Assembly: GCA_964012805.1 (NCBI GenBank)
Contig: CAXGUD010000001.1
Span: 160,001-224,000 of the forward strand
DNA: 64,000 bases
Reading direction: 5' to 3'
From: an uncultured Bacteriovoracaceae bacterium
GTDB lineage: Bacteria; Bdellovibrionota; Bacteriovoracia; Bacteriovoracales; Bacteriovoracaceae
Below the pieces are notes generated by a model that did not search any database, was not told the origin of the DNA, and was given only the letters and a program-made list of their open reading frames with translations. A program made the position numbers and the translations under genes. Each line of letters starts with the position of its first letter. The first letter of the stretch is position 1. Positions 1 through 64,000 of the stretch are shown here, piece by piece.

Positions 1-1
1 A

Positions 2-787
2 CCAAAGGCAAGGGAAGCAAAACAAGAACCGTTTGAAGCAGACTCTCCCGATTGCAAAATTGCACCAGAACATAAAAAGTTTACGGGCTTTGTTTTTAAA
101 ATTCAGGCAAATATGGATAAAAAACACCGAGATAGAGTTGCCTTTTTGAGGGTTTGCAGTGGTGTTTTTCAAAGAAACCAGAAAATTCATCATGTAAGGA
201 CAGGAAAAGATATCAAGATTTCTTCACCTCTAATCTTCCAAGCTCAAGATAGAGAAATAGCTGAAGAAGCCTACGCAGGAGATATTATAGGACTTCACGA
301 TAGCGGAAAATATCATATTGGTGATACTTTTACAGAAGGGGAAAAACTTCAGTTCACCGGCATCCCAAATTTTGCACCAGAAATATTTAGAAAAGTTACT
401 TTAAAAGATCCACTAAAAGGTAAACAATTAGATAAGGGTCTAAAACAACTGTCAGAAGAAGGGACAGTTCAATGTTTTACGAGACACACATCCCCTGAAA
501 AAATTCTTGGTGCTGTTGGGTCCCTTCAATTCGAGGTTGTTAAACACCGGCTAGAAGATGAGTATGGCGTACGAGGAGAATATGAAGGCTTTCCGTTTGT
601 GGGAATAAGATGGCTTAAATTCCAAAATGATCACCAAAAAAGTCAGTTCATTAGCATCAATGGTCATAATATCGCCTACGATGGAAAAAACAGACCTTGC
701 TTTTGTATAAGATCCGAGTGGGACCTCAAGCTTATTCAAGAGAAAAACCCGGAAGTAGAGTTCTTTAAAAACTCTGATTTTAGATAA
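2..787 (+). CDS. prfC: Peptide chain release factor 3, C-terminal part (5' truncated by window edge)
   Basis: FTGFVFKIQANMDKKHRDRVAFLRVCSG, AYAGDIIG, GIPNFAPE, QLSEEG, GAVGSLQFEV; frame open from position 2. Confidence 0.95.
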   Translation, partial: PKAREAKQEPFEADSPDCKIAPEHKKFTGFVFKIQANMDKKHRDRVAFLRVCSGVFQRNQKIHHVRTGKDIKISSPLIFQAQDREIAEEAYAGDIIGLHDSGKYHIGDTFTEGEKLQFTGIPNFAPEIFRKVTLKDPLKGKQLDKGLKQLSEEGTVQCFTRHTSPEKILGAVGSLQFEVVKHRLEDEYGVRGEYEGFPFVGIRWLKFQNDHQKSQFISINGHNIAYDGKNRPCFCIRSEWDLKLIQEKNPEVEFFKNSDFR

Positions 788-801
788 GGACCTAAGAAAG
801 A

Positions 802-1779
802 ATGCAAGAGTTAAACGAAACACAAGCAGCGGCTGACCACTCCAAGATGATCAAAAATAGGATTGGAAAAAATTGGAAAAAAATAAAAAAACAGACCACA
901 AAAAACAATTGGGAAGCCGTTAGAATTTATGACCGAGACATCCCTGAATATCCTTATATTATTGAAAAATATAAAGACCATTTCGTTGTTTGGGAAAAGG
1001 GCAAAGATAATTACGATTATAGAGAGAGGAATCAGTTTGTTCATCAGGCACTCAATAATATTTTTGAAATATCTGATCCACAAAAAATTATTTTTAAAAA
1101 AAGGCAAAAGCAAAAAGGCGTCGATCAATACGAAAGATTGGATGCCACCAATGACTCCCTTATCATTCAAGAAGGTTCTTTCTCCTTTAAAATTAACATT
1201 AAGGACTTTTTAGATACGGGTCTTTACCTAAACCACCGTCCTTTAAGGAGCTTGATTCATAATTTAGGTTCTAAAAAATCATTCCTTAATTTGTTTAGCT
1301 ATACTTCTTCAATGAGCGTTGCCGCGGCACTTGGTGGTGCGAAGACAACAAATGTTGACCTTTCTAACACTTACCTCAATTGGAGCCAGGATAACTTTAA
1401 GCTTAATGGTATCCCTCTAGACGCAGGGCACCATTCTTTCGTAAGGGAAACGGTTCCCCTTTATTTAAAAAAGGCAAAAGACAGAGGCGATTCTTTTGAT
1501 CTTATTTACTGTGATCCTCCAACATTCTCAAATTCAAAAAAAATGGATTTATCTTTCGATGTTCAGGAAGACCATACGTCCCTTATTGATGGGTGTATGA
1601 GCCTATTAAATGAAGGTGATCAAAATGCCCTTTATTTCTCTTGCCATAAAAAAGGCTTTAAAATTGATATAAACTCCCTACAAGAAAAGTATAAAATCGA
1701 AGATATAACGGCCTCTTCAGTACCAACTGACTTTAGGAATAAAAAAATTCATTTTCTCTTCAAAATTCAACATAGATGA
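802..1779 (+). CDS. Stand-alone RlmK-like (RlmKL C-terminal half) SAM-dependent rRNA methyltransferase
   Basis: RIYDRDIPEY, RQKQKGVDQYE, DTGLYLNHR, FLNLFSYT, VDLSNTYLNW, DPPTFSNSKKM. Confidence 0.85.
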   Translation: MQELNETQAAADHSKMIKNRIGKNWKKIKKQTTKNNWEAVRIYDRDIPEYPYIIEKYKDHFVVWEKGKDNYDYRERNQFVHQALNNIFEISDPQKIIFKKRQKQKGVDQYERLDATNDSLIIQEGSFSFKINIKDFLDTGLYLNHRPLRSLIHNLGSKKSFLNLFSYTSSMSVAAALGGAKTTNVDLSNTYLNWSQDNFKLNGIPLDAGHHSFVRETVPLYLKKAKDRGDSFDLIYCDPPTFSNSKKMDLSFDVQEDHTSLIDGCMSLLNEGDQNALYFSCHKKGFKIDINSLQEKYKIEDITASSVPTDFRNKKIHFLFKIQHR

Positions 1780-1831
1780 GATATACCTCACCACTTTAAT
1801 TAAATTCTCTCATTAGAAAGGGAAGGAAAAA

Positions 1832-3016
1832 GTGGAAAAGAAAAACAGTCAGAATGATTTATCCAAAAACTTAAAAGAAAAAATCAAAGGCCTTTTTAGA
1901 CCTATATTATTTCTTTATTGTACTTCTTTTATTGGAGCGCTTCTAATTTTAGGCCCTTCTGAGGTCAAGGCCTTTTCAGGGTGGGATAGAGGAAACTCTC
2001 CCAGCAAAATGAAGTTTTTTACCAGAAACACATTTAAGCTACTCCCCCTTAAAGGTTTTTTAAAAGAGCAACCCTGGAGTGGTGATTACTGGCCAACGCA
2101 TAAAGGAGGGGTAAGCTACCGATGGGCAAGCCCGGCGCGCATAGAAAAAAATAAGTGGATGTACAAAACCCCTGGAAAGGGAGTAGTTCCTAGAAACCTG
2201 TCTCCCATTGAAAAGTATGATCTATACCTTGGTAATAAAAACTTTGACCTCACGAATTTAGAAAGAGAAAGAACAGGAATTTTTACCGAAAGAAAAATTC
2301 CCGAGTGGGAAGGGCTTTGCCATTCATGGGCACCTGCGACTTTTCTGTATGAGAACCCACAAACAATTACAGTAGAATCCCCAGAGGGAAAAGAGATCAC
2401 TTTCTACTCTTCAGATATAAAGGCCCTTCTGACTTATCACCTTCATTTCAACGAAGCACCGAAAACAAAATTTCTAGGCAGCCGTTGTAACCTAGATTTC
2501 AGCGAACTTGAAAAAGAATATAAAAAAGGCCTAATTTCTAAAGAAGACTTAGACGCCTTGATGAGAAGGCCTGAATGTGAAGATACAAATGCGGGTGCCT
2601 TCCATGTTGTCCTAACAAACTTTGTTGGCCGCAAAAACCGAAGCTTTATTATTGATAAAACGAGGGACTTGGAAGTTTGGAATCAGCCTGTTTATGGTTA
2701 TGAATCTAAAATCCTTGAAGAAAGAAAAGGTGCTTCTGAAGGCTCACACCCAAGAACTCATAAAGAAATAACTCTGGAAACCGTTGTTTATTATATCGCT
2801 GAGGTTCCACAAACTTTTGACCTCTCTCTTAGCCAAGACTCTATCGAAGCAATAACCTTTACCTATACCCTGGAAATTGACTTTTTTGGAAGAATCATAG
2901 GTGGTTCATGGTTATCTTACGAGAGACCTGATTTTATATGGACTCAGAATAAACCAAGTTTCAAAGGCCCTTTTAAGGAGCTCAAAGGCCTTTACAACCT
3001 TTCCACAAGTTATTAA
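1832..3016 (+). CDS. Secreted transglutaminase-elicitor (GP42)-like protein
   Basis: N-terminal hydrophobic segment; PWSGDYWP, SPIEKYD, WEGLCHSWA, NAGAFHVVLTN, VWNQPV, RPDFIW motifs. Confidence 0.75.
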   Translation: MEKKNSQNDLSKNLKEKIKGLFRPILFLYCTSFIGALLILGPSEVKAFSGWDRGNSPSKMKFFTRNTFKLLPLKGFLKEQPWSGDYWPTHKGGVSYRWASPARIEKNKWMYKTPGKGVVPRNLSPIEKYDLYLGNKNFDLTNLERERTGIFTERKIPEWEGLCHSWAPATFLYENPQTITVESPEGKEITFYSSDIKALLTYHLHFNEAPKTKFLGSRCNLDFSELEKEYKKGLISKEDLDALMRRPECEDTNAGAFHVVLTNFVGRKNRSFIIDKTRDLEVWNQPVYGYESKILEERKGASEGSHPRTHKEITLETVVYYIAEVPQTFDLSLSQDSIEAITFTYTLEIDFFGRIIGGSWLSYERPDFIWTQNKPSFKGPFKELKGLYNLSTSY

Positions 3017-3041
3017 ATACCAAGTTTTAAATCATAAGTAA

Positions 3042-3086
3042 TTTGCATACCCTTAAGCTTTTTTAAGGCCTGTAAGGGTATGCAAA
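3042..3086. terminator. 14-bp perfect inverted repeat downstream of the TGase-like gene (terminator or mRNA-stabilising hairpin)
   Basis: tttgcataccctta (3042-3055) / taagggtatgcaaa (3073-3086). Confidence 0.6.
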
Positions 3087-3170
3087 ATATCGCTCATCTT
3101 TGTCTGGTATTTTTTTATAATTATTTTTCTTTTTCCTTATGTTATTTCGCTTTTTGCCGATCATCCAAGC

Positions 3171-3458
3171 ATGATAGTGAAAACCACAGAAATAAAAAAA
3201 GCCGCCAGAGAATCCAAAAAGCATGTCGAGACTTTTTTGGATAGAACTTGCTCACACAACCTCGAAACGATTGTTAAGGCCTCCAATGTTCTTGATGTCA
3301 TTTATACGAAATATAAAAAGCTTGATTATATTAATGACCTTTTTATTGAAAGAGAGGAATCCGGTCGTTGTTATTGGGTATGTGAAGAGCCTTCAGGAAA
3401 TATCGTAAGGGTTTTTATCGGGGAAACACACTTTGAGTGTGATGAACCAATCAATTAA
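3171..3458 (+). CDS. Small hypothetical protein
   Basis: 95-aa ORF filling the intergenic gap; no family recognised. Confidence 0.55.
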   Translation: MIVKTTEIKKAARESKKHVETFLDRTCSHNLETIVKASNVLDVIYTKYKKLDYINDLFIEREESGRCYWVCEEPSGNIVRVFIGETHFECDEPIN

Positions 3459-3470
3459 AAACCACCTTCT

Positions 3471-4280
3471 TTAAACCTCTACATGGTCTCCCTTTTTAAT
3501 TTTCTTAGCATTTGTATTGAAAGCACTTACACCAAACATAACTCCACCTTCAAAGGACCTATAAGAGTTAAGAACTTTTAGGGGTTCGATGTCTGACTTT
3601 TGCCCCTTCTCTTGATCGATAGTGACCATTATACAGCGGGAACACCTTTTAAAACTTTTAAGTCGGGCGTCACCTATATTATATTCGCTGAGTTCATCTT
3701 CGCTAAAAGCCTCCCCCCCACTTAAGACAATATTAGGCCTAAAGCGGTCCATGGTGAGAGTTTTTTTTAAGCGTTTATTTAAGTCAAAAAGGGATTCCTC
3801 TGAGATTACCAACAAGGGAGAGCTATCGACAAAGGACATACTGTGACCTTCATTTTGAGGAACCGGCCGTTTCCTATTTTGAGAAGTAAAAATCATACGG
3901 GCCTTTCTTTCTAAAAATTTAGTCAAAAATAACTCGGCTTCCTCCTCACAATATAGCCCTTGGACATTATCTCTCCAAACTTGGACATCCACCGACTTGT
4001 TATTTGTATAATCCTCTTCTTTCATGGAAAGCGATAAACGCATTTCTTCTTTTTCATCTTTACTTTGAAAAGAAAGGGTTAACTCTTTCTTTTCAAAGTT
4101 TATTTGAGTTTTTAAGGTGGACAAAATAGGACATTCTCTTTGGGTTAACATTTTATTTTCTCCGTCAATAACCATGAAACGCCTATCAAAGAGAGGGCCT
4201 AAGGAATCAAAATCCATTACATCAAGCTGGATCCCTTTGGCGGACTTTACTGGATAAATAAATAAACCTGAAACTATCAC
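3471..4280 (-). CDS. MOSC domain protein (YcbX/mARC-like)
   Basis: IYPVKS, DRRFMV, RFRPNIV, CSRCIMVTIDQ. Confidence 0.9.
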   Translation of the reverse strand: MIVSGLFIYPVKSAKGIQLDVMDFDSLGPLFDRRFMVIDGENKMLTQRECPILSTLKTQINFEKKELTLSFQSKDEKEEMRLSLSMKEEDYTNNKSVDVQVWRDNVQGLYCEEEAELFLTKFLERKARMIFTSQNRKRPVPQNEGHSMSFVDSSPLLVISEESLFDLNKRLKKTLTMDRFRPNIVLSGGEAFSEDELSEYNIGDARLKSFKRCSRCIMVTIDQEKGQKSDIEPLKVLNSYRSFEGGVMFGVSAFNTNAKKIKKGDHVEV

Positions 4281-4301
4281 AACCTTCCTTCTCTTAAAAA
4301 T

Positions 4302-6752
4302 TTAATAATCAACTTTTTTCAAAGATCTAATATAGCGGCTTGAAATAATTTTAAAAAGCAGTATCTCCCTATTTTGAACGATATCGTTAACCTTATAGCG
4401 GTAAATTTTTTTCATATAACTCTTATCTTCTTTGACTTCCTTCATTTCGGCAACCTTCCTCTCTCTCCTCATAGGAATCCTAAGACCCTGACTAACTGGT
4501 TTAAGACCTATCTTTCTTGATACCCTTGCCATTTGTCTTGATAAAGAAGTCTCTCTTATTGGCGCCCGGTCTCTCGCTAAAACACCGAAGGTTCTTCGGT
4601 TTACCCAATTTAGATTTTCAGGAGACATAATAGAATTCATAAACCTCCGGCCTATTTTATTTCCATTTTTCGGAAGTGGTGTTAGTCCTCTCCGTTTCCT
4701 CATTTTATTAATCATAGAAATCATTTTTTTGTTAATTTTTTTAAGTCTTGCTGCAGCTTTATTTAATGAATTTACATTGAGCTTGCTAGCAGTCCCAGGT
4801 GAATTTAAAACACTATTGGTACTACCGGCTAATGTTTTAGCAGTTGGCGCTAGAGCATTTCCTAAGCTTCCACTGGCCATAAAAAGACTCAGGGGAATTG
4901 AGTAGCAATCGTTAGTTGCCTGACACTTGCAATCTTTATCAACGTTTTTATTTTTGTCCTGACAGTACATTGAGGAATCCTCTTGGTTTGGGGCGGTTGA
5001 AACAGAGGGTACTGCTCCATTTAAAGGTGGGGTTGTCCCTTCATAATAATCCTGACAAACCTGAAGGTTTCCTCTTGATGGATGCTCTTTTCCACTTCCT
5101 GTATAACAGAACCGATCGACCTCCTCTTTTGACGTAAAGAAAAGCTCCCCTTCATATTCATCCATCTGGGCCAACATACTCCTCACTTTATCGATATTTT
5201 GTTCACTACTTTTAATTTGTTTCACGGCTTCAGATAGAAGAATACTTGCAAAGGTGAGAGACATACCACAAAGAATAGCAATTCCTGGTGAAGTTTGAAA
5301 GAAAGCGGCCACCTTCCCAAGACCCTTCCTCAACTGTGAAAGACCAGGCGCCGCTTGGGCCTCTGGAATGAAGAGAGAAAAAAGGTTATGGTTGAGAGTT
5401 CTTGCCATTTGAAGAAACTCTCTTACTTGATGGAGCCGCGGATCAGAGTCACTTTTTATTTTAAAATCAAGATCTCTTAAGTGGCTTGATAAAAGAGGAT
5501 CTAGCCTCCTTTGATTAAAATGACTCCATTTCTTTTCATTAAAAAACCATTTTTCCAATTTTCTTAAATCAACATTCGCTAACTCATCAGGTTCTACATG
5601 AAAAAGCGGATCTATCTTTTTAAAAGGTTTAACTTTTTCAAGCTCTTCTTTAGGTATTCTCAAAAAAGGAAGCCCTGTATCTATTTTCGATTTAACTCCT
5701 GACCAATCTTTCTTCTCATAGGTTGGAATTTTAAAAGGTTTTTTAGGTGGTGGCTTTGGCTTTGAAATTGTCGGTTTAGCTGTTGTGGTCGGTTTAGGAG
5801 TTGTTGTCGGTTTAGGAGTTGTTGTTGGTTTTGGAGCTGTTGTTGCTTGCTGCTTGGGTGTAAGTTTTATTTCAACATCGCGGTCAGTTCCATAGGACTT
5901 TGATTTATCGATATTAGTTTTTGACTTTACGTTTGAGTAATCGGTTTTTTTACCTTTGGCATGTTCACCATAGTCCTTACTTCCATCTTTTTTCAAGTAG
6001 TCTTGCTTTGGCTTTTGTTCCGCTTTCGAATCTGCTTTCGGTTCAGGCTTAGGCTCTTCTTTTGCTATGTCTTTATCTTGCTTTGGGGCGCCCACACAAG
6101 CATCGGCCACTCCAAAGGGGGTCATCTCATAAATGGCCATTGCTAGAGAAACACCATAAAGACCAGTACTTAAGGCATAAGCATTTCTTGAATGTTTAGA
6201 AACATGAATAACTACCTCTTGCTCCTTAATTAGAAATTCAAAAACGGCAGTTTGAGCTTTATCAGACTTTTTTGAAATATAAAGGTTTTCATAATCCTTC
6301 TTAACTTCACCTAGTTTTTTCTTGGAGTAGAAAGTGACAAAGAGCTGGCTTGCCATATCAACAAGTCCAGAGGCCATAAAGAGCTTTTGAGACTTACAAC
6401 TTTTCCCACCCGATTGTTTTGTCGCCACCATGTTGATAACCGTTAAGGCCATCCTTGCAGCAGTGATCAAATTTTTGGTAACTTCAGCTCCAGTCTTAAA
6501 CTCAGCTTCATCTCCTATCCCAGCTTCAGAAGCTCCAATCTCTTTTAAACAATCTCTTTTTTCTTCACGGGACTCAAGTTGGTTACATTCATCAGCTGAC
6601 ATTTGAATAAATTTACTTTCTTCTTGGGCGTAAATTGGCGGAAGTTGGACAATAACGAAGTTAAAAATGAACGCAAGTTTACAACTCTGACGAAAGAGTT
6701 TTTTGAAAAGAGAGGAGAATGGAGAAAAAATTTGTTTTACAAACATACCCAA
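4302..6752 (-). CDS. Large secreted/membrane Cys-containing hypothetical protein with Pro/Thr/Lys linker
   Basis: 816-aa ORF; signal-like N-terminus (…PPIYA|QEE), several hydrophobic helices, PKPTTT repeats, Cys cluster. Confidence 0.75.
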   Translation of the reverse strand: MGMFVKQIFSPFSSLFKKLFRQSCKLAFIFNFVIVQLPPIYAQEESKFIQMSADECNQLESREEKRDCLKEIGASEAGIGDEAEFKTGAEVTKNLITAARMALTVINMVATKQSGGKSCKSQKLFMASGLVDMASQLFVTFYSKKKLGEVKKDYENLYISKKSDKAQTAVFEFLIKEQEVVIHVSKHSRNAYALSTGLYGVSLAMAIYEMTPFGVADACVGAPKQDKDIAKEEPKPEPKADSKAEQKPKQDYLKKDGSKDYGEHAKGKKTDYSNVKSKTNIDKSKSYGTDRDVEIKLTPKQQATTAPKPTTTPKPTTTPKPTTTAKPTISKPKPPPKKPFKIPTYEKKDWSGVKSKIDTGLPFLRIPKEELEKVKPFKKIDPLFHVEPDELANVDLRKLEKWFFNEKKWSHFNQRRLDPLLSSHLRDLDFKIKSDSDPRLHQVREFLQMARTLNHNLFSLFIPEAQAAPGLSQLRKGLGKVAAFFQTSPGIAILCGMSLTFASILLSEAVKQIKSSEQNIDKVRSMLAQMDEYEGELFFTSKEEVDRFCYTGSGKEHPSRGNLQVCQDYYEGTTPPLNGAVPSVSTAPNQEDSSMYCQDKNKNVDKDCKCQATNDCYSIPLSLFMASGSLGNALAPTAKTLAGSTNSVLNSPGTASKLNVNSLNKAAARLKKINKKMISMINKMRKRRGLTPLPKNGNKIGRRFMNSIMSPENLNWVNRRTFGVLARDRAPIRETSLSRQMARVSRKIGLKPVSQGLRIPMRRERKVAEMKEVKEDKSYMKKIYRYKVNDIVQNREILLFKIISSRYIRSLKKVDY
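5770..5841 (-). repeat. Four imperfect 18-bp tandem units encoding (P/A)KPTTT
   Basis: gtcggtttaggagttgtt exact at 5788-5805 and 5806-5823, with degenerate copies on each side. Confidence 0.85.
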
Positions 6753-6952
6753 GCAAAAAAGTCCTTTATATTAGTCTATTTTATCGGACTAAACGGAGCT
6801 TTTCTGTATGGTATTCCTAATAAAAATGAGGACTTGCCTTAATTTAAATGCTTAATATCAAAAGGAACAAATGAATTTATTGACCTCCCCTAAATTGAGG
6901 TGCCTTTGAAAATTGGTTTATAAATAAAAATCATTGTTTTTAGAATATGGAA

Positions 6953-9091
6953 TTATCTACATAAAGCAAAACCGGCCCCTCCTGAAGTCCCTTTAGTAAT
7001 TTTGCAGCCGTAACCACGACCATCGAACTTCCCTCCAAGAATGGCTACAATATCCCACCTCCCTATCTCATTGCAGGCTTTTGACTTATCTTTTTCGATA
7101 TCAGCAACTGTTACTGCCTGCCTGCCTATACCTGCGCAGCACGCCCTAGCTTTATTAATGCCGCTTCCTGTCGAGCAACGGACTTGCTTAGATTTACTCC
7201 AATCAATAGAATCAGAGCATTTATTAGAAATACATTTTTTTGGAGGACTACATTCATCATTTTTGTTGCATTCAACACAAGTATTGCTTCCTGTTTTACA
7301 AAAATTTGTAGTGCTAGTTAAACATGGATGAATGAAGCCAGTATCCTCATTCATAAATGTTTCAATAGCCCCCTGACAAGAAGCATTTAAAACACAGTAA
7401 TTTTTTGACTCTAAGAGGCAGTCCTTGTAATTATTTTGTTTATTTTGAAGCTCAACTGGTGTTTCGCTTCCGGTAACACTAATGGAGCAAGGGTTTCCGG
7501 AGTAGGAACAATTTGTAAAAAGGTCACTTGGGCCAGAACCGGTATCACCGCCTTTATCTCCAGCGTCCCCTGTAACTGTAGGAATAGCACTACCGTCGTG
7601 GACAAATTGAACCTCTGTGCAAATTTTCCAATTTCCGTTTTCTTTGTAAAGTGGAGCTGCTCGAAAGGCCATATAATGCTTAGTATCACCATCCCACCAG
7701 TTCTGCCAAGCTTTAAAGCTTACTTCTTTGCTACAAACCATTTCTGGAAACTTTTTACAATTAAAACCAACAGCTCCACTTACACTTTCTGAGGAGAATA
7801 GAAAGTGCTCATCACTTTGGTCACAGGTAGGAATCGGGTAACAGCCTTTCTCATCATCCCATGCAAATGTATCGTTAAAAAAGGTGCTACAAATTTTTCT
7901 GGCAAAAACTTTAGCCATTGTTTCTTTGGTAAGACCGTCAGAAGCAATATCAGATAGGGCTCCCTCGACAAGTCTATCAACTGGATTAGCAATATCTGGG
8001 TCAAAAAGACTTTTTAGGTAATTATGAACCCATTCCCTTGTTGCGACATATCCCTCTTCTGCATCCTCATCCGACCTGCTTAAATTAAAATCATAAAGAT
8101 CTGCTTTATTGAAATTTTCAATTTTAATCCTCTTAAAAGACGTTTTCCAACTTAAGTTTTCAATAGCTGTCGATGAAAATTCAAAATACTTAGATCCATC
8201 AAACTCAAGCCTAAAAAAGGGCTGCCCCTGAGGAGAGAGGTCAAGATTAAATATATTTTTTTCTTTTGTGTATAAGGTTGCCAAAGTCCCTTTATTACCA
8301 AGGGTTAATTTTGGAGTGGTATCTTCAGGTTCACTTCCAGAATTTGAAATGATTAAATCACCTTTAGTCAATTGATCTTTTGATGTTATTAACTCTGTAA
8401 CGGACAAATCTCCAGTATGATTTTGACCATTTTCAGAATTTTTTTCTAAGATAACATTTCCTGTAGCTTCAAGTGCTGTCTCTTGATTATCCTCTTTACT
8501 CAGAACAATAGAACGACATCTTTTTAAGTCGCTAAAATCACCATCCAAAGTTTGGCACGCTCCTGAAAGGAAGGTGTCACGGTCAGACATGCAATCTTTG
8601 ATAGCGGCTTTCCCAGAGCTGGAGACAAGATTAAGAAAAATTGGAATCTTTCTCACAATTTGCATCGACCTCAAAGGCTCTATAGTGACTTCAAAGTCCG
8701 CCCTACCCTTTGTATAATTTTTGATTTTCATTTTTGAAATTTTAAATTTACTGCTGCCTACACCGTAAGTTTTACCTGCTTTTATCGAGTCTGCTTTTTT
8801 GAAGGAGTTTGTAAAATTAATAGCGTTTATATCATCGCCCTCTCCGTGAGGACTTTTTCCACTAAAGGTATCGTCACAAACCTTTTCATTATCCAGGACA
8901 GAACGAATCGTATCTAACATTTTAAAAATTTCAGTTTCCTGATTTATTTTTCTAGCGAGACCTCCAGAGTTTTCAGCGAATTGCATGACTCCCAAACTTA
9001 CTACACCAAGGATTCCTGCGGCAATAAGAACTTCTAGAATTGAAAATCCTTTTTCTTCTTTAAAATTAACTCTTTTTAAAAATGAGTTCAA
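6953..9091 (-). CDS. Giant prepilin-type N-terminal cleavage/methylation protein (paralog 3)
   Basis: EEKG|FSILEVLIAAGILGVVSLG class III signal with Glu+5; Cys-rich C-terminus. Confidence 0.85.
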   Translation of the reverse strand: MNSFLKRVNFKEEKGFSILEVLIAAGILGVVSLGVMQFAENSGGLARKINQETEIFKMLDTIRSVLDNEKVCDDTFSGKSPHGEGDDINAINFTNSFKKADSIKAGKTYGVGSSKFKISKMKIKNYTKGRADFEVTIEPLRSMQIVRKIPIFLNLVSSSGKAAIKDCMSDRDTFLSGACQTLDGDFSDLKRCRSIVLSKEDNQETALEATGNVILEKNSENGQNHTGDLSVTELITSKDQLTKGDLIISNSGSEPEDTTPKLTLGNKGTLATLYTKEKNIFNLDLSPQGQPFFRLEFDGSKYFEFSSTAIENLSWKTSFKRIKIENFNKADLYDFNLSRSDEDAEEGYVATREWVHNYLKSLFDPDIANPVDRLVEGALSDIASDGLTKETMAKVFARKICSTFFNDTFAWDDEKGCYPIPTCDQSDEHFLFSSESVSGAVGFNCKKFPEMVCSKEVSFKAWQNWWDGDTKHYMAFRAAPLYKENGNWKICTEVQFVHDGSAIPTVTGDAGDKGGDTGSGPSDLFTNCSYSGNPCSISVTGSETPVELQNKQNNYKDCLLESKNYCVLNASCQGAIETFMNEDTGFIHPCLTSTTNFCKTGSNTCVECNKNDECSPPKKCISNKCSDSIDWSKSKQVRCSTGSGINKARACCAGIGRQAVTVADIEKDKSKACNEIGRWDIVAILGGKFDGRGYGCKITKGTSGGAGFALCR

Positions 9092-9142
9092 ATCACATAC
9101 CCTTTAATTTTAATCAAAGTGGTCTCTTAAATAATCAACAAA

Positions 9143-11161
9143 TTAATTAGTCGCAAAACCCTCATCGGTTCTCAGCTGGTTCCAAACTTCATTGATATCT
9201 GAGTCGTAACTATCAAGCTCAACGACTTCCCATTCGCCACCAATTACTGAACAAAGGGAAGCCCCTCCACTATCCGAACAATCAGAAGTTGTACCAACAG
9301 AATTAGAACACGTAACAGTCGAACCACCCACTACCTGTGCAGAACAAGACTGCTTTTTATAAACATAAAACCAACATTTTCCACCATTATAAAAACTATT
9401 ATGCTTTCCAAGGTCATTATCACACCCGGCTTGATTACTTTTGGAATAGGACATTTCCTGAATTTCAATCCTTTCACATTTATTACCAGTAATTCGAGTT
9501 TGTCCATTAGCACCAGGGTTGATAGCATTATCACAAGGTGATGGGATAGAAGCAACCGGGTTTCCACCAGATGGTGGTGTCGCTGGAACACTTCCAGATC
9601 TTACTTTAAACTCCTGGCATCTTCCCTCAGCATCCGTATTAGCAACGTGGACAACTTGTTTGTTGGCCCAATCAAATTCATGAGTACGGGGTCCCGGATT
9701 ATTTGGATAACCTGGAACACAAGGAAGAGCGTTGAAATCCACTCCGCCAAACCAAGAACCAATTGTGTTAAAGAAGGAGCCAATACCTCTCGTTTTAAGG
9801 CAAGGAATTTCTTCTCTTATACAATTTGCTATTATTGTTGAAGTTCTATACTTTTTACAAAAAAGCTTTTGACTTGAGCCGGAAACAAAACCGGACTCTT
9901 CATAAGTACCCGCATAACAATTTCTAATATTGGTGTCTCTTAATTTACATTCCTTATTAACTTCGTCCCATTCATAGTCTTGCTTATAGTAATTTGAACA
10001 AATATTCCTCCCGAAAGCCAAGACGACGTCCTCTTTATTTTTTCTCACGTTTAAGGCTTGATTCTCAATACTTTCAAGAGCATCCTCAACAAGTTTTTGC
10101 ATTTGCTCTTTATTAGTATCTGAAAATTGACTTTCCAGGTTTTTATAAAACCATGCCCTTGTGGCGACAATGCCTTTAGGGTTTGTTTTTGATATTGAAT
10201 CTTCTCTTACATAATTCTTTTGCGATTTAAACCTCTTTAGGTGTAAATTATCAAGGTTCTTTCCATCAATAATGAGATTATCACCTTCAAACTTAAATGA
10301 AATTCTTTTTGAGAGAAGAAAATCAAGTGCCTTTAGTTTATTTCCTTTTTCCTTTAAATTAATAATAAATAAACCTTGAGAATCTGCTTTCAATTTTGCT
10401 TGATTAGTATCGCCTAAAATAACACCACCCGATTTTGTTTCAGTTTTTACATTAACCTCGTTTCTAACTTCTTGATCCAATTCGGTAGTGATAAGATTAG
10501 CTGCCTCTAAATTATTTTCTACCTCTATATTTCCAAAAGTTTTAATTGCATAATTATTGTTTTGACCATGAGTTACTTTTATGGATTTACAATTAACTCC
10601 ATCAGAAAAGCTCCCTAGAAAACCATTTTCACAATTATTTTTGGCAAGTTTATTATCATCTAAAAGACACTCAGTAACTACTCCGTTATCAATTCTTGTA
10701 TTAAGATTAAGCCTTCTAACTGAATATCCTGTGTCTTTTTCTCCCCTTTTAAATGCAATTTCAAAAACAGAGGTACCGTTATTATAATCTTTTAACGTCA
10801 TTCTTTGGATTGTTATTTTTCCTCTTCCCTGACCATATTCAATCCCCTGTTCGAAAATATTCTTTCCCTGAACAAACGATTTAATCGCTTTTATGTTGGT
10901 GCCACCACCTAAAGGAGAAACCCCTTTAAAAGTAGCGTCACAAGTCTCCTTATTTTTTAGATTTGTTTGAACTCTCTTAAATAATTGAAAGACCTCCATA
11001 TTTTGGGCCGTCACTGTAGCAACAGTTTGAATGGAGTCATTAAGGTAAAGGATCCCCAGACTGACAACACCAAGTAGCCCACTCATCAACATTACTTGGA
11101 TGAGGGCCGCACCTGTTTCCCTTTTTACAAAAGCTAATATTTTTTCTCTTAGTTTTGACAT
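9143..11161 (-). CDS. Giant pilin-like protein with PilX/GspK-type N-terminus lacking Glu+5 (paralog 2)
   Basis: RETG|AALIQVMLMSGLLGVVSLG; motifs collinear with both neighbours. Confidence 0.8.
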   Translation of the reverse strand: MSKLREKILAFVKRETGAALIQVMLMSGLLGVVSLGILYLNDSIQTVATVTAQNMEVFQLFKRVQTNLKNKETCDATFKGVSPLGGGTNIKAIKSFVQGKNIFEQGIEYGQGRGKITIQRMTLKDYNNGTSVFEIAFKRGEKDTGYSVRRLNLNTRIDNGVVTECLLDDNKLAKNNCENGFLGSFSDGVNCKSIKVTHGQNNNYAIKTFGNIEVENNLEAANLITTELDQEVRNEVNVKTETKSGGVILGDTNQAKLKADSQGLFIINLKEKGNKLKALDFLLSKRISFKFEGDNLIIDGKNLDNLHLKRFKSQKNYVREDSISKTNPKGIVATRAWFYKNLESQFSDTNKEQMQKLVEDALESIENQALNVRKNKEDVVLAFGRNICSNYYKQDYEWDEVNKECKLRDTNIRNCYAGTYEESGFVSGSSQKLFCKKYRTSTIIANCIREEIPCLKTRGIGSFFNTIGSWFGGVDFNALPCVPGYPNNPGPRTHEFDWANKQVVHVANTDAEGRCQEFKVRSGSVPATPPSGGNPVASIPSPCDNAINPGANGQTRITGNKCERIEIQEMSYSKSNQAGCDNDLGKHNSFYNGGKCWFYVYKKQSCSAQVVGGSTVTCSNSVGTTSDCSDSGGASLCSVIGGEWEVVELDSYDSDINEVWNQLRTDEGFATN

Positions 11162-11164
11162 AGT

Positions 11165-12586
11165 CTAAAACCCACAGCGGTTGACCGTCTGCGGTCCCTT
11201 TCCACACTTATAGCATTTACCAGTTCCACTATTTCCTGAAGCTGGCTTTCTATTAACACACCTCCAATCTGGAATTGTTTGACAAATAAATTTAGGAACA
11301 CCCCCATCTGAAAAGTCTTCCTTAACGGTCAAAAGCTCGTTTTCTCCACATTCCACATCTGGCTTACAAATACCGCCTTCCCATACAAAGCTTTTAAAAT
11401 ACCTTTGACACATATGTTTACCAACTGCTGCTACAATTGTTTTTTCCATTTGGTCATTTTTTATTTTGTCTATTGCGTCTTTTATATATTTATTGAAGAC
11501 ATCAGTTTTGGCCCTACTAAAGAGATAGGCTAAAGTTTGATAAGTCCACTGCCTAGTCGCAATCACTCCTTTCTTTGAACTTAATGATGATTCGACCAAA
11601 TCTTGATTACTTGAATCTATTATTAACTGTTCGAAAGAATCATCAGCATCTAAAACCAAATTATTTTTTTCGATCTTAAAATTTATTTTTTTACCCGTAT
11701 TCGTATTAATCTTTACTGATTTGAGCGTATTTTTAAAACCCATAAGGGTAAGGGCATCAGAACTTGATTTTAATGTCATTTGAACTTTATTGCTGGTTCC
11801 AACAACTACATTATTCTGAACGGCTAATTCATTTGAAACATTTTGATTTCTGGCCTTGGAATAACCACTGACTTTAATATCCCCTTTCTGTTGACCAGTA
11901 CCAGAAGACTTGATAACAACATTGTCTTTAGAGTTAATAGCAAAATCTTTTTCAGGGGAAGTTCTGATAGTTATTGATTTACAGTTTTTTTGATTTGAAT
12001 AATCACCTTCAAAAGAAATTTCGCAATTATCTCTCAGGTAAGAGTCTGTATTTGTAACACAATCATTTATTAATTTCGGATCTTTTCTTTCACCTTCCGG
12101 TATATCCTGTGGATTTAAATTGGTTTTTATTTTTAAAACTCTTTTTTCTTGAACAACTTTTTTTTCTTTTCCCGCGTACCTTTCAAAAACGACCTCTAAG
12201 TCTGATATCGATGTCTCTTTATTATAGTTTTTTAAATCTATTGAAAGGACTTTAACTCGCCCTCCGCCGGTGCCATAAAACTTATTCGTTTCCACTCGTC
12301 CAATTTTTTTTAAAGAAACTCCATCAATCGGGTTAAGACCCTTTAAATTCTCTCTACATTTTTCTTTATTTTGGAGACTTCCTTTAATTTGAGCCAAAAG
12401 CTGAAATATTTCTACTTTCTGTGAACTTCCGTAGGAAATATTGGTTGCATTTTGAATTGTTTGAAAAATGCCTAAACTCAAAATACCAATGAGCCCTGCC
12501 GCAACCGTGAGTTCAATAAGTGAGAACCCTTTTTCGCTTCCCATTGAAATCAGAATTTTATTGTTTTTTAACTTCTCAAATAACAT
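11165..12586 (-). CDS. Large prepilin-type N-terminal cleavage/methylation protein (paralog 1)
   Basis: SEKG|FSLIELTVAAGLIGILSLG with Glu+5; shorter Cys-rich tip. Confidence 0.85.
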   Translation of the reverse strand: MLFEKLKNNKILISMGSEKGFSLIELTVAAGLIGILSLGIFQTIQNATNISYGSSQKVEIFQLLAQIKGSLQNKEKCRENLKGLNPIDGVSLKKIGRVETNKFYGTGGGRVKVLSIDLKNYNKETSISDLEVVFERYAGKEKKVVQEKRVLKIKTNLNPQDIPEGERKDPKLINDCVTNTDSYLRDNCEISFEGDYSNQKNCKSITIRTSPEKDFAINSKDNVVIKSSGTGQQKGDIKVSGYSKARNQNVSNELAVQNNVVVGTSNKVQMTLKSSSDALTLMGFKNTLKSVKINTNTGKKINFKIEKNNLVLDADDSFEQLIIDSSNQDLVESSLSSKKGVIATRQWTYQTLAYLFSRAKTDVFNKYIKDAIDKIKNDQMEKTIVAAVGKHMCQRYFKSFVWEGGICKPDVECGENELLTVKEDFSDGGVPKFICQTIPDWRCVNRKPASGNSGTGKCYKCGKGPQTVNRCGF

Positions 12587-12723
12587 AAATGGAACTTTTT
12601 TCGATTATTCTACCATAAAATAAAAGTCAACTTATCCTTGGGAAAACCCTCCCTCATTTTCATTTGTCTTCCCATTTTTGATTTGGGATAATTTAAATAT
12701 CCAATTTATCGGGGTTGATTTCT

Positions 12724-14256
12724 ATGGTAAATAATTTGAAAGACAAACTTATTCAGAACATCTCAAAGGTCGAAAACTCTAAAGATGGACTTTTGGCGTT
12801 CAGTTTAACCTTTTTTTTCATAATGTTTTTAAGAAATTTCTTAGAACACTTTTCAAATGGCTCCACATTTAGGCTTGATAATATCCTTCACTTCAATTTA
12901 AGCTTCCTTTATTTATCCATGCAAATAACGGCTATTTTGGTTATTTTTTTAAAGGAAGATCCAAAAAAAATTGGAAAAGTTGTATTGGTCTTCTTTTCCA
13001 TCCTCCTTCTTCCCCCCATTGTAGATCTAATTTGGAGTCAAGGAGAAGGTCTTACAATGACTTATTATGTTCCAAATATTCATCAAGATCTTTTTAAGAA
13101 GTACCTGACGTTCTGGGGTAGCTATGAAGGATCGGGAGCGACGATAGGAATCAAGACGGAAGTCCTAGTTGGAGTTATTAGTGTTTTTACCTACTCCCTG
13201 TTAAAAAATGTATCACTTTTAAAAAGTGCATTCTTGGCATTACTTATTTACTCAAGTATTTTCCTTTTTGGAATGACTCCTTTTGTTTGGAAGTTTTTCC
13301 TGTCAATTTTTTCACTCAATTACAAAATAAATGATCAATATTTTTCATTCTTTTACTCTCTTGGATTGCTTCCTATCTTTGGTTTTCTTTTTTATAAATA
13401 TAATTCAAAGTTAATCCTTGCCTTAATAAAAGATTTGAGACTCGAAAGGATATTTCATTACCTTTTAATGTTTTTCTTAGGAACCTTTTGTGGTAATTTT
13501 TTGGGAGAAAAAGCTTTTTCCTGGTCAATCGATACATGGTCGAAAATGGTATTTTTTCCAATATCCATTTTCTTTGCTTGTCTTTTTTCAATAGTCATCA
13601 ATAATATTTACGATTTTGATATTGACAAAATTTCAAATAAATTAAGGCCTTTAATTACAAAAGATATAGAACTAAATACCTACAAAAAGGTAGGCACTCT
13701 TTCTCTTTTTTTAAGTTTTTTTTATTCTTCACTTTTGGGTTTCGAGTGGCTTTTCTTTAACATCCTTTTTACAGGCCTTTATTTTATTTATTCAAGCCCT
13801 CCTCTAAGGCTTAAGAGAATTCCATTCCTATCAAAGTTTATCCTTTCTTCTGCATCGATTATTATGATTTACAGTGGTTATTTTTTAATTGAATCAAATT
13901 TAAAAATAGACTTCGACCTTGTCTGGCCACTTTTTATTTCTTTTGGCCTTATATTGAACTTTATAGACCTTAAAGATACAGAAGGCGATTCTAAAGAAGG
14001 TATAAAAACTCTTCCCATTATCTTTGGTGAATGGTGGGGCAAAAGAATTATAGGCCTCTTTTTCCTCGTGAGTTATCCTCTCTCTTTCCTTTGGTTTAAA
14101 AAAATATTCCCCGTAAGTCCTTATTTTCTTCCACTTTTTGCTCTGGCAGGCTTAATTCAATACTGCCTCATTGTTCGGGATAACTATGATGAAAGACCTA
14201 TTTTTTACTTACACCTAACGGGACTTTCCTTCTTTTTAATCTGGCATATTTTCTAG
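12724..14256 (+). CDS. UbiA-superfamily prenyltransferase with an extra N-terminal multi-TM domain
   Basis: INNIYDFDIDKISNKLRPL, YSSPPLRLKR, IDLKDTEGDSKEGIKTLP; highly hydrophobic; start 12715 or 12724. Confidence 0.8.
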   Translation: MVNNLKDKLIQNISKVENSKDGLLAFSLTFFFIMFLRNFLEHFSNGSTFRLDNILHFNLSFLYLSMQITAILVIFLKEDPKKIGKVVLVFFSILLLPPIVDLIWSQGEGLTMTYYVPNIHQDLFKKYLTFWGSYEGSGATIGIKTEVLVGVISVFTYSLLKNVSLLKSAFLALLIYSSIFLFGMTPFVWKFFLSIFSLNYKINDQYFSFFYSLGLLPIFGFLFYKYNSKLILALIKDLRLERIFHYLLMFFLGTFCGNFLGEKAFSWSIDTWSKMVFFPISIFFACLFSIVINNIYDFDIDKISNKLRPLITKDIELNTYKKVGTLSLFLSFFYSSLLGFEWLFFNILFTGLYFIYSSPPLRLKRIPFLSKFILSSASIIMIYSGYFLIESNLKIDFDLVWPLFISFGLILNFIDLKDTEGDSKEGIKTLPIIFGEWWGKRIIGLFFLVSYPLSFLWFKKIFPVSPYFLPLFALAGLIQYCLIVRDNYDERPIFYLHLTGLSFFLIWHIF

Positions 14257-14271
14257 CTTTTAATTTAAAAT

Positions 14272-16002
14272 TTATAAGGCCAAGAGCATATGAGTTTTTT
14301 TATTTTCTAATATCTTCGTCCCCTTAAGGGCCTTAAAAGAAAAATATTCCTCTTCTCTTACCCCTTTGAAAAGGTTCTTGTGAACAAGAATCATTTCAAC
14401 CCCCATATTTTTTAATTTTTTTAAGGAGCCAGGTGATTTAAAATTTTGTAGGGTCGATTGAAGTTTCATTCTACGCTTTGGTACATATCCATTAACGCCA
14501 TTAACGATATGATGAGATAGTTTTGTCTGCCAATTCATATAGAGAACTTCTCTATTAAAACTATACAAATTTTCCTTTGAATCTAAAAAATCGAATTGAA
14601 TAAAGGATGGAAGATTTAACACGACTTTGGGTTTATAAACTTTATCTATTCTTTGATAGTAAAGAGGAGGTTTTTCAAGAGAGAAGGATGGGTATTTCTT
14701 TAAAGGGAAAGGTATATTTTCAACAAAGTAAAATGAAATTAAAAAAATTAAAGATAAAAAGCTTAAAGCCTTATTTTTTTTGCTCAATTCAAAAAAGTAT
14801 TTAAACGAAAAGCAAGAAAAGAAGCATAAAGCTATAAGAGTTATAAAAAAGGCCCTCAAGGGAACTCTTAAAAAAGAACTTAAAGGAAGCCATTCATAAA
14901 TTAAGGACACAGGGGAAGAAATTTTTAGATCAAAAATATAAATTGTGGGACCAAAAGATAAAAATAGCCCCAAAAGACCAATACAAATTATCGTTCGGCT
15001 TATCTTCTTTCCTTTATTTAAAAACCAACCCGCAGCACCCAAGCACGGCAAAACAAAACCAATCCAAGCATGCCTCCTTAGTAGGGCCCAAAAAGGGTCT
15101 TGAATACTATCCGTATGAGAACTTATTTTCATTAAGTTATTGGGTAATGCTTTAAAAAAGTCGGCCCCTTGAAGGCTTGTACTTTTTATAACCATAGACA
15201 AATTATAAGGGTTTACAAAAGAGGAATTAGAAGAATTCTGTACGTAGAAAAGTACTAAAGGTGATGAAACAATAATAGAGAGGAAAAAAGTTGAGAGCAC
15301 AAAAAGGTGTCCAAATTTTTTAGTTTCTTCTTTATAAAAAAAGAAAGTAATCAATAAAATTAGGACATAATAAAAATATAGATAAAAAGAAAAGTAAGGA
15401 GTCACTCCTAACAACAGGAATGAAATAATAAACTCATTTTTATTAATAGATTTAAAACTTCTATGTAAAAAGTAAAGTGAAAGAAAAGGAAGAAAATAAA
15501 AAATTATTAAGGTATCATCGATATTTGAAAAAACAAAATGTCCTGTACAAAAGAAAAGCCCTCCTAAAAAAGAAGCCCAACGGTGATTGACAAAAATATT
15601 TGCAAACAAATAAAAAGAAAAAGAAGTCAAAGATAACTGTAAAACCAGATAGAGAAAATAGGCCCATAAATCATTCCATAAAAGGGCCTTACAAATAATA
15701 AATAGGAGTCCCAACCCTGGCGATGCCTCACCAAAAGAAAATATATTCTTAACAGGGTAAAGTGATCTGAAAGACTCTCCCTCAGTAAAAAATGTTAGGA
15801 TATTTTTTAAGTAGTTATTTGAAAGCGCCACTGCAAGCCAAGTATCACAATTACCAGGCAAAGTTTTTGTTAGAGGATAAGGCAGAAAAAGAAAAAAGAA
15901 AAAAAAGAAATATAAAATAAAAAGTAAAAAAAGGCTCTGGCCATTTTTTTTTAAATTGTCACCTTTTCCTGAATTTTTAAATAAATTAAACCAACCTTCC
16001 AT
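14272..16002 (-). CDS. Polytopic membrane protein, GT-C/YfhO-like putative glycosyltransferase
   Basis: Many TM helices; early loop LPGNCDTW, FSFGE, LLGLFLSFGP, FLRVPLR, C-terminal soluble domain with IVNGVNGYVP. Confidence 0.55.
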   Translation of the reverse strand: MEGWFNLFKNSGKGDNLKKNGQSLFLLFILYFFFFFFLFLPYPLTKTLPGNCDTWLAVALSNNYLKNILTFFTEGESFRSLYPVKNIFSFGEASPGLGLLFIICKALLWNDLWAYFLYLVLQLSLTSFSFYLFANIFVNHRWASFLGGLFFCTGHFVFSNIDDTLIIFYFLPFLSLYFLHRSFKSINKNEFIISFLLLGVTPYFSFYLYFYYVLILLITFFFYKEETKKFGHLFVLSTFFLSIIVSSPLVLFYVQNSSNSSFVNPYNLSMVIKSTSLQGADFFKALPNNLMKISSHTDSIQDPFWALLRRHAWIGFVLPCLGAAGWFLNKGKKISRTIICIGLLGLFLSFGPTIYIFDLKISSPVSLIYEWLPLSSFLRVPLRAFFITLIALCFFSCFSFKYFFELSKKNKALSFLSLIFLISFYFVENIPFPLKKYPSFSLEKPPLYYQRIDKVYKPKVVLNLPSFIQFDFLDSKENLYSFNREVLYMNWQTKLSHHIVNGVNGYVPKRRMKLQSTLQNFKSPGSLKKLKNMGVEMILVHKNLFKGVREEEYFSFKALKGTKILENKKTHMLLAL

Positions 16003-16041
16003 TTATATATGCTAAAATGGAACAAAAAATGTGTCAAAGAG

Positions 16042-16917
16042 ATGGTATATTTAAAAAATTTTAGATTTTTAGAATCAATACAAGGATTTTTTCCGACTCT
16101 TTTTATTATTATTATCTTTAATCCCTCTCCTTTTTTAACCTTTGATTACTTATACCTTTTCCCTCTTTTGATAGTTATTTTACTTAATCACCAGTTTGTT
16201 TATGTTATTAATGATTTTTACGATTTCCCAACAGATTTAAATAATCCTAGAAAAACATATACAAGAAGTATTTCTCAGCAAAAGAGGTTAATCTTTATTT
16301 TTTTAATTATACTTATTAATCTACTAACTTTTAAAATCTATAATAATCATCTGTCTATTTTAATCTTAAATAGCTTTTTTTTCTTTTTGGGTGTCCTTTA
16401 CTCACACCCAGTGACCCATTTTAAAAGCAGTCGCCCCCTATCATTTCTTATTCACTTTGTTTATGGTTTTTTAGGATCAAGTATCGGCCATCTTATTCTT
16501 ATCGATTTAAACTTAATTAAAAAAATTTCGCCTCTACTCTTTACTTTATCAGGAAGTATTTTTGGTTTTTTATTTCTTGCCGGTAATATTATGAGTGCAA
16601 TCATAGATCAAAATATAGAACCTAATTCTTGGATAAAAAATTCGGCTCTTTTTCAATTGAATTATTATAAAAAAACTCTCTATTTATGTATCTTTTTATT
16701 GGCCATTTTTTACGTTTTACAGGTAAAAAAGCACACTATTTTACTTTTTCCATTTTTTTTAGCTATTTTTCTTTCTCTTCATAAGCTTTTTAATAAAGAC
16801 TCTCTTTACAAAAAGAATCAAGAGGTATCAGTTTTGATTAGAGACAAAGTGAGGCTATATTTTTTCCTCTTTTTTATATTTCAACTTGCTTGTAGTTTTT
16901 ATTTTTTTAAAGGGTAG
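16042..16917 (+). CDS. Second, divergent UbiA-superfamily membrane protein
   Basis: VYVINDFYDFPTDLNNPRK first Asp-rich motif and LYSHPVTHFKS; start 16009 or 16042. Confidence 0.65.
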   Translation: MVYLKNFRFLESIQGFFPTLFIIIIFNPSPFLTFDYLYLFPLLIVILLNHQFVYVINDFYDFPTDLNNPRKTYTRSISQQKRLIFIFLIILINLLTFKIYNNHLSILILNSFFFFLGVLYSHPVTHFKSSRPLSFLIHFVYGFLGSSIGHLILIDLNLIKKISPLLFTLSGSIFGFLFLAGNIMSAIIDQNIEPNSWIKNSALFQLNYYKKTLYLCIFLLAIFYVLQVKKHTILLFPFFLAIFLSLHKLFNKDSLYKKNQEVSVLIRDKVRLYFFLFFIFQLACSFYFFKG

Positions 16918-16921
16918 AGAA

Positions 16922-17467
16922 ATGACACTTTTTTTTGAATCTTTCATACTCTTGGTATGGTTTTTAATTTTTAATTGGGAAAGAAGGAAGAAAAACCAGT
17001 TAGAACAGTTTATCTTGCTTTACAGTCTTCCAATGACATTTATTTTGGAAGTCATAAACGATGTTTACTTTGGTTCTTTAGGTATGATTTATCCTCATTC
17101 ATTTTTTTACCTTAGACCTTTTAACTTCCCAATTCCAATTATACTATCTGGAAGTCTTTATTGCTGGGCCTTACATAAATTATCATTAAAAGCGTCCTCA
17201 TTAGATTTAAAAACAGAAAGGCCAAACCTAGTTTATTTTATAATGATCATGATCCTTTTAAACTCTTGGTATTTTATTGAGCAAATCGGTCAAAGTAGTG
17301 GCTATTGGATGAGAATAGGGGGAATCCAATATACTAATATCGTTATCACGCTTACTTACTTTTTTTACTTTTCCTTTACTATGCCCTCAATCATTTTTTC
17401 AATTCTCACCCTTAAATTTTTAAATAAAGGCAAAGAAGAAAAGGACTGCTCCACACATTGTATTTGA
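16922..17467 (+). CDS. Small polytopic membrane protein
   Basis: ATG 4 nt after the upstream stop; about 5 hydrophobic segments. Confidence 0.65.
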   Translation: MTLFFESFILLVWFLIFNWERRKKNQLEQFILLYSLPMTFILEVINDVYFGSLGMIYPHSFFYLRPFNFPIPIILSGSLYCWALHKLSLKASSLDLKTERPNLVYFIMIMILLNSWYFIEQIGQSSGYWMRIGGIQYTNIVITLTYFFYFSFTMPSIIFSILTLKFLNKGKEEKDCSTHCI

Positions 17468-17508
17468 AAGGTCTTCGGGTTAAACTGGCCCTAGAAAGAG
17501 GTTAGAGT

Positions 17509-18009
17509 ATGCTAAAAAAATTACTATGGGACTGGATTCCTCAAAGAGTACAAGACAACCTAATTTTGAGGTACATAGGATTTTTTAAAATTCCTCTTGT
17601 AAATTTCGTCGGACTTAAAATGGTCAAAAGAGATGAAAAAAAGTGCACCCTCTCTATGCCTCTTAATAGAAAAACAAAGAACCATGTTAATTCTGTTTAT
17701 TTTGCTTGCATGACAGCTGGAGCTGATTTAACAGCGGGCTTTCCTGTTATTCTTGAAGTTCTAAGGATTAAAAAAAATATCGTACCAATCTTTAAAGATA
17801 TGAGTGCAGAGTTCTACAAAAGGGCCGAAGGTGAAACTCACTTCACGAGTGAACAAAACCAAGAAATCAAAGACCTTATTCAAAAAGCCCTTTCAACCGG
17901 CGAAAGACACAATATCCCAGTCATTATTACCGCCACAGTACCCAAAGTCCTCGGAGATGAACCTGTTGCTAAATTTACGTTAAATCTATCGTTGAAAGTT
18001 AAACCATAG
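17509..18009 (+). CDS. Hot-dog fold thioesterase-like protein (DUF4442/YiiD C-terminal-like)
   Basis: KNHVNSVYFAC…GADL…G, FKDMSAEFYKRAEG. Confidence 0.8.
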   Translation: MLKKLLWDWIPQRVQDNLILRYIGFFKIPLVNFVGLKMVKRDEKKCTLSMPLNRKTKNHVNSVYFACMTAGADLTAGFPVILEVLRIKKNIVPIFKDMSAEFYKRAEGETHFTSEQNQEIKDLIQKALSTGERHNIPVIITATVPKVLGDEPVAKFTLNLSLKVKP

Positions 18010-18013
18010 ATGA

Positions 18014-18571
18014 TTAAAATTTCTGATCAATGGACATTCGAAGAATTAAATTATCCTCTCTTTTTTTATTTCTTTCCGAATATGGGAAGTTTTTAAAATA
18101 AAACCTAAGCGTTTCTTTAATCGACTCAAAGGCCAAATCATCCCATGGTATTTCTTCTTCACTAAACAGTTTAGCATCCAAGCTTTCTACTCCAGGAGAA
18201 AAAGAGTTTCCCTTTAAGCTTGAAAGATAAATTATATAAACTTGAGAAATATGAACGATATCTATTACAGACAAAAGCCTTTCAACCTTTATTTCAGCAT
18301 TAACTTCCTCCCTTACCTCTCTAATGGCCCCATTTTCTGTACTTTCTTTAAGTTCCAAAAAACCTGCAGGAATAGTCCAGAAGTTTTCTCTAGGAGGAAT
18401 GGCCCTTTTTGCCAATAGGACTTTCTCCCCCTGATAGATTAGAGAACCTGAAATTATTTTTGGGTTAACATAATGAATTGCCCCACAGCTTGGACAACAG
18501 GCCCTTTTTATATTATCGCCTTCCGGCACCTTATAAATAACTTTTTCACCACAATCAGAGCAAAACTTCAT
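18014..18571 (-). CDS. NUDIX hydrolase with N-terminal zinc ribbon
   Basis: MKFCSDCG…CPSCGAIHYVNPK; Nudix box PAGFLELKESTENGAIREVREE; start reassigned to 18571. Confidence 0.92.
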   Translation of the reverse strand: MKFCSDCGEKVIYKVPEGDNIKRACCPSCGAIHYVNPKIISGSLIYQGEKVLLAKRAIPPRENFWTIPAGFLELKESTENGAIREVREEVNAEIKVERLLSVIDIVHISQVYIIYLSSLKGNSFSPGVESLDAKLFSEEEIPWDDLAFESIKETLRFYFKNFPYSERNKKREDNLILRMSIDQKF

Positions 18572-18593
18572 AAAAGAGTTCCTAAAATTAATT

Positions 18594-19226
18594 TTATAGC
18601 TTGAGGGCCTTTGAGTCGTAAAAAAGTGTAAATCCAGCAAAGATTAAATTTGGGTTTTTTATCATTAATTTATTTCTCTTAAATATTTTTTTCCACTTTT
18701 TCGAAGTACCATAAATTTTTTGAGAAATTTTTGTCAAGAAATCTCCTTTTTTAATCATGTAGGGATTTCCTTCTGGAGGCCAGGGACTTTCTGTTTTCAA
18801 TTTAAAAAACTTAAGATTCATCCCTATATCAAGATCGTATCCTTTGCCCAAGAAGCCTTGATTCCATTTAGCAAGTTCTTTCCAGAAATGGTAGTCTCCA
18901 AAGAGCTTAAAAGCTATAAGCATCAAAGTATCGCCTCCGACAACTTCATATTGTTCTTCTTCACCAAAAAAGTTTTTAGGGAATCCTTCTTTTTTCTTAT
19001 GAGCAGCAGCAATCATCGGAACTTTATCTTTTATTATTTTTGTGATCGGCTTTAAATTCTCTTTAGTGAATTCTTGTCTTTTTTTGGCCAGCTTAGGCGA
19101 GTTTTTTAAAAAGTTTTTTTTATCAGGTAAAAAACTAAAGGAATCTTTTATTGGATGTGGCTCATAGAGAATCCCCAATATCAACAGCATTGTGACGAAT
19201 AGGGAACTAATAAATGGAAAGGGCAC
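18594..19226 (-). CDS. Membrane-anchored double LysM protein
   Basis: YEVVGGDTLMLIAFKLFG and YMIKKGDFLTKISQKIYG…NPNLIFAG. Confidence 0.85.
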   Translation of the reverse strand: MPFPFISSLFVTMLLILGILYEPHPIKDSFSFLPDKKNFLKNSPKLAKKRQEFTKENLKPITKIIKDKVPMIAAAHKKKEGFPKNFFGEEEQYEVVGGDTLMLIAFKLFGDYHFWKELAKWNQGFLGKGYDLDIGMNLKFFKLKTESPWPPEGNPYMIKKGDFLTKISQKIYGTSKKWKKIFKRNKLMIKNPNLIFAGFTLFYDSKALKL

Positions 19227-19406
19227 TCTCCCCTCCTCTAAAGGATATGATCACGACCAATATACCCTTCTATTTTACCTTTTTTCAGCGCACAAAATAA
19301 CACCTTGCAACAACTTCCCCATTTTATTAACGAGTTCAAATAGACGGTATCCCTAAAAAAGAGTATTTTGCACAGGCTTATGAGAGAGTGGTCCCGGAGT
19401 AAACCT

Positions 19407-20468
19407 TTGAAGCAATCTTTTTTTAATTTTACTTTAGAAGAATTAGCGACTCCTTCTTCCAAAAACAGGACTTCTCTTCCTACTTTTTGGGCAAAAGAAG
19501 CCTTTAAGAAAGTCTATGTGGATCTAAACACTAATATCAAACAATGGAACTTCCCCACCCAGTGGGAAACTTGGTTGCAAGAAGAAGTATCATTTGACCT
19601 TTTTAAAGAGGTTAAGATTCAGCAATCAAATGACCAGACAACAAAGTTTCTTTTTTCACTTGAAGATAAAAAGTTAATTGAAACAGTCCTTATTCCATTT
19701 CGAAACCACTATTCACTTTGCCTTTCAACCCAAGTTGGTTGTGCATTTGGTTGCACTTTTTGTTTTACAGGAAAAAAGGGACTTTTACGAAACCTTAAAA
19801 CGCCTGAGATTGTAGGCCAGGTTTTGTTCATTAAAAAATGGATTTCAGAAAATAAAAAGATCATGATAAAACCCCTCAAGAATATTATGTATATGGGACA
19901 GGGAGAACCCCTCCACAACTTTGAAGCGGTCAAAAAAGCATCCCAAATATTTTTAGAACCAAGGGGTTTAAATTTTGCACCAAGAAAAATTTCCCTTTCC
20001 ACAGTAGGCCACATCCCCGCACTTAAAAGGTGGAGTGAGTTACCACCCATTAACCTATCAGTCTCGCTCCATGCCGCAACGGATGAATTGAGGGATAGGA
20101 TTATGCCTATTAATAAAAACTATGGTCTGAAAGGTCTTGTAAAAACACTTAAGGACATTTCCTTTAGCGGAAGAAAAAAAATTTCCTTCGAATACATCAT
20201 GATCCAAGGGCAAAATGACCGAGAGCAAGACATCCACCATTTGGTAGAACTTCTTAAAGACCTCCCGTGCCAAATTAACCTCATACCAACAAATTCTTTC
20301 CCAGGCTCCTCTTTTCAAAGCAGCCCCCTCACCCATATTTACGAATTTAAACAACGTCTAGTAAAGCAAGGTCTCTTTACAACTGTGAGGAAGACGAAAG
20401 GAGATGACATCCTTGCTGCCTGCGGTCAACTTAACGACTCCTTTAATCTTTCGATTGCAGATATTTAA
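19407..20468 (+). CDS. rlmN: 23S rRNA (adenine2503-C2)-methyltransferase, radical SAM
   Basis: CLSTQVGCAFGCTFC, MGQGEPL, SLHA, NLIP, DILAACGQL; likely TTG start at 19407 after GGAG. Confidence 0.92.
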   Translation: MKQSFFNFTLEELATPSSKNRTSLPTFWAKEAFKKVYVDLNTNIKQWNFPTQWETWLQEEVSFDLFKEVKIQQSNDQTTKFLFSLEDKKLIETVLIPFRNHYSLCLSTQVGCAFGCTFCFTGKKGLLRNLKTPEIVGQVLFIKKWISENKKIMIKPLKNIMYMGQGEPLHNFEAVKKASQIFLEPRGLNFAPRKISLSTVGHIPALKRWSELPPINLSVSLHAATDELRDRIMPINKNYGLKGLVKTLKDISFSGRKKISFEYIMIQGQNDREQDIHHLVELLKDLPCQINLIPTNSFPGSSFQSSPLTHIYEFKQRLVKQGLFTTVRKTKGDDILAACGQLNDSFNLSIADI

Positions 20469-20492
20469 AAGTTTTTGTATTATCCCGCTCCT

Positions 20493-21089
20493 ATGAAAAA
20501 GACCTTTCACTCGATTTTATTTTTTTTAATGATAATGGCGCCTCTAACAAATGTCAGGGCTTCTCTTTCAGAACCAAAAAACTTTAACCTTCCAAAAAAA
20601 GTAGAGGCCTTTAACCTTCTCCAAAACAAAATGTTTAAATGGGATTTTAAAAAATCAGTTTCACAAAAAGACCTTAAAGGAACCGTTATTTCCTTCCTAT
20701 CCTCAAAATGCCCATGTTCAAATTCGCACTTGATCCACCTAATGGATTTACAAGAAAAATTCCCCCAATTTTTATTTATTGGAATCAATTCAAATAAAAA
20801 AGGCATCAAAAAAGAAATCCAATCCTTTTTTAAAAAAAAAGGCCTATCCTTTCCCATTCTATTTGATAAAAATTTGAAGCTAGCAAACTCTTTTAGGGCC
20901 ATTAAAACACCCCACACCTTTGTAGTAAGTGAACAAGGCAAACTACTCTTCCATGGTGGAATTACAAACTCAATTAACTTTAAATTTGCAACAAAATTTT
21001 ACCTTAGAGAGTCTCTTTCAAGGTTAAGCAATAAGAAACCTCTCGAAAAAATTTATGCTCGTGCCATTGGATGTTCTATAACAAGATAA
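20493..21089 (+). CDS. Secreted redoxin/thioredoxin-fold protein
   Basis: Signal peptide; FLSSKCPCS, FPILFD, AIKTPHTFV, C-terminal AIGCSI. Confidence 0.8.
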   Translation: MKKTFHSILFFLMIMAPLTNVRASLSEPKNFNLPKKVEAFNLLQNKMFKWDFKKSVSQKDLKGTVISFLSSKCPCSNSHLIHLMDLQEKFPQFLFIGINSNKKGIKKEIQSFFKKKGLSFPILFDKNLKLANSFRAIKTPHTFVVSEQGKLLFHGGITNSINFKFATKFYLRESLSRLSNKKPLEKIYARAIGCSITR

Positions 21090-21125
21090 ATTAATAAACA
21101 GTCTATTATAATATGGAATAACATT

Positions 21126-21623
21126 ATGACCTTTTTTCTAAAACAATCATTTATTTTGATATCACTTCTCATCTTTAGTGGTTGTGGACCCGCTTTTTTA
21201 CAAGGAACAAATACACCCTCATCTCAAAGTGATTTTAAAAAGAAAGAGAAAGAAACCATTAAATTGGAATTTGAAAAGCTTGGTGTTGTAGGACATTTTT
21301 CTTGGCTTAAAGGCCCTTTTCCAAGCTCATCCAAAGAATCATCATTTCGTATTGCTTTTAAAGATCAGAGAGGTAACTTCACTCAATTAATTGACTCTTA
21401 TGAGTTTAGGATCTTTATCATCATGCCCTCGATGGGTCATGGCCCGGCAGACACTGGCATATTCGAACGCATTGAACCACACTTGTATGTTAACAAAGAG
21501 CTCTATTTTAATATGGAGGGAGATTGGCAGATTTTTGTTGATGTTTGCCTAAAAAACGAAGACTCATGTCAAGGTAATAACCTTATTGACAGTTCATCTT
21601 ATTTTTTTGAAATGGGATCATAA
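21126..21623 (+). CDS. Lipoprotein, YtkA/FixH-like Ig domain
   Basis: Lipobox IFSG|C; MPSMGHG and FNMEGDWQI motifs. Confidence 0.7.
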   Translation: MTFFLKQSFILISLLIFSGCGPAFLQGTNTPSSQSDFKKKEKETIKLEFEKLGVVGHFSWLKGPFPSSSKESSFRIAFKDQRGNFTQLIDSYEFRIFIIMPSMGHGPADTGIFERIEPHLYVNKELYFNMEGDWQIFVDVCLKNEDSCQGNNLIDSSSYFFEMGS

Positions 21624-21656
21624 TACGTCATAAAAACAAAAGAAACTGACTCAGAA

Positions 21657-22592
21657 ATGAAAAGAAAACCTAAGTACCTGGCCCCGATCCTATTTTGGTC
21701 CTCTCTTCTTTTTTTTCCCTTAAAAATTATGGGGGCATCCTGCTGTGGGAGCGGTTCTAGTCTTCCCTCACTCATTACTGGTGACACTCGAACGCAAATA
21801 AACCTTTCAATGACAAGGTCAAAACTTTTAGGTAAACAGCTATCGAACTTTAAGGAAACAATTTGGACCCCTTCAGATGACAGTAAAACACAAAAAATTT
21901 TTTTACAGGGCTCATACCTTTTTGATAACTATATTCAAATAGGGCTGGGATTACCTTATTTTTTTAAACAAAATTATGAAAATAGAATTAGAAAGTCCAA
22001 TCAGTATTTTGGAGATGTAGAGCTTCAAGCAGCTTATGAAGTTCTTCCTGAGGTTTTTTACTCTAATTGGTTACCCAGAGTCTTCATCTTTTCAAAAATA
22101 ACCGTTCCAACAGGGTCATCAATTTACGAAAAAGAATCTTATGATGAAGTTGAAGTTACTGGACAAGGCCACTCCTCTGTCTCTCTCGGTGCTTTATTTC
22201 TTAAAGCAAAATCGTCTATAGATATACAATTTATGGCCGAAATTCACAAAGGCCTTAAGCGAAGGTTTACAAAAAGAAAACTTCTTCTTGAACCAGGTCT
22301 TGGAGCAAGTGCCCTTCTTTCCGCAGGTTTTTCTCCCAGTAATAATCCATGGAGGTGGGGAATAAGTTTATCACCAAACTATGAAGGACCACAAACACTT
22401 ACTTTTTCAAATAAAAGTTTTAAAACTGATTACGAATTTTATTGGGATACGACGGCCAGTGGAAGCTATCTCTACTCAAGGTATACTTCTTTTCACTTTG
22501 CTATAACTGACCAAACGATTTTAGGTCCTGTTCACAACACATCTCTTTCAAGAACATTTTCTTTAAATGTTCAAAAAAGGTGGCCGCTTTAA
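21657..22592 (+). CDS. Putative outer-membrane beta-barrel (MetA-pathway-like transporter) with N-terminal CC motif
   Basis: Signal peptide then ASCCGSG; FGDVEL, ITVPTG, alternating aromatic beta strands. Confidence 0.55.
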   Translation: MKRKPKYLAPILFWSSLLFFPLKIMGASCCGSGSSLPSLITGDTRTQINLSMTRSKLLGKQLSNFKETIWTPSDDSKTQKIFLQGSYLFDNYIQIGLGLPYFFKQNYENRIRKSNQYFGDVELQAAYEVLPEVFYSNWLPRVFIFSKITVPTGSSIYEKESYDEVEVTGQGHSSVSLGALFLKAKSSIDIQFMAEIHKGLKRRFTKRKLLLEPGLGASALLSAGFSPSNNPWRWGISLSPNYEGPQTLTFSNKSFKTDYEFYWDTTASGSYLYSRYTSFHFAITDQTILGPVHNTSLSRTFSLNVQKRWPL

Positions 22593-22649
22593 CGGATTTT
22601 TTTATAACTAAAATTAATAAACCCAAAAACCAAATTAATAGGAGAATCT

Positions 22650-23186
22650 ATGAAAATTCTAAACTTTAAATCCATTTTTTTTATGGCCTTATTACTATTC
22701 ACTCCCCTTACATTCTCGCAAACGATAGAAGACTATAATGAAAGCTGCCCCCTCTATTTTTCCGACTTGGATGTATGTGCAGAAATCAAATGGGTCAATG
22801 GCCCCAATTTACATGTTGGAAGACACGGAAGAGGTCATAGAGGTTATCATTCAATGAATATAACTAAATACTCAACCCTTGATATTCTTTTCTACAAAGC
22901 AGGAGATAACTCATACACTCCTCTAAGCTTTCCGTTTATTAAAGTTTATCCATGGATGATTATGCATGGGATGGAACACGGCTCTAGGCCAGTTGTCATA
23001 AATAGACTTTCCAACGGATCCTACAGAGTTTCAAAAATACTTTTCACAAAAATGAATCATGGTTTTTGGGAAATGAGGTTTAAAATAGATCAAACAATTG
23101 AGCAAAACTTTGACCCTAAAGCAGATTACAACCTTAAGTTCAAAGTAAAGTTCACTAACCCGACCACTCACAGACACCATCACTAA
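22650..23186 (+). CDS. Secreted His/Met-rich protein, YtkA-like
   Basis: Signal peptide; HVGRHGRGHRGYH, PWMIMHGMEHGS, GFWEMRF, C-terminal HRHHH. Confidence 0.65.
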   Translation: MKILNFKSIFFMALLLFTPLTFSQTIEDYNESCPLYFSDLDVCAEIKWVNGPNLHVGRHGRGHRGYHSMNITKYSTLDILFYKAGDNSYTPLSFPFIKVYPWMIMHGMEHGSRPVVINRLSNGSYRVSKILFTKMNHGFWEMRFKIDQTIEQNFDPKADYNLKFKVKFTNPTTHRHHH

Positions 23187-23221
23187 GAATTGCTTATTTT
23201 AAACCTAAAGGCGACCTGGTA

Positions 23222-23596
23222 TTAACCCGGTCGTTTTTCTGTAAGCTTATCAATAACCCTAGAGAGGTTTTTTTCTGAAATAGGCTTTAACATAAAAAAG
23301 TCAATTCCAATTGTTTTGATCTCTCTCTTAAAATCTGGATCCGTCTCGGTTGTTAGCATAATTATGGGTGGTACTTCTATTTCTTCTTCCCTTATTTTCT
23401 TCAACATAGCGAGACCATCCATCTCAGGCATATGATGGTCAACTATTAATAAATTAAAAGAATTATTTTCTTTAAGAAGTTCATATCCTTCTCTTCCATT
23501 TTCCTTTTCAGAAACATCCAAACCCTTATTAATTAAAAGAGTTTTCACCTTTTTCCGAAACTCCTTGGAATCATCCACTATTAGGACCTTAACCAT
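23222..23596 (-). CDS. Single-domain response regulator (CheY-like)
   Basis: VLIVDDS, VDHHMPEMDG, MLTT, KP. Confidence 0.9.
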   Translation of the reverse strand: MVKVLIVDDSKEFRKKVKTLLINKGLDVSEKENGREGYELLKENNSFNLLIVDHHMPEMDGLAMLKKIREEEIEVPPIIMLTTETDPDFKREIKTIGIDFFMLKPISEKNLSRVIDKLTEKRPG

Positions 23597-23770
23597 TAAT
23601 AACTCCCGATTAAGAAATGAAACACAGAGTGCGTTACGAAAAAAGTAACCAAAGCTTTAAAAGTTTTGTTATGAGAAAAGAGAGGGGTAAATTCTTCCAA
23701 AACAAAAAGCCCCAAGCTTTTCTTAAGCTTAAGGCCTCATAAGTAACAATTAGTTGAATGATAGATAAAA

Positions 23771-24535
23771 CTACCTAAAAATACCATGCTCTTTCAAAAA
23801 CCATGAGGAGGATGGGGTATTTATATCAATAGCGATACCTTCATATTTGTCAGTTGTCCGACTCCAAACACCTACAATTTTTCCTTTAGCAAAAACAGGC
23901 CCACCGGAATCTCCGAAGTTGCCTAAAGCAACCTTTCCTTCTTTATTTAGACTATGGGGAGAACTATCAACATAGATATAAGAAGGTCTTCTTGAAAACC
24001 CTGCAATATAGTTTTCCCCCCACCTTTTTACGCCGGCCCTTTTTAAAACACTAAATACATCAATTTCATCTGTCCCATATCCGACAAGCTCAATTTTTTC
24101 CCCAAATCCTGGTCGTTTTGAAGCGACTTCAGAAAAATTTGTAACAATACCTTCTTCAAATTCTAAAATTCCAATATCCCATTGATTAGATCCACTTCTC
24201 CTGGCCCAACCGGGATGCCTAAAGGCCCTCTTAGAGCGGCCCCGAACCAAATACTTACCCTTTTTAATATCCAACTTCTCAACAATCAATAGCTGAACTT
24301 CAACCTCTCCATTATCATCTTGTTCTCCCCCCATACAATGAGCGGCCGTCAGCACTTGCGTTGGAGAGACAAAGGTTCCCGTGCAAATCTCACCAGTTTT
24401 TTCATTATAAAGACAAACAACGCTCTCATAATCTGATTCTTCCAAGGGAACCCCATTAATCACGGCCAAAGCTAAGGTACAAGAAATATAAGTAAAAAAG
24501 GAAGCAGATCGTAAAAAAAGAAAAAAAGTTTTCAT
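23771..24535 (-). CDS. Secreted S1 (trypsin-like) serine protease
   Basis: CTGTFVS, LTAAHC, DIGIL, GDSGGP. Confidence 0.92.
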   Translation of the reverse strand: MKTFFLFLRSASFFTYISCTLALAVINGVPLEESDYESVVCLYNEKTGEICTGTFVSPTQVLTAAHCMGGEQDDNGEVEVQLLIVEKLDIKKGKYLVRGRSKRAFRHPGWARRSGSNQWDIGILEFEEGIVTNFSEVASKRPGFGEKIELVGYGTDEIDVFSVLKRAGVKRWGENYIAGFSRRPSYIYVDSSPHSLNKEGKVALGNFGDSGGPVFAKGKIVGVWSRTTDKYEGIAIDINTPSSSWFLKEHGIFR

Positions 24536-24685
24536 AATTTATCCTTAAAAAATTTAAACCATTTAAAAAAAGACCAATAAAAGTAACTTCCCTATAGGGA
24601 AATTCCTTTTAATAGATCGGGCCACAATTTAAGAGTAGAATATTAAAGTCTCCAAAACTTTTATTGTCAAATTAAGGGGTACTTA

Positions 24686-25939
24686 ATGACGTTCAAATTT
24701 TTTAAAATGACGATAGTTTCACTCTTTATCCTATCAACTTATGTTTCAGCAAATGACCAGTTAACAATTGTAACTTTCCAATTTAAAAAAAAGGAAGATA
24801 GGGACTTAGCGGCACGCTTCTCCCATCTAGATATCCTTTCGCAAAATACAGGTAAAGCTATCGTTAATTCATATGACTTAAAAATGATGAAAGAAAAGAT
24901 CCCGCACCTGATTCTTGAAGCAAAACCTCTCAAAACAACTGCTTTTAAAGGCGGTCCTTCAATAAAAGGAAAGGAAGAGGAGATTGAATTTCCACAAGGA
25001 GACGAAAAGTTTCACACCTATAAAGAAGTCACCGACCTCCTTAAAAAATACGCTCGAGACTTTCCCACAATCACGAGCCTTTCCTCAATAGGTACTACAA
25101 TTCAAGGAAGAAGCATGTGGGCCCTTAAGTTGACGAATCAAAAAAACCTTCGAAATGAAAAGGTCCCTGGAATTATTTTCATGGGAACACACCACGCCAG
25201 GGAACACCTCTCCACGGAAGTTCCTATGGGACTTATAAAGCACCTTCTTACCAATTATGAAAAAGACCCTGCAATTAAAGATCTAATCGATTCCAGAGAA
25301 ATTATAATTGTTCCAATGATTAACCCAGACGGGGCAATGCACGATATAAAAGGCAGGCGTTACAAAATGTGGCGGAAAAATATGAGGAAAGAAAGGAATG
25401 ACCTTTATGGCGTCGACCTTAACAGAAACTACGGCTACAAGTGGGGTACCGGTGGATCCTCATCAAGCCGACGCTCTGATGTCTTCATGGGCCCTAAACC
25501 ATTTTCTGAACCTGAAACAATTGCCGTTAAGGACTTCCTAGAGGAAAATGAGCACATTAAAATTGTTCTCAGCTACCACACTTTTTCCGAGCTCATCCTA
25601 TACCCTTGGGGGCATAAGAATGCAGGAGTTGGTGGTAAAGATCAAAAGGTTTTTGAAAAAATGGCAAAGAAAATGTCATCCTGGACAGGCTACAAACCTC
25701 AACGCTCTTCTGACCTTTATATCGCCTCAGGCGATACTTGCGACTGGGTTTACGGTGCTTTAAAAAAGTTTTGTTTTACCTTTGAACTGACCCCTAAAAA
25801 TTATTGGCAAGGTGGCTTTTATCCAGGGGCCAAAGTTATTGATAGAGTTATTAAGGCCAACATAAAACCGGCCCTTTACCTTATTAAAAATGCTATCGAC
25901 CCCTATGCAGTCCTTAAGGAGCCTCGCACAAATATTTAA
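24686..25939 (+). CDS. M14 zinc carboxypeptidase (carboxypeptidase T-like), secreted with propeptide
   Basis: HHAREH, NPDG, WRKN, GVDLNRN, FSEPET, SYHTF, FTFEL. Confidence 0.92.
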   Translation: MTFKFFKMTIVSLFILSTYVSANDQLTIVTFQFKKKEDRDLAARFSHLDILSQNTGKAIVNSYDLKMMKEKIPHLILEAKPLKTTAFKGGPSIKGKEEEIEFPQGDEKFHTYKEVTDLLKKYARDFPTITSLSSIGTTIQGRSMWALKLTNQKNLRNEKVPGIIFMGTHHAREHLSTEVPMGLIKHLLTNYEKDPAIKDLIDSREIIIVPMINPDGAMHDIKGRRYKMWRKNMRKERNDLYGVDLNRNYGYKWGTGGSSSSRRSDVFMGPKPFSEPETIAVKDFLEENEHIKIVLSYHTFSELILYPWGHKNAGVGGKDQKVFEKMAKKMSSWTGYKPQRSSDLYIASGDTCDWVYGALKKFCFTFELTPKNYWQGGFYPGAKVIDRVIKANIKPALYLIKNAIDPYAVLKEPRTNI

Positions 25940-26020
25940 ACTCCTTCGTAGACACGTCTTTGAAACTATAATAGTCTCTAGGGGAATTTTTTTATTTTTT
26001 AATTCCCCGGAGGTCTACTC

Positions 26021-27925
26021 ATGGACACTAATATTTCTTCTTTTTCTGAATATGAATCTCACTACAAAAAAGCACAGGAAAACCCAAAGAATTATTGGGC
26101 CACTTTTGCAGAGCAGTTCACATGGAAAAAAAAGTGGAACTCCATTCAAACAGGCAACTTTAATGACCTAGACGTTAAATGGTTTGAAGGTGGGGAACTT
26201 AATATCACAGAAAATTGCCTTGATAGGCACCTGAAAGAAAAAGGTGATAAACTCGCCCTCATCTATGAGCCCAATGACCCCAATGAACCCACAAGAAAAT
26301 ATACTTTTAATGAACTTCATCAAGAAGTTTGCCGCTTTGCCAATGTTTTAAAAAATAATGGTGTCCAAAAAGGGGATCGTCTTTGTTTTTACATGGCGAT
26401 GGTGCCAGAGCTCCTAATTGGAATTTTAGCGTGTGCCAGAGTTGGTGCTATCCACTCCGTCGTTTTTGCAGGCTTCTCTGCAGAATCATTAGCAGGCAGA
26501 ATTCAGGATGCTGAATGCAAATGGCTTTTTACAAATGACTTTGGTCTTAGAGGAGACAAAAAAATTCCTCTTAAAAATATTTCTGATCAGGCCCTCGAAA
26601 AATGCCCTAGTGTTGAAAAAGTTGTGGTCTATAAAAGGACAGAAGAAAATATAAACATGAAAGAAGGCCGCGATTTTTGGTGGCATGACCTTATGGAGGG
26701 TGTGTCCGCGGACCATGAAGCTGAGACCATGAACTCAGAAGACCCTCTTTTTATCCTCTATACGTCAGGCTCTACAGGAAAGCCTAAAGGCATCCTCCAC
26801 ACCACTGCCGGTTATATGATTTATGCAACTTATACCTTTAGAAATGTTTTTCAGGTTAAAGAAGAAGACCTCTACTGGTGTGGAGCTGATATTGGATGGA
26901 TTACGGGGCACTCATATATAACTTATGGACCGCTTCTTAATGGAGCGACCACAATGATGTTTGAAGGGGTCCCTACTTATCCAGATGCAAGCCGCTTTTG
27001 GGAAATTATTGATAAATACAAAGTAACGCATTTTTATACGGCCCCTACGGCCATAAGGGCGCTTCAGGCCCAAGATGTTAATTTAGTAAGAAAGCATGAC
27101 TTAAGTTCATTAAAAGTTCTAGGAACAGTTGGTGAGCCTATTAATGAGGAGGCATGGCAATGGTACCACAAAGAGGTAGGTAAGGAGAAATGCCCTATCG
27201 TTGATACTTGGTGGCAAACTGAAACAGGAGGAATAATGATTTCACCTCTTGCAGGAATTACCAAACTCAAGCCAACATTCGCCACACTTCCATTACCAGG
27301 TATTTGTCCTGTCCTTCTTGATGATGAAGGAAAAGAAATTGAAGGAAATGGTGTAAGTGGAAACCTTTGTATCAAACACCCATGGCCCTCCATGGCAAGA
27401 ACCGTTTATGGCGACCACAACCGCTATAGAGACACTTATTTTTCTCGTTTTCCAGGCTATTACTTCACGGGAGATGGCTGCAAGAGAGATGAGGAAGGTT
27501 TCTATCGTATAACAGGACGAGTAGACGATGTCTTAAACGTTTCAGGTCACCGTTTAGGAACTGCTGAAATAGAAGATGCAATAAACCAATGCGAGGAGAT
27601 TGTTGAATCTGCTGTTGTGGGCTTCCCGCACGAAATAAAGGGTCAAGGAATTTACGCCTACGTTATTCCAAAAAGTTCAATTGAAAATAAAGATGACCTT
27701 AAAAAGAAAGTTAATGAAACTATTACAAAAATTATTGGTCCCCTAGCAAAGCCGGATAAGTTGCAAATTGTTCCAGGTCTACCTAAAACCCGTTCAGGGA
27801 AAATTATGAGGAGAATTCTAAGAAAGATAGCTGCTGGAGACTTTACAAACTTTGGGGATACATCAACATTGTTAGACCCTAGCGTGGTAGAGTCCATCAA
27901 GGAAGGATTTCAACAAACGCTTTAA
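26021..27925 (+). CDS. acs: Acetate--CoA ligase
   Basis: LYTSGSTGKPKG, DIGWITGHSY, VGEPIN, DTWWQTETGG, GRVDD, PKTRSGKIMRR. Confidence 0.97.
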   Translation: MDTNISSFSEYESHYKKAQENPKNYWATFAEQFTWKKKWNSIQTGNFNDLDVKWFEGGELNITENCLDRHLKEKGDKLALIYEPNDPNEPTRKYTFNELHQEVCRFANVLKNNGVQKGDRLCFYMAMVPELLIGILACARVGAIHSVVFAGFSAESLAGRIQDAECKWLFTNDFGLRGDKKIPLKNISDQALEKCPSVEKVVVYKRTEENINMKEGRDFWWHDLMEGVSADHEAETMNSEDPLFILYTSGSTGKPKGILHTTAGYMIYATYTFRNVFQVKEEDLYWCGADIGWITGHSYITYGPLLNGATTMMFEGVPTYPDASRFWEIIDKYKVTHFYTAPTAIRALQAQDVNLVRKHDLSSLKVLGTVGEPINEEAWQWYHKEVGKEKCPIVDTWWQTETGGIMISPLAGITKLKPTFATLPLPGICPVLLDDEGKEIEGNGVSGNLCIKHPWPSMARTVYGDHNRYRDTYFSRFPGYYFTGDGCKRDEEGFYRITGRVDDVLNVSGHRLGTAEIEDAINQCEEIVESAVVGFPHEIKGQGIYAYVIPKSSIENKDDLKKKVNETITKIIGPLAKPDKLQIVPGLPKTRSGKIMRRILRKIAAGDFTNFGDTSTLLDPSVVESIKEGFQQTL

Positions 27926-27938
27926 ATAAGGTCGTTTT

Positions 27939-28565
27939 TTAGTTTCCTTGTGAAAGATTTAATTTATGCATAGAAAAGAGTAAGGTAGTGAAAAGGTCCA
28001 AACATTGCTTTTTCACTTCCGGATCTCTTTCTTTTAAGTTCATTAAATAGCTCTGAGTTACTTCCTTAATTCCGAGAATATAGCCACCAACCTTGTCATC
28101 ATGGATATGCTCTAGGATAAGCTTTAACATTTGTTGTCCCTCAACATAGTATTTGGCAGGGTTTTGTTCTGGAGCAAGCTTGACTAACTTTTCAACAAGC
28201 CTAAGACAAACATCATTGGTATCCAGTTGATAACCTTCTTCCTTTAACTTCTCGTTATAGTGAATAAGAACCAAATTTGAAAAGGCAACATCCATTGCAA
28301 ACTGATGGGTCGGTTCCAAGACGAAATCTTTTTTCTTTCCAACCAGAGAATTTTTAACAATATGAAAAATATCGAGAACAACAGCTTTTTTTAGTCTTTT
28401 TTCAAAGTTCTCAGGGAGCGCCTTAGGAAAGGGACCAAAAGTTCCATCATAAAGCTTTTCAACAATACCTCTCGTTGTTGGTTTTTCCTCAAGGCCCTTT
28501 AGCTCTTCCTCATACTTTTTAGACCTAAAAAACCTTTCTTTTAAGGAGTTAAACCAACCCATCAT
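27939..28565 (-). CDS. Hypothetical protein
   Basis: 208-aa ORF; no family recognised. Confidence 0.65.
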   Translation of the reverse strand: MMGWFNSLKERFFRSKKYEEELKGLEEKPTTRGIVEKLYDGTFGPFPKALPENFEKRLKKAVVLDIFHIVKNSLVGKKKDFVLEPTHQFAMDVAFSNLVLIHYNEKLKEEGYQLDTNDVCLRLVEKLVKLAPEQNPAKYYVEGQQMLKLILEHIHDDKVGGYILGIKEVTQSYLMNLKERDPEVKKQCLDLFTTLLFSMHKLNLSQGN

Positions 28566-28592
28566 AAAATTCTCACTTTTTTTAGAGATAGA

Positions 28593-28976
28593 CTATCCTT
28601 TCTTTTTTCTTTTAAGAACTCTTTCAACGGCCGATAAAACTTTTTCCGATTTAAAAGGCTTGGTTATCCAGGCAACAACCCCAGCATCTTTCCCAATTTC
28701 TTTACTTGCCTTGCTTGCCTCAGTCGTCAACATTAAAATCGGAATGTCTTTTAAAACATCATCCAAATGGACTAGGCGTACCATTTCCAAACCATCCATT
28801 TCTGGCATATTTACATCACACAAGACAATATCAATTTTGTCTTTTGAATCTTTCAATGCCTCAAGACCTAATCGACCATTTTCTGCTTCAATGACCTCAT
28901 AGTCGGCTTCTGCAAAAGCCCTCTGTAATTGGACACGAACAGTTTCAGAGTCATCAATGATAAGTATAGTTCTCAC
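28593..28976 (-). CDS. Single-domain response regulator (CheY-like)
   Basis: ILIIDDS, CDVNMPEMDG, MLTTE, WITKPF. Confidence 0.92.
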   Translation of the reverse strand: MRTILIIDDSETVRVQLQRAFAEADYEVIEAENGRLGLEALKDSKDKIDIVLCDVNMPEMDGLEMVRLVHLDDVLKDIPILMLTTEASKASKEIGKDAGVVAWITKPFKSEKVLSAVERVLKRKKKG

Positions 28977-29105
28977 CTATTCACCTTCTAATTTTATTAA
29001 CTTTAAGTAGAGTATAAGCCGAAAAAAAAATGGCGGGTATGGAGTAAAAAACTCTTTTCCTAGATTGAAACAGAGTAAAGAAGCCTGAGTTAAAACATCC
29101 GAGAT

Positions 29106-29135
29106 AAAAAGGGGGGTGTGTTTTCCCCCCTTTTT
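29106..29135. terminator. Intrinsic terminator (bidirectional-looking) downstream of the YceI gene
   Basis: aaaaagggggg-tgtgtttt-ccccccttttt. Confidence 0.8.
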
Positions 29136-29157
29136 AATAGGTCAATAAGAAAGCTAA

Positions 29158-29721
29158 TTACTTAAGTTTAATCAGAAAACTAAGCTTTACATCGTCATGG
29201 ATTACTTTATCGCCTAAGTTTTTAAAGAAGGAACTAGATCCGTACTTTATATTATAATGAGTCCTATCAAAGACGAGGTCACCTTTAAAATTTGGGCCGG
29301 CTTTTTTAGCAATAAATTCAACTGGCTTGCTTACCCCTTTTATAAGAAGGGAACCCTTCACCTTAAGATCTCCATTTGGAAGTGCTTTTGACCCCTTAAT
29401 ATTGAGGACCGCTGTTTTAAATTTCTTTACTGAGAAAAAATCATCAGATTTAAGATGGTCTATAAGCTTTGTCCGCCATTTACCTTCCTTCATGTCATCA
29501 GATGAGAGGGTGTCCATATCGACAATAAATTGACCCTTCTTAATCAGACCCTTTTCAAGTTCAACTGAAGCCGTCTTTATTTTTATGGGTCCTTCATGAG
29601 ACCCTGTCACCTTAGTGGCCTTCCACCTCAACCAACTTTTTTTCAAGTCAATATTTGATGCTTGAAGGTTTAAACACACGAAAAAAGAAACTAAAATTGG
29701 TAACGACCATTTTCCGATCAT
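29158..29721 (-). CDS. YceI family lipid/polyisoprenoid-binding protein
   Basis: W.ATKVTGSHEG, HLKSDDFF, GSLLIKG, FDRTHYNIKYGS. Confidence 0.9.
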   Translation of the reverse strand: MIGKWSLPILVSFFVCLNLQASNIDLKKSWLRWKATKVTGSHEGPIKIKTASVELEKGLIKKGQFIVDMDTLSSDDMKEGKWRTKLIDHLKSDDFFSVKKFKTAVLNIKGSKALPNGDLKVKGSLLIKGVSKPVEFIAKKAGPNFKGDLVFDRTHYNIKYGSSSFFKNLGDKVIHDDVKLSFLIKLK

Positions 29722-29769
29722 AAGTCCTCTCCTTTTATTTTGATTAAAAAATTAAGTTAAAAAAGCATA

Positions 29770-30858
29770 TTAAAAAAATAATCTAAGAGACAGAGAGTGA
29801 AAAGAGGATAACTTAACTCCATCAATTGAACTTTTCTTAGGCAATTTCAAAAGATAATCCAATTGCCCTATAAGACCGTTTACTTTTAAACCAACATTCC
29901 AATGCTCTGGGTCCATAGTAAGCTTTGTCGATATGCCAAGCTTTCCTTTCAGAGTGCTCGCTGCTAACTCACTTCCAAGATAATACGCTTCTCCCCAACT
30001 ATAATGACCAGCTCTTTGATGAGCTCCCGCTAGTGCCTTAATTGAGTACCCTTTATGCTTCCATTTATAAGACCCATGAAGCGCCATTAAAGATTTGTTT
30101 CCATAGGCAAAGTCATTGTTTTTAGGGGCGACTAATTCCATTAATTTTAAATTTTCCATAAAGTAATTTACATTCCAGCGCCGCCTTCTGTATCCGATAC
30201 CAAAATCTAAGGCCAAATCCCCATGAAGGTTTTGTCCAGCAGCATTAATATTGGGAGGATCAGATTGATAGCTAGCTGCATCCCTTTTTATATTAAGATC
30301 AGTTTTGAAGGTTGAGTGAAACTTTAAAAACCCAATATACCTTTTTCTGTAGCGGAAGTGTAATTTAGGTCCCAAACCTGTTTCTAAATGGTTATAAAAG
30401 TAAAAGACATTATTAACAAAACCAATGTTTACCTGGTAATTCGCGTTGTATTCGAAATTCGGGGAAAACTTGACCCTAAATAACTTAAACTTTGGAAGGG
30501 GGAATCCAAGGTCTGTATTTACTCCTCCACCTTGCTCAGTTCCATTGTTATCACTTAAAAATTTTAGTATCGCCACTCCTTGTGCAACTTCATCATCTTT
30601 TTCCTTTTCTAGTGTTGTCCCAAGCTCTCCAACACTTTTTGCTAAACTAAGAACAGAAGTATTAAGAACTCCCCCCGTTTCAAAGTAAAAATCCCTTGAT
30701 TTGGAATCTGAGAGCTTATTCATTTTTAGCCTGTCCTTAAAAAGAGACAGTCTTTTAACAGGGTCATATGATCTTGCGTTTTGAATAGAAAAAAGGGAGG
30801 TAAGTACAAAAAAGAGACTTACTAAAAACCTCGTGTTTTTATTAAAAGCTAGCTCCAT
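29770..30858 (-). CDS. Putative outer-membrane beta-barrel protein
   Basis: Signal peptide; amphipathic strands (LALDFGIGY, SLSLRLFF with terminal Phe). Confidence 0.55.
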   Translation of the reverse strand: MELAFNKNTRFLVSLFFVLTSLFSIQNARSYDPVKRLSLFKDRLKMNKLSDSKSRDFYFETGGVLNTSVLSLAKSVGELGTTLEKEKDDEVAQGVAILKFLSDNNGTEQGGGVNTDLGFPLPKFKLFRVKFSPNFEYNANYQVNIGFVNNVFYFYNHLETGLGPKLHFRYRKRYIGFLKFHSTFKTDLNIKRDAASYQSDPPNINAAGQNLHGDLALDFGIGYRRRRWNVNYFMENLKLMELVAPKNNDFAYGNKSLMALHGSYKWKHKGYSIKALAGAHQRAGHYSWGEAYYLGSELAASTLKGKLGISTKLTMDPEHWNVGLKVNGLIGQLDYLLKLPKKSSIDGVKLSSFHSLSLRLFF

Positions 30859-31020
30859 AAGCTTTCCTTAAAATCTTACTGATAATTAGCACCATCAGAG
30901 TTAATTATTCTTTAAAAGGATAAAAGTAAAAGCGGCTTCAGTCTAATGGAAAAAGCTTGTGAGGCAAATAAACCTCACTCAACCAAAGGCAAGAGTTTTA
31001 AAGGGAAATAAAGAAAAAAA

Positions 31021-31440
31021 TCACTCTCTCAGATAAGCTTTAACGACTCGTTGAACCGCTTGATCTCTAAAAATTCTTTTTACAGGGTGGTACTCTTTTT
31101 TAACAGCTTCTCTAATAAGTTTATCGTAATCATCTTCATCTAGTATTGGATACTCATTCATTTTCTCAATCAACTCTAATAGAGTTTGGGCCTTTTTTTC
31201 ATCGCTTTCATGGACCATTATTTTCTTCTTCCAGCCTGTATGGTCACTTTCCTTTACAACAATGACAATTTTACCATCCTCCCCACCTAAAGCATTAAGA
31301 ACAACATTAAAGTTACTAATTTCAGCAAAGCTTCCATGGTTAAAATCCAAAGAGGCACGCCTGCACTCTATCCCTTCATAGTAACCAGTATAATTTTCAC
31401 CATCATAGTTTTCAGGACGTTTCCACAATCTTAGCTTCAA
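31021..31440 (-). CDS. Hypothetical protein (possibly phage-related family)
   Basis: 139-aa ORF with good RBS; SNF…GW…YPILDEDDY pattern. Confidence 0.6.
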   Translation of the reverse strand: MKLRLWKRPENYDGENYTGYYEGIECRRASLDFNHGSFAEISNFNVVLNALGGEDGKIVIVVKESDHTGWKKKIMVHESDEKKAQTLLELIEKMNEYPILDEDDYDKLIREAVKKEYHPVKRIFRDQAVQRVVKAYLRE

Positions 31441-31709
31441 AACCTACCCCCTTCTAAACGGCCGGAAAAGAGTCAAAACAACATTAAACAAAAAAGCCCT
31501 TTAACAGACTTTATGTTGTGAAATTATACAACGCAACATTAGAACCACGCTCTTTTTTCACCCAAAATAAAAAAGAAAAATTTTTAAAAGCAAACCCTCC
31601 TTTTAATTACAAGAAATTACCCATAAAGGTAAAAATAGATCTATAAAAAATGTTTTAAAAAAATGGTTTAAAAGTAATCTTGCCAAGAATTCAAGGCAGT
31701 ATGGTAGAG

Positions 31710-32291
31710 TTAGAAGAAGAAAGAAGTTCCACTATCATCTATATCAGCCTTTTCAACAACCTTTGATAAAACTTCTGAATCATAAATTTCTATTAAAATC
31801 TGGTTTCTTATCACGCTTTCATCCATAAGGATTTCCCAAGCATCCTCAAAGACAAATTCACCTTCATCAGTTTTAGGATGCTGATTAAAAAATATTTGGT
31901 CTCTGGACCTTGTTAAAAAAGGAAGGCTAATAGAAGAGTTAAAACCCTTGTTTTCAAAACTACTTTTAATAGCCCCTGCAAAAAGGTTGCAGTACTCCTT
32001 CATAAAATCTTCAATCATATCCCTAGAAATTTCATCCTTCGACTTACAACCAAGACCCCTCATCGCGAACAGTCTGGCCTCCTCTAGAGTAAAGTGGGTT
32101 TTGAAGTTTAACTTAATTCCAATGCTTGTTAAAAACACGAGGGAAAGAGACTCTTGGTCACTAGAGTCCCCTTTTTCTTTGCACTCCCTTTGAATTAGAG
32201 TTTCGCAACCGATATGTCCCTGCAACCTCTGAAGACTCAGTTGCCTACAAAGCTTCATTAATGATTGGACGTTTTCCTTAAAGTCTTTCAA
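31710..32291 (-). CDS. CheX-like phosphatase
   Basis: DFMKEYCNLFAGAIK (ExxN motif) followed by ISLP. Confidence 0.7.
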   Translation of the reverse strand: MKDFKENVQSLMKLCRQLSLQRLQGHIGCETLIQRECKEKGDSSDQESLSLVFLTSIGIKLNFKTHFTLEEARLFAMRGLGCKSKDEISRDMIEDFMKEYCNLFAGAIKSSFENKGFNSSISLPFLTRSRDQIFFNQHPKTDEGEFVFEDAWEILMDESVIRNQILIEIYDSEVLSKVVEKADIDDSGTSFFF

Positions 32292-32525
32292 AATAACACC
32301 CGTTTAAATTGCTTAAGATTACCTTGAGAAAGTCTTAAAGGTTTCTTAAGCTTACTTTCATTATACACCCAAAACACTCCATAAGTTTCCTATCTTAAGG
32401 GTTTTGCAGTAAATGTCTGTTTTCTTATTTTTTTACATTTTCCTCTGATAAATATTATTTGTTAGAAAACTTACAAATTGCCTCTTTCAAGTGGCTTTTT
32501 TCCATTACGTCACCTAACCCCTTTC

Positions 32526-33551
32526 TTACTTACTCTTTACTTTGGCCTTTATTTTATCTGGGTCAGTTTCTTGTTGCCTGTCCTTACTATATCCGCAGGC
32601 CAGTTTTGGGTTTTTTATTAACCTCGAACAGTCCCTGTGACTAATTTTGCTCGTTGCTGAACGAGGAACAGGGAGGTTTGCACACCTAGTTAACACTTCT
32701 TTTCCAATTCTCAAGGCATCATCATCCTTTTTAATGTTCCACTTGCAAAGATAACTCGCACCGAGCTCTGTACTATACTCTGCTTCAGAAGGCTTGGTTT
32801 TCACAGTTTGCTTGTGGAACTTAATAGACTTGTCTAAATCCCCATCAACAGGAGAAAGTAACTTCATGAACCAACCGTGAGGGGCCATCCTGTACATAAC
32901 CCCCAAAGCGAAGGCCGAAACCCCAATTGAGGTATTCCCCGAGGCATACCGATAGTGCTGTTTTCCCTCGTTGGCCAAACGGTTCGCATTGTTAAAGGCC
33001 TTCTCAACTTTACCAGCATTAAAAAGAGTACTCCAGATCCCAGCATTAGTCATAACCCTCCCTAAAAGGGCACCTATGTGCATCTCACAATTGTATTCCT
33101 CAGGGGCCAAGGCCCTACATTTTAAAGCGTATTCATAACCTTTCTTAAAAAGTACTCCCTTTATTTTAGTGGCCTTCTCATCTTGCCTAAGACCCTCAAA
33201 CATAATGTTCTTAGCAAGGAGCCAGTAAATATTATGGTTTTTCGGATCTTTCTTTTCAGCTTCCTTTAAAAGTTTAAGGGCCAGCCTATAATTTTCATCA
33301 TCAATCGCCAATTCTGCCTTCCATAAATCTATGTAAATCCCTTTTTTCTCGATAGCGTTGATGAGACCTGTAGGAAGTTTATGGTCTCCTTCATAGGCCG
33401 CTGAATAAAGCGTCCTGTCATATTGTTTTGGGAAAGGAAGTCCATACTCTTTTGTAACAATTTCCTCTATATTTGAGGCATTATAATCAATACCCATTGC
33501 CAAGCCACTGAATCCAAAAAGAAGAACAGTAAGAAGTCTTACAAAATACAT
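32526..33551 (-). CDS. Secreted TPR-like helical protein (RMDN/TatT-like)
   Basis: Signal peptide; helical repeats YWLLAK…GYEYALKC…GALLGR…LGVMYRMAP. Confidence 0.6.
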   Translation of the reverse strand: MYFVRLLTVLLFGFSGLAMGIDYNASNIEEIVTKEYGLPFPKQYDRTLYSAAYEGDHKLPTGLINAIEKKGIYIDLWKAELAIDDENYRLALKLLKEAEKKDPKNHNIYWLLAKNIMFEGLRQDEKATKIKGVLFKKGYEYALKCRALAPEEYNCEMHIGALLGRVMTNAGIWSTLFNAGKVEKAFNNANRLANEGKQHYRYASGNTSIGVSAFALGVMYRMAPHGWFMKLLSPVDGDLDKSIKFHKQTVKTKPSEAEYSTELGASYLCKWNIKKDDDALRIGKEVLTRCANLPVPRSATSKISHRDCSRLIKNPKLACGYSKDRQQETDPDKIKAKVKSK

Positions 33552-33669
33552 AATCAACTCCCAGTTAAATTTTCTATCCCCCTATTTTAAACAAAACATT
33601 GGCCACTTAAAGTTTTTTTAGAAAAAATAGTACAATACAATAAACATTATTCAACAAGGTCTCTATAAA

Positions 33670-34041
33670 ATGGATAGAAAATCAATCTCAAACCTGATTC
33701 AGGATTTCGACAAGAAGTTTTCGGATGCTTTCCCTAAACAACCAAACTTTGAAATTAAATATAAACCCTCTAAACAAGAAGTTTTTATCACTGTATCCTT
33801 TAAGATCGATATCAAACAATCTCTGGAAGAGGTCATGGAAAGTTTGAGGAGATGGGATGGGGAATTTAAGAAGACGTTTAAACCCTACACGCTATCATTT
33901 GATATGCAAAACAAACAAATATGTCTCTCCTACAACTTTTTCCAATCATACCTTAAAATGGAAAAGGAAAATATGATTACTGATGAATATATTCAAATTG
34001 TAAAGGATGCTTTAACCAAAGTTAAAGATCAAGTTTACTAA
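33670..34041 (+). CDS. Hypothetical protein
   Basis: 123-aa ORF, probably co-transcribed with the downstream receiver. Confidence 0.6.
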   Translation: MDRKSISNLIQDFDKKFSDAFPKQPNFEIKYKPSKQEVFITVSFKIDIKQSLEEVMESLRRWDGEFKKTFKPYTLSFDMQNKQICLSYNFFQSYLKMEKENMITDEYIQIVKDALTKVKDQVY

Positions 34042-34061
34042 CTCTTTAAGGTAATAAGCAT

Positions 34062-34445
34062 ATGGCAAAAATACTCATCATTGATGACTCGGAAACGGTT
34101 AGAGATTCCTTAAAAGTTCAATTTGAAAGTAGTAATTATATTTTAAGTTTTGCAAATAATGGTCTTGAGGCCATAAAGATTCTAAAAACTGACAAGAACT
34201 TCGACCTTATTATTTGTGATTTATTTATGGATCATATGAATGGTATTGAATTTGTAAAGGCACAAAACTCTGACGATACTCTTAACCATATTCCTACAGT
34301 CATAATGACCAGCCGATTTAATCCTCAATTTCTTAAGGATATAAAGGAAGTTCAAGTTGTAAAAAGCTGGCTCGTAAAACCTTTTAAACCCGAGCAGCTT
34401 TCTTTGTTAATTCAAAATATTCTTGAAAATAAAGAAGCTTCCTAA
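34062..34445 (+). CDS. Single-domain response regulator
   Basis: ILIIDDS, CDLFMDHMNG, IMTS, WLVKPF. Confidence 0.9.
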   Translation: MAKILIIDDSETVRDSLKVQFESSNYILSFANNGLEAIKILKTDKNFDLIICDLFMDHMNGIEFVKAQNSDDTLNHIPTVIMTSRFNPQFLKDIKEVQVVKSWLVKPFKPEQLSLLIQNILENKEAS

Positions 34446-34446
34446 A

Positions 34447-35154
34447 TCAGGAATCTTTTTCATCTTTTTTGAGGGCCTTATAAAGGCAGTTTTGAACTTC
34501 TCTTGCAAGGGCCCTCTTTTCTCTTTGATCTATTTCTTTAAACCTCATTCCAACTTTTATAAGCTCGGGTGAATCTTCTAAAATCGTCGCATGTTGGATA
34601 ACAGCATTGGCAACCTTGTATATTTGCTCATTAAGTTCAAGAACGAGGCTTTTAATTTTAGTCTGAGGTTTGAAATACCTCCCTTTTTCGCTGGATAAGA
34701 TCATAGCGGCTCCATCAGGTGAAACATTATCCAGTTTAAAGTAATTAACGGACTCCCCTTCAGAAATTTTAATGGACATTCTACGAGCAAAGTCGTTAGG
34801 TATTCTCATATACTTTCTTTTCTCAAACCTAAAAATTTTAGGAACAAGAGCAAGTTGGTATAGACTTTCCTTAGGTGCTTTTAAATTCCCCACTGAAAAA
34901 AACTCGTGACCTTCTACTTCGAAGTTAATCAAAACTTGCTTCCCAGGCAGATTAGTTTCCTTCCCTTTTAACTTTAAAATAAGTGTATCAGAGTCTTGTT
35001 TGAAATCTTGAACCTCAAAAAACTCTCGTTTAGAGTTTTCTACATTTTCCCAAATTTGAAGCTCTCTTTTGTATTCTGCTAACGAAGTTAGCCTTTCAAG
35101 CTTCTCCTCGGCATCAAGAGATTTAAAAATTTTCTTCTTTTTTGCCTTTTGCAT
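34447..35154 (-). CDS. PilZ domain protein (YcgR-like c-di-GMP receptor)
   Basis: EKRKYMR (RxxxR), NVSPDG (D/NxSxxG), VGMRF; start reassigned to 35154. Confidence 0.75.
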   Translation of the reverse strand: MQKAKKKKIFKSLDAEEKLERLTSLAEYKRELQIWENVENSKREFFEVQDFKQDSDTLILKLKGKETNLPGKQVLINFEVEGHEFFSVGNLKAPKESLYQLALVPKIFRFEKRKYMRIPNDFARRMSIKISEGESVNYFKLDNVSPDGAAMILSSEKGRYFKPQTKIKSLVLELNEQIYKVANAVIQHATILEDSPELIKVGMRFKEIDQREKRALAREVQNCLYKALKKDEKDS

Positions 35155-35240
35155 GAAAGCCCCTTTTTTATAAAAGACTTTCATTATATTAATCCATTTC
35201 TCCTTCTCTCTCAAATATTTGAGCTAAAAAGAAGAAATCC

Positions 35241-37973
35241 TTAAAAAATAACTCTGACTGAGTCTAGTCTCATTTTAGATTCATTGAAAGACTTCTCTAG
35301 AGTATTTTTTAATTGCTTATGGGCCAAAATTTCTTCATCTCGAACCGATAAATTCCTCGCTTTCATATGCTCAAGCCGTGATATCTCACTATCACAAAAT
35401 ACATTCATCTCTTTTGTTTTTTCGGAGATATAATTCTTGACCATAGGCTTTGCTTTTTCTTCGGAAAGTGAAATTAAAGAAGGAATGTTTTTTCTTAAAA
35501 TAGGGATGGCTTTTTGAATTATATCCCCTCTAAGTTCATCAGTGTTTTCCTCTATAAAGCTGGAGGACCACTTTTCTGCCAAGTCCTGTCCTTTTAAATC
35601 AACAAGAGTTCTAAAAGAGGTTGGTGGAAAAAACCTCTCAGCATCTAATTTTTTTGGTGCCATACACTCCAGCCAAAAATGGCACTCTAAATAAATTGCC
35701 TCTTTTTTTCTCTTTTTCCTTATCCTCATTGAGACATTGCCAATTTCTCCTCCTAGAATGAGTTCTAGAATGCCAACAACCATGGCATGGTCCCAAGTTA
35801 AAAATGTTATCTCTTCACGCTCTAAGGCCCTTTCTCTTGAAAAAGTGACTCTCAATCCATCATTAGGTAACTCTGGAAAGTGAGGAACAAACATATTTGA
35901 ACCAGGTTTTATGAAATAATCATCTCCCCTATCATCAAGGTCTTCGAAATCAACGCCAAAGTTATGAAAGACTTCTTCCATAAAAGATTTCAGATCGTTA
36001 TTCCGTTGAAATTTAAGAATATCTAAAACAATATCCTTACCTTTTTTTTCATTAAATGAGTTTAGCTCTATCAGTTTATCTCTTCCCTCATCTATTTCCT
36101 TTTCCATTACTTCTTTTTTCTTTTTCACTCCTTCCAAAAATACCCCAAAGTCACCCTTTCCATTGGGATACTTATCAAGAAAAGAAAAAAGTTTCTCTTT
36201 AACTGAGTTAAAAAATGAATAAGTTAATTTAAGTGGTTTCTCAAAAGCACCAAGCCCTTGATGAAGCCAATTAAAAACACCTTCCTCATAAGTATTTTTT
36301 AGGTAAGGAACATGGATAAAAATATCTCCTTTTTGTCCAATCCGATCAAGACGGCCAATTCTCTGCTCCAGTAAGTCTGGAGATACAGGTAAATCATATA
36401 AAACCAAGTCTTGAGCAAATTGAAAATTTCTTCCTTCGCTGCCAATCTCAGTGCATAAAAGGATTTGGGCCCCTTCAGGGTCTGCAAAATAAGCTGCTTG
36501 TCTATCCCTAGATAAGAGTGTCAAATCACTATGAAAAACTGCCACCTTAATATTAAAAATTTCCGTTTTTAAAAACTCTTCTAAAAACAAAATTTTCTTT
36601 TTACTTTGGCAAATTAGAAGGACCTTTTCACCTTTCTTTTCATTTAAAAAATTAACAAGCCACTGATCTTTTTTGTCACTTAAGTCTCCCTCATTTCCAC
36701 TTTCCAGAGGAAAAACACAAAGGTTTCTTTTAGGAAACAGCTTTTTATCCCGGTCTATTCTAGAGCGCATATTCCTAATAAAAACTCTTCCTGTTCCATG
36801 TGAATCAATTAGTGTCCCTAGGCAGTCTTCTGATAAGGGCTTTGTAGGGTCAACGAGACTGGACTCGTCTTTAAAAAGCTCGTTCCACAACTCCAAATCA
36901 TTTTTACTGAAAGGCTCACTTCCTTCGTTTTTATCTATCAAAAGGGCGATATCTCTATACTTTTTTTCATCCATACAATAAGAGTCATAGTCGCAAAACC
37001 TTTGTGGGTCGAGGAGCTTAAGTCTTGAAAAATGAGAGTATTTACCCAATTGTTCGGGAGTTGCTGTCAAAAGAACAAGCGCTGGTATTTGGCCAGAAAG
37101 CTTCTCAATCATCTCATAGTCATGACTTTTTTCTTCTCTGGTTGTTTTTATCTGGTGAGCTTCATCAACAACCAAAAGGTCCCATTGAGTTGACTCAATC
37201 ATTTCAAAAGCTTTTTTCGAACCCTTTAAAAGTCCCATTGAAGTAATAACCAAATCTTGATTTTCAAATGGGTTCTCACCTCTTTCCAAAGGAGTTTCTT
37301 GGTTAACAATAGAAAAACTTAAATTAAACCGCCTAAGCAGCTCTACAAACCATTGATAAGTTAAAGAGTTTGGAACAATAATGAGGACTCTTTTTGCTCT
37401 TTCCCTTAAGAGAAGGTATTGAATAATTAAACAAGCTTCAATCGTTTTCCCGAGGCCAACTTCGTCCGATAGCAAAACCCTAGGGCACTCTCTCGCAGCA
37501 ATTTCATGGGCGACATAGATTTGATGCTCAATCAGAGACAACCTTGCACCCATAAGACCGCGGGCATGAAAAGAAAAAAGCTTACTTCTATAATCGAGGG
37601 CCATTTGCCTTAATTGATGAGACCTTGAAGAGTCCACAAGACCACTTATCAACCGTTCCCTCGGTCTATTTAAGCTTTTTTCAAAGCTTAGCTCTGTTTC
37701 CTTAATAACCTTATTTTGACCATGATAACTCGCAAGACCCTCTTCCCAACTAATATTTTCAACCGTTAAAGTCGTTCCTTCCTCCGATGAAATTTCTTCT
37801 CCTTCATGAAACAGAACCCTCTTTAAGGGAGCCGACTTCATACCATAAACCCTAAACTCTTGCTTTGCTGGAAAGCTTACTTTGAGGCTCTTATGCCCTA
37901 ACTCGAAAATTATACCTAAACCCAGCTCTGGCTCAGCTTCACTTAACCATCTCTGACCAACCTCAAAGTTCAT
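35241..37973 (-). CDS. rapA: RNA polymerase-associated SNF2 ATPase RapA
   Basis: GQRWLSEAEPELGLG, DEVGLGKTIEA, DEAH, LLTATPEQLG, EIGSEGRNFQFA, EQRIGRLDRIGQ. Confidence 0.95.
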   Translation of the reverse strand: MNFEVGQRWLSEAEPELGLGIIFELGHKSLKVSFPAKQEFRVYGMKSAPLKRVLFHEGEEISSEEGTTLTVENISWEEGLASYHGQNKVIKETELSFEKSLNRPRERLISGLVDSSRSHQLRQMALDYRSKLFSFHARGLMGARLSLIEHQIYVAHEIAARECPRVLLSDEVGLGKTIEACLIIQYLLLRERAKRVLIIVPNSLTYQWFVELLRRFNLSFSIVNQETPLERGENPFENQDLVITSMGLLKGSKKAFEMIESTQWDLLVVDEAHQIKTTREEKSHDYEMIEKLSGQIPALVLLTATPEQLGKYSHFSRLKLLDPQRFCDYDSYCMDEKKYRDIALLIDKNEGSEPFSKNDLELWNELFKDESSLVDPTKPLSEDCLGTLIDSHGTGRVFIRNMRSRIDRDKKLFPKRNLCVFPLESGNEGDLSDKKDQWLVNFLNEKKGEKVLLICQSKKKILFLEEFLKTEIFNIKVAVFHSDLTLLSRDRQAAYFADPEGAQILLCTEIGSEGRNFQFAQDLVLYDLPVSPDLLEQRIGRLDRIGQKGDIFIHVPYLKNTYEEGVFNWLHQGLGAFEKPLKLTYSFFNSVKEKLFSFLDKYPNGKGDFGVFLEGVKKKKEVMEKEIDEGRDKLIELNSFNEKKGKDIVLDILKFQRNNDLKSFMEEVFHNFGVDFEDLDDRGDDYFIKPGSNMFVPHFPELPNDGLRVTFSRERALEREEITFLTWDHAMVVGILELILGGEIGNVSMRIRKKRKKEAIYLECHFWLECMAPKKLDAERFFPPTSFRTLVDLKGQDLAEKWSSSFIEENTDELRGDIIQKAIPILRKNIPSLISLSEEKAKPMVKNYISEKTKEMNVFCDSEISRLEHMKARNLSVRDEEILAHKQLKNTLEKSFNESKMRLDSVRVIF

Positions 37974-38111
37974 AATCGTCCTTCTTTTATACCGCTGAAA
38001 CTTGAAAAGACTGTTTTGCCACAAAGAAAATAGAACAATAAGACTCAACGAGTCATCATCCCTAGAAAAAGCTATTTTTGGGAAATAATTTTATGACCTT
38101 TCATTGTCAAA

Positions 38112-39842
38112 TTAAAGAGTTTTAAGGAATTCCCTCAAGTCACTCCTTTCCTCACTAGAAAACCTTGGGTCCCCTTCCCTAGTATAAAAAACCTTCGAGT
38201 GCCCTTTTGAACTAAGCCCAGGCCTTTTCGTAGAATAAAAAGCTTCTTTATCTTGATACCAAGAAGCTGGTATCTTATTGCCTACGGGGTACCCGACACA
38301 GTCTTTGTCATAATCAGTTTCTTCGTTCAAAGAAGGTCCCTGAATAAAAAACGTAGGCCGCCTATCCTCCCTTTCCATAAGAGCACAAAGGTTTGGAATA
38401 GAATTATTGTGGAAATAAGGGTATCTCAAAAAAAGGCCTTCAAGTGGAGGCGGTACATAACCCTTTTGAGGCTTTAAGAGAGAACCTGTCCTTTTTGAAA
38501 AGCCTAAACGCATAATGTCTGGCGCTAAAAACTTCATCGCCTGCCACCTTTTTTCATCCGTTCCCACATCGATGACCTTTGTTTTTTTAGGATAAAAAAC
38601 GGCTTTTGTTTTAAAAAGATCTTTTAAATTTCCGGTACCAAAAGTTGGATCAGACCAATTTTTTTCGTAACGACCATGACAACCTTGGCAAGATTTTCTA
38701 AAAATTTTTTCTCCCCTTTTCGCCCTAGAAAGATCCAAGCTTTCAGCAGGAAAAAAGTCAGTCCAATGAGGCGCTTTTAAGGAAAAAATAAAAGCTGTTA
38801 AGTTTTGAACAATGCCTTTATTAGCTTTAGTCCAGTCTTCAAGATCTTTTAAATCAGTCCCCCTTCCAATTTCGTTCCATAAAAAATTTGTTAGAATAGG
38901 GTTTCCAGAAACAAGACTTCCATCAGATAACCACCTGGTCTTATACTTTAAATTCCACCAAGGCATGGGTCTTGAACTCGAAGGAAATGATTCAAGAGGA
39001 TGTTTGCGAGGTTTTTTTTCAAAATAACTGCTTTTTGTGGCCAAAGAGTCCGGGTTCCTCCTGGCCAAGCTTAAGGCAACATGGGCCAAAGAAGTATCCA
39101 GTCCCAAAACCTCAGGACTTACCCCACCTACTGCCCTAAGGTTTTCCCTTGCAAGAAAATACATTCTTCTTTCTTCCTCATCTGCTTTAGTGGTCATTTT
39201 GAAAAAGGAAGAATTAACCAGTGGGACGACTTTTTTTGCCATAATAAAAAATTGATTTGCCCTAGACCGCTTATTATTTAAACCAACGACAGTTTTTCCT
39301 AAAAATTGGCCAGAATGACAGCTCACGCACCCAAAAGTAAGGCCCAAAGCACCTTTCCTTTGAATAAAAGAAACCCCACTTGGTTTTTTTTCATAATGCT
39401 TAACCAATGGCCCCCTTAAAAAGAGTAGTTTTTCATTGAGGCCTTTTGAATAAGGTAATAGACCCATCCAGTCAAAAAGCTCATTAGTATTTTTAAAGGG
39501 TACGACTGTTTTAGAAAGACGAGAAGCCCATCTCCTTAGTGGATTGCCATAGTCTTCGTTTAAAAATTGGGAGAAAGGCCTATAGGGTATGAGTAGGCCT
39601 GTTACGTCGACTGGCCAACGATAAGCATGCTCTCTCCCATTTTTTATGGCCTCAGAAAAATCATGCTCAGAGAAAGCATAGATATTTTCTCTCGGAGAAC
39701 CAAATGGAAGCTCAGCGTCTTCAGACCAGTCCACTTCCTGAAAAGCATAAGTTGAAAATAAAGGACAACACGCTAAAAAACTTAATAAAAATCCAAAAAT
39801 AATTGACCGGTGAGTTAATTTAACATTAATTGAGGCAATCAA
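38112..39842 (-). CDS. Secreted diheme c-type cytochrome, RoxA/RoxB (rubber oxygenase)-like fold
   Basis: CVSCH and CQGCH; PWWNLKYK, VGTD, YVPPPLEG, PYFHNNSIP, GLSSKGH. Confidence 0.75.
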   Translation of the reverse strand: MIASINVKLTHRSIIFGFLLSFLACCPLFSTYAFQEVDWSEDAELPFGSPRENIYAFSEHDFSEAIKNGREHAYRWPVDVTGLLIPYRPFSQFLNEDYGNPLRRWASRLSKTVVPFKNTNELFDWMGLLPYSKGLNEKLLFLRGPLVKHYEKKPSGVSFIQRKGALGLTFGCVSCHSGQFLGKTVVGLNNKRSRANQFFIMAKKVVPLVNSSFFKMTTKADEEERRMYFLARENLRAVGGVSPEVLGLDTSLAHVALSLARRNPDSLATKSSYFEKKPRKHPLESFPSSSRPMPWWNLKYKTRWLSDGSLVSGNPILTNFLWNEIGRGTDLKDLEDWTKANKGIVQNLTAFIFSLKAPHWTDFFPAESLDLSRAKRGEKIFRKSCQGCHGRYEKNWSDPTFGTGNLKDLFKTKAVFYPKKTKVIDVGTDEKRWQAMKFLAPDIMRLGFSKRTGSLLKPQKGYVPPPLEGLFLRYPYFHNNSIPNLCALMEREDRRPTFFIQGPSLNEETDYDKDCVGYPVGNKIPASWYQDKEAFYSTKRPGLSSKGHSKVFYTREGDPRFSSEERSDLREFLKTL

Positions 39843-39956
39843 GTTTCGCTCCTCTCCATGAACAGAAGAGTAAACGCACCCTCCTGATCTGGGGAAATAG
39901 CATCCACTTGGGAAAAAGACTAGTTAAAATTTCGGCTTTCTAAAAGGAGGCCATAC

Positions 39957-40280
39957 CTACTCTAAAAATTGAGTCATAATACTAATAGACTTTAAAAAGA
40001 ACTTTTCTTTTATAATACCTTTTGCAACTATACCTTTTTCTTCAGCTTTGGAAATGATTTCATTCAAGTCTGGTCTTAAGTTTTCAATTTCTTTCTTGGA
40101 GTCTGAAAAGCTCACCTCGCCACTTTCTTTTTTAGTACAAATGGAAGACACTTTTTCAGCAAAAGGAGAAATCTCTTTTTCAAAATAATCTTTAGAAGCT
40201 CCCCAGTGAGTCCCAAGATCTACTTCCAACTCATGAAGGATAACATCTAAAATTTCTTCCATTTCCATTTTCAACTTCAC
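39957..40280 (-). CDS. Hypothetical protein
   Basis: 107-aa helical acidic ORF. Confidence 0.55.
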   Translation of the reverse strand: MKLKMEMEEILDVILHELEVDLGTHWGASKDYFEKEISPFAEKVSSICTKKESGEVSFSDSKKEIENLRPDLNEIISKAEEKGIVAKGIIKEKFFLKSISIMTQFLE

Positions 40281-40505
40281 CTTTTGATTAATGTTTACTC
40301 AATGAAATCTTTTAACTATGTCATTAAAGCATATATCACTAAAACAAACAATATCTGCCTCACAGGTGACAAAACTACAAATTATTGGACCTTAACTAAA
40401 AAATGATCCTAAAATTATTTAAAAAAATTAAGGTAATTGCCTTTTTCCTAATTATTAAAAAAAGAATATCATTTAATCAAAGCTTTTTTTAAAAGGTAAG
40501 AAATC

Positions 40506-40856
40506 GTGGCAAAAAAAACCATTCTACTTGAAGCAGGGACATTTTTAATGAGGGAAGGAGAAGAGAGTTCTACCATGTACCTCTTAATTAAAGGGCAATT
40601 GGAAGTTTTAAAAAGAAAAGGGGATACAGAAAAGCCTATTGGCAAAATTAACGAAGGCGACTTAGTAGGTGAAATGTCTTTTCTAGATAATTCTCCTAGA
40701 AGCGCCTCCGTGAGAGCTTCGGAAAACTCAGAAATATTTCCCATTCCAAGAGAAAGCTTTGATGAAACTTTTCTAGAGCTACCAGACTGGTACAAAACAC
40801 TTCACCGGACAATTGTGGACCGGCTTCGAAAAACAACCTCAAGAATAAAACAATAA
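40506..40856 (+). CDS. Stand-alone cyclic nucleotide-binding domain protein
   Basis: EGE, GEMSFLDNSPRSASV. Confidence 0.9.
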   Translation: MAKKTILLEAGTFLMREGEESSTMYLLIKGQLEVLKRKGDTEKPIGKINEGDLVGEMSFLDNSPRSASVRASENSEIFPIPRESFDETFLELPDWYKTLHRTIVDRLRKTTSRIKQ

Positions 40857-40897
40857 CAAAATCAGGATTTTTAAAACTCAGCCAAGGAAGCAATGCA

Positions 40898-41251
40898 TTG
40901 AAAAAATTCACACAAAAAAATCTTAAAGCTGGAGAAACCCTCATTAAAGAGGGAAATGAAGATAATAACCTCTATATATTATTAAAGGGCTGCTTAAAAG
41001 TTACCAAAGTTCGAGAAAATAAAAAATATGAGGTAGCTACAATTTCAGCTGGAAAGGTTGTAGGAGAGATGTCTTTTCTTGATAAAAGACCAAGGAGTGC
41101 TGATGTCACTGCCTTTAAGGACTCAACCGTTGCCATAGTTCCTCGAGAGCACTATGAGGAGTTTCTTAAAACTTTACCCGATTGGCTTATTAAACTTCAA
41201 TACACAATCATCTCAAGATTGAGAGACGCCAATAAAAGAATAATTATCTAG
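40898..41251 (+). CDS. Stand-alone cyclic nucleotide-binding domain protein (paralog)
   Basis: GEMSFLDKRPRSADV. Confidence 0.9.
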   Translation: MKKFTQKNLKAGETLIKEGNEDNNLYILLKGCLKVTKVRENKKYEVATISAGKVVGEMSFLDKRPRSADVTAFKDSTVAIVPREHYEEFLKTLPDWLIKLQYTIISRLRDANKRIII

Positions 41252-41254
41252 CCT

Positions 41255-41845
41255 TCATTGAGGAATAACTTCATTAGCTAACTCTTCTTTTTTTGTCTTT
41301 ATTTTATTCTTCTCCAGTATGAGAATTAGGTCTTCAATAATTTTTCTTATGTCATCACCAATTTTGTAATGGAGAACTTTATTTTGAAAGTTCAAACCTT
41401 CAAAAACTTTATAAATATGCTCCTCAAGTAAAAAAGATTTCTCCTTGGTCTCTAACCGCCCAAATTGCTGGTAGTCAGTATCCTCTGGGTGGTGAACCTG
41501 GATAACAACTTCATAGCTATTTATTTTTTCATAAGCTATCTTTTCAAGAACGGCTTGCTCCATCTTTTTATAAAAGGATGAATAGAAATACCCGTTACAG
41601 AGTGGCGACTCACAAATAACAAAGTCCATTGGGCCCTTCTCAAAAATCTCTTCAAGACCCTGCTGCTCCAATGTATTTTGAATATCAAAACCTAACTGTG
41701 TAAAATCATCGCCGCGATAAATTTTATATTTCACAAGCTCAGGCACTATTTCTACCTTAAACTTCAATATTTTCAAAAAGTAGAAAAGGCCAGTTGCCAA
41801 AGTCGACTTTCCTACCCCTGGTGGTCCAACAATTGCTATTTTCAC
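41255..41845 (-). CDS. P-loop NTPase, NadR/AAA_28-like kinase fold
   Basis: IAIVGPPGVGKST, VPELVK, VICESP. Confidence 0.7.
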   Translation of the reverse strand: MKIAIVGPPGVGKSTLATGLFYFLKILKFKVEIVPELVKYKIYRGDDFTQLGFDIQNTLEQQGLEEIFEKGPMDFVICESPLCNGYFYSSFYKKMEQAVLEKIAYEKINSYEVVIQVHHPEDTDYQQFGRLETKEKSFLLEEHIYKVFEGLNFQNKVLHYKIGDDIRKIIEDLILILEKNKIKTKKEELANEVIPQ

Positions 41846-42106
41846 AAAAACTTCCTCCTGTTTTCTTTTATCATGGACTCACACCTCTTTTCATTATTTT
41901 TTCTTAGAATTTTTTTCTTCTTTGCATTATGTTCGACATGACAATTTAAACCACTTTTGAAGGAACTATCGCATTAACTTTACTTTTTTGGAAATTGGCA
42001 AAGCGTAAGAGGCATGCGGTCTACCACAAGGTAGACCTATCTTGGATATGATTAGAAATAGGACTTAATAATTAAGAGGATCAAATAAAGGGTGAAGTTA
42101 CGCCTT

Positions 42107-42631
42107 TTAGAAAAAGTCTTGAGACCAAGGCATTATTGGCTCTTTGCCAAAAGAAATGATGGCAAATACTGGCCCTAGATGACTCTCCATTGGATAGACT
42201 TTCAACTTAATGTCAGAATCAATCTTAAATATTGAAGGTCTTCCAAAGAAAGACATTGGAAATGTAGACTCTATGTCTTTTTTATTGGACTCGTAGTACT
42301 TGGCCTTAATATTCCCCATAATCATATTGAGAAATTCGCCTGAGGCATCCGTCGTCTGATCATCAAACTCTGTAACCTCTTCCCCAAACATAGCAGATAT
42401 ATATTTAAGGTAAGAAGGTTTAGAAAAACAAATTCCAACACTACAATTGACATCTTCAGCACTTAAGTACGTCATAGAAGTCACATCAGTTTGGCCTTGC
42501 CCTCCCCACTCTTCTCCCTCTTTGTAAGTTTCAGAGTCTTTAAGCTCAACCTTGGCGGAACATTGGAAATTAAAAACTTTTTTTACAGTTTCTAGTATGA
42601 CTTCTTGAAAATCTTCTTCTTCCATCCTCAA
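42107..42631 (-). CDS. CheX-like phosphatase
   Basis: DASGEFLNMIMG followed by STFP. Confidence 0.8.
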   Translation of the reverse strand: MRMEEEDFQEVILETVKKVFNFQCSAKVELKDSETYKEGEEWGGQGQTDVTSMTYLSAEDVNCSVGICFSKPSYLKYISAMFGEEVTEFDDQTTDASGEFLNMIMGNIKAKYYESNKKDIESTFPMSFFGRPSIFKIDSDIKLKVYPMESHLGPVFAIISFGKEPIMPWSQDFF

Positions 42632-42722
42632 TTTCCTTGGTCTTATTACATTGGCCTTAATTAATAGTAATGGCCTTTTTCTTTTTTTTCCACCCCTAAG
42701 GATTGATCATTTTATAACCACT

Positions 42723-42749
42723 TAATCGGAAGATAAATTTCAAGATTTA
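42723..42749 (-). promoter_or_regulatory. Putative sigma28 (FliA) promoter for the CheX-like gene
   Basis: Minus strand TAAA-N15-TCCGATTA versus consensus TAAA-N15-GCCGATAA. Confidence 0.55.
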
Positions 42750-42790
42750 GAAAAAACTTAAAATGTTTCAGTGTTTCCCGTGCGCTTCAA

Positions 42791-43435
42791 TCAGCTATAA
42801 CTCACTTCACTAAAATTAATGCCTTGATTTCTAACGCCACTCACCAGACAATAACAAAGATTTTTTATACGCTTTAGGCTATCTTCCTTGTTGATCGCAC
42901 TTCCTTCAGAAACTTTTGCATAATTCGTCTGGAGTACAACAAACTCCCAGACAATATTATTAAATAGGGTCCTCATAATCCACTCTCTCTTCCACTCTTC
43001 AACTTCAAAACCCAGATCATTATCAACAATTTTCTTAAAGGTTTTTCCACCTGGAGGTCCAATATAGTTTTCTTGATCACCATTTAAATTGGCAGGCAAA
43101 GACACCCCATCGTTAAAGAAGATCTGAAAGGCTGAGTAAAACTCTTCCTTTCTTTCATCTAAAAGTTCAAAAACTTTTAAAGAAAACTCTTCAATGGACC
43201 AGGATTCCCTTTCTTTGTATAAAAGCTCAAGACTGTCAGAAAAGTTTTTAAAATTAAGAAGAAAAATTTCTGCTAACAAGTTCTTTTTACTTTTGAAGTA
43301 GTAATTAATTGATGCTAAATTAACTGAGGCTTTCTTTGCTATTTCACGCACGGAGGTCGACTCGAAACCAACTTCTGAAAAGAGGGCTCTGGAAGCTTCA
43401 ATAATCCTGTTCTTTGCTGTTTCTTTCTTCTCCAA
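42791..43435 (-). CDS. TetR/AcrR family transcriptional regulator
   Basis: ALFSEVGFESTSVREIAKKASVNLASINYYFKSK HTH. Confidence 0.92.
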   Translation of the reverse strand: MEKKETAKNRIIEASRALFSEVGFESTSVREIAKKASVNLASINYYFKSKKNLLAEIFLLNFKNFSDSLELLYKERESWSIEEFSLKVFELLDERKEEFYSAFQIFFNDGVSLPANLNGDQENYIGPPGGKTFKKIVDNDLGFEVEEWKREWIMRTLFNNIVWEFVVLQTNYAKVSEGSAINKEDSLKRIKNLCYCLVSGVRNQGINFSEVSYS

Positions 43436-43783
43436 AGTTTCCTCCTCACAAAAAAACTGGAAATTATTATTATTTTAATACCCAATCTAATAAATTTTAT
43501 TTAATTTGTCGATAAATTCAAATCATTTTAAAAATAAACAAGGGTAATTGACATAAACGGAGTTTATTTTTTTATTAATAAAATGAGTTATTTTTTTGGC
43601 AATAAATAAAATACATTAAAACACAGCTGTTTTTGGCACGTATTTCTTAACATTTCTCAATAAATTCCCAAGAGTTTTAGGATTAGCTAAAATTCGACTA
43701 TAATATTTAGGTGTTCTTTATTGCTTGAATTACTAAGTTTGGACTCCCTTTAAGGAAGTTGGACCTCACTGGCAGACTTTTTA

Positions 43784-44599
43784 ATGATGAACACAATGTT
43801 TAGAAAACTTCATATTTTTATCATTATTTTTACAGGGCATACTGCTGTATTCAGTTTTGGAGAAACTCCTTCTTCACAAGACAATTTAAAAATTGAACTT
43901 CATTCACCAAAAATCAAACAAAAAGAGTTTTTTATTATTGGCCGAATTGAAAAAACATTTGAACACATTCAATGGGAAGATGTCTTAAACAAAGAGGGAA
44001 TTAAAGTACAAAGAAAGAAGATGGATAAAGAATCTATTTTTGCTCTTAAGGCAAGCGGTGTGATAGAGGCTTCGATAGAATCTATCATAACTATTTTTAG
44101 GGACACAAAACAGGCCCACCTGTGGGCCCCTGGGCTGAAACAACGAACACTCTTAAAAAACATCTCCGAACTTGAAGCAGTCGTCTACGACATCCATGAA
44201 ATGCCTTGGCCCTGCCAAGATAGAGACATTGTAATGTTTAATTCCATAAAGCTTTTAACTTCAAGAAAACAAATAGCTCTTATTTCTTCATCCATAGAAA
44301 ACTTCAAACTTGACCCAAAACCAAACAATAAAGTTAGAGCCGAGCTCCATTATAGCTATATCGGACTGACACCCATTTCTAAGGACAAAACACTTATCGA
44401 GTTTTTCATTCACGTAGACCCAAAGGGAAGCCTTCCCAAATGGCTTATTAATCACATTGTTAAAACGAGACCTTATTCTTTTCTTAAAGCAATTGAGAAA
44501 AGTGCTAAAAATACACCTGCGAAATTAGGAAATAGTACTATGAAGTTAGTAGACCGATTAAAGAAAATCCTTTTAATGAAAAAGCTTACTTCTAACTAA
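43784..44599 (+). CDS. Secreted START domain lipid-binding protein
   Basis: GIKV, MPWPCQDRD, VRAE, VDPKGSLPKWLIN. Confidence 0.85.
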   Translation: MMNTMFRKLHIFIIIFTGHTAVFSFGETPSSQDNLKIELHSPKIKQKEFFIIGRIEKTFEHIQWEDVLNKEGIKVQRKKMDKESIFALKASGVIEASIESIITIFRDTKQAHLWAPGLKQRTLLKNISELEAVVYDIHEMPWPCQDRDIVMFNSIKLLTSRKQIALISSSIENFKLDPKPNNKVRAELHYSYIGLTPISKDKTLIEFFIHVDPKGSLPKWLINHIVKTRPYSFLKAIEKSAKNTPAKLGNSTMKLVDRLKKILLMKKLTSN

Positions 44600-44623
44600 A
44601 TTTCAAGATAAGGAAACAATAAA

Positions 44624-45043
44624 TTAAATATCCTTAATAATTTTTTTCAACTCTTTTGAGCAATGGTTACTCCAACCGAAAGGCTTTTTTGGCCCATCAA
44701 ATGGCTGAAACTCTTTACAAATCCACTCCATTAACTCATGACCTATATGAACTTCTTCATTACAGGTAAACTCAGCAACAAGATGAGCTATTGTTAAAGA
44801 AAAATCACCAAGTTTTTTTGTTGATTCCTTAGCCGCATTTCCATGAAAGTCCATCAGCTTACTATATAAAGTACTCCAATCATTTCCATGCCCTTCTAGT
44901 ATCTGATCCCAACCTGGATTGTTTAAGATCTCTAAATCTTGCTCAGTCATATTACTTATGACTTCATGATATCGATGTATAGCAAAACAATTGAGGAATT
45001 CTACCTCTCTCTCTGAAAAGTTTCCTTCTTCCTTTACAGTCAT
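44624..45043 (-). CDS. Hypothetical protein
   Basis: ORF; start uncertain (45043 or 45151). Confidence 0.55.
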   Translation of the reverse strand: MTVKEEGNFSEREVEFLNCFAIHRYHEVISNMTEQDLEILNNPGWDQILEGHGNDWSTLYSKLMDFHGNAAKESTKKLGDFSLTIAHLVAEFTCNEEVHIGHELMEWICKEFQPFDGPKKPFGWSNHCSKELKKIIKDI

Positions 45044-45207
45044 TTCCTTAGACCCTTCCTTAGTTAAACCTTTTTGTCCCTCAATACTCCTGTATTTTAA
45101 GCGTAGTCCTAAACAATATAAATGGGGAAGAACTTTTTTCTTGGAGATCAAATTTTCTAAAAAGTGTTAAAATGACTAACAGGTAAAACATGAAAGGAGC
45201 AACCCCT

Positions 45208-45738
45208 ATGGTCCTACCAAAATTTCTTCAAGATAATAATTCAGCCCAAAAGAAAGGCGAAGAGAATAAAAAGCAAGAGTTTAGGGACAAATGCCTAGTT
45301 TTATTGGCCAAGATTAAAGAAAAAAATGAAAAAAGATATCACGAACTTCAGAAAGTTTTTCATAAAAAGTTTGATAAAATTAATATACAAAAGAAATTTA
45401 TTCTTGGTTTTTACGCTCAACTAAAAAAAGAGTTTAGCGATTTAATTGTAAGTAGTTCAGAGAAAATAACTAAGAAAAAAACTAAAGCTGCATCAAAAAA
45501 GAAAGTCACGAAGAAAAAGGTCGTAAAAAAAGCCGCTTCCAAAACCACTAAAAAGAAAACAACAAAAAAGAAAGTAGTGAAAAAAGAAGCAAAGAAGACA
45601 ACCAAGAAAAAGAAAAAGGTTGCTAAAAAAACGACTGCTAAAAAAGCGACAGCTAAGAAAGTAACTACTAAGAAAAAGACCACTAAGACATCAGCTTCAA
45701 AGAAAAAAACATCAACAAAAAAGAAAGCTAAACGTTAA
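45208..45738 (+). CDS. Lys/Ala/Thr-rich histone H1-like protein with N-terminal helical domain
   Basis: C-terminal half built of KK(K)xxKK units; AAGGAG RBS before ATG 45208. Confidence 0.75.
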   Translation: MVLPKFLQDNNSAQKKGEENKKQEFRDKCLVLLAKIKEKNEKRYHELQKVFHKKFDKINIQKKFILGFYAQLKKEFSDLIVSSSEKITKKKTKAASKKKVTKKKVVKKAASKTTKKKTTKKKVVKKEAKKTTKKKKKVAKKTTAKKATAKKVTTKKKTTKTSASKKKTSTKKKAKR

Positions 45739-45755
45739 CTTCATAGAAAAGAATA

Positions 45756-46520
45756 CTATCGAATACCTTTTTCTTTGCAGACCAAATCATAAGCATTCTG
45801 AATTTCGGAAAACTTCTTATTAGCAGTCTTTATCAGCTCTGGTGATAAACCTCTTGAAACCACACGGTCAGGATGATGCTCCATCGCCAATTTTCTGTAT
45901 GTTTTCTTTATCTCATCTTTAGAGGTCATGGGATCCACCCCTAAAATGTCGTAAGCTCTTTGAATTTTATCTGCTTCACTATAAAAGGGTGCAAATGCCC
46001 TTCTTAAATGTTCTGGGGAAAAACCAAAAATAGTGCTTATATTTTCTATAAGCCTCTTTTCTTCTGGGTGAAAATAACTATCTGCATTAGCCAACAAGAC
46101 CATTTGTCCCAATAAGTTTTCTAGAATTTCATGACGGTTCCGAAATATCTCAAAGAATTGTTCAGCATAAACTCTATAACTTTTTGAGTCATCTTTTGAA
46201 GCTCGAAATAGCTTTATGGCAAAAGAGCGCTCAGTAGGCGGCAACTCTAGAACTTCATCCATCAAGTGTTCAATCTGAGATATTTCTTTTTCACAAATTC
46301 TTCCGTCTGCACGGGCCAGCTTTCCAAGAATTGTGAAAGTACAGACAAAAAAATACTGCTGCTCTAACTCATGTGCTTTTGGTTCCATTGTCGGTTGGGG
46401 ACGACCATGCCCCCTTCTATTTTGTTCTTCAAAAAAGTCTCCAAGTGCCACCCCGGCAATGGCACCTAAAGGCCCTAATAAAACAAAACCAATTGTTCCA
46501 CCTAGAAGTTTTCCAATCAT
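45756..46520 (-). CDS. djlA: Co-chaperone DjlA (TM + TerB-like + J domain)
   Basis: GKLLGG..G…[24 protein letters not shown]. Confidence 0.9.
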
Positions 46521-46549
46521 AATCAATTCCCTAAAGCTAACTCATTTCT

Positions 46550-47188
46550 TCAAAAACTCCTACCAGAAGAAAGAGTATACATTAAATAGAAACCCAAAGA
46601 TAAAATAACAACTCCACACAGTCGATTCAATTGGAATAGTTTTTTATGACCTAACTTTGACTCAATCCTATCTACAATTTGAATTAAACACAAAAACCAT
46701 AAAAACACTCCAACTCCTGTGCCGGCGGAAAAAAAGGCTCCCCCAGCACCTTTCATAGAAAAAAAATCAAGTGATTTTATAAAGGCAACGAGCCCTGTCA
46801 GAGTAATTAAAACCGATGGATTAGATAAATAAATGATAACTCCCAATAGAAACTTATTTTTGATGACCTTTGAATCTTTATTTAGACTTATTGAGGAGGA
46901 AAAAGTGCTCAAGTTTTTAAAAGTCTCTTTGAAACCCAAAATGATAAGAATCAAAACTCCCGTCCAATGAAAGGCTTTAACAAAATAATCTGGAATATTG
47001 AAAAAGCTTAGGCCAGAGAGAATAAAAAAAACAGTGATCCCATCCATTATGGCCCCAGCAAACCCTATAGATGACGCTGCACCTCTACCATGGGTTATTT
47101 TGGTTTTCATTACCCAAACGTTAATTGGCCCGATAGGTATCCCCATTAAAAAGCCAACAACAATTCCAACAAGAAGCGGTATGATCAT
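46550..47188 (-). CDS. LysE family transporter
   Basis: IPIGPIN, SNP, W motif; about 6 TM. Confidence 0.85.
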   Translation of the reverse strand: MIIPLLVGIVVGFLMGIPIGPINVWVMKTKITHGRGAASSIGFAGAIMDGITVFFILSGLSFFNIPDYFVKAFHWTGVLILIILGFKETFKNLSTFSSSISLNKDSKVIKNKFLLGVIIYLSNPSVLITLTGLVAFIKSLDFFSMKGAGGAFFSAGTGVGVFLWFLCLIQIVDRIESKLGHKKLFQLNRLCGVVILSLGFYLMYTLSSGRSF

Positions 47189-47223
47189 AAATCCCTAATT
47201 TTTTTTAATTTAAATAAAAGGAA

Positions 47224-49581
47224 CTAGTCTCTTTTATTAACTTTATTGGCCGTAAAAAGAAAGTAATTATCTTTTATTATAGGAAGCATTACCATACAAA
47301 CGAAGTACATAGAAAGTTGGCCTAAAAGAGAAATCCAAGCGATTCCTCTCAACATTTTAGCTTCTGCAAAAAATAGTGAACTAAAACCCAACAATGTCGT
47401 CATCATGGCCAGTTGAACAGGCTGAGCGACAAATCTCGCACTCTCCAAGGAGTGGCCACCTGTTAGCTCTCGATGTTTAACATGAACCCCCATATCGACA
47501 CCAGCAGCTAAAACAGCAGGAATCATTGCAACATTCATAATCGTAAAGCGAACTTGAAAAAGGCCCATAAGACAAACTAGAAACAAAAGTCCGAGGATTA
47601 GCTGACCTTCTAGTAAGAGTGCTGACTTTACATTTTGAAAGTCTAACCAAAAAATAATAAAGGCCCCGATTAAAAACATCATAAGTACAATACGACCATC
47701 TTTTATAATTTTTTTTAATATTTCTAAAAATACGAGAGTATCACTACCGATTTTAATATCCGGAAATTTCTCTAAAGCAGAATTTAAAACTTTTCCATAC
47801 CTAAAGATTGTTTGGTAGCTTCCTTGCCTTTCTTTTGGATAAATAATAACAATATTACCACTTTTACCAAAAGCACTTCTAAGCTGAATTGGCAGATCCT
47901 CCCTTTTATAGGGCTTTGCTCTCAACCATTTTTTTATTTTTTCAGAGGAAATGCCTGTTTTTTCTTCTAAGTTTTTAGTCTCAACTTTATCTAACCTTTT
48001 TCTTAACTTTTTTAACTTCCTCTCTCTTTTTTTCATATGATCTGGAACAAGATGATAAAGAGAAACAGCTTCTTCAATAATATGACTCCTTTTAGGATCT
48101 AGTAACCATTTCCTCAGTTTTAGAGCTTGGTCTTTATCACGGGTCAGCACAGCAGTAGGTGTCAAAGCCTTTCCAAAAAGTTCATCGGTCAAATCATTAA
48201 ACCATCTCGTTTTTTTTGAAAAGTCATGCATTCTTTCAAAGTTATATTCGAACTCAGCTTTGGTTAGGCCATAAATTAATATAGGAACTATAAATAGAAG
48301 GGGAATTAGCCATTTCTCTGTAAAAGGATAAATTCCGAATAAGTTTCTAAGAGCACGTCCTCTAGTCCTTTCTACTGGTAAAAAATGTGCCATAAAAGGA
48401 AAAAAGAGCATAAAAACGAAATAAATTGAAAGAACACCACAGCCAGCAATAACACCAAGCTCAGAAAAACCTCTAAAGTCACTAAAAGATAAGATAAGAA
48501 AAGCAGACGCGGATGTAATAGCAGCAGAATATAGAACTCTCCCCATTTTTAGGTAGGTCCTTAACATGGCCTCTTCTTTAGTGAGGCCAAAAGAAATATT
48601 TTGATAAAAACGCCTTATAAAATGAATTCCATACTCAGCTCCCAAACCACTTAAAATCGCCAATAAAAAGCCTGTTAAAATATTTATCTGTCCAACAAAC
48701 TGGTGGGCGAATCCCAATGTCCAACCCATGGCAAGGACAACACCAAGAATTGAAAGAAATACTGCCTTGAAAGCTCCAAGACCCATTAAAAGAATGATCG
48801 TTATAGAAAATAAGCTAATCGTACCTGTGAGGACCATGTCCTTTTTGAATTGATCCGTATCATTAATAACCTCAACAAAACGCCCGGAAAGCTCATAAGG
48901 CACATTCTTCTCACCTAGAAAACTATTTAAGCGGGCCTTGATTTCATTGGCCATCTTTTTGGATTTGCCCAGGTCCATTGAATGAAATAGAGGCTTTACC
49001 AGCAACATTGCATACTTTTCATTTTTTGAAAGAAAGTATCTAGAAAAATCTTTTTTAATTTTTAAATTTTTAAAATAATCTAGGGCCTTTTCTTCTTTCT
49101 CCCTTTTAATTTCTTCATCCTCAAGGCCTAAGTCAATAAGGCCACCGTGTCCAAAAAGAGACTTCACATGCTTAATAAGTTTTTTGAACTCACCTCTTTC
49201 CATCAGGTAAAGACTTTTATCCTTTAGAGAATATTCTTCCCTTTCAAAATAAATATACCTGACTCCTTCGATACCATTTAGTGTCTTTTTTATACCAGGT
49301 AGATATTGCTCAGGTTTTTCTGTAGGTCCAACTAAAATGAGAAGATGACCTCCTCCTCCAACTTCATCTGTTACTGATTCCATGTCCGAAACACTTTTGG
49401 AATGCTCTGGTAAAAGGTCAGTTAAAGAAAGTGATACAGGAAGATTAAGACCTTGTGAGATCCCCCATAAAAAAGGAATAAGGACGAGAAAAACCCCAAA
49501 GTACTTGTGCTTCAAGTTGTAGTGCAAGAAACTCTCAATCTTCAGAGACTTTATGATTCGGTAAAAAGAAAATGGTTTCAT
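47224..49581 (-). CDS. MMPL/RND family transporter (HpnN-like)
   Basis: Two RND repeats; GLGAEYGIHF, AAITSASAF, FRGFSELG, GVDMGVH, TTLLGFSSL. Confidence 0.88.
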   Translation of the reverse strand: MKPFSFYRIIKSLKIESFLHYNLKHKYFGVFLVLIPFLWGISQGLNLPVSLSLTDLLPEHSKSVSDMESVTDEVGGGGHLLILVGPTEKPEQYLPGIKKTLNGIEGVRYIYFEREEYSLKDKSLYLMERGEFKKLIKHVKSLFGHGGLIDLGLEDEEIKREKEEKALDYFKNLKIKKDFSRYFLSKNEKYAMLLVKPLFHSMDLGKSKKMANEIKARLNSFLGEKNVPYELSGRFVEVINDTDQFKKDMVLTGTISLFSITIILLMGLGAFKAVFLSILGVVLAMGWTLGFAHQFVGQINILTGFLLAILSGLGAEYGIHFIRRFYQNISFGLTKEEAMLRTYLKMGRVLYSAAITSASAFLILSFSDFRGFSELGVIAGCGVLSIYFVFMLFFPFMAHFLPVERTRGRALRNLFGIYPFTEKWLIPLLFIVPILIYGLTKAEFEYNFERMHDFSKKTRWFNDLTDELFGKALTPTAVLTRDKDQALKLRKWLLDPKRSHIIEEAVSLYHLVPDHMKKRERKLKKLRKRLDKVETKNLEEKTGISSEKIKKWLRAKPYKREDLPIQLRSAFGKSGNIVIIYPKERQGSYQTIFRYGKVLNSALEKFPDIKIGSDTLVFLEILKKIIKDGRIVLMMFLIGAFIIFWLDFQNVKSALLLEGQLILGLLFLVCLMGLFQVRFTIMNVAMIPAVLAAGVDMGVHVKHRELTGGHSLESARFVAQPVQLAMMTTLLGFSSLFFAEAKMLRGIAWISLLGQLSMYFVCMVMLPIIKDNYFLFTANKVNKRD

Positions 49582-49685
49582 TTCTTACATGATACCATGA
49601 CCTATGATTGACAAGAAAAAGAAATTTTAGGATGATATTTTTGCTACGCACTAAAGAACCGAATATAGAAACCGAGGAAAATGGA

Positions 49686-50276
49686 TTGGAATACTTCAAA
49701 CAACCTGCGTCATCAACTCTGATTAAAATTCTTATTGCTTTTCTTTTAGTCTCAAAAGGCCAAGCCTCTTTAAGTGTTGAACCAGAGGAAATTGTAAAAA
49801 AAATATTTCAATTGGCCAAGGATAAAGAATTAAAAAGCAGTAAAAAACAACAATTAAAGATTGAAGAAATGTTCAATTTTAAGGTTATGAGTAATGATAT
49901 CTTAGGTAAAAACTCCCTGAAACAAAGTCCTAAGGAAGTCGACTGGTTTCATCAAACCATAAAAGGAATCATAACTAAAACAATTTACCCTAAAGCACCA
50001 AACTTCTTAAATGAGGTAAAAATAGAATACAAAAACATAGAAAAAAATAATTACCGTGCGACAGTCTATTCTATTGTAAAAAGTAAAGGTGAAGAAACAG
50101 AGGTCGATTACAACTTGAAACTTATAAACAATAACTGGAAGGTCGTTAATGTGATTATCGACGATGAAAGTTGGGTGGAAAATATATCTGAAAAGGTTGA
50201 AACAGTCATAAAGAAAAAAAAGTGGAAAGGTCTTAAAAAGCTACTAACAAAGAAATTAAAAGAACTTAAAAAGTAA
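49686..50276 (+). CDS. MlaC/Ttg2D/HpnM-like periplasmic lipid-binding protein
   Basis: FNFKVMS..ILG, VDYNL…WKVVNVIIDDESWV; likely TTG start at 49686 after GAGGA, with signal peptide. Confidence 0.75.
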   Translation: MEYFKQPASSTLIKILIAFLLVSKGQASLSVEPEEIVKKIFQLAKDKELKSSKKQQLKIEEMFNFKVMSNDILGKNSLKQSPKEVDWFHQTIKGIITKTIYPKAPNFLNEVKIEYKNIEKNNYRATVYSIVKSKGEETEVDYNLKLINNNWKVVNVIIDDESWVENISEKVETVIKKKKWKGLKKLLTKKLKELKK

Positions 50277-50285
50277 AAAATAGTA

Positions 50286-51623
50286 ATGGACTTAAAAATA
50301 TTAATTTTTTTACTCTCACTTACTTTAAACTTTCCACATATTGCATGGACTTCTGATAATATACAGACAATAACCATAGAAAAAGCAATAGGCCTCTCGC
50401 TAAAAAATAGTGAACTTCTTAAAGAAAAAAAATCTATTGTAAATAACTTCTCAAACCTTAAAAAGAGAATAAAAGGTGAATTTAACCCCAAGGTTAATAT
50501 CACTTTTGGTGCTGGGCCAGTTAATAAAGAAACTGGTAATTCAGTCACTAGTCAAAAAGAAAGCTCTTTAGGCCCTTTATTCCTCGGAAGTTTAAAATTA
50601 ACTTATCCTATTTGGACTTGGGGAAAAAAGTCAGATCTTATTAGAGCGGCTTCTTATGGAAAAGATGTTGAAAAAGAAAATGTTGCAATCCAAAAACTTG
50701 ATATCATCTACAATGTCAAAAAGTTTTATTATGGTAATCTGCTAGCAAAAACACTTCTTAGGTTTGCAGAAGAAACAGAAACTGATGTCTTAGATATCAT
50801 AAAAACGATGAAAGAGAAAAAAGCCTCTAAAGAGGATCGTTACCGAATTGAAATTTTAGCATCTGAAATAAAAACAAAAGTTATAGAGATTAAAAAGCAA
50901 GAAAAACTAACAATTAAAGCATTAAATTTTTTTGTGGGTAGAAACGACAACGAGCTCACTCTAAAAACAGATAAAAACTGGCTTGAATTTCAGAAAAGGC
51001 CACTTAAAAAGGATCAATATTACCTCAATCTGGCGAAAAATCACCTCCCACAGCTAAAACAAATAAAGTCAGGAATAAAAGCGAAATCAAGCCTTCTATC
51101 AGCAGAAAAAAAGAATAAATACCCTTTATTTGTTTTTCTTGCTGAAGGAAAATACGGTAAGACATCTCAAATGACAGATCAGAAAAGCTCCTTCAGTTAC
51201 GATCCATACAACCAAAAAGTATTGTCAGCTGGGTTTGGACTTACCCTAGATATCGATTGGGGAGTTACAAGTTCTAAGATTGAAACTATCAAATCAGAGT
51301 TAACCCAACTTCGTTTAAAAAAGTCTTTTGCTAAAAGAGGAATGTCTTTAAAAGTTATGCAAGCACTTGAAGACCTAAAATCCTCCATTGAGAAGGTAAA
51401 ATATCAAAAAAGATCAAAAAAATATGCAAAGAAATGGCTTAGCAGAGTCGTTATGGCCGTAAGTATGGGACTTTTGGATAGTAAAAAAATTTCTGATGTA
51501 TACTCCGCAAGGGCCATGACATTTAAAAATTACCTTGAAGCTGTTTATGAAAATTATATGGCCTGGGCGAACTTGAGTAAACTTATAGGAAAAGAGGTAG
51601 ACCCCCTATTATCAGAAAAATAG
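50286..51623 (+). CDS. TolC family outer membrane efflux protein
   Basis: ITIEKAI..SLKN, YPIWTWGK, VKKFYY, HLPQL, two helical repeats. Confidence 0.85.
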   Translation: MDLKILIFLLSLTLNFPHIAWTSDNIQTITIEKAIGLSLKNSELLKEKKSIVNNFSNLKKRIKGEFNPKVNITFGAGPVNKETGNSVTSQKESSLGPLFLGSLKLTYPIWTWGKKSDLIRAASYGKDVEKENVAIQKLDIIYNVKKFYYGNLLAKTLLRFAEETETDVLDIIKTMKEKKASKEDRYRIEILASEIKTKVIEIKKQEKLTIKALNFFVGRNDNELTLKTDKNWLEFQKRPLKKDQYYLNLAKNHLPQLKQIKSGIKAKSSLLSAEKKNKYPLFVFLAEGKYGKTSQMTDQKSSFSYDPYNQKVLSAGFGLTLDIDWGVTSSKIETIKSELTQLRLKKSFAKRGMSLKVMQALEDLKSSIEKVKYQKRSKKYAKKWLSRVVMAVSMGLLDSKKISDVYSARAMTFKNYLEAVYENYMAWANLSKLIGKEVDPLLSEK

Positions 51624-51728
51624 CAGTTTTTTACTCCCCCCTTAAACCGTGATTTTAGATCTGTTTTTATCCAAAAAAAATATTTCAAAAATATTTAACT
51701 TAAATACTGATTGTCCGTTGAGTGGATT

Positions 51729-52535
51729 ATGAATAAACGAAGTGTAATAGCCAGTACCATTCTTATTCCAATATGCTCTACGTCTCTAGGAAGCACAAAG
51801 GCCATTGGAGATTTTTATATTGTAAAGGAAGGTGAGTCATTTTCTAAAATTGCTGAAAAAATGCGTTTTACTTACAGAGGATGGAGTTTCAGAAAAAGGT
51901 TTGAATCCCTCTTAAAAGAAAACCCCCAAATATCTGACGTAAATAAGGTTTTTCCTGGAGATAAACTCTCGCTTCCTTCAAAAGACGAGGAATCTATTAA
52001 AATACAAAACCTAAGCTCTAATGAAGATATAAATCCAAAGATAGTTATAACAAATTCATCAAGAGTACCGCAAGAAAAGGTTGAAAAGATTGAAAAAGAA
52101 TTAGTGAGTAATGATAAAAAAAGTTTGGATAAAAACTATAAATTATACTATGTAAAAAAAGGTGAAACACTCTCTCAGATTGCTCAAAAAACTATTGGTA
52201 AGCCCGTTTTTGACAATAAAATTGGATCTCTTCAACTTCTTCTAAGATACAATATGCAAATTAAAAGTCCGGATAATATTGAAGTGGGAGATAAAATATT
52301 TATTCCTTCTTTAGAGGAAATAGAGCTATACAAATTTTTAAAAACAAGAGAAGCAAAAGCTAAGAAAAAAAACCCCAGCCTAGGTAATAATAAGCTATTT
52401 TCCAAGCCAAAAATTATTGACTACTTACCGGAAAAAAAAGAAGTTATAAAAACAAACGAAAAAGTCTGGGTAAAAAAATTACTTCAAGGTGACGAGCACT
52501 TAAATTTTTTGTGGTGCTCTCCAAACTGCAAATAA
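51729..52535 (+). CDS. Double LysM domain protein
   Basis: YIVKEGESFSKIA…NPQISDVNKVFPGDKL; YYVKKGETLSQIA…PDNIEVGDKIFIP. Confidence 0.85.
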   Translation: MNKRSVIASTILIPICSTSLGSTKAIGDFYIVKEGESFSKIAEKMRFTYRGWSFRKRFESLLKENPQISDVNKVFPGDKLSLPSKDEESIKIQNLSSNEDINPKIVITNSSRVPQEKVEKIEKELVSNDKKSLDKNYKLYYVKKGETLSQIAQKTIGKPVFDNKIGSLQLLLRYNMQIKSPDNIEVGDKIFIPSLEEIELYKFLKTREAKAKKKNPSLGNNKLFSKPKIIDYLPEKKEVIKTNEKVWVKKLLQGDEHLNFLWCSPNCK

Positions 52536-52540
52536 AGATT

Positions 52541-54274
52541 TCATATTTTATTTCCAATGATAAATGAAAATTCTTTGGTACTTAAATTTCCAACACGGTC
52601 TTTTGCAAAGATCTTAATCGTATATTGACCTTTTTTCCATAATTCAAGTGGCCCTTTGTATTTTTTTAAAACTCCACCCAGTTTATAAGAAATTGTACGA
52701 GTTCCAGACTTTTTATCACTTGCAGCTAAAAATAAGCGGCTACCAGGGAAATAGACCGTTAGATTTTTGTCTTCAGATGCTCTTTTTCCTAGTCCTGTAT
52801 TACTAAAATGATGAAAAATTTCAGGTGGAGTATTATCAACAACAACCTTTGAACTATTTGGAGTTTGAGAATTATTAACATTATCAATTGAGAAGTAAGT
52901 GAAGTTATAAACTCCTTCATTTGTTAAATTAAAGGAAGACTTAAAAACTCTTTCATTTGAGTCATTTATTTTATACCTAATTTCCTGAACACCACTCCCA
53001 ATATCTCTGGCATCAAAATTAATTTTTGTACTTTTGGAAATAAATACTTTTTCAAAAACCGGTATGTAGGGTCCTTCAAATTTTTGTTCGACAAAGGGCG
53101 GTAGTAAATCTAATATAAGCTTAATCTTTTTAGAACCAGACCAGTTATTTAATTCATCCACGGCTTTGTAAGTAATTTCATGTTTCCCTAGAACCTTTGG
53201 TAAAGAAAAACTTCCTCCGAAATTTCTATACTTTCCATTTTTGTATTTCCATATAATTTTTTTAACAGCAACTTGTTCATCACGAGCAGTAATATTTACC
53301 TTTGACCTTTGACTTACATAAATTCTCTCTCCTCTTACATGTTGATCACCGATAATATCGGCATCAAAAGCAGGAGGGGTTCTATCAAGGTAAAATTCAA
53401 CTTTTTTTGTTTCTTCTTTATTTTCCACATTATCAATCGCATAATAGGATAAAGTATAAGGGCCATCAGGAAGCTTCTTCATGGAAAGCCTTGAAGATCT
53501 ATAGACACCGCTTCGCTCGTAATCCGGTGAAGAGAAATCAAAATATAGTTTTTTTACCTTGGAACTTGCATCCTGACTTTGCAAACCAATTGTCACATTT
53601 CTTGAAAATACATTTTTTATTCTCAAACCTTTAATCATATAAGATGTTTCAGGTGGAGTAAGGTCTACAATAAAGTTTATATTTTTGTCATGAGACCTAT
53701 TACCAACATTATCCATACTATAAGCGACTAAATCGTATTTCTTCTCTTTATTAAAGGTAAAGGGACCGTTATATGGCTGAAATGGTCTATCGTTTATGGA
53801 AATAAATGTTTTTTTAACACCTGATAGTCCATCTTTAGACATTAGAGTTAACTCTACAGGCTCTCCCATATATAAGTCTTTTCCATTAAAATACCTCGGA
53901 ACTTTATTGTATTTATAGTTAAGCTTTGGTCCCTTGCTATCCAGATAAAGCCTAAATGTTGTAGATGGATCAACCGTCTTACCAAGATGAAAGTGAGCTA
54001 TCTTATGCATACCTGGGTTTTTAAAATTCATTGGAACTGGAGGTTTTGATCTATCTTTGGATCCTTCATTAAACCAAAGAACAGTTGGACTATCGTCATC
54101 TGGAGAAGTCGAGAGTTTTAAATATAGTGGCGCTTTATAATTTAGATAAACATTTTTGTTTTTATCTACATGGATTTTAGTTTCAAGGCTTTTACCATCA
54201 TCTATTTTTTCCAGTCCAAATATTGATAAGCTAACTAGAAAGCTTAGAGAAACTAACAAACTTTTTTTTCCCAT
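52541..54274 (-). CDS. Secreted multi-Ig-like repeat protein (OmpL47-type domains), paralog A
   Basis: Repeated DxTPP…D..SGV…Y…YxxDNVxN units. Confidence 0.75.
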   Translation of the reverse strand: MGKKSLLVSLSFLVSLSIFGLEKIDDGKSLETKIHVDKNKNVYLNYKAPLYLKLSTSPDDDSPTVLWFNEGSKDRSKPPVPMNFKNPGMHKIAHFHLGKTVDPSTTFRLYLDSKGPKLNYKYNKVPRYFNGKDLYMGEPVELTLMSKDGLSGVKKTFISINDRPFQPYNGPFTFNKEKKYDLVAYSMDNVGNRSHDKNINFIVDLTPPETSYMIKGLRIKNVFSRNVTIGLQSQDASSKVKKLYFDFSSPDYERSGVYRSSRLSMKKLPDGPYTLSYYAIDNVENKEETKKVEFYLDRTPPAFDADIIGDQHVRGERIYVSQRSKVNITARDEQVAVKKIIWKYKNGKYRNFGGSFSLPKVLGKHEITYKAVDELNNWSGSKKIKLILDLLPPFVEQKFEGPYIPVFEKVFISKSTKINFDARDIGSGVQEIRYKINDSNERVFKSSFNLTNEGVYNFTYFSIDNVNNSQTPNSSKVVVDNTPPEIFHHFSNTGLGKRASEDKNLTVYFPGSRLFLAASDKKSGTRTISYKLGGVLKKYKGPLELWKKGQYTIKIFAKDRVGNLSTKEFSFIIGNKI

Positions 54275-54310
54275 AATAAAACCTCTTAAAAGACCATAAC
54301 CCTACTTTTT

Positions 54311-54337
54311 TTATCGGCTATTTCCCTAAAAAGGTTA
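54311..54337 (-). promoter_or_regulatory. Putative sigma28 (FliA) promoter
   Basis: Minus strand TAAC-N15-GCCGATAA, 36 nt upstream of ATG 54274. Confidence 0.6.
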
Positions 54338-54401
54338 ACATCTAAATTCATTTAAACCATAGTAATTGATGAGGAAAAAAATGATTATTAGCAAGATCTA
54401 A

Positions 54402-56132
54402 TTATTTATATTTAGATATAATAAAAGATATTGTCATTCTGCTATCATTACCAACATGATCGTAACAAACAATTTCTAATTCATGTTTACCCTGGCGCCA
54501 GTATTGTAGTGGTTCTTTATACCTCTTTGCAATACCACCTACTTTATAAAAAATTGACTTTGTCCCTGATAACGAATCTGAAGAACCTAAATAGACTCTA
54601 CTACCTGGAAGTAAAACTGGAAACATCCTCCCTTTAACCTCTCTTTCTCCTATTTTTGTGTTACTAAAATGATAGTTTATTTCAGGAGGTGAACTATCAA
54701 CAACAAAAGTTGATTTTTGCTTAATCATAGTATTTCCAACTCTATCCCTAGCAAAGTAATGGAGGTTATATGTCCCTTCCTCCTTCAAATGAAAAGGCCT
54801 TTTATAGCCCTTCTCAGGTCCTTTTTCATTACCTCTATCGGCCCTATAAATAATTTCTCTTATACCAGAACCTGAATCAAAGGCTTTCAGTACAATCTGA
54901 CTTTTTGGGGAAATAAAACTCTTTTCAAAAATTGAAATTTTTTTGCCAATAACTTTAAACTCCATCACAGGTGGCAATAAGTCCAATATAACACTTAGTT
55001 TTTTCATTTTACCCCAATTTCCTAGAGAGTCAGTAGCATTATAAAAAATATCTTGAACTCCTCTATTTGGTGGAAGAGAAAAAGGTTCCTTAAATATTAT
55101 TGCCTTTGACTTTTTAAACTTCCATATAACTTTCTTTACATCAACTTTATTATCTGAAGACTTAATATTAACTTTTGATCGCCCTGAAACAAATATTTTT
55201 CCATTAAATTTAAACTGATCACCAATAATACTTGCTTTAAATTTTGGAGGCTTTTTATCCAAATGAAACTCTATCTTTTTTTCTTTCTCTCTGTTTTCTA
55301 CGTTATCTATACCATAAAAACGAAGTGTATAATCGCCGCCTGGAAAACTACTTATAGAGATATTCTTACCTCTAAAAAGTCCCCTCTTTCGAAATAGGCC
55401 AGTATTATTTTGAAAAACATAAATTATGTTTTTTAAACCAGATAACACATCTTTACCCTGAAAAGAGAACAATGCTTTTTTAGACAAAATGTTTTCCTTC
55501 CTTAGTCCCCTGATTTTATATGAGCTTGACGGTGGGGTCAGGTCCAGCTTGAAAGAAATTTTTTGATATTTACTCTTATTAGATACATTATCCACACTGT
55601 AAAATTTCAATTCGTAATAGTTTTCATCTTTCACTATTATTGGTTTAACAAACTTTTGTTCTTCAGAATCATTAATTTTAAAGTGAATTCCTCTAACACC
55701 AGAAAGAGCATCTCTTGCCTTTAAGTTTATTTTGAAAGGCTCTCCAAAGAATGTTCCCCCCACCCCTCTAAACTTAGGTGACTTTGTAAATATCCAGCTA
55801 ACTTGTGGAGGAGTTTTATCTAAAATAACTTTAAAGTTATTCTTCCTATTCAACTTTCCTTTTCTTTTATGTTGATGCCCAATTAAATGTGCTCCTTGAT
55901 TAAGAAGCTTTATTGACTCTTTTTTTCCATCCAAGTTAAATAAGGGAATAGAGTTTGCATCATCGTCACTTGAATTCGAAATTCTCAAAAAGAAATTCGC
56001 CCCACCCTTTAAGTAAATCCTTTTGTATTTATCTATATGAATTGTTTTTTCTGACAAATTGGCTGGAAAACCTTTTGAGTAAATAAAAGTTGATCCTAAA
56101 AGAAGAACAAATATGATACATTTCAACTTCAT
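54402..56132 (-). CDS. Secreted multi-Ig-like repeat protein (OmpL47-type domains), paralog B
   Basis: Collinear with paralog A (DLTPP, IIGDQ, LDLLPP, YHFSNT). Confidence 0.75.
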   Translation of the reverse strand: MKLKCIIFVLLLGSTFIYSKGFPANLSEKTIHIDKYKRIYLKGGANFFLRISNSSDDDANSIPLFNLDGKKESIKLLNQGAHLIGHQHKRKGKLNRKNNFKVILDKTPPQVSWIFTKSPKFRGVGGTFFGEPFKINLKARDALSGVRGIHFKINDSEEQKFVKPIIVKDENYYELKFYSVDNVSNKSKYQKISFKLDLTPPSSSYKIRGLRKENILSKKALFSFQGKDVLSGLKNIIYVFQNNTGLFRKRGLFRGKNISISSFPGGDYTLRFYGIDNVENREKEKKIEFHLDKKPPKFKASIIGDQFKFNGKIFVSGRSKVNIKSSDNKVDVKKVIWKFKKSKAIIFKEPFSLPPNRGVQDIFYNATDSLGNWGKMKKLSVILDLLPPVMEFKVIGKKISIFEKSFISPKSQIVLKAFDSGSGIREIIYRADRGNEKGPEKGYKRPFHLKEEGTYNLHYFARDRVGNTMIKQKSTFVVDSSPPEINYHFSNTKIGEREVKGRMFPVLLPGSRVYLGSSDSLSGTKSIFYKVGGIAKRYKEPLQYWRQGKHELEIVCYDHVGNDSRMTISFIISKYK

Positions 56133-56166
56133 ATTACCTCAGAGCATATTTCTAACCTAATTAAAT

Positions 56167-57351
56167 TTAAGAAGACTCCTTAAAAACATACTTGACGAGT
56201 GGAGCCCCCTCTTTAACTTCCTCAACTTCCCTTCTTAATGAATGGGCTCCTCCTGCACTTCTTATTGAAATAATACCTTTTTTTCTGTCTTCGCTATGTT
56301 CATGCATATTATTTATAAGCGTTAAATCTTTCCCCGTATCTAAACTCAATTTGCAAAAAGAACGAGAGGTCTGATTATTTTCAGAAAACTCTCTTTTCTT
56401 TTTTCCACCAGTAGGCTTTGGATTTTGCTTAAACTCTAAGCTAGAGTTATTTAACTTAACATAAACAAGGAGGTTTAGAATTAATTTCAAAAGACTCCTT
56501 TTTTTGTAATCCCTAGAAGGAAGGAGGTCTATATGACTTTGCCCTTCAATTATCTTGGCAGTAGGATCAGCAGTTAACTTTAAAGTTGTTAGCTGATTGT
56601 GTTTTCCAACATCATGATCCAAAATTTCTGAAAATCTCTCAAATAAAGATATTTCAATTGGAGAAAATGAAAAAATATTCAAGACGCCATCTTCACCTTG
56701 GCAGAAAGCCACTCCACTCAAGAATGTTTTCTCCTCCCTGAAGTAACTATCTATTTCTTTTTTGGTAGAGATAAAAACTGATTTTATTTTATTTTTAGTA
56801 CCATATAAAAATGTGTCTTCTTTTAAAAACTCGAAATAAAAGGTCTCCTCTTTCATTAAATGCTTTATTTCAATATCCCTGTCTCTATCTTCCAGGCACT
56901 CTTTTAAGTTGTCAGAAACAAGGAATATATTTTCCTCTCTTTCTTTAAAACTAGAAAATTGAAAACAAATATTACTCATTGTTTGAGGGGAATTTTTAAA
57001 AAGCCAAGAAACAGGTGAAATCACGCCCTCCTCAAGAAGGCTTTTCGCAAAATCTATGCTATCCTGCCGACTCCCTGAAAAGTGCTGAGGATCAAACTCA
57101 TTCCCTCCCCCGCCATTTTCCACAGCTTCTGAAAGTTTCATTATTTCTCTTTTGGAACTATAAAGGGCCCTTGAGTTTTTAAAAGCCTTCTTCAACCACT
57201 TATAGTTTTGATTCATTTTTTTTGATGCTTTCATGTCGCTCAACATATCCACAAAAAGCTTTTTAACCGGCCCATTCACATAATTTGGAGTTATCTCTAC
57301 AATTTTACTAGGATCATTTTTACTTTTTGACCTCGTTTTCTTATCACCCAT
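56167..57351 (-). CDS. Hypothetical protein
   Basis: 394-aa ORF with GGAGG RBS before ATG 57351. Confidence 0.7.
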   Translation of the reverse strand: MGDKKTRSKSKNDPSKIVEITPNYVNGPVKKLFVDMLSDMKASKKMNQNYKWLKKAFKNSRALYSSKREIMKLSEAVENGGGGNEFDPQHFSGSRQDSIDFAKSLLEEGVISPVSWLFKNSPQTMSNICFQFSSFKEREENIFLVSDNLKECLEDRDRDIEIKHLMKEETFYFEFLKEDTFLYGTKNKIKSVFISTKKEIDSYFREEKTFLSGVAFCQGEDGVLNIFSFSPIEISLFERFSEILDHDVGKHNQLTTLKLTADPTAKIIEGQSHIDLLPSRDYKKRSLLKLILNLLVYVKLNNSSLEFKQNPKPTGGKKKREFSENNQTSRSFCKLSLDTGKDLTLINNMHEHSEDRKKGIISIRSAGGAHSLRREVEEVKEGAPLVKYVFKESS

Positions 57352-57628
57352 GAGACCTCCCAAATAGAATCAACCACCTGAGGATTTTCTCACAAAAACA
57401 ATATTTTTTTTTCGTTTTTAATCATTTCTTAATATTTCAAGAAGTTTAGTATTATTTATTCTATTATTATTTAGAAAAAATGATTATTTAAAAGAGACAA
57501 AGGTGAACATATTAATGGCCATCAAGCATTTTCATTGTGCCCTATCAATAAAAAATGTTATAGTTTTGTTGGTCTAGAAGTGAGTTTTTTGAAATTTAAA
57601 TTAACTAAAAAAGAAAAAGGCAAACATA

Positions 57629-58213
57629 ATGAAATTAAAGAAAATTTTCCTGCTATTTTTACTCCTTACAGTATTTACATCGTGCGGCATGCAAAGTATC
57701 CCAACCGCACTTAACGAAGTGGACGCCCAATGGGCAGAGGTTCAAAACCAGTACAAAAGACGGTCTGACTTAATTCCTAACCTTGTCAATGTTGTCAAAG
57801 GTTATGCTTCACATGAAAAAGAAACATTAAGTGCTGTTATCAATGCAAGAGCGAAAGCAACCAAAATAAACCTACAAGTTGATCAACTTACACCAGAAAC
57901 GATGAAACAATTTCAAAAAGCCCAAGCCGGCTTGTCTAGTGCTTTGTCTAAACTAATGGTCGTGTCAGAAAGATACCCAAACCTTAAGGCCAATCAAAAC
58001 TTTAGAGACCTTCAAAACCAGCTTGAAGGAACAGAAAACAGAATAACTGTTTCAAGAAATCGCTACATTCAATCCATTAAAAACTTTAACAACCTCATAA
58101 CCGTACCTCCGACAAGCTGGTATAATGCCTTCTTCCTAAAGCACTCTAAGAAGCCCCAATTTGCTGTTCAAAATTTAGAAAAAGTACAAAATGCCCCTAA
58201 AGTGGAGTTCTAA
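57629..58213 (+). CDS. lemA: LemA family lipoprotein
   Basis: FTSCG; WAEVQNQYKRRSDLIPNLV, YPNLKANQNF, LEGTENRI. Confidence 0.95.
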   Translation: MKLKKIFLLFLLLTVFTSCGMQSIPTALNEVDAQWAEVQNQYKRRSDLIPNLVNVVKGYASHEKETLSAVINARAKATKINLQVDQLTPETMKQFQKAQAGLSSALSKLMVVSERYPNLKANQNFRDLQNQLEGTENRITVSRNRYIQSIKNFNNLITVPPTSWYNAFFLKHSKKPQFAVQNLEKVQNAPKVEF

Positions 58214-58962
58214 TGAAATACTTTAAAACAGCTTTTCTTCACGCTCTTATAATTTTCCTTCTAGGAATACGATTCATAAATGCTAAGGAAGTACCTCCAC
58301 TTACAGGGCCTGTGATTGATGAAGCTGGTATTTTATCGGCTTCAACAAAAGCGTCCTTTGAAAGTATCCTTAGAAGTTTCCACAAAAAAAACGGTCCTCA
58401 AATCCAACTCTACATAGCGAAGTCCCTTGAAGGTGAGACTATTGAAGGTCATAGCATCAAAGTGGTCGATGAATGGAAATTAGGAGATGAAAAAAAAGAC
58501 GATGGGGTTCTCTTTCTTATTGCCATGAAAGACAAAAAAATGAGGATTGAAGTGGGTCAAGGTCTCGAAGGAAGCTTAACTGACCTTAAAGCAGGTAGAA
58601 TTGTAGATCATCTTAAAGTCTATTTTAAAAAAGGGGAGTATGAAAAAGGCATATATATTGGTCTCAGCCTAATTGTAAAAGTTTTAGGAGGAGATATAAA
58701 AGAAATTCCAAAAGTACGAAGAAGCAGAGGGTACCGAAAAACCGGTGAAATGCAATCTTTAGGAGACTTCCTTCCCTTGGTATTTATAATTTTATTTATT
58801 ATTATTTCATCTTTTAGAAGAAACAGATTCTCATATTTTGGTAGTCATTACTCTGGAGGCTTTTCTGGCGGTGGTTTTTCCGGAGGAGGCTTTTCTAGTG
58901 GCGGAAGCTGGGGAGGTAGCGGTGGTGGATTTTCTGGTGGTGGCGCCAGTGGTGGATGGTAA
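58213..58962 (+). CDS. TPM domain protein (YgcG-like) with Gly-rich tail
   Basis: VIDEAGIL, DDGVLFLIA, RIEVGQGLEG, GGFSGGGASGGW. Confidence 0.92.
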   Translation: MKYFKTAFLHALIIFLLGIRFINAKEVPPLTGPVIDEAGILSASTKASFESILRSFHKKNGPQIQLYIAKSLEGETIEGHSIKVVDEWKLGDEKKDDGVLFLIAMKDKKMRIEVGQGLEGSLTDLKAGRIVDHLKVYFKKGEYEKGIYIGLSLIVKVLGGDIKEIPKVRRSRGYRKTGEMQSLGDFLPLVFIILFIIISSFRRNRFSYFGSHYSGGFSGGGFSGGGFSSGGSWGGSGGGFSGGGASGGW

Positions 58963-58992
58963 AAAAAATAGATATGAAAAAGAGGTTCATTA

Positions 58993-59616
58993 ATGAATTT
59001 TAGTAAAGAAGATCAAATTAAAGTAGAAGAAGCAATTAAAACGATTGAATTAACGACATCAGGTGAAATTGTACCGGCCATATTTCGCCAAAGTGACTTT
59101 TACCCTGCTTCTCACTTTAGACTTTCCCTCTTTGTTGGACTTTTAATTCCTTCTCTTTTGCTTTTCTTTACTGACATAGCTCAAACACCAACAGAAGTCT
59201 TGTGGTACCAGATACCTGGTATTGTTATAGGCTATTATTTAGCTTACATTCCGCAGCTCAAACGGTTTTTCTCGACCAAAGCAGAAAAATTGGAAGAAGT
59301 CCATCAAAGGGCCCTTCAGGCTTTTTTCGAAAATAATCTTCATACGACCAAAGAGCGCACAGGTATTCTTATAATGATTTCTGTACTAGAGCATAGAGTT
59401 GAAATATTGGCGGATAAGGGTATTAACGATAAAGTTCCAAAAGACACCTGGAACAAAATACTTGCTCCTCTTGTTTATAGTCTAAAAAATGACCGTTTGG
59501 GAGAAGGTCTTGTCCAAACAATCGTGGAGTGTGGAAAAGTTCTATCCATGCATTTTCCAATTCAAGAAGATGACAAAAATGAACTTTCAAATAAAATTGT
59601 TACAGATAATAATTAA
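58993..59616 (+). CDS. TPM domain membrane protein
   Basis: ELTTSGEI, TKERTGILI, ILADKGI, NELSN. Confidence 0.9.
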   Translation: MNFSKEDQIKVEEAIKTIELTTSGEIVPAIFRQSDFYPASHFRLSLFVGLLIPSLLLFFTDIAQTPTEVLWYQIPGIVIGYYLAYIPQLKRFFSTKAEKLEEVHQRALQAFFENNLHTTKERTGILIMISVLEHRVEILADKGINDKVPKDTWNKILAPLVYSLKNDRLGEGLVQTIVECGKVLSMHFPIQEDDKNELSNKIVTDNN

Positions 59617-59638
59617 ATTTTTTAAACTAGGTTATGTA

Positions 59639-60169
59639 ATGATGGTGGCTTCATTGAAAAAAGTTAATCGATTAATTTTTTTTTTCTTTTCACTTATGGC
59701 CTTTACTAACATCTATACCATAAGAGCTAACGCAAACATCGAAATAAAAGAAAATGAAATTTTTACTCTCGCGAAAATTGATAGAACGCCACAAAAAGAA
59801 GTACAGAAAATAAAAAAGACTGAGAAGTATCCATTAAGTTATAGTGAAGCGATCAACTTACTGGAATTTAAATTGCTTAATGATCAGTCTCCATCTTCAC
59901 TATTTCACTATACATACCTATCAGAAGAAAGCAAAAGCAGCCGTGAGCTAACCCAGGAACAAATTCTCAAAACGATGATCAAATATTTAAAGAAATCTAG
60001 AGTAAAACTAAGCCAAAGCGAACTTGATGGGCAAGCCTGGCCGAAGCTAAAATCAGAAAGTCACCTTCTTTTTATCCTTAGTTACAATATGGATGGTTTC
60101 ATAGCACTAGTTAAATTCATTATTGACCGAAAAAATGGAACAATTTCCCTAGAGGAAATTGCTGATTAG
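59639..60169 (+). CDS. Secreted hypothetical protein
   Basis: Signal-like segment ending ANA; start reassigned to 59639. Confidence 0.55.
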   Translation: MMVASLKKVNRLIFFFFSLMAFTNIYTIRANANIEIKENEIFTLAKIDRTPQKEVQKIKKTEKYPLSYSEAINLLEFKLLNDQSPSSLFHYTYLSEESKSSRELTQEQILKTMIKYLKKSRVKLSQSELDGQAWPKLKSESHLLFILSYNMDGFIALVKFIIDRKNGTISLEEIAD

Positions 60170-60915
60170 TTCAAATCGAATTTTTTTATTACTTGAGGTA
60201 ATTCACCCAAAGACTTAATTTCGATGTCAGCTCTAACTTCCTGTCTCTCCTCATTACCTTTTTGATTAAGCCAAACTGTCTTGAAGCCACTTCTTTGTCC
60301 GCCTAAAATATCATTATATATACGATCTCCAACATGAATGACCTCTTCTGATTTTAAATTTAAACCTCTAAGAGTATTCAAGAAAATGTCCTTATGTGGC
60401 TTAGAAACACCAACCTCATTAGAAAATGAAAAACACTCAAATAAATCCAACATTCCATTATCCTTTAAAATTGTACGGATTCCCTCTCCTGACGTATAAA
60501 TAGCATCTGATGTTATGGCCAACTTATATTGTTTGCTTAGCTCCTTCAAAATATTCAGGCAGCCATCGAAAGGATCGGGTTGTACTTCAACTTCCATATT
60601 TTCAAGTTTTGAAACAAGCTCTAAAAGAGACTCTCTACTAAGACTTACTTTTAGAGTTTCACAAATTTTTTCCACTCTCTCTTCAACAACTGGAGTTCTA
60701 TGGAAAGTCTTCCATTCATTTTCAAACCATTTTTTCTCATCATTAATTCCTCTTATTAAAAAAGATGATGAACCTCCTTTAAAAGAAAGATAACTATCCA
60801 ACAAATGAAAACGCTCTTCGGCCTTGGGTCGGAGGCCTAAACCTGCTCTTTTCTTTTCATCGGAATCATCAACAAAAAGAGTGTCCCAAAAATCAAAAGA
60901 GATACCTTTAATCAT
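60166..60915 (-). CDS. HAD-superfamily hydrolase
   Basis: FDFWDTL, ITSD, SKP, HVGDRIYNDILG. Confidence 0.9.
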   Translation of the reverse strand: MIKGISFDFWDTLFVDDSDEKKRAGLGLRPKAEERFHLLDSYLSFKGGSSSFLIRGINDEKKWFENEWKTFHRTPVVEERVEKICETLKVSLSRESLLELVSKLENMEVEVQPDPFDGCLNILKELSKQYKLAITSDAIYTSGEGIRTILKDNGMLDLFECFSFSNEVGVSKPHKDIFLNTLRGLNLKSEEVIHVGDRIYNDILGGQRSGFKTVWLNQKGNEERQEVRADIEIKSLGELPQVIKKFDLN

Positions 60916-61209
60916 AAACAACTCTCCATTAAGTATTCATAAGCTGTTTTTAAGTATTCAATAAAATCTATTTGGTTGTTTACTACATATTAGCACGATT
61001 GAAAAAAAGAACCTAAATTTAAGGTGTCTATATTATTATAAGGAATTGAAATTAAATAAAACCTTCTTATTCATAAAATTTATTTACTCCATTAAAATGA
61101 CAATTTTTTACCTAATGTTAAAAAGCGATCAAAAAAACCTTTTCATCCAATAATCTTTTGCTATATTGCACCAGATTTTTTAAACGCACAGATCTTGGAA
61201 AACTAAATT

Positions 61210-61776
61210 ATGAAGCTATTTACGTTAACTATATTAATGATGTCATTTCTTACCTGCCTCTCAGCACCTGTAAATGCCAAAGTACGCTCTAAGTACAAAC
61301 CAAGCAGAGTAAAACATCCTATTTACCACTTTATTCTAACTTTAAGGCCGAAAATGAATAGAAGATTGGCCATGAAGTACTCAAATAGTTTTTATAGATA
61401 TAGCAGAAAATATGAATTAGACCCATACTTACTTGTATCAATAGCGATGCAGGAAAGTGGTATTAGCCCTAGTAAGATTAGAGTCGTAAAAGGTTATGTT
61501 GCTGTTGATGGCAAGTATGTTCCTATGGAAATAGAGACTGACTTTTGCATGATGCAAATCCACTACAGAAATGTTGAAATTATGAACCTTGATTTAAAAA
61601 AGCTCCAAACAGACTACGACTACTGTATTTCTATAGGGGCCAAGATTTTGGCATCCTTTAAAAGGCTTGAAAAAGATGGCCAGGAACATTGGTGGTCTAG
61701 GTATAATGCAAGAAGCCCTTATAAAAGAAGAATTTACGAAAGCCTTGTAAACCGTTATTATGATCTACGCCCATAG
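61210..61776 (+). CDS. Lytic transglycosylase (SLT domain), secreted
   Basis: DPYLLVSIAMQESG (catalytic Glu), MMQI, GAKIL, RYN. Confidence 0.75.
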   Translation: MKLFTLTILMMSFLTCLSAPVNAKVRSKYKPSRVKHPIYHFILTLRPKMNRRLAMKYSNSFYRYSRKYELDPYLLVSIAMQESGISPSKIRVVKGYVAVDGKYVPMEIETDFCMMQIHYRNVEIMNLDLKKLQTDYDYCISIGAKILASFKRLEKDGQEHWWSRYNARSPYKRRIYESLVNRYYDLRP

Positions 61777-61891
61777 GTGAGATTTATTAGGTTATTATTT
61801 ATATAATAAACTTCTAAGAAGTAGGCCAAGAACAAAACTGTTCAAACCATTCTCTAGCTTTCTCATAACCCATTTCAAAGGATTTATTGAG

Positions 61892-62254
61892 ATGAAAAAG
61901 CAATTAGATCTTGAAGCTATTTTTAAATATCAAAGGAAATTTGCATCAGACCGAGAATGGGAACAATTTCATACACCAAAAAACCTAGCTATGGCGCTTT
62001 CGGTAGAAGCAAGCGAGCTTCTTGAAATCTTTCAATGGCTCACACCAGAGCAGTCTAAAAATATCGAAAAAAACACTGATTTAATGAAGTCTGTTAAAGA
62101 CGAAGTTTCAGATACTCTTTATTACCTTTTGCGAATGACTGATCTTTTGAATATAGACCTTGAAAAGGCGCTATCAAATAAAATGGCCGAAAACGAAAAA
62201 AAATATCCGGTTGAAAAATCAAAAGGTATCGCTAAAAAGTATAATCAACTTTAA
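61892..62254 (+). CDS. MazG-like nucleotide pyrophosphohydrolase (dCTPase-like)
   Basis: REWEQFHTPKNLAMALSVEASELLEIFQW, EVSD, NEKKYP. Confidence 0.92.
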   Translation: MKKQLDLEAIFKYQRKFASDREWEQFHTPKNLAMALSVEASELLEIFQWLTPEQSKNIEKNTDLMKSVKDEVSDTLYYLLRMTDLLNIDLEKALSNKMAENEKKYPVEKSKGIAKKYNQL

Positions 62255-62592
62255 AAGCCTTTTCCATAAGTCAAAATTAACTCATCTTTATCTAGAGTTA
62301 AACGAAAGTCCTTGTAATTTACTTTTACCTCTTTGGTAATTAGCATGACAGCCGCCCCTGATAACTTTTTGGCCATATCATGCGATAAAACATTTCCAAC
62401 TGCATTTTTAACCTTGTTTTCAAATTTACTTTTAAACCTCTTTTGCATATTTTTGACTTCACTCACTGTTCTTAAGGCTTTAAGCCCTGTCTTTAATGGT
62501 GAGAATTCTTTTTTTTCTAATTTAGAATGTGCCGGAAAAACTATGATTAAAAGTGAAATAGATGTTAATAGCATAATGGCAAGACGGATCAC
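62251..62592 (-). CDS. Secreted hypothetical protein
   Basis: Signal peptide ending AHS; 113 aa. Confidence 0.55.
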   Translation of the reverse strand: MIRLAIMLLTSISLLIIVFPAHSKLEKKEFSPLKTGLKALRTVSEVKNMQKRFKSKFENKVKNAVGNVLSHDMAKKLSGAAVMLITKEVKVNYKDFRLTLDKDELILTYGKGF

Positions 62593-62732
62593 TAAACCTT
62601 CCTTAGATTAAAAGTCACCAACAAAAGACTAATTTTCATCGGGTTATTGCCAACTTTTTTTTACTAATATCCACCATAATCTCATAATTTTTATTTTAAG
62701 CTAAGGCGTTAAATTTTTCTTAGAAAGAAGAA

Positions 62733-62764
62733 AGGGCACTTTTTAAAAAAAGTAAAAATGCCCT
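62733..62764. terminator. Hairpin downstream of the 62785-63045 gene
   Basis: agggcactttt / aaaaatgccct, one mismatch. Confidence 0.45.
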
Positions 62765-62784
62765 ATAAAGTACTAAATTTTTAT

Positions 62785-63045
62785 CTACTTTTTTTCTGAG
62801 TAATTTTCTCTAAATTCATTGAAATATTTAAAGTCACTTAAAATAAGAGGTAACCCTTTTTCATCTTTAACAATCATTCCATACTCTGTAACTCCTTCTT
62901 CATATTCTTGGAGAATCAAGAAGTCTGTATTTATGTCATCCATTGGCAACTCATCCTTAGTATCACTTCTCTTTTCTCTTACATAAGATTTTTCCCAGGG
63001 GACAATAATAATTTTGTCCACTTCATTTTTTTTTTCTCCTCTCAT
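62785..63045 (-). CDS. Small hypothetical protein
   Basis: GGAGG RBS before ATG 63045; 86 aa. Confidence 0.5.
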   Translation of the reverse strand: MRGEKKNEVDKIIIVPWEKSYVREKRSDTKDELPMDDINTDFLILQEYEEGVTEYGMIVKDEKGLPLILSDFKYFNEFRENYSEKK

Positions 63046-63178
63046 ATTTTTAAACCTCCAAAAATTTATATACAGACTATTATAATTCCTTAAAAAAAAT
63101 AAATGATACCTTTTATTTGATAACATTAATATTTTTTATAAAATATAAAAACTATTTGCTCAACTATAACTGCTAATT

Positions 63179-64000
63179 TTAGATTTTTTTAAAAGCAAGA
63201 TTCTTATACCTAATCATTTTACTTTTTTGAGTCCACTCAGCCACCTGAGTTAAAAGATAACCCATCTTACTTTTTGAAAAAACTTTTTTAACAATTGGGT
63301 AAGTTGGTAAAGTGCTTTCATTAATATCTTCAATTTCTTCAATTTCAAAATAATTTTCTTTGGCAAATGACTCATAAGCTTCACAGGTGCACAATTGTAT
63401 ATTTCCATAAAAGGGAATACCTGATTTTTTTAGAGACATATTAAATAAGTTTGGAAAATCAAAAGAAAGAACAAAATCTGATAAAACCAATTGCCCTCCA
63501 CCTTTTAAAACTCTGTAGGCTTCACTAAAAAAATGGTTTCGGTCTGGGAAGTGAAAAATACATTCCACTGCCAAAACAATATCAAAAGAATTGTCATTAA
63601 AAGGCAATTTGCAAGCATCCCCTTGAATAAAAGAGATGTCATTACCGTTTTTTTGAAATACCTTTTGTTTGGCCCGATCAATCTGTCTTTGATCAATATT
63701 AACGCCAACAATTTTAAGATCATGAAACTCCTCATTTATAAGAGAAATCGTTCCACCAAAACCGCACCCTACTTCCAGAACTGCTTGTCCATCAACAATA
63801 TTTGCTAATGCCAAAAGTTTTTTAGAGAGGGCCTTAGAAGCATTTTGAAAATCTTCTATCGATCCATTAGCTGAATTAGGATTTTCCCAATAACCCCAGT
63901 GAATATGTTCACCAAATACCTGTTCCATTTCCTTATTTTGTTTTTCAATCTCTGACAAAATAAGATCAAAATAGGGAAGGTTAAACCTTTTAATATTTGC
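63179..64000 (-). CDS. Class I SAM-dependent methyltransferase (small-molecule/lipid MTase-like), 5' truncated by window edge
   Basis: Frame open to 64000 (…NLPYFDLIL); HIHWGYW, VLEVGCGFG, GDACKLPF, AVECIFHF. Confidence 0.88.
   Translation of the reverse strand, partial: ANIKRFNLPYFDLILSEIEKQNKEMEQVFGEHIHWGYWENPNSANGSIEDFQNASKALSKKLLALANIVDGQAVLEVGCGFGGTISLINEEFHDLKIVGVNIDQRQIDRAKQKVFQKNGNDISFIQGDACKLPFNDNSFDIVLAVECIFHFPDRNHFFSEAYRVLKGGGQLVLSDFVLSFDFPNLFNMSLKKSGIPFYGNIQLCTCEAYESFAKENYFEIEEIEDINESTLPTYPIVKKVFSKSKMGYLLTQVAEWTQKSKMIRYKNLAFKKI

Follow-up and report, generated by a model that had tools for sequence, protein, structure and literature searches.

A tandem trio of pilin-like proteins from the Bacteriovoracaceae as a candidate heterotrimeric tip of the type IVa pilus

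The window, the whole 64,000-nucleotide stretch of Bacteriovoracaceae DNA that was analysed, carries three tandem paralogous genes for pilin-like proteins, which we propose, with a probability of roughly 0.6, to form a 1:1:1 heterotrimeric, pilin-anchored fibre at the tip of a type IVa pilus (T4aP), with a Gln-bearing subunit at its apex and with homotrimeric, CofB/TcpB-like ancestors. The principal evidence is family-wide: relatives of the trio occur mostly as single genes or as triplets, at least one member of each triplet surveyed has given up the Glu at position +5, and together these two regularities constitute, at the level of genome sequence, a statistically clear signature of heterotrimer formation.

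The open reading frames (ORFs) bear out the layout given in a preliminary description of this locus, namely three genes in tandem on the minus strand, separated by gaps of 3 and 51 bp and carrying Glu, Gln and Glu at +5. Subunit A (P0001; 473 aa; positions 11165 to 12586) is a putative prepilin-like fibre protein with Glu+5 (G20/FSLIE, the slash standing for the predicted cleavage site) and a Cys-rich tail of 66 aa; subunit B (P0002; 672 aa; 9143 to 11161), with Ala+1 and Gln+5 (G17/AALIQ), is the proposed apical, first-incorporated subunit; and subunit C (P0003; 712 aa; 6953 to 9091), which has a TTG start, again carries Glu+5 (G15/FSILE). A class III signal (basic leader, Gly, hydrophobic tract) is present in all three; Pfam N_methyl and TIGR02532 match genes 1 and 3 only, and the signal of gene 2 was recognised by eye and by profile. 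The proteins are 25–28% identical to one another over 409–462 aa (BLASTP, E 5e-44 to 8e-40), in agreement with the collinearity of about 400 aa described earlier, and the motifs then listed are all invariant columns of the trio alignment. The region following the pilin domain is homologous across the trio by itself (202, 211 and 222 aa; E 2e-18, 2e-10 and 1e-13) and includes a neck motif that the alignment places, as ATRAW, at residues 333–337 of subunit B (10151 to 10165) and, as ATREW, at residues 350–354 of subunit C (8030 to 8044). The complete divergence claimed for what follows holds in that the C-terminal tails are unrelated to one another (best E 0.85), and fails in that genes 1 and 3 can be aligned slightly further than gene 2, to about residue 443/453. 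Since the tail of subunit A is so short, the three different heads of that description become one tiny and two large ones, the latter being the unique Cys-rich C-terminal heads of subunit B (residues 407–672; 9146 to 9943) and subunit C (residues 418–712; 6956 to 7840). Within the length ranges searched, these two heads matched nothing beyond their own orthologues, and that of subunit B had no Pfam or PHROG match; the distal part of the subunit C head is its most variable portion, 55% identical to the orthologue versus 75–90% elsewhere in the protein. Nor are the three proteins "giant", their lengths being ordinary for a family whose mature members range from 159 to 1280 aa.

Subunit A shares 48–79% identity with its orthologues, the signal of subunit B is identical in the orthologues P0192 and P0193, and in another genome of the genus (L021) the trio recurs with its gene order and signals unchanged; a fourth copy was not found in the window genome (4.47 Mb, 100% complete). 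Trio DNA is also present in marine metagenomes, and contigs from four marine runs span the locus in pieces with no supported frameshift or rearrangement within the three genes; a single weak joint, one side of which has 21 letters, was disregarded. Artefact or chance ORFs are rejected as an explanation of the trio. A promoter and terminator scan of the locus returned chance level. Judged by kinship only, the organism would be a predator.

In the AlphaFold2 model of subunit A, the mature pilin domain (residues 21–202; 11981 to 12526), which has four conserved Cys, is predicted to consist of a long N-terminal α1 helix packed against an antiparallel β-sheet, as in the type IV pilin superfamily (pLDDT 76–94 over residues 51–180), and it gives weak structural matches to GspK, XcpV and Streptococcus sanguinis PilA (also PilB). 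The extension common to the trio (residues 203–407; 11366 to 11980), made up of a putative β-type stalk, a neck with the motif ATRQW (11546 to 11560), helices and a C..W..C motif, is unfolded from residue 205 to 358 in this monomer model, as is expected of an intertwined chain. Because the trio stalk has no direct fibre match in Pfam, PHROG or the PDB, its link to trimeric fibres runs via relatives: a profile of stalk and neck matches P0014, a singleton, at 2.6e-6, as well as members at L023, L092 and L192. S74, a trimer chaperone, is absent from the trio and from the ORFs of the window genome at E 1e-4, and profiles of the subunit A orthologues and of the fibre-like P0118 aligned over the pilin domain only. 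As leads only, the Atlas neighbours of the trio stalk are phage proteins at 0.82–0.85 (one set with 11% gp37_trimer), and weak ESM Atlas neighbours at 0.81–0.82, below the reliable range, are CofB/TcpB and Shufflon_N clusters. Through its kin, then, the trio is probably of a fibre nature.

The pilin domain defines a wide family. A profile (A2) built from 67 N-terminal domains matches in 68/70 host-family genomes and in 63/121 genomes of the phylum, and 6038 representatives at 50% identity match it at E<=1e-10, of which the weak ones may include other pilins. Pfam detects only N_methyl in these domains (38/67), and databases name members from Halobacteriovorax and Bdellovibrio hypothetical, PulJ/PilV-like or "tail fiber domain-containing" proteins; those of the cultured B. 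bacteriovorus and H. marinus include proteins recorded as hypothetical. S74 is found at the C-terminal part of 17/90 top matches (90 of 150 scanned), in 18/120 singletons and in 9/143 clustered members. The triplet L076 (E, M, E) has it in all three of its proteins, and 13/17 S74-bearing singletons carry Glu+5. Other C-terminal modules comprise YadA heads, TSP1, RCC1, dermatopontin and Hint, and tail-fibre PHROGs match P0017, P0024 and P0118, with none matching the trio. These trimer modules and tail-fibre matches suggest a family built of a pilin, a trimeric fibre and a variable tip, and since the majority of members stand alone in their genomic setting, many of them with a trimer chaperone, homotrimers are probably the commoner state. 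No description of the family was found in the literature searched, which comprised main texts, mostly open-access.

Copy number and the +5 residue were surveyed in the DNA around family matches from 59 genomes, close to one for each genus; about 30 of 265 matches, which were weak or lay at contig ends and whose coordinates showed them to be isolated, were left out, and the first 20 loci were chosen for their clustered look and not for their +5 residue. Among the 152 of 176 clusters with at least 1.5 kb of flank, 103 are single genes, 35 are triplets and 12 are pairs, with one cluster of four (EEEQ) and one of six (QEE-QEE), a distribution far from the arbitrary copy numbers that the preliminary description had named as evidence against its proposal. 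Among 34 triplets (the same-genus copy of the window trio being omitted), none is Glu/Glu/Glu; the two-plus-one pattern expected earlier is found in 27 and departed from in seven with two or three non-Glu members, namely the QEQ/QNQ lineage (6 loci) and L074, in which one +5 site is unreadable. The idea of a heterotrimeric tip therefore came through this survey, separately from the PilV/W/X kinship suggested with it. Shuffling labels among triplet members gave a mean of 6.8 all-Glu triplets and reached zero in 0/100000 trials, a p-value that, like the others here, overstates because the genomes are related; after nine evident orthologues were dropped, 23/25 triplets were still two-plus-one. 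The non-Glu gene stands first in 5, second in 8 and third in 9 triplets, and in 5 with a divergent layout. Glu+5 is kept in 82/103 singletons and lacking in 21/103, and nine of the 12 pairs combine Glu with non-Glu; no hidden third gene was found beside the 12, so that these pairs are genuine. Given such exceptions (non-Glu singletons, the seven triplets and the pairs), the regularity reads "at least one non-Glu" rather than a strict two-plus-one, and as 11/59 genomes have only Glu members (17 have only singletons, and unfetched matches could change both counts) the non-Glu subunit would not be universally needed. Among 20 loci examined outside the family, one triplet is EEE (L213) and one is SEQ. 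A metagenome scan for orthologous trios gave 8 loci, 0 of them orthologous.

By the trees, triplets have arisen repeatedly, each losing Glu+5. FastTree analysis of 271 domains with the +5 column masked shows both old triplets with position-specific orthologues (the QEQ lineage; L038/L082/L088/L089) and young ones, and includes 2/36 triplets as well-supported monophyletic groups; because many of its deep nodes are poorly resolved, the number of origins, about four, is a minimum. IQ-TREE analysis of 32 rows, chosen after the larger tree was seen, recovers the triplets at L030, L032 and L092 as each monophyletic (support 99/96, 99/94 and 99/96) and joins L092, together with two singletons (L192 and L022), to the window trio (99/99). 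When its nine non-Glu members are constrained to one clade, the tree is worse by 158 log units (AU p 1e-41); the non-Glu members are thus polyphyletic, and the idea that all triplets go back to one ancient event is rejected. A plausible reason for the repeated loss is that a gene whose product occupies all three staggered positions needs its Glu+5 in the two lower ones, so that triplication would free the apical copy to lose it.

The window genome holds several machines that such a trio might serve. Contig C22 carries a T4aP locus that comprises pilB, pilT, pilC, pilA, pilD and pilMNOPQ-like genes and lacks minor pilins; C50 carries a type II secretion system (T2SS) with its own G/H/I/J/K-like genes, in which four pseudopilins have GFSLxE signals and the GspK-like gene is non-Glu; and C56 and C3 carry Tad genes with pilins of their own G/Qxx[IV]E type (gene names beyond ATPases, secretins and the peptidase being our reading of the ORFs). 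Genome-wide, N_methyl matches only PilA, four genes of the T2SS and two trio members. PilX_N matched in 0/22 family genomes, with controls positive, and PilY1/PilC (PF05567) in 0/121 phylum genomes in a search whose positive control did not respond; neither was found in or beside the trio, respectively. Since the T2SS and Tad systems have pilins of their own and the T4aP has no minor pilins, the trio, the only pilin-like candidates found in this genome for the T4aP tip, is by elimination the best candidate for its priming and tip complex.

Together these observations point to the following assembly. Descended by triplication from a single-gene homotrimeric fibre pilin, the three subunits, whose signals are observed, would each be cleaved after Gly by PilD, and their N-terminal helices would stack as a staggered bundle with the Gln+5 subunit on top, where, by analogy with PilK/GspK, no earlier subunit needs charge neutralisation, and with PilA polymerising beneath. 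As relatives suggest, the length-matched extensions may then coil together to give a phage-fibre-like stalk of three strands, with the ATRxW neck and the helices closing it off, and three different disulfide-rich heads would be displayed for adhesion, speculatively to prey.

Three alternatives were weighed against this heterotrimeric tip, and all appear unlikely. The strongest of them is that the genes encode three interchangeable homotrimeric tip adhesins, a repertoire like that of CofB/TcpB or of the mosaic adhesive trimer (MAT) fibres, placed in tandem by chance and used one type per pilus. The trio's close kin do include singletons with the same stalk and neck (P0014, L022, L192), 4/17 S74-bearing singletons combine the chaperone with a non-Glu residue at +5, and tandem all-Glu pairs with S74 exist (L033, L083); yet chance tandems leave unexplained the excess of triplets over pairs, 35 to 12 (stepwise duplication predicts about 1.4), as well as the absence of all-Glu family triplets and the QEE-QEE sextet.

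A slightly smaller share of belief goes to a heterotrimer joined through its pilin domains alone, as in GspIJK or KilLMN, with the extensions acting as separate arms or strand-addition partners in place of a wound fibre; the collinear, length-matched extension of 200 aa, unfolded in the monomer model, argues otherwise, as do member lengths that are more alike within triplets than after shuffling (p 1e-4, 33 triplets). We regard as equally improbable a trimer made for another machine or for none, whether it tips a Tad system, serves as an alternative tip of the T2SS pseudopilus, or is a fibre anchored in the inner membrane or exported pilus-free. In its favour, the trio is unlinked to the pil locus in a genome that also has a T2SS and two Tad loci on other contigs, and a bulky three-headed tip would presumably need passage through the secretin, whereas the T2SS has a complete minor set including its non-Glu GspK-like gene, the Tad pilins are of a different type from the GFSLxE-type trio signals, and the T4aP would otherwise have no candidate priming complex.

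The heterotrimeric tip preferred here resembles several known systems and fits membership of none. PilIJK, PilVWX and GspIJK are described as three pilins of which one, without Glu+5, is presumed apical, and PilK homologues are said to "invariably lack Glu at +5" (PMC13533445). The trio shares this charge pattern; the subunits of those systems are ancient distinct families with an almost invariant gene order, often accompanied by PilY1, whereas the trio consists of in-paralogues of one repeatedly triplicated family, in free order, each with an extension. Orthology to PilV/W/X is rejected on these grounds, together with the polyphyly of non-Glu members and the missing PilX_N match, and the kinship suggested in the preliminary description is not supported. 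CofB of ETEC CFA/III and TcpB of V. cholerae are described as minor pilins with a large C-terminal extension that trimerise, cap and prime the pilus (PMC7248040; PMC13533445) and are encoded by single genes within a T4bP operon. The build proposed for the trio is that of such a tip trimer, unlike which it has a different pilin-domain family (the CofB pilin and C-terminal β-sandwich domains had no Pfam match in the trio or the 67 family domains), phage-fibre-type stalks in relatives, single- and three-gene forms and a T4aP host.

The Kil (Tad) Tip complexes KilL/M/N of Myxococcus are described as heterotrimers of modular minor pilins, of which the genome of this predator encodes several sets, with analogues noted in B. 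bacteriovorus (PMC12075869). The trio, likewise a proposed heterotrimer of modular minor pilins in a presumed predator, differs from these TadE/F/G-type, Tad-associated proteins in its T4a-type signals and collinear three-way extension; no TadE/G Pfam match was found in it, and its genome has separate Tad pilins. Bdellovibrio MATs are described as trimeric, phage-fibre-like surface proteins with variable tips, S74 chaperones in 13/21, a signal peptide and a conserved 130-aa β-rich N-terminal domain, forming homotrimers; the word "pilin" is absent from the main text of that paper (PMC10769870). Relatives of the trio share the phage-fibre-like parts and S74, whereas the trio itself has a prepilin domain at its N-terminus and no S74. 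The modular pilins PilB and PilC of S. sanguinis reportedly join a pilin domain to a grafted adhesion module, which is globular, unlike the wound fibre proposed here. We know of no wound fibre made of three paralogues, and to our knowledge heterotrimeric phage-like β fibres are structurally unusual.

Type IVa pili are described as essential for Bdellovibrio predation, in a role called unclear (PMC12428579; PMC5430801), and no description of the tip complex of the Bdellovibrio T4aP was found in the literature searched. The trio pattern is more general than the preliminary description knew, being spread across the predatory phylum, and suggests a three-way locked adhesive pilus tip of a kind for which that literature gave no description. 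A bolder reading, which we hold to be possible rather than probable, is that the Bdellovibrionota replaced the canonical PilVWX-PilY1 tip of their predation-essential T4aP with undescribed chimeras of pilin and phage tail fibre, in the form of single-gene homotrimers and of obligate three-headed heterotrimers that arose by repeated triplication with convergent apical loss of Glu+5; these would be swappable prey-recognition tips, and would re-enact in living organisms how I/J/K tips, which are asymmetric, could have arisen from symmetric ones. Because the residue is repeatedly lost exactly upon gene triplication, the family may allow the Glu+5 stagger rule to be tested on a natural series of cases. 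It also provides concrete, deletable tip candidates in cultured predators, and its variable tips suggest a route to prey range.

Among the triplets of the pilin-domain family, five have a divergent layout in which one gene lies opposite the other two (loci L029, L069, L077, L094 and L099), and the rule of two Glu+5 genes and one non-Glu+5 gene holds in all five. At L087:4494-13200, six consecutive family genes, reading QEE-QEE in their +5 residues, are a duplicated triplet, and one of its Gln+5 members carries a Hint-like module. In genome G009, a family gene with Ile+5 ends one contig (L106, at the edge of C2) and an EE pair ends another (L023:228-4351, at the edge of C11); both group with the triplet L092 and are probably a single triplet broken up by assembly.

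Five loci (L004, L005, L015, L175 and L187) hold short singletons, with mature proteins of ~225-265 aa from which the extension is almost absent; Gln+5 is frequent among them, and they are possibly adaptors or in-trans partners. A metagenome contig (L226:6878-9105) carries a tandem pair of overlapping family genes, both with Glu+5 and each with an SDxRxK motif like that of the S74 trimer chaperone. Within a single genome, G014, several near-identical N-terminal domains (L109, L110, L111 and L073) carry C-termini of different length, suggesting recent spread and tip swapping there.

Elsewhere in the window are a plus-strand gene for a transglutaminase-elicitor family protein (1832-3016; PF16683, E 4e-36) and, on the minus strand, tandem paralogues of 577 and 576 aa with repeated 'D.TPP' Ig-like units (52541-56132), adjoined by a LysM-like protein. 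Directly downstream of the trio of prepilin-like paralogues, on the same minus strand, an 816-aa protein (4302-6752) with a PTTT/PK low-complexity insert had no match in Pfam or NCBIfam; its orthologue again follows the trio in the same-genus genome (L021), and a paralogue lies at C58:17763-20204 of the window's own genome. Just upstream of the trio are genes for a multi-pass membrane protein and two UbiA-type prenyltransferases (12715-17467). Several family loci (L022, L023, L028 and L029) have comparable neighbours, with the look of membrane or glycosylation genes, on their flanks. Such neighbours hint at a putative modification of the pilins.
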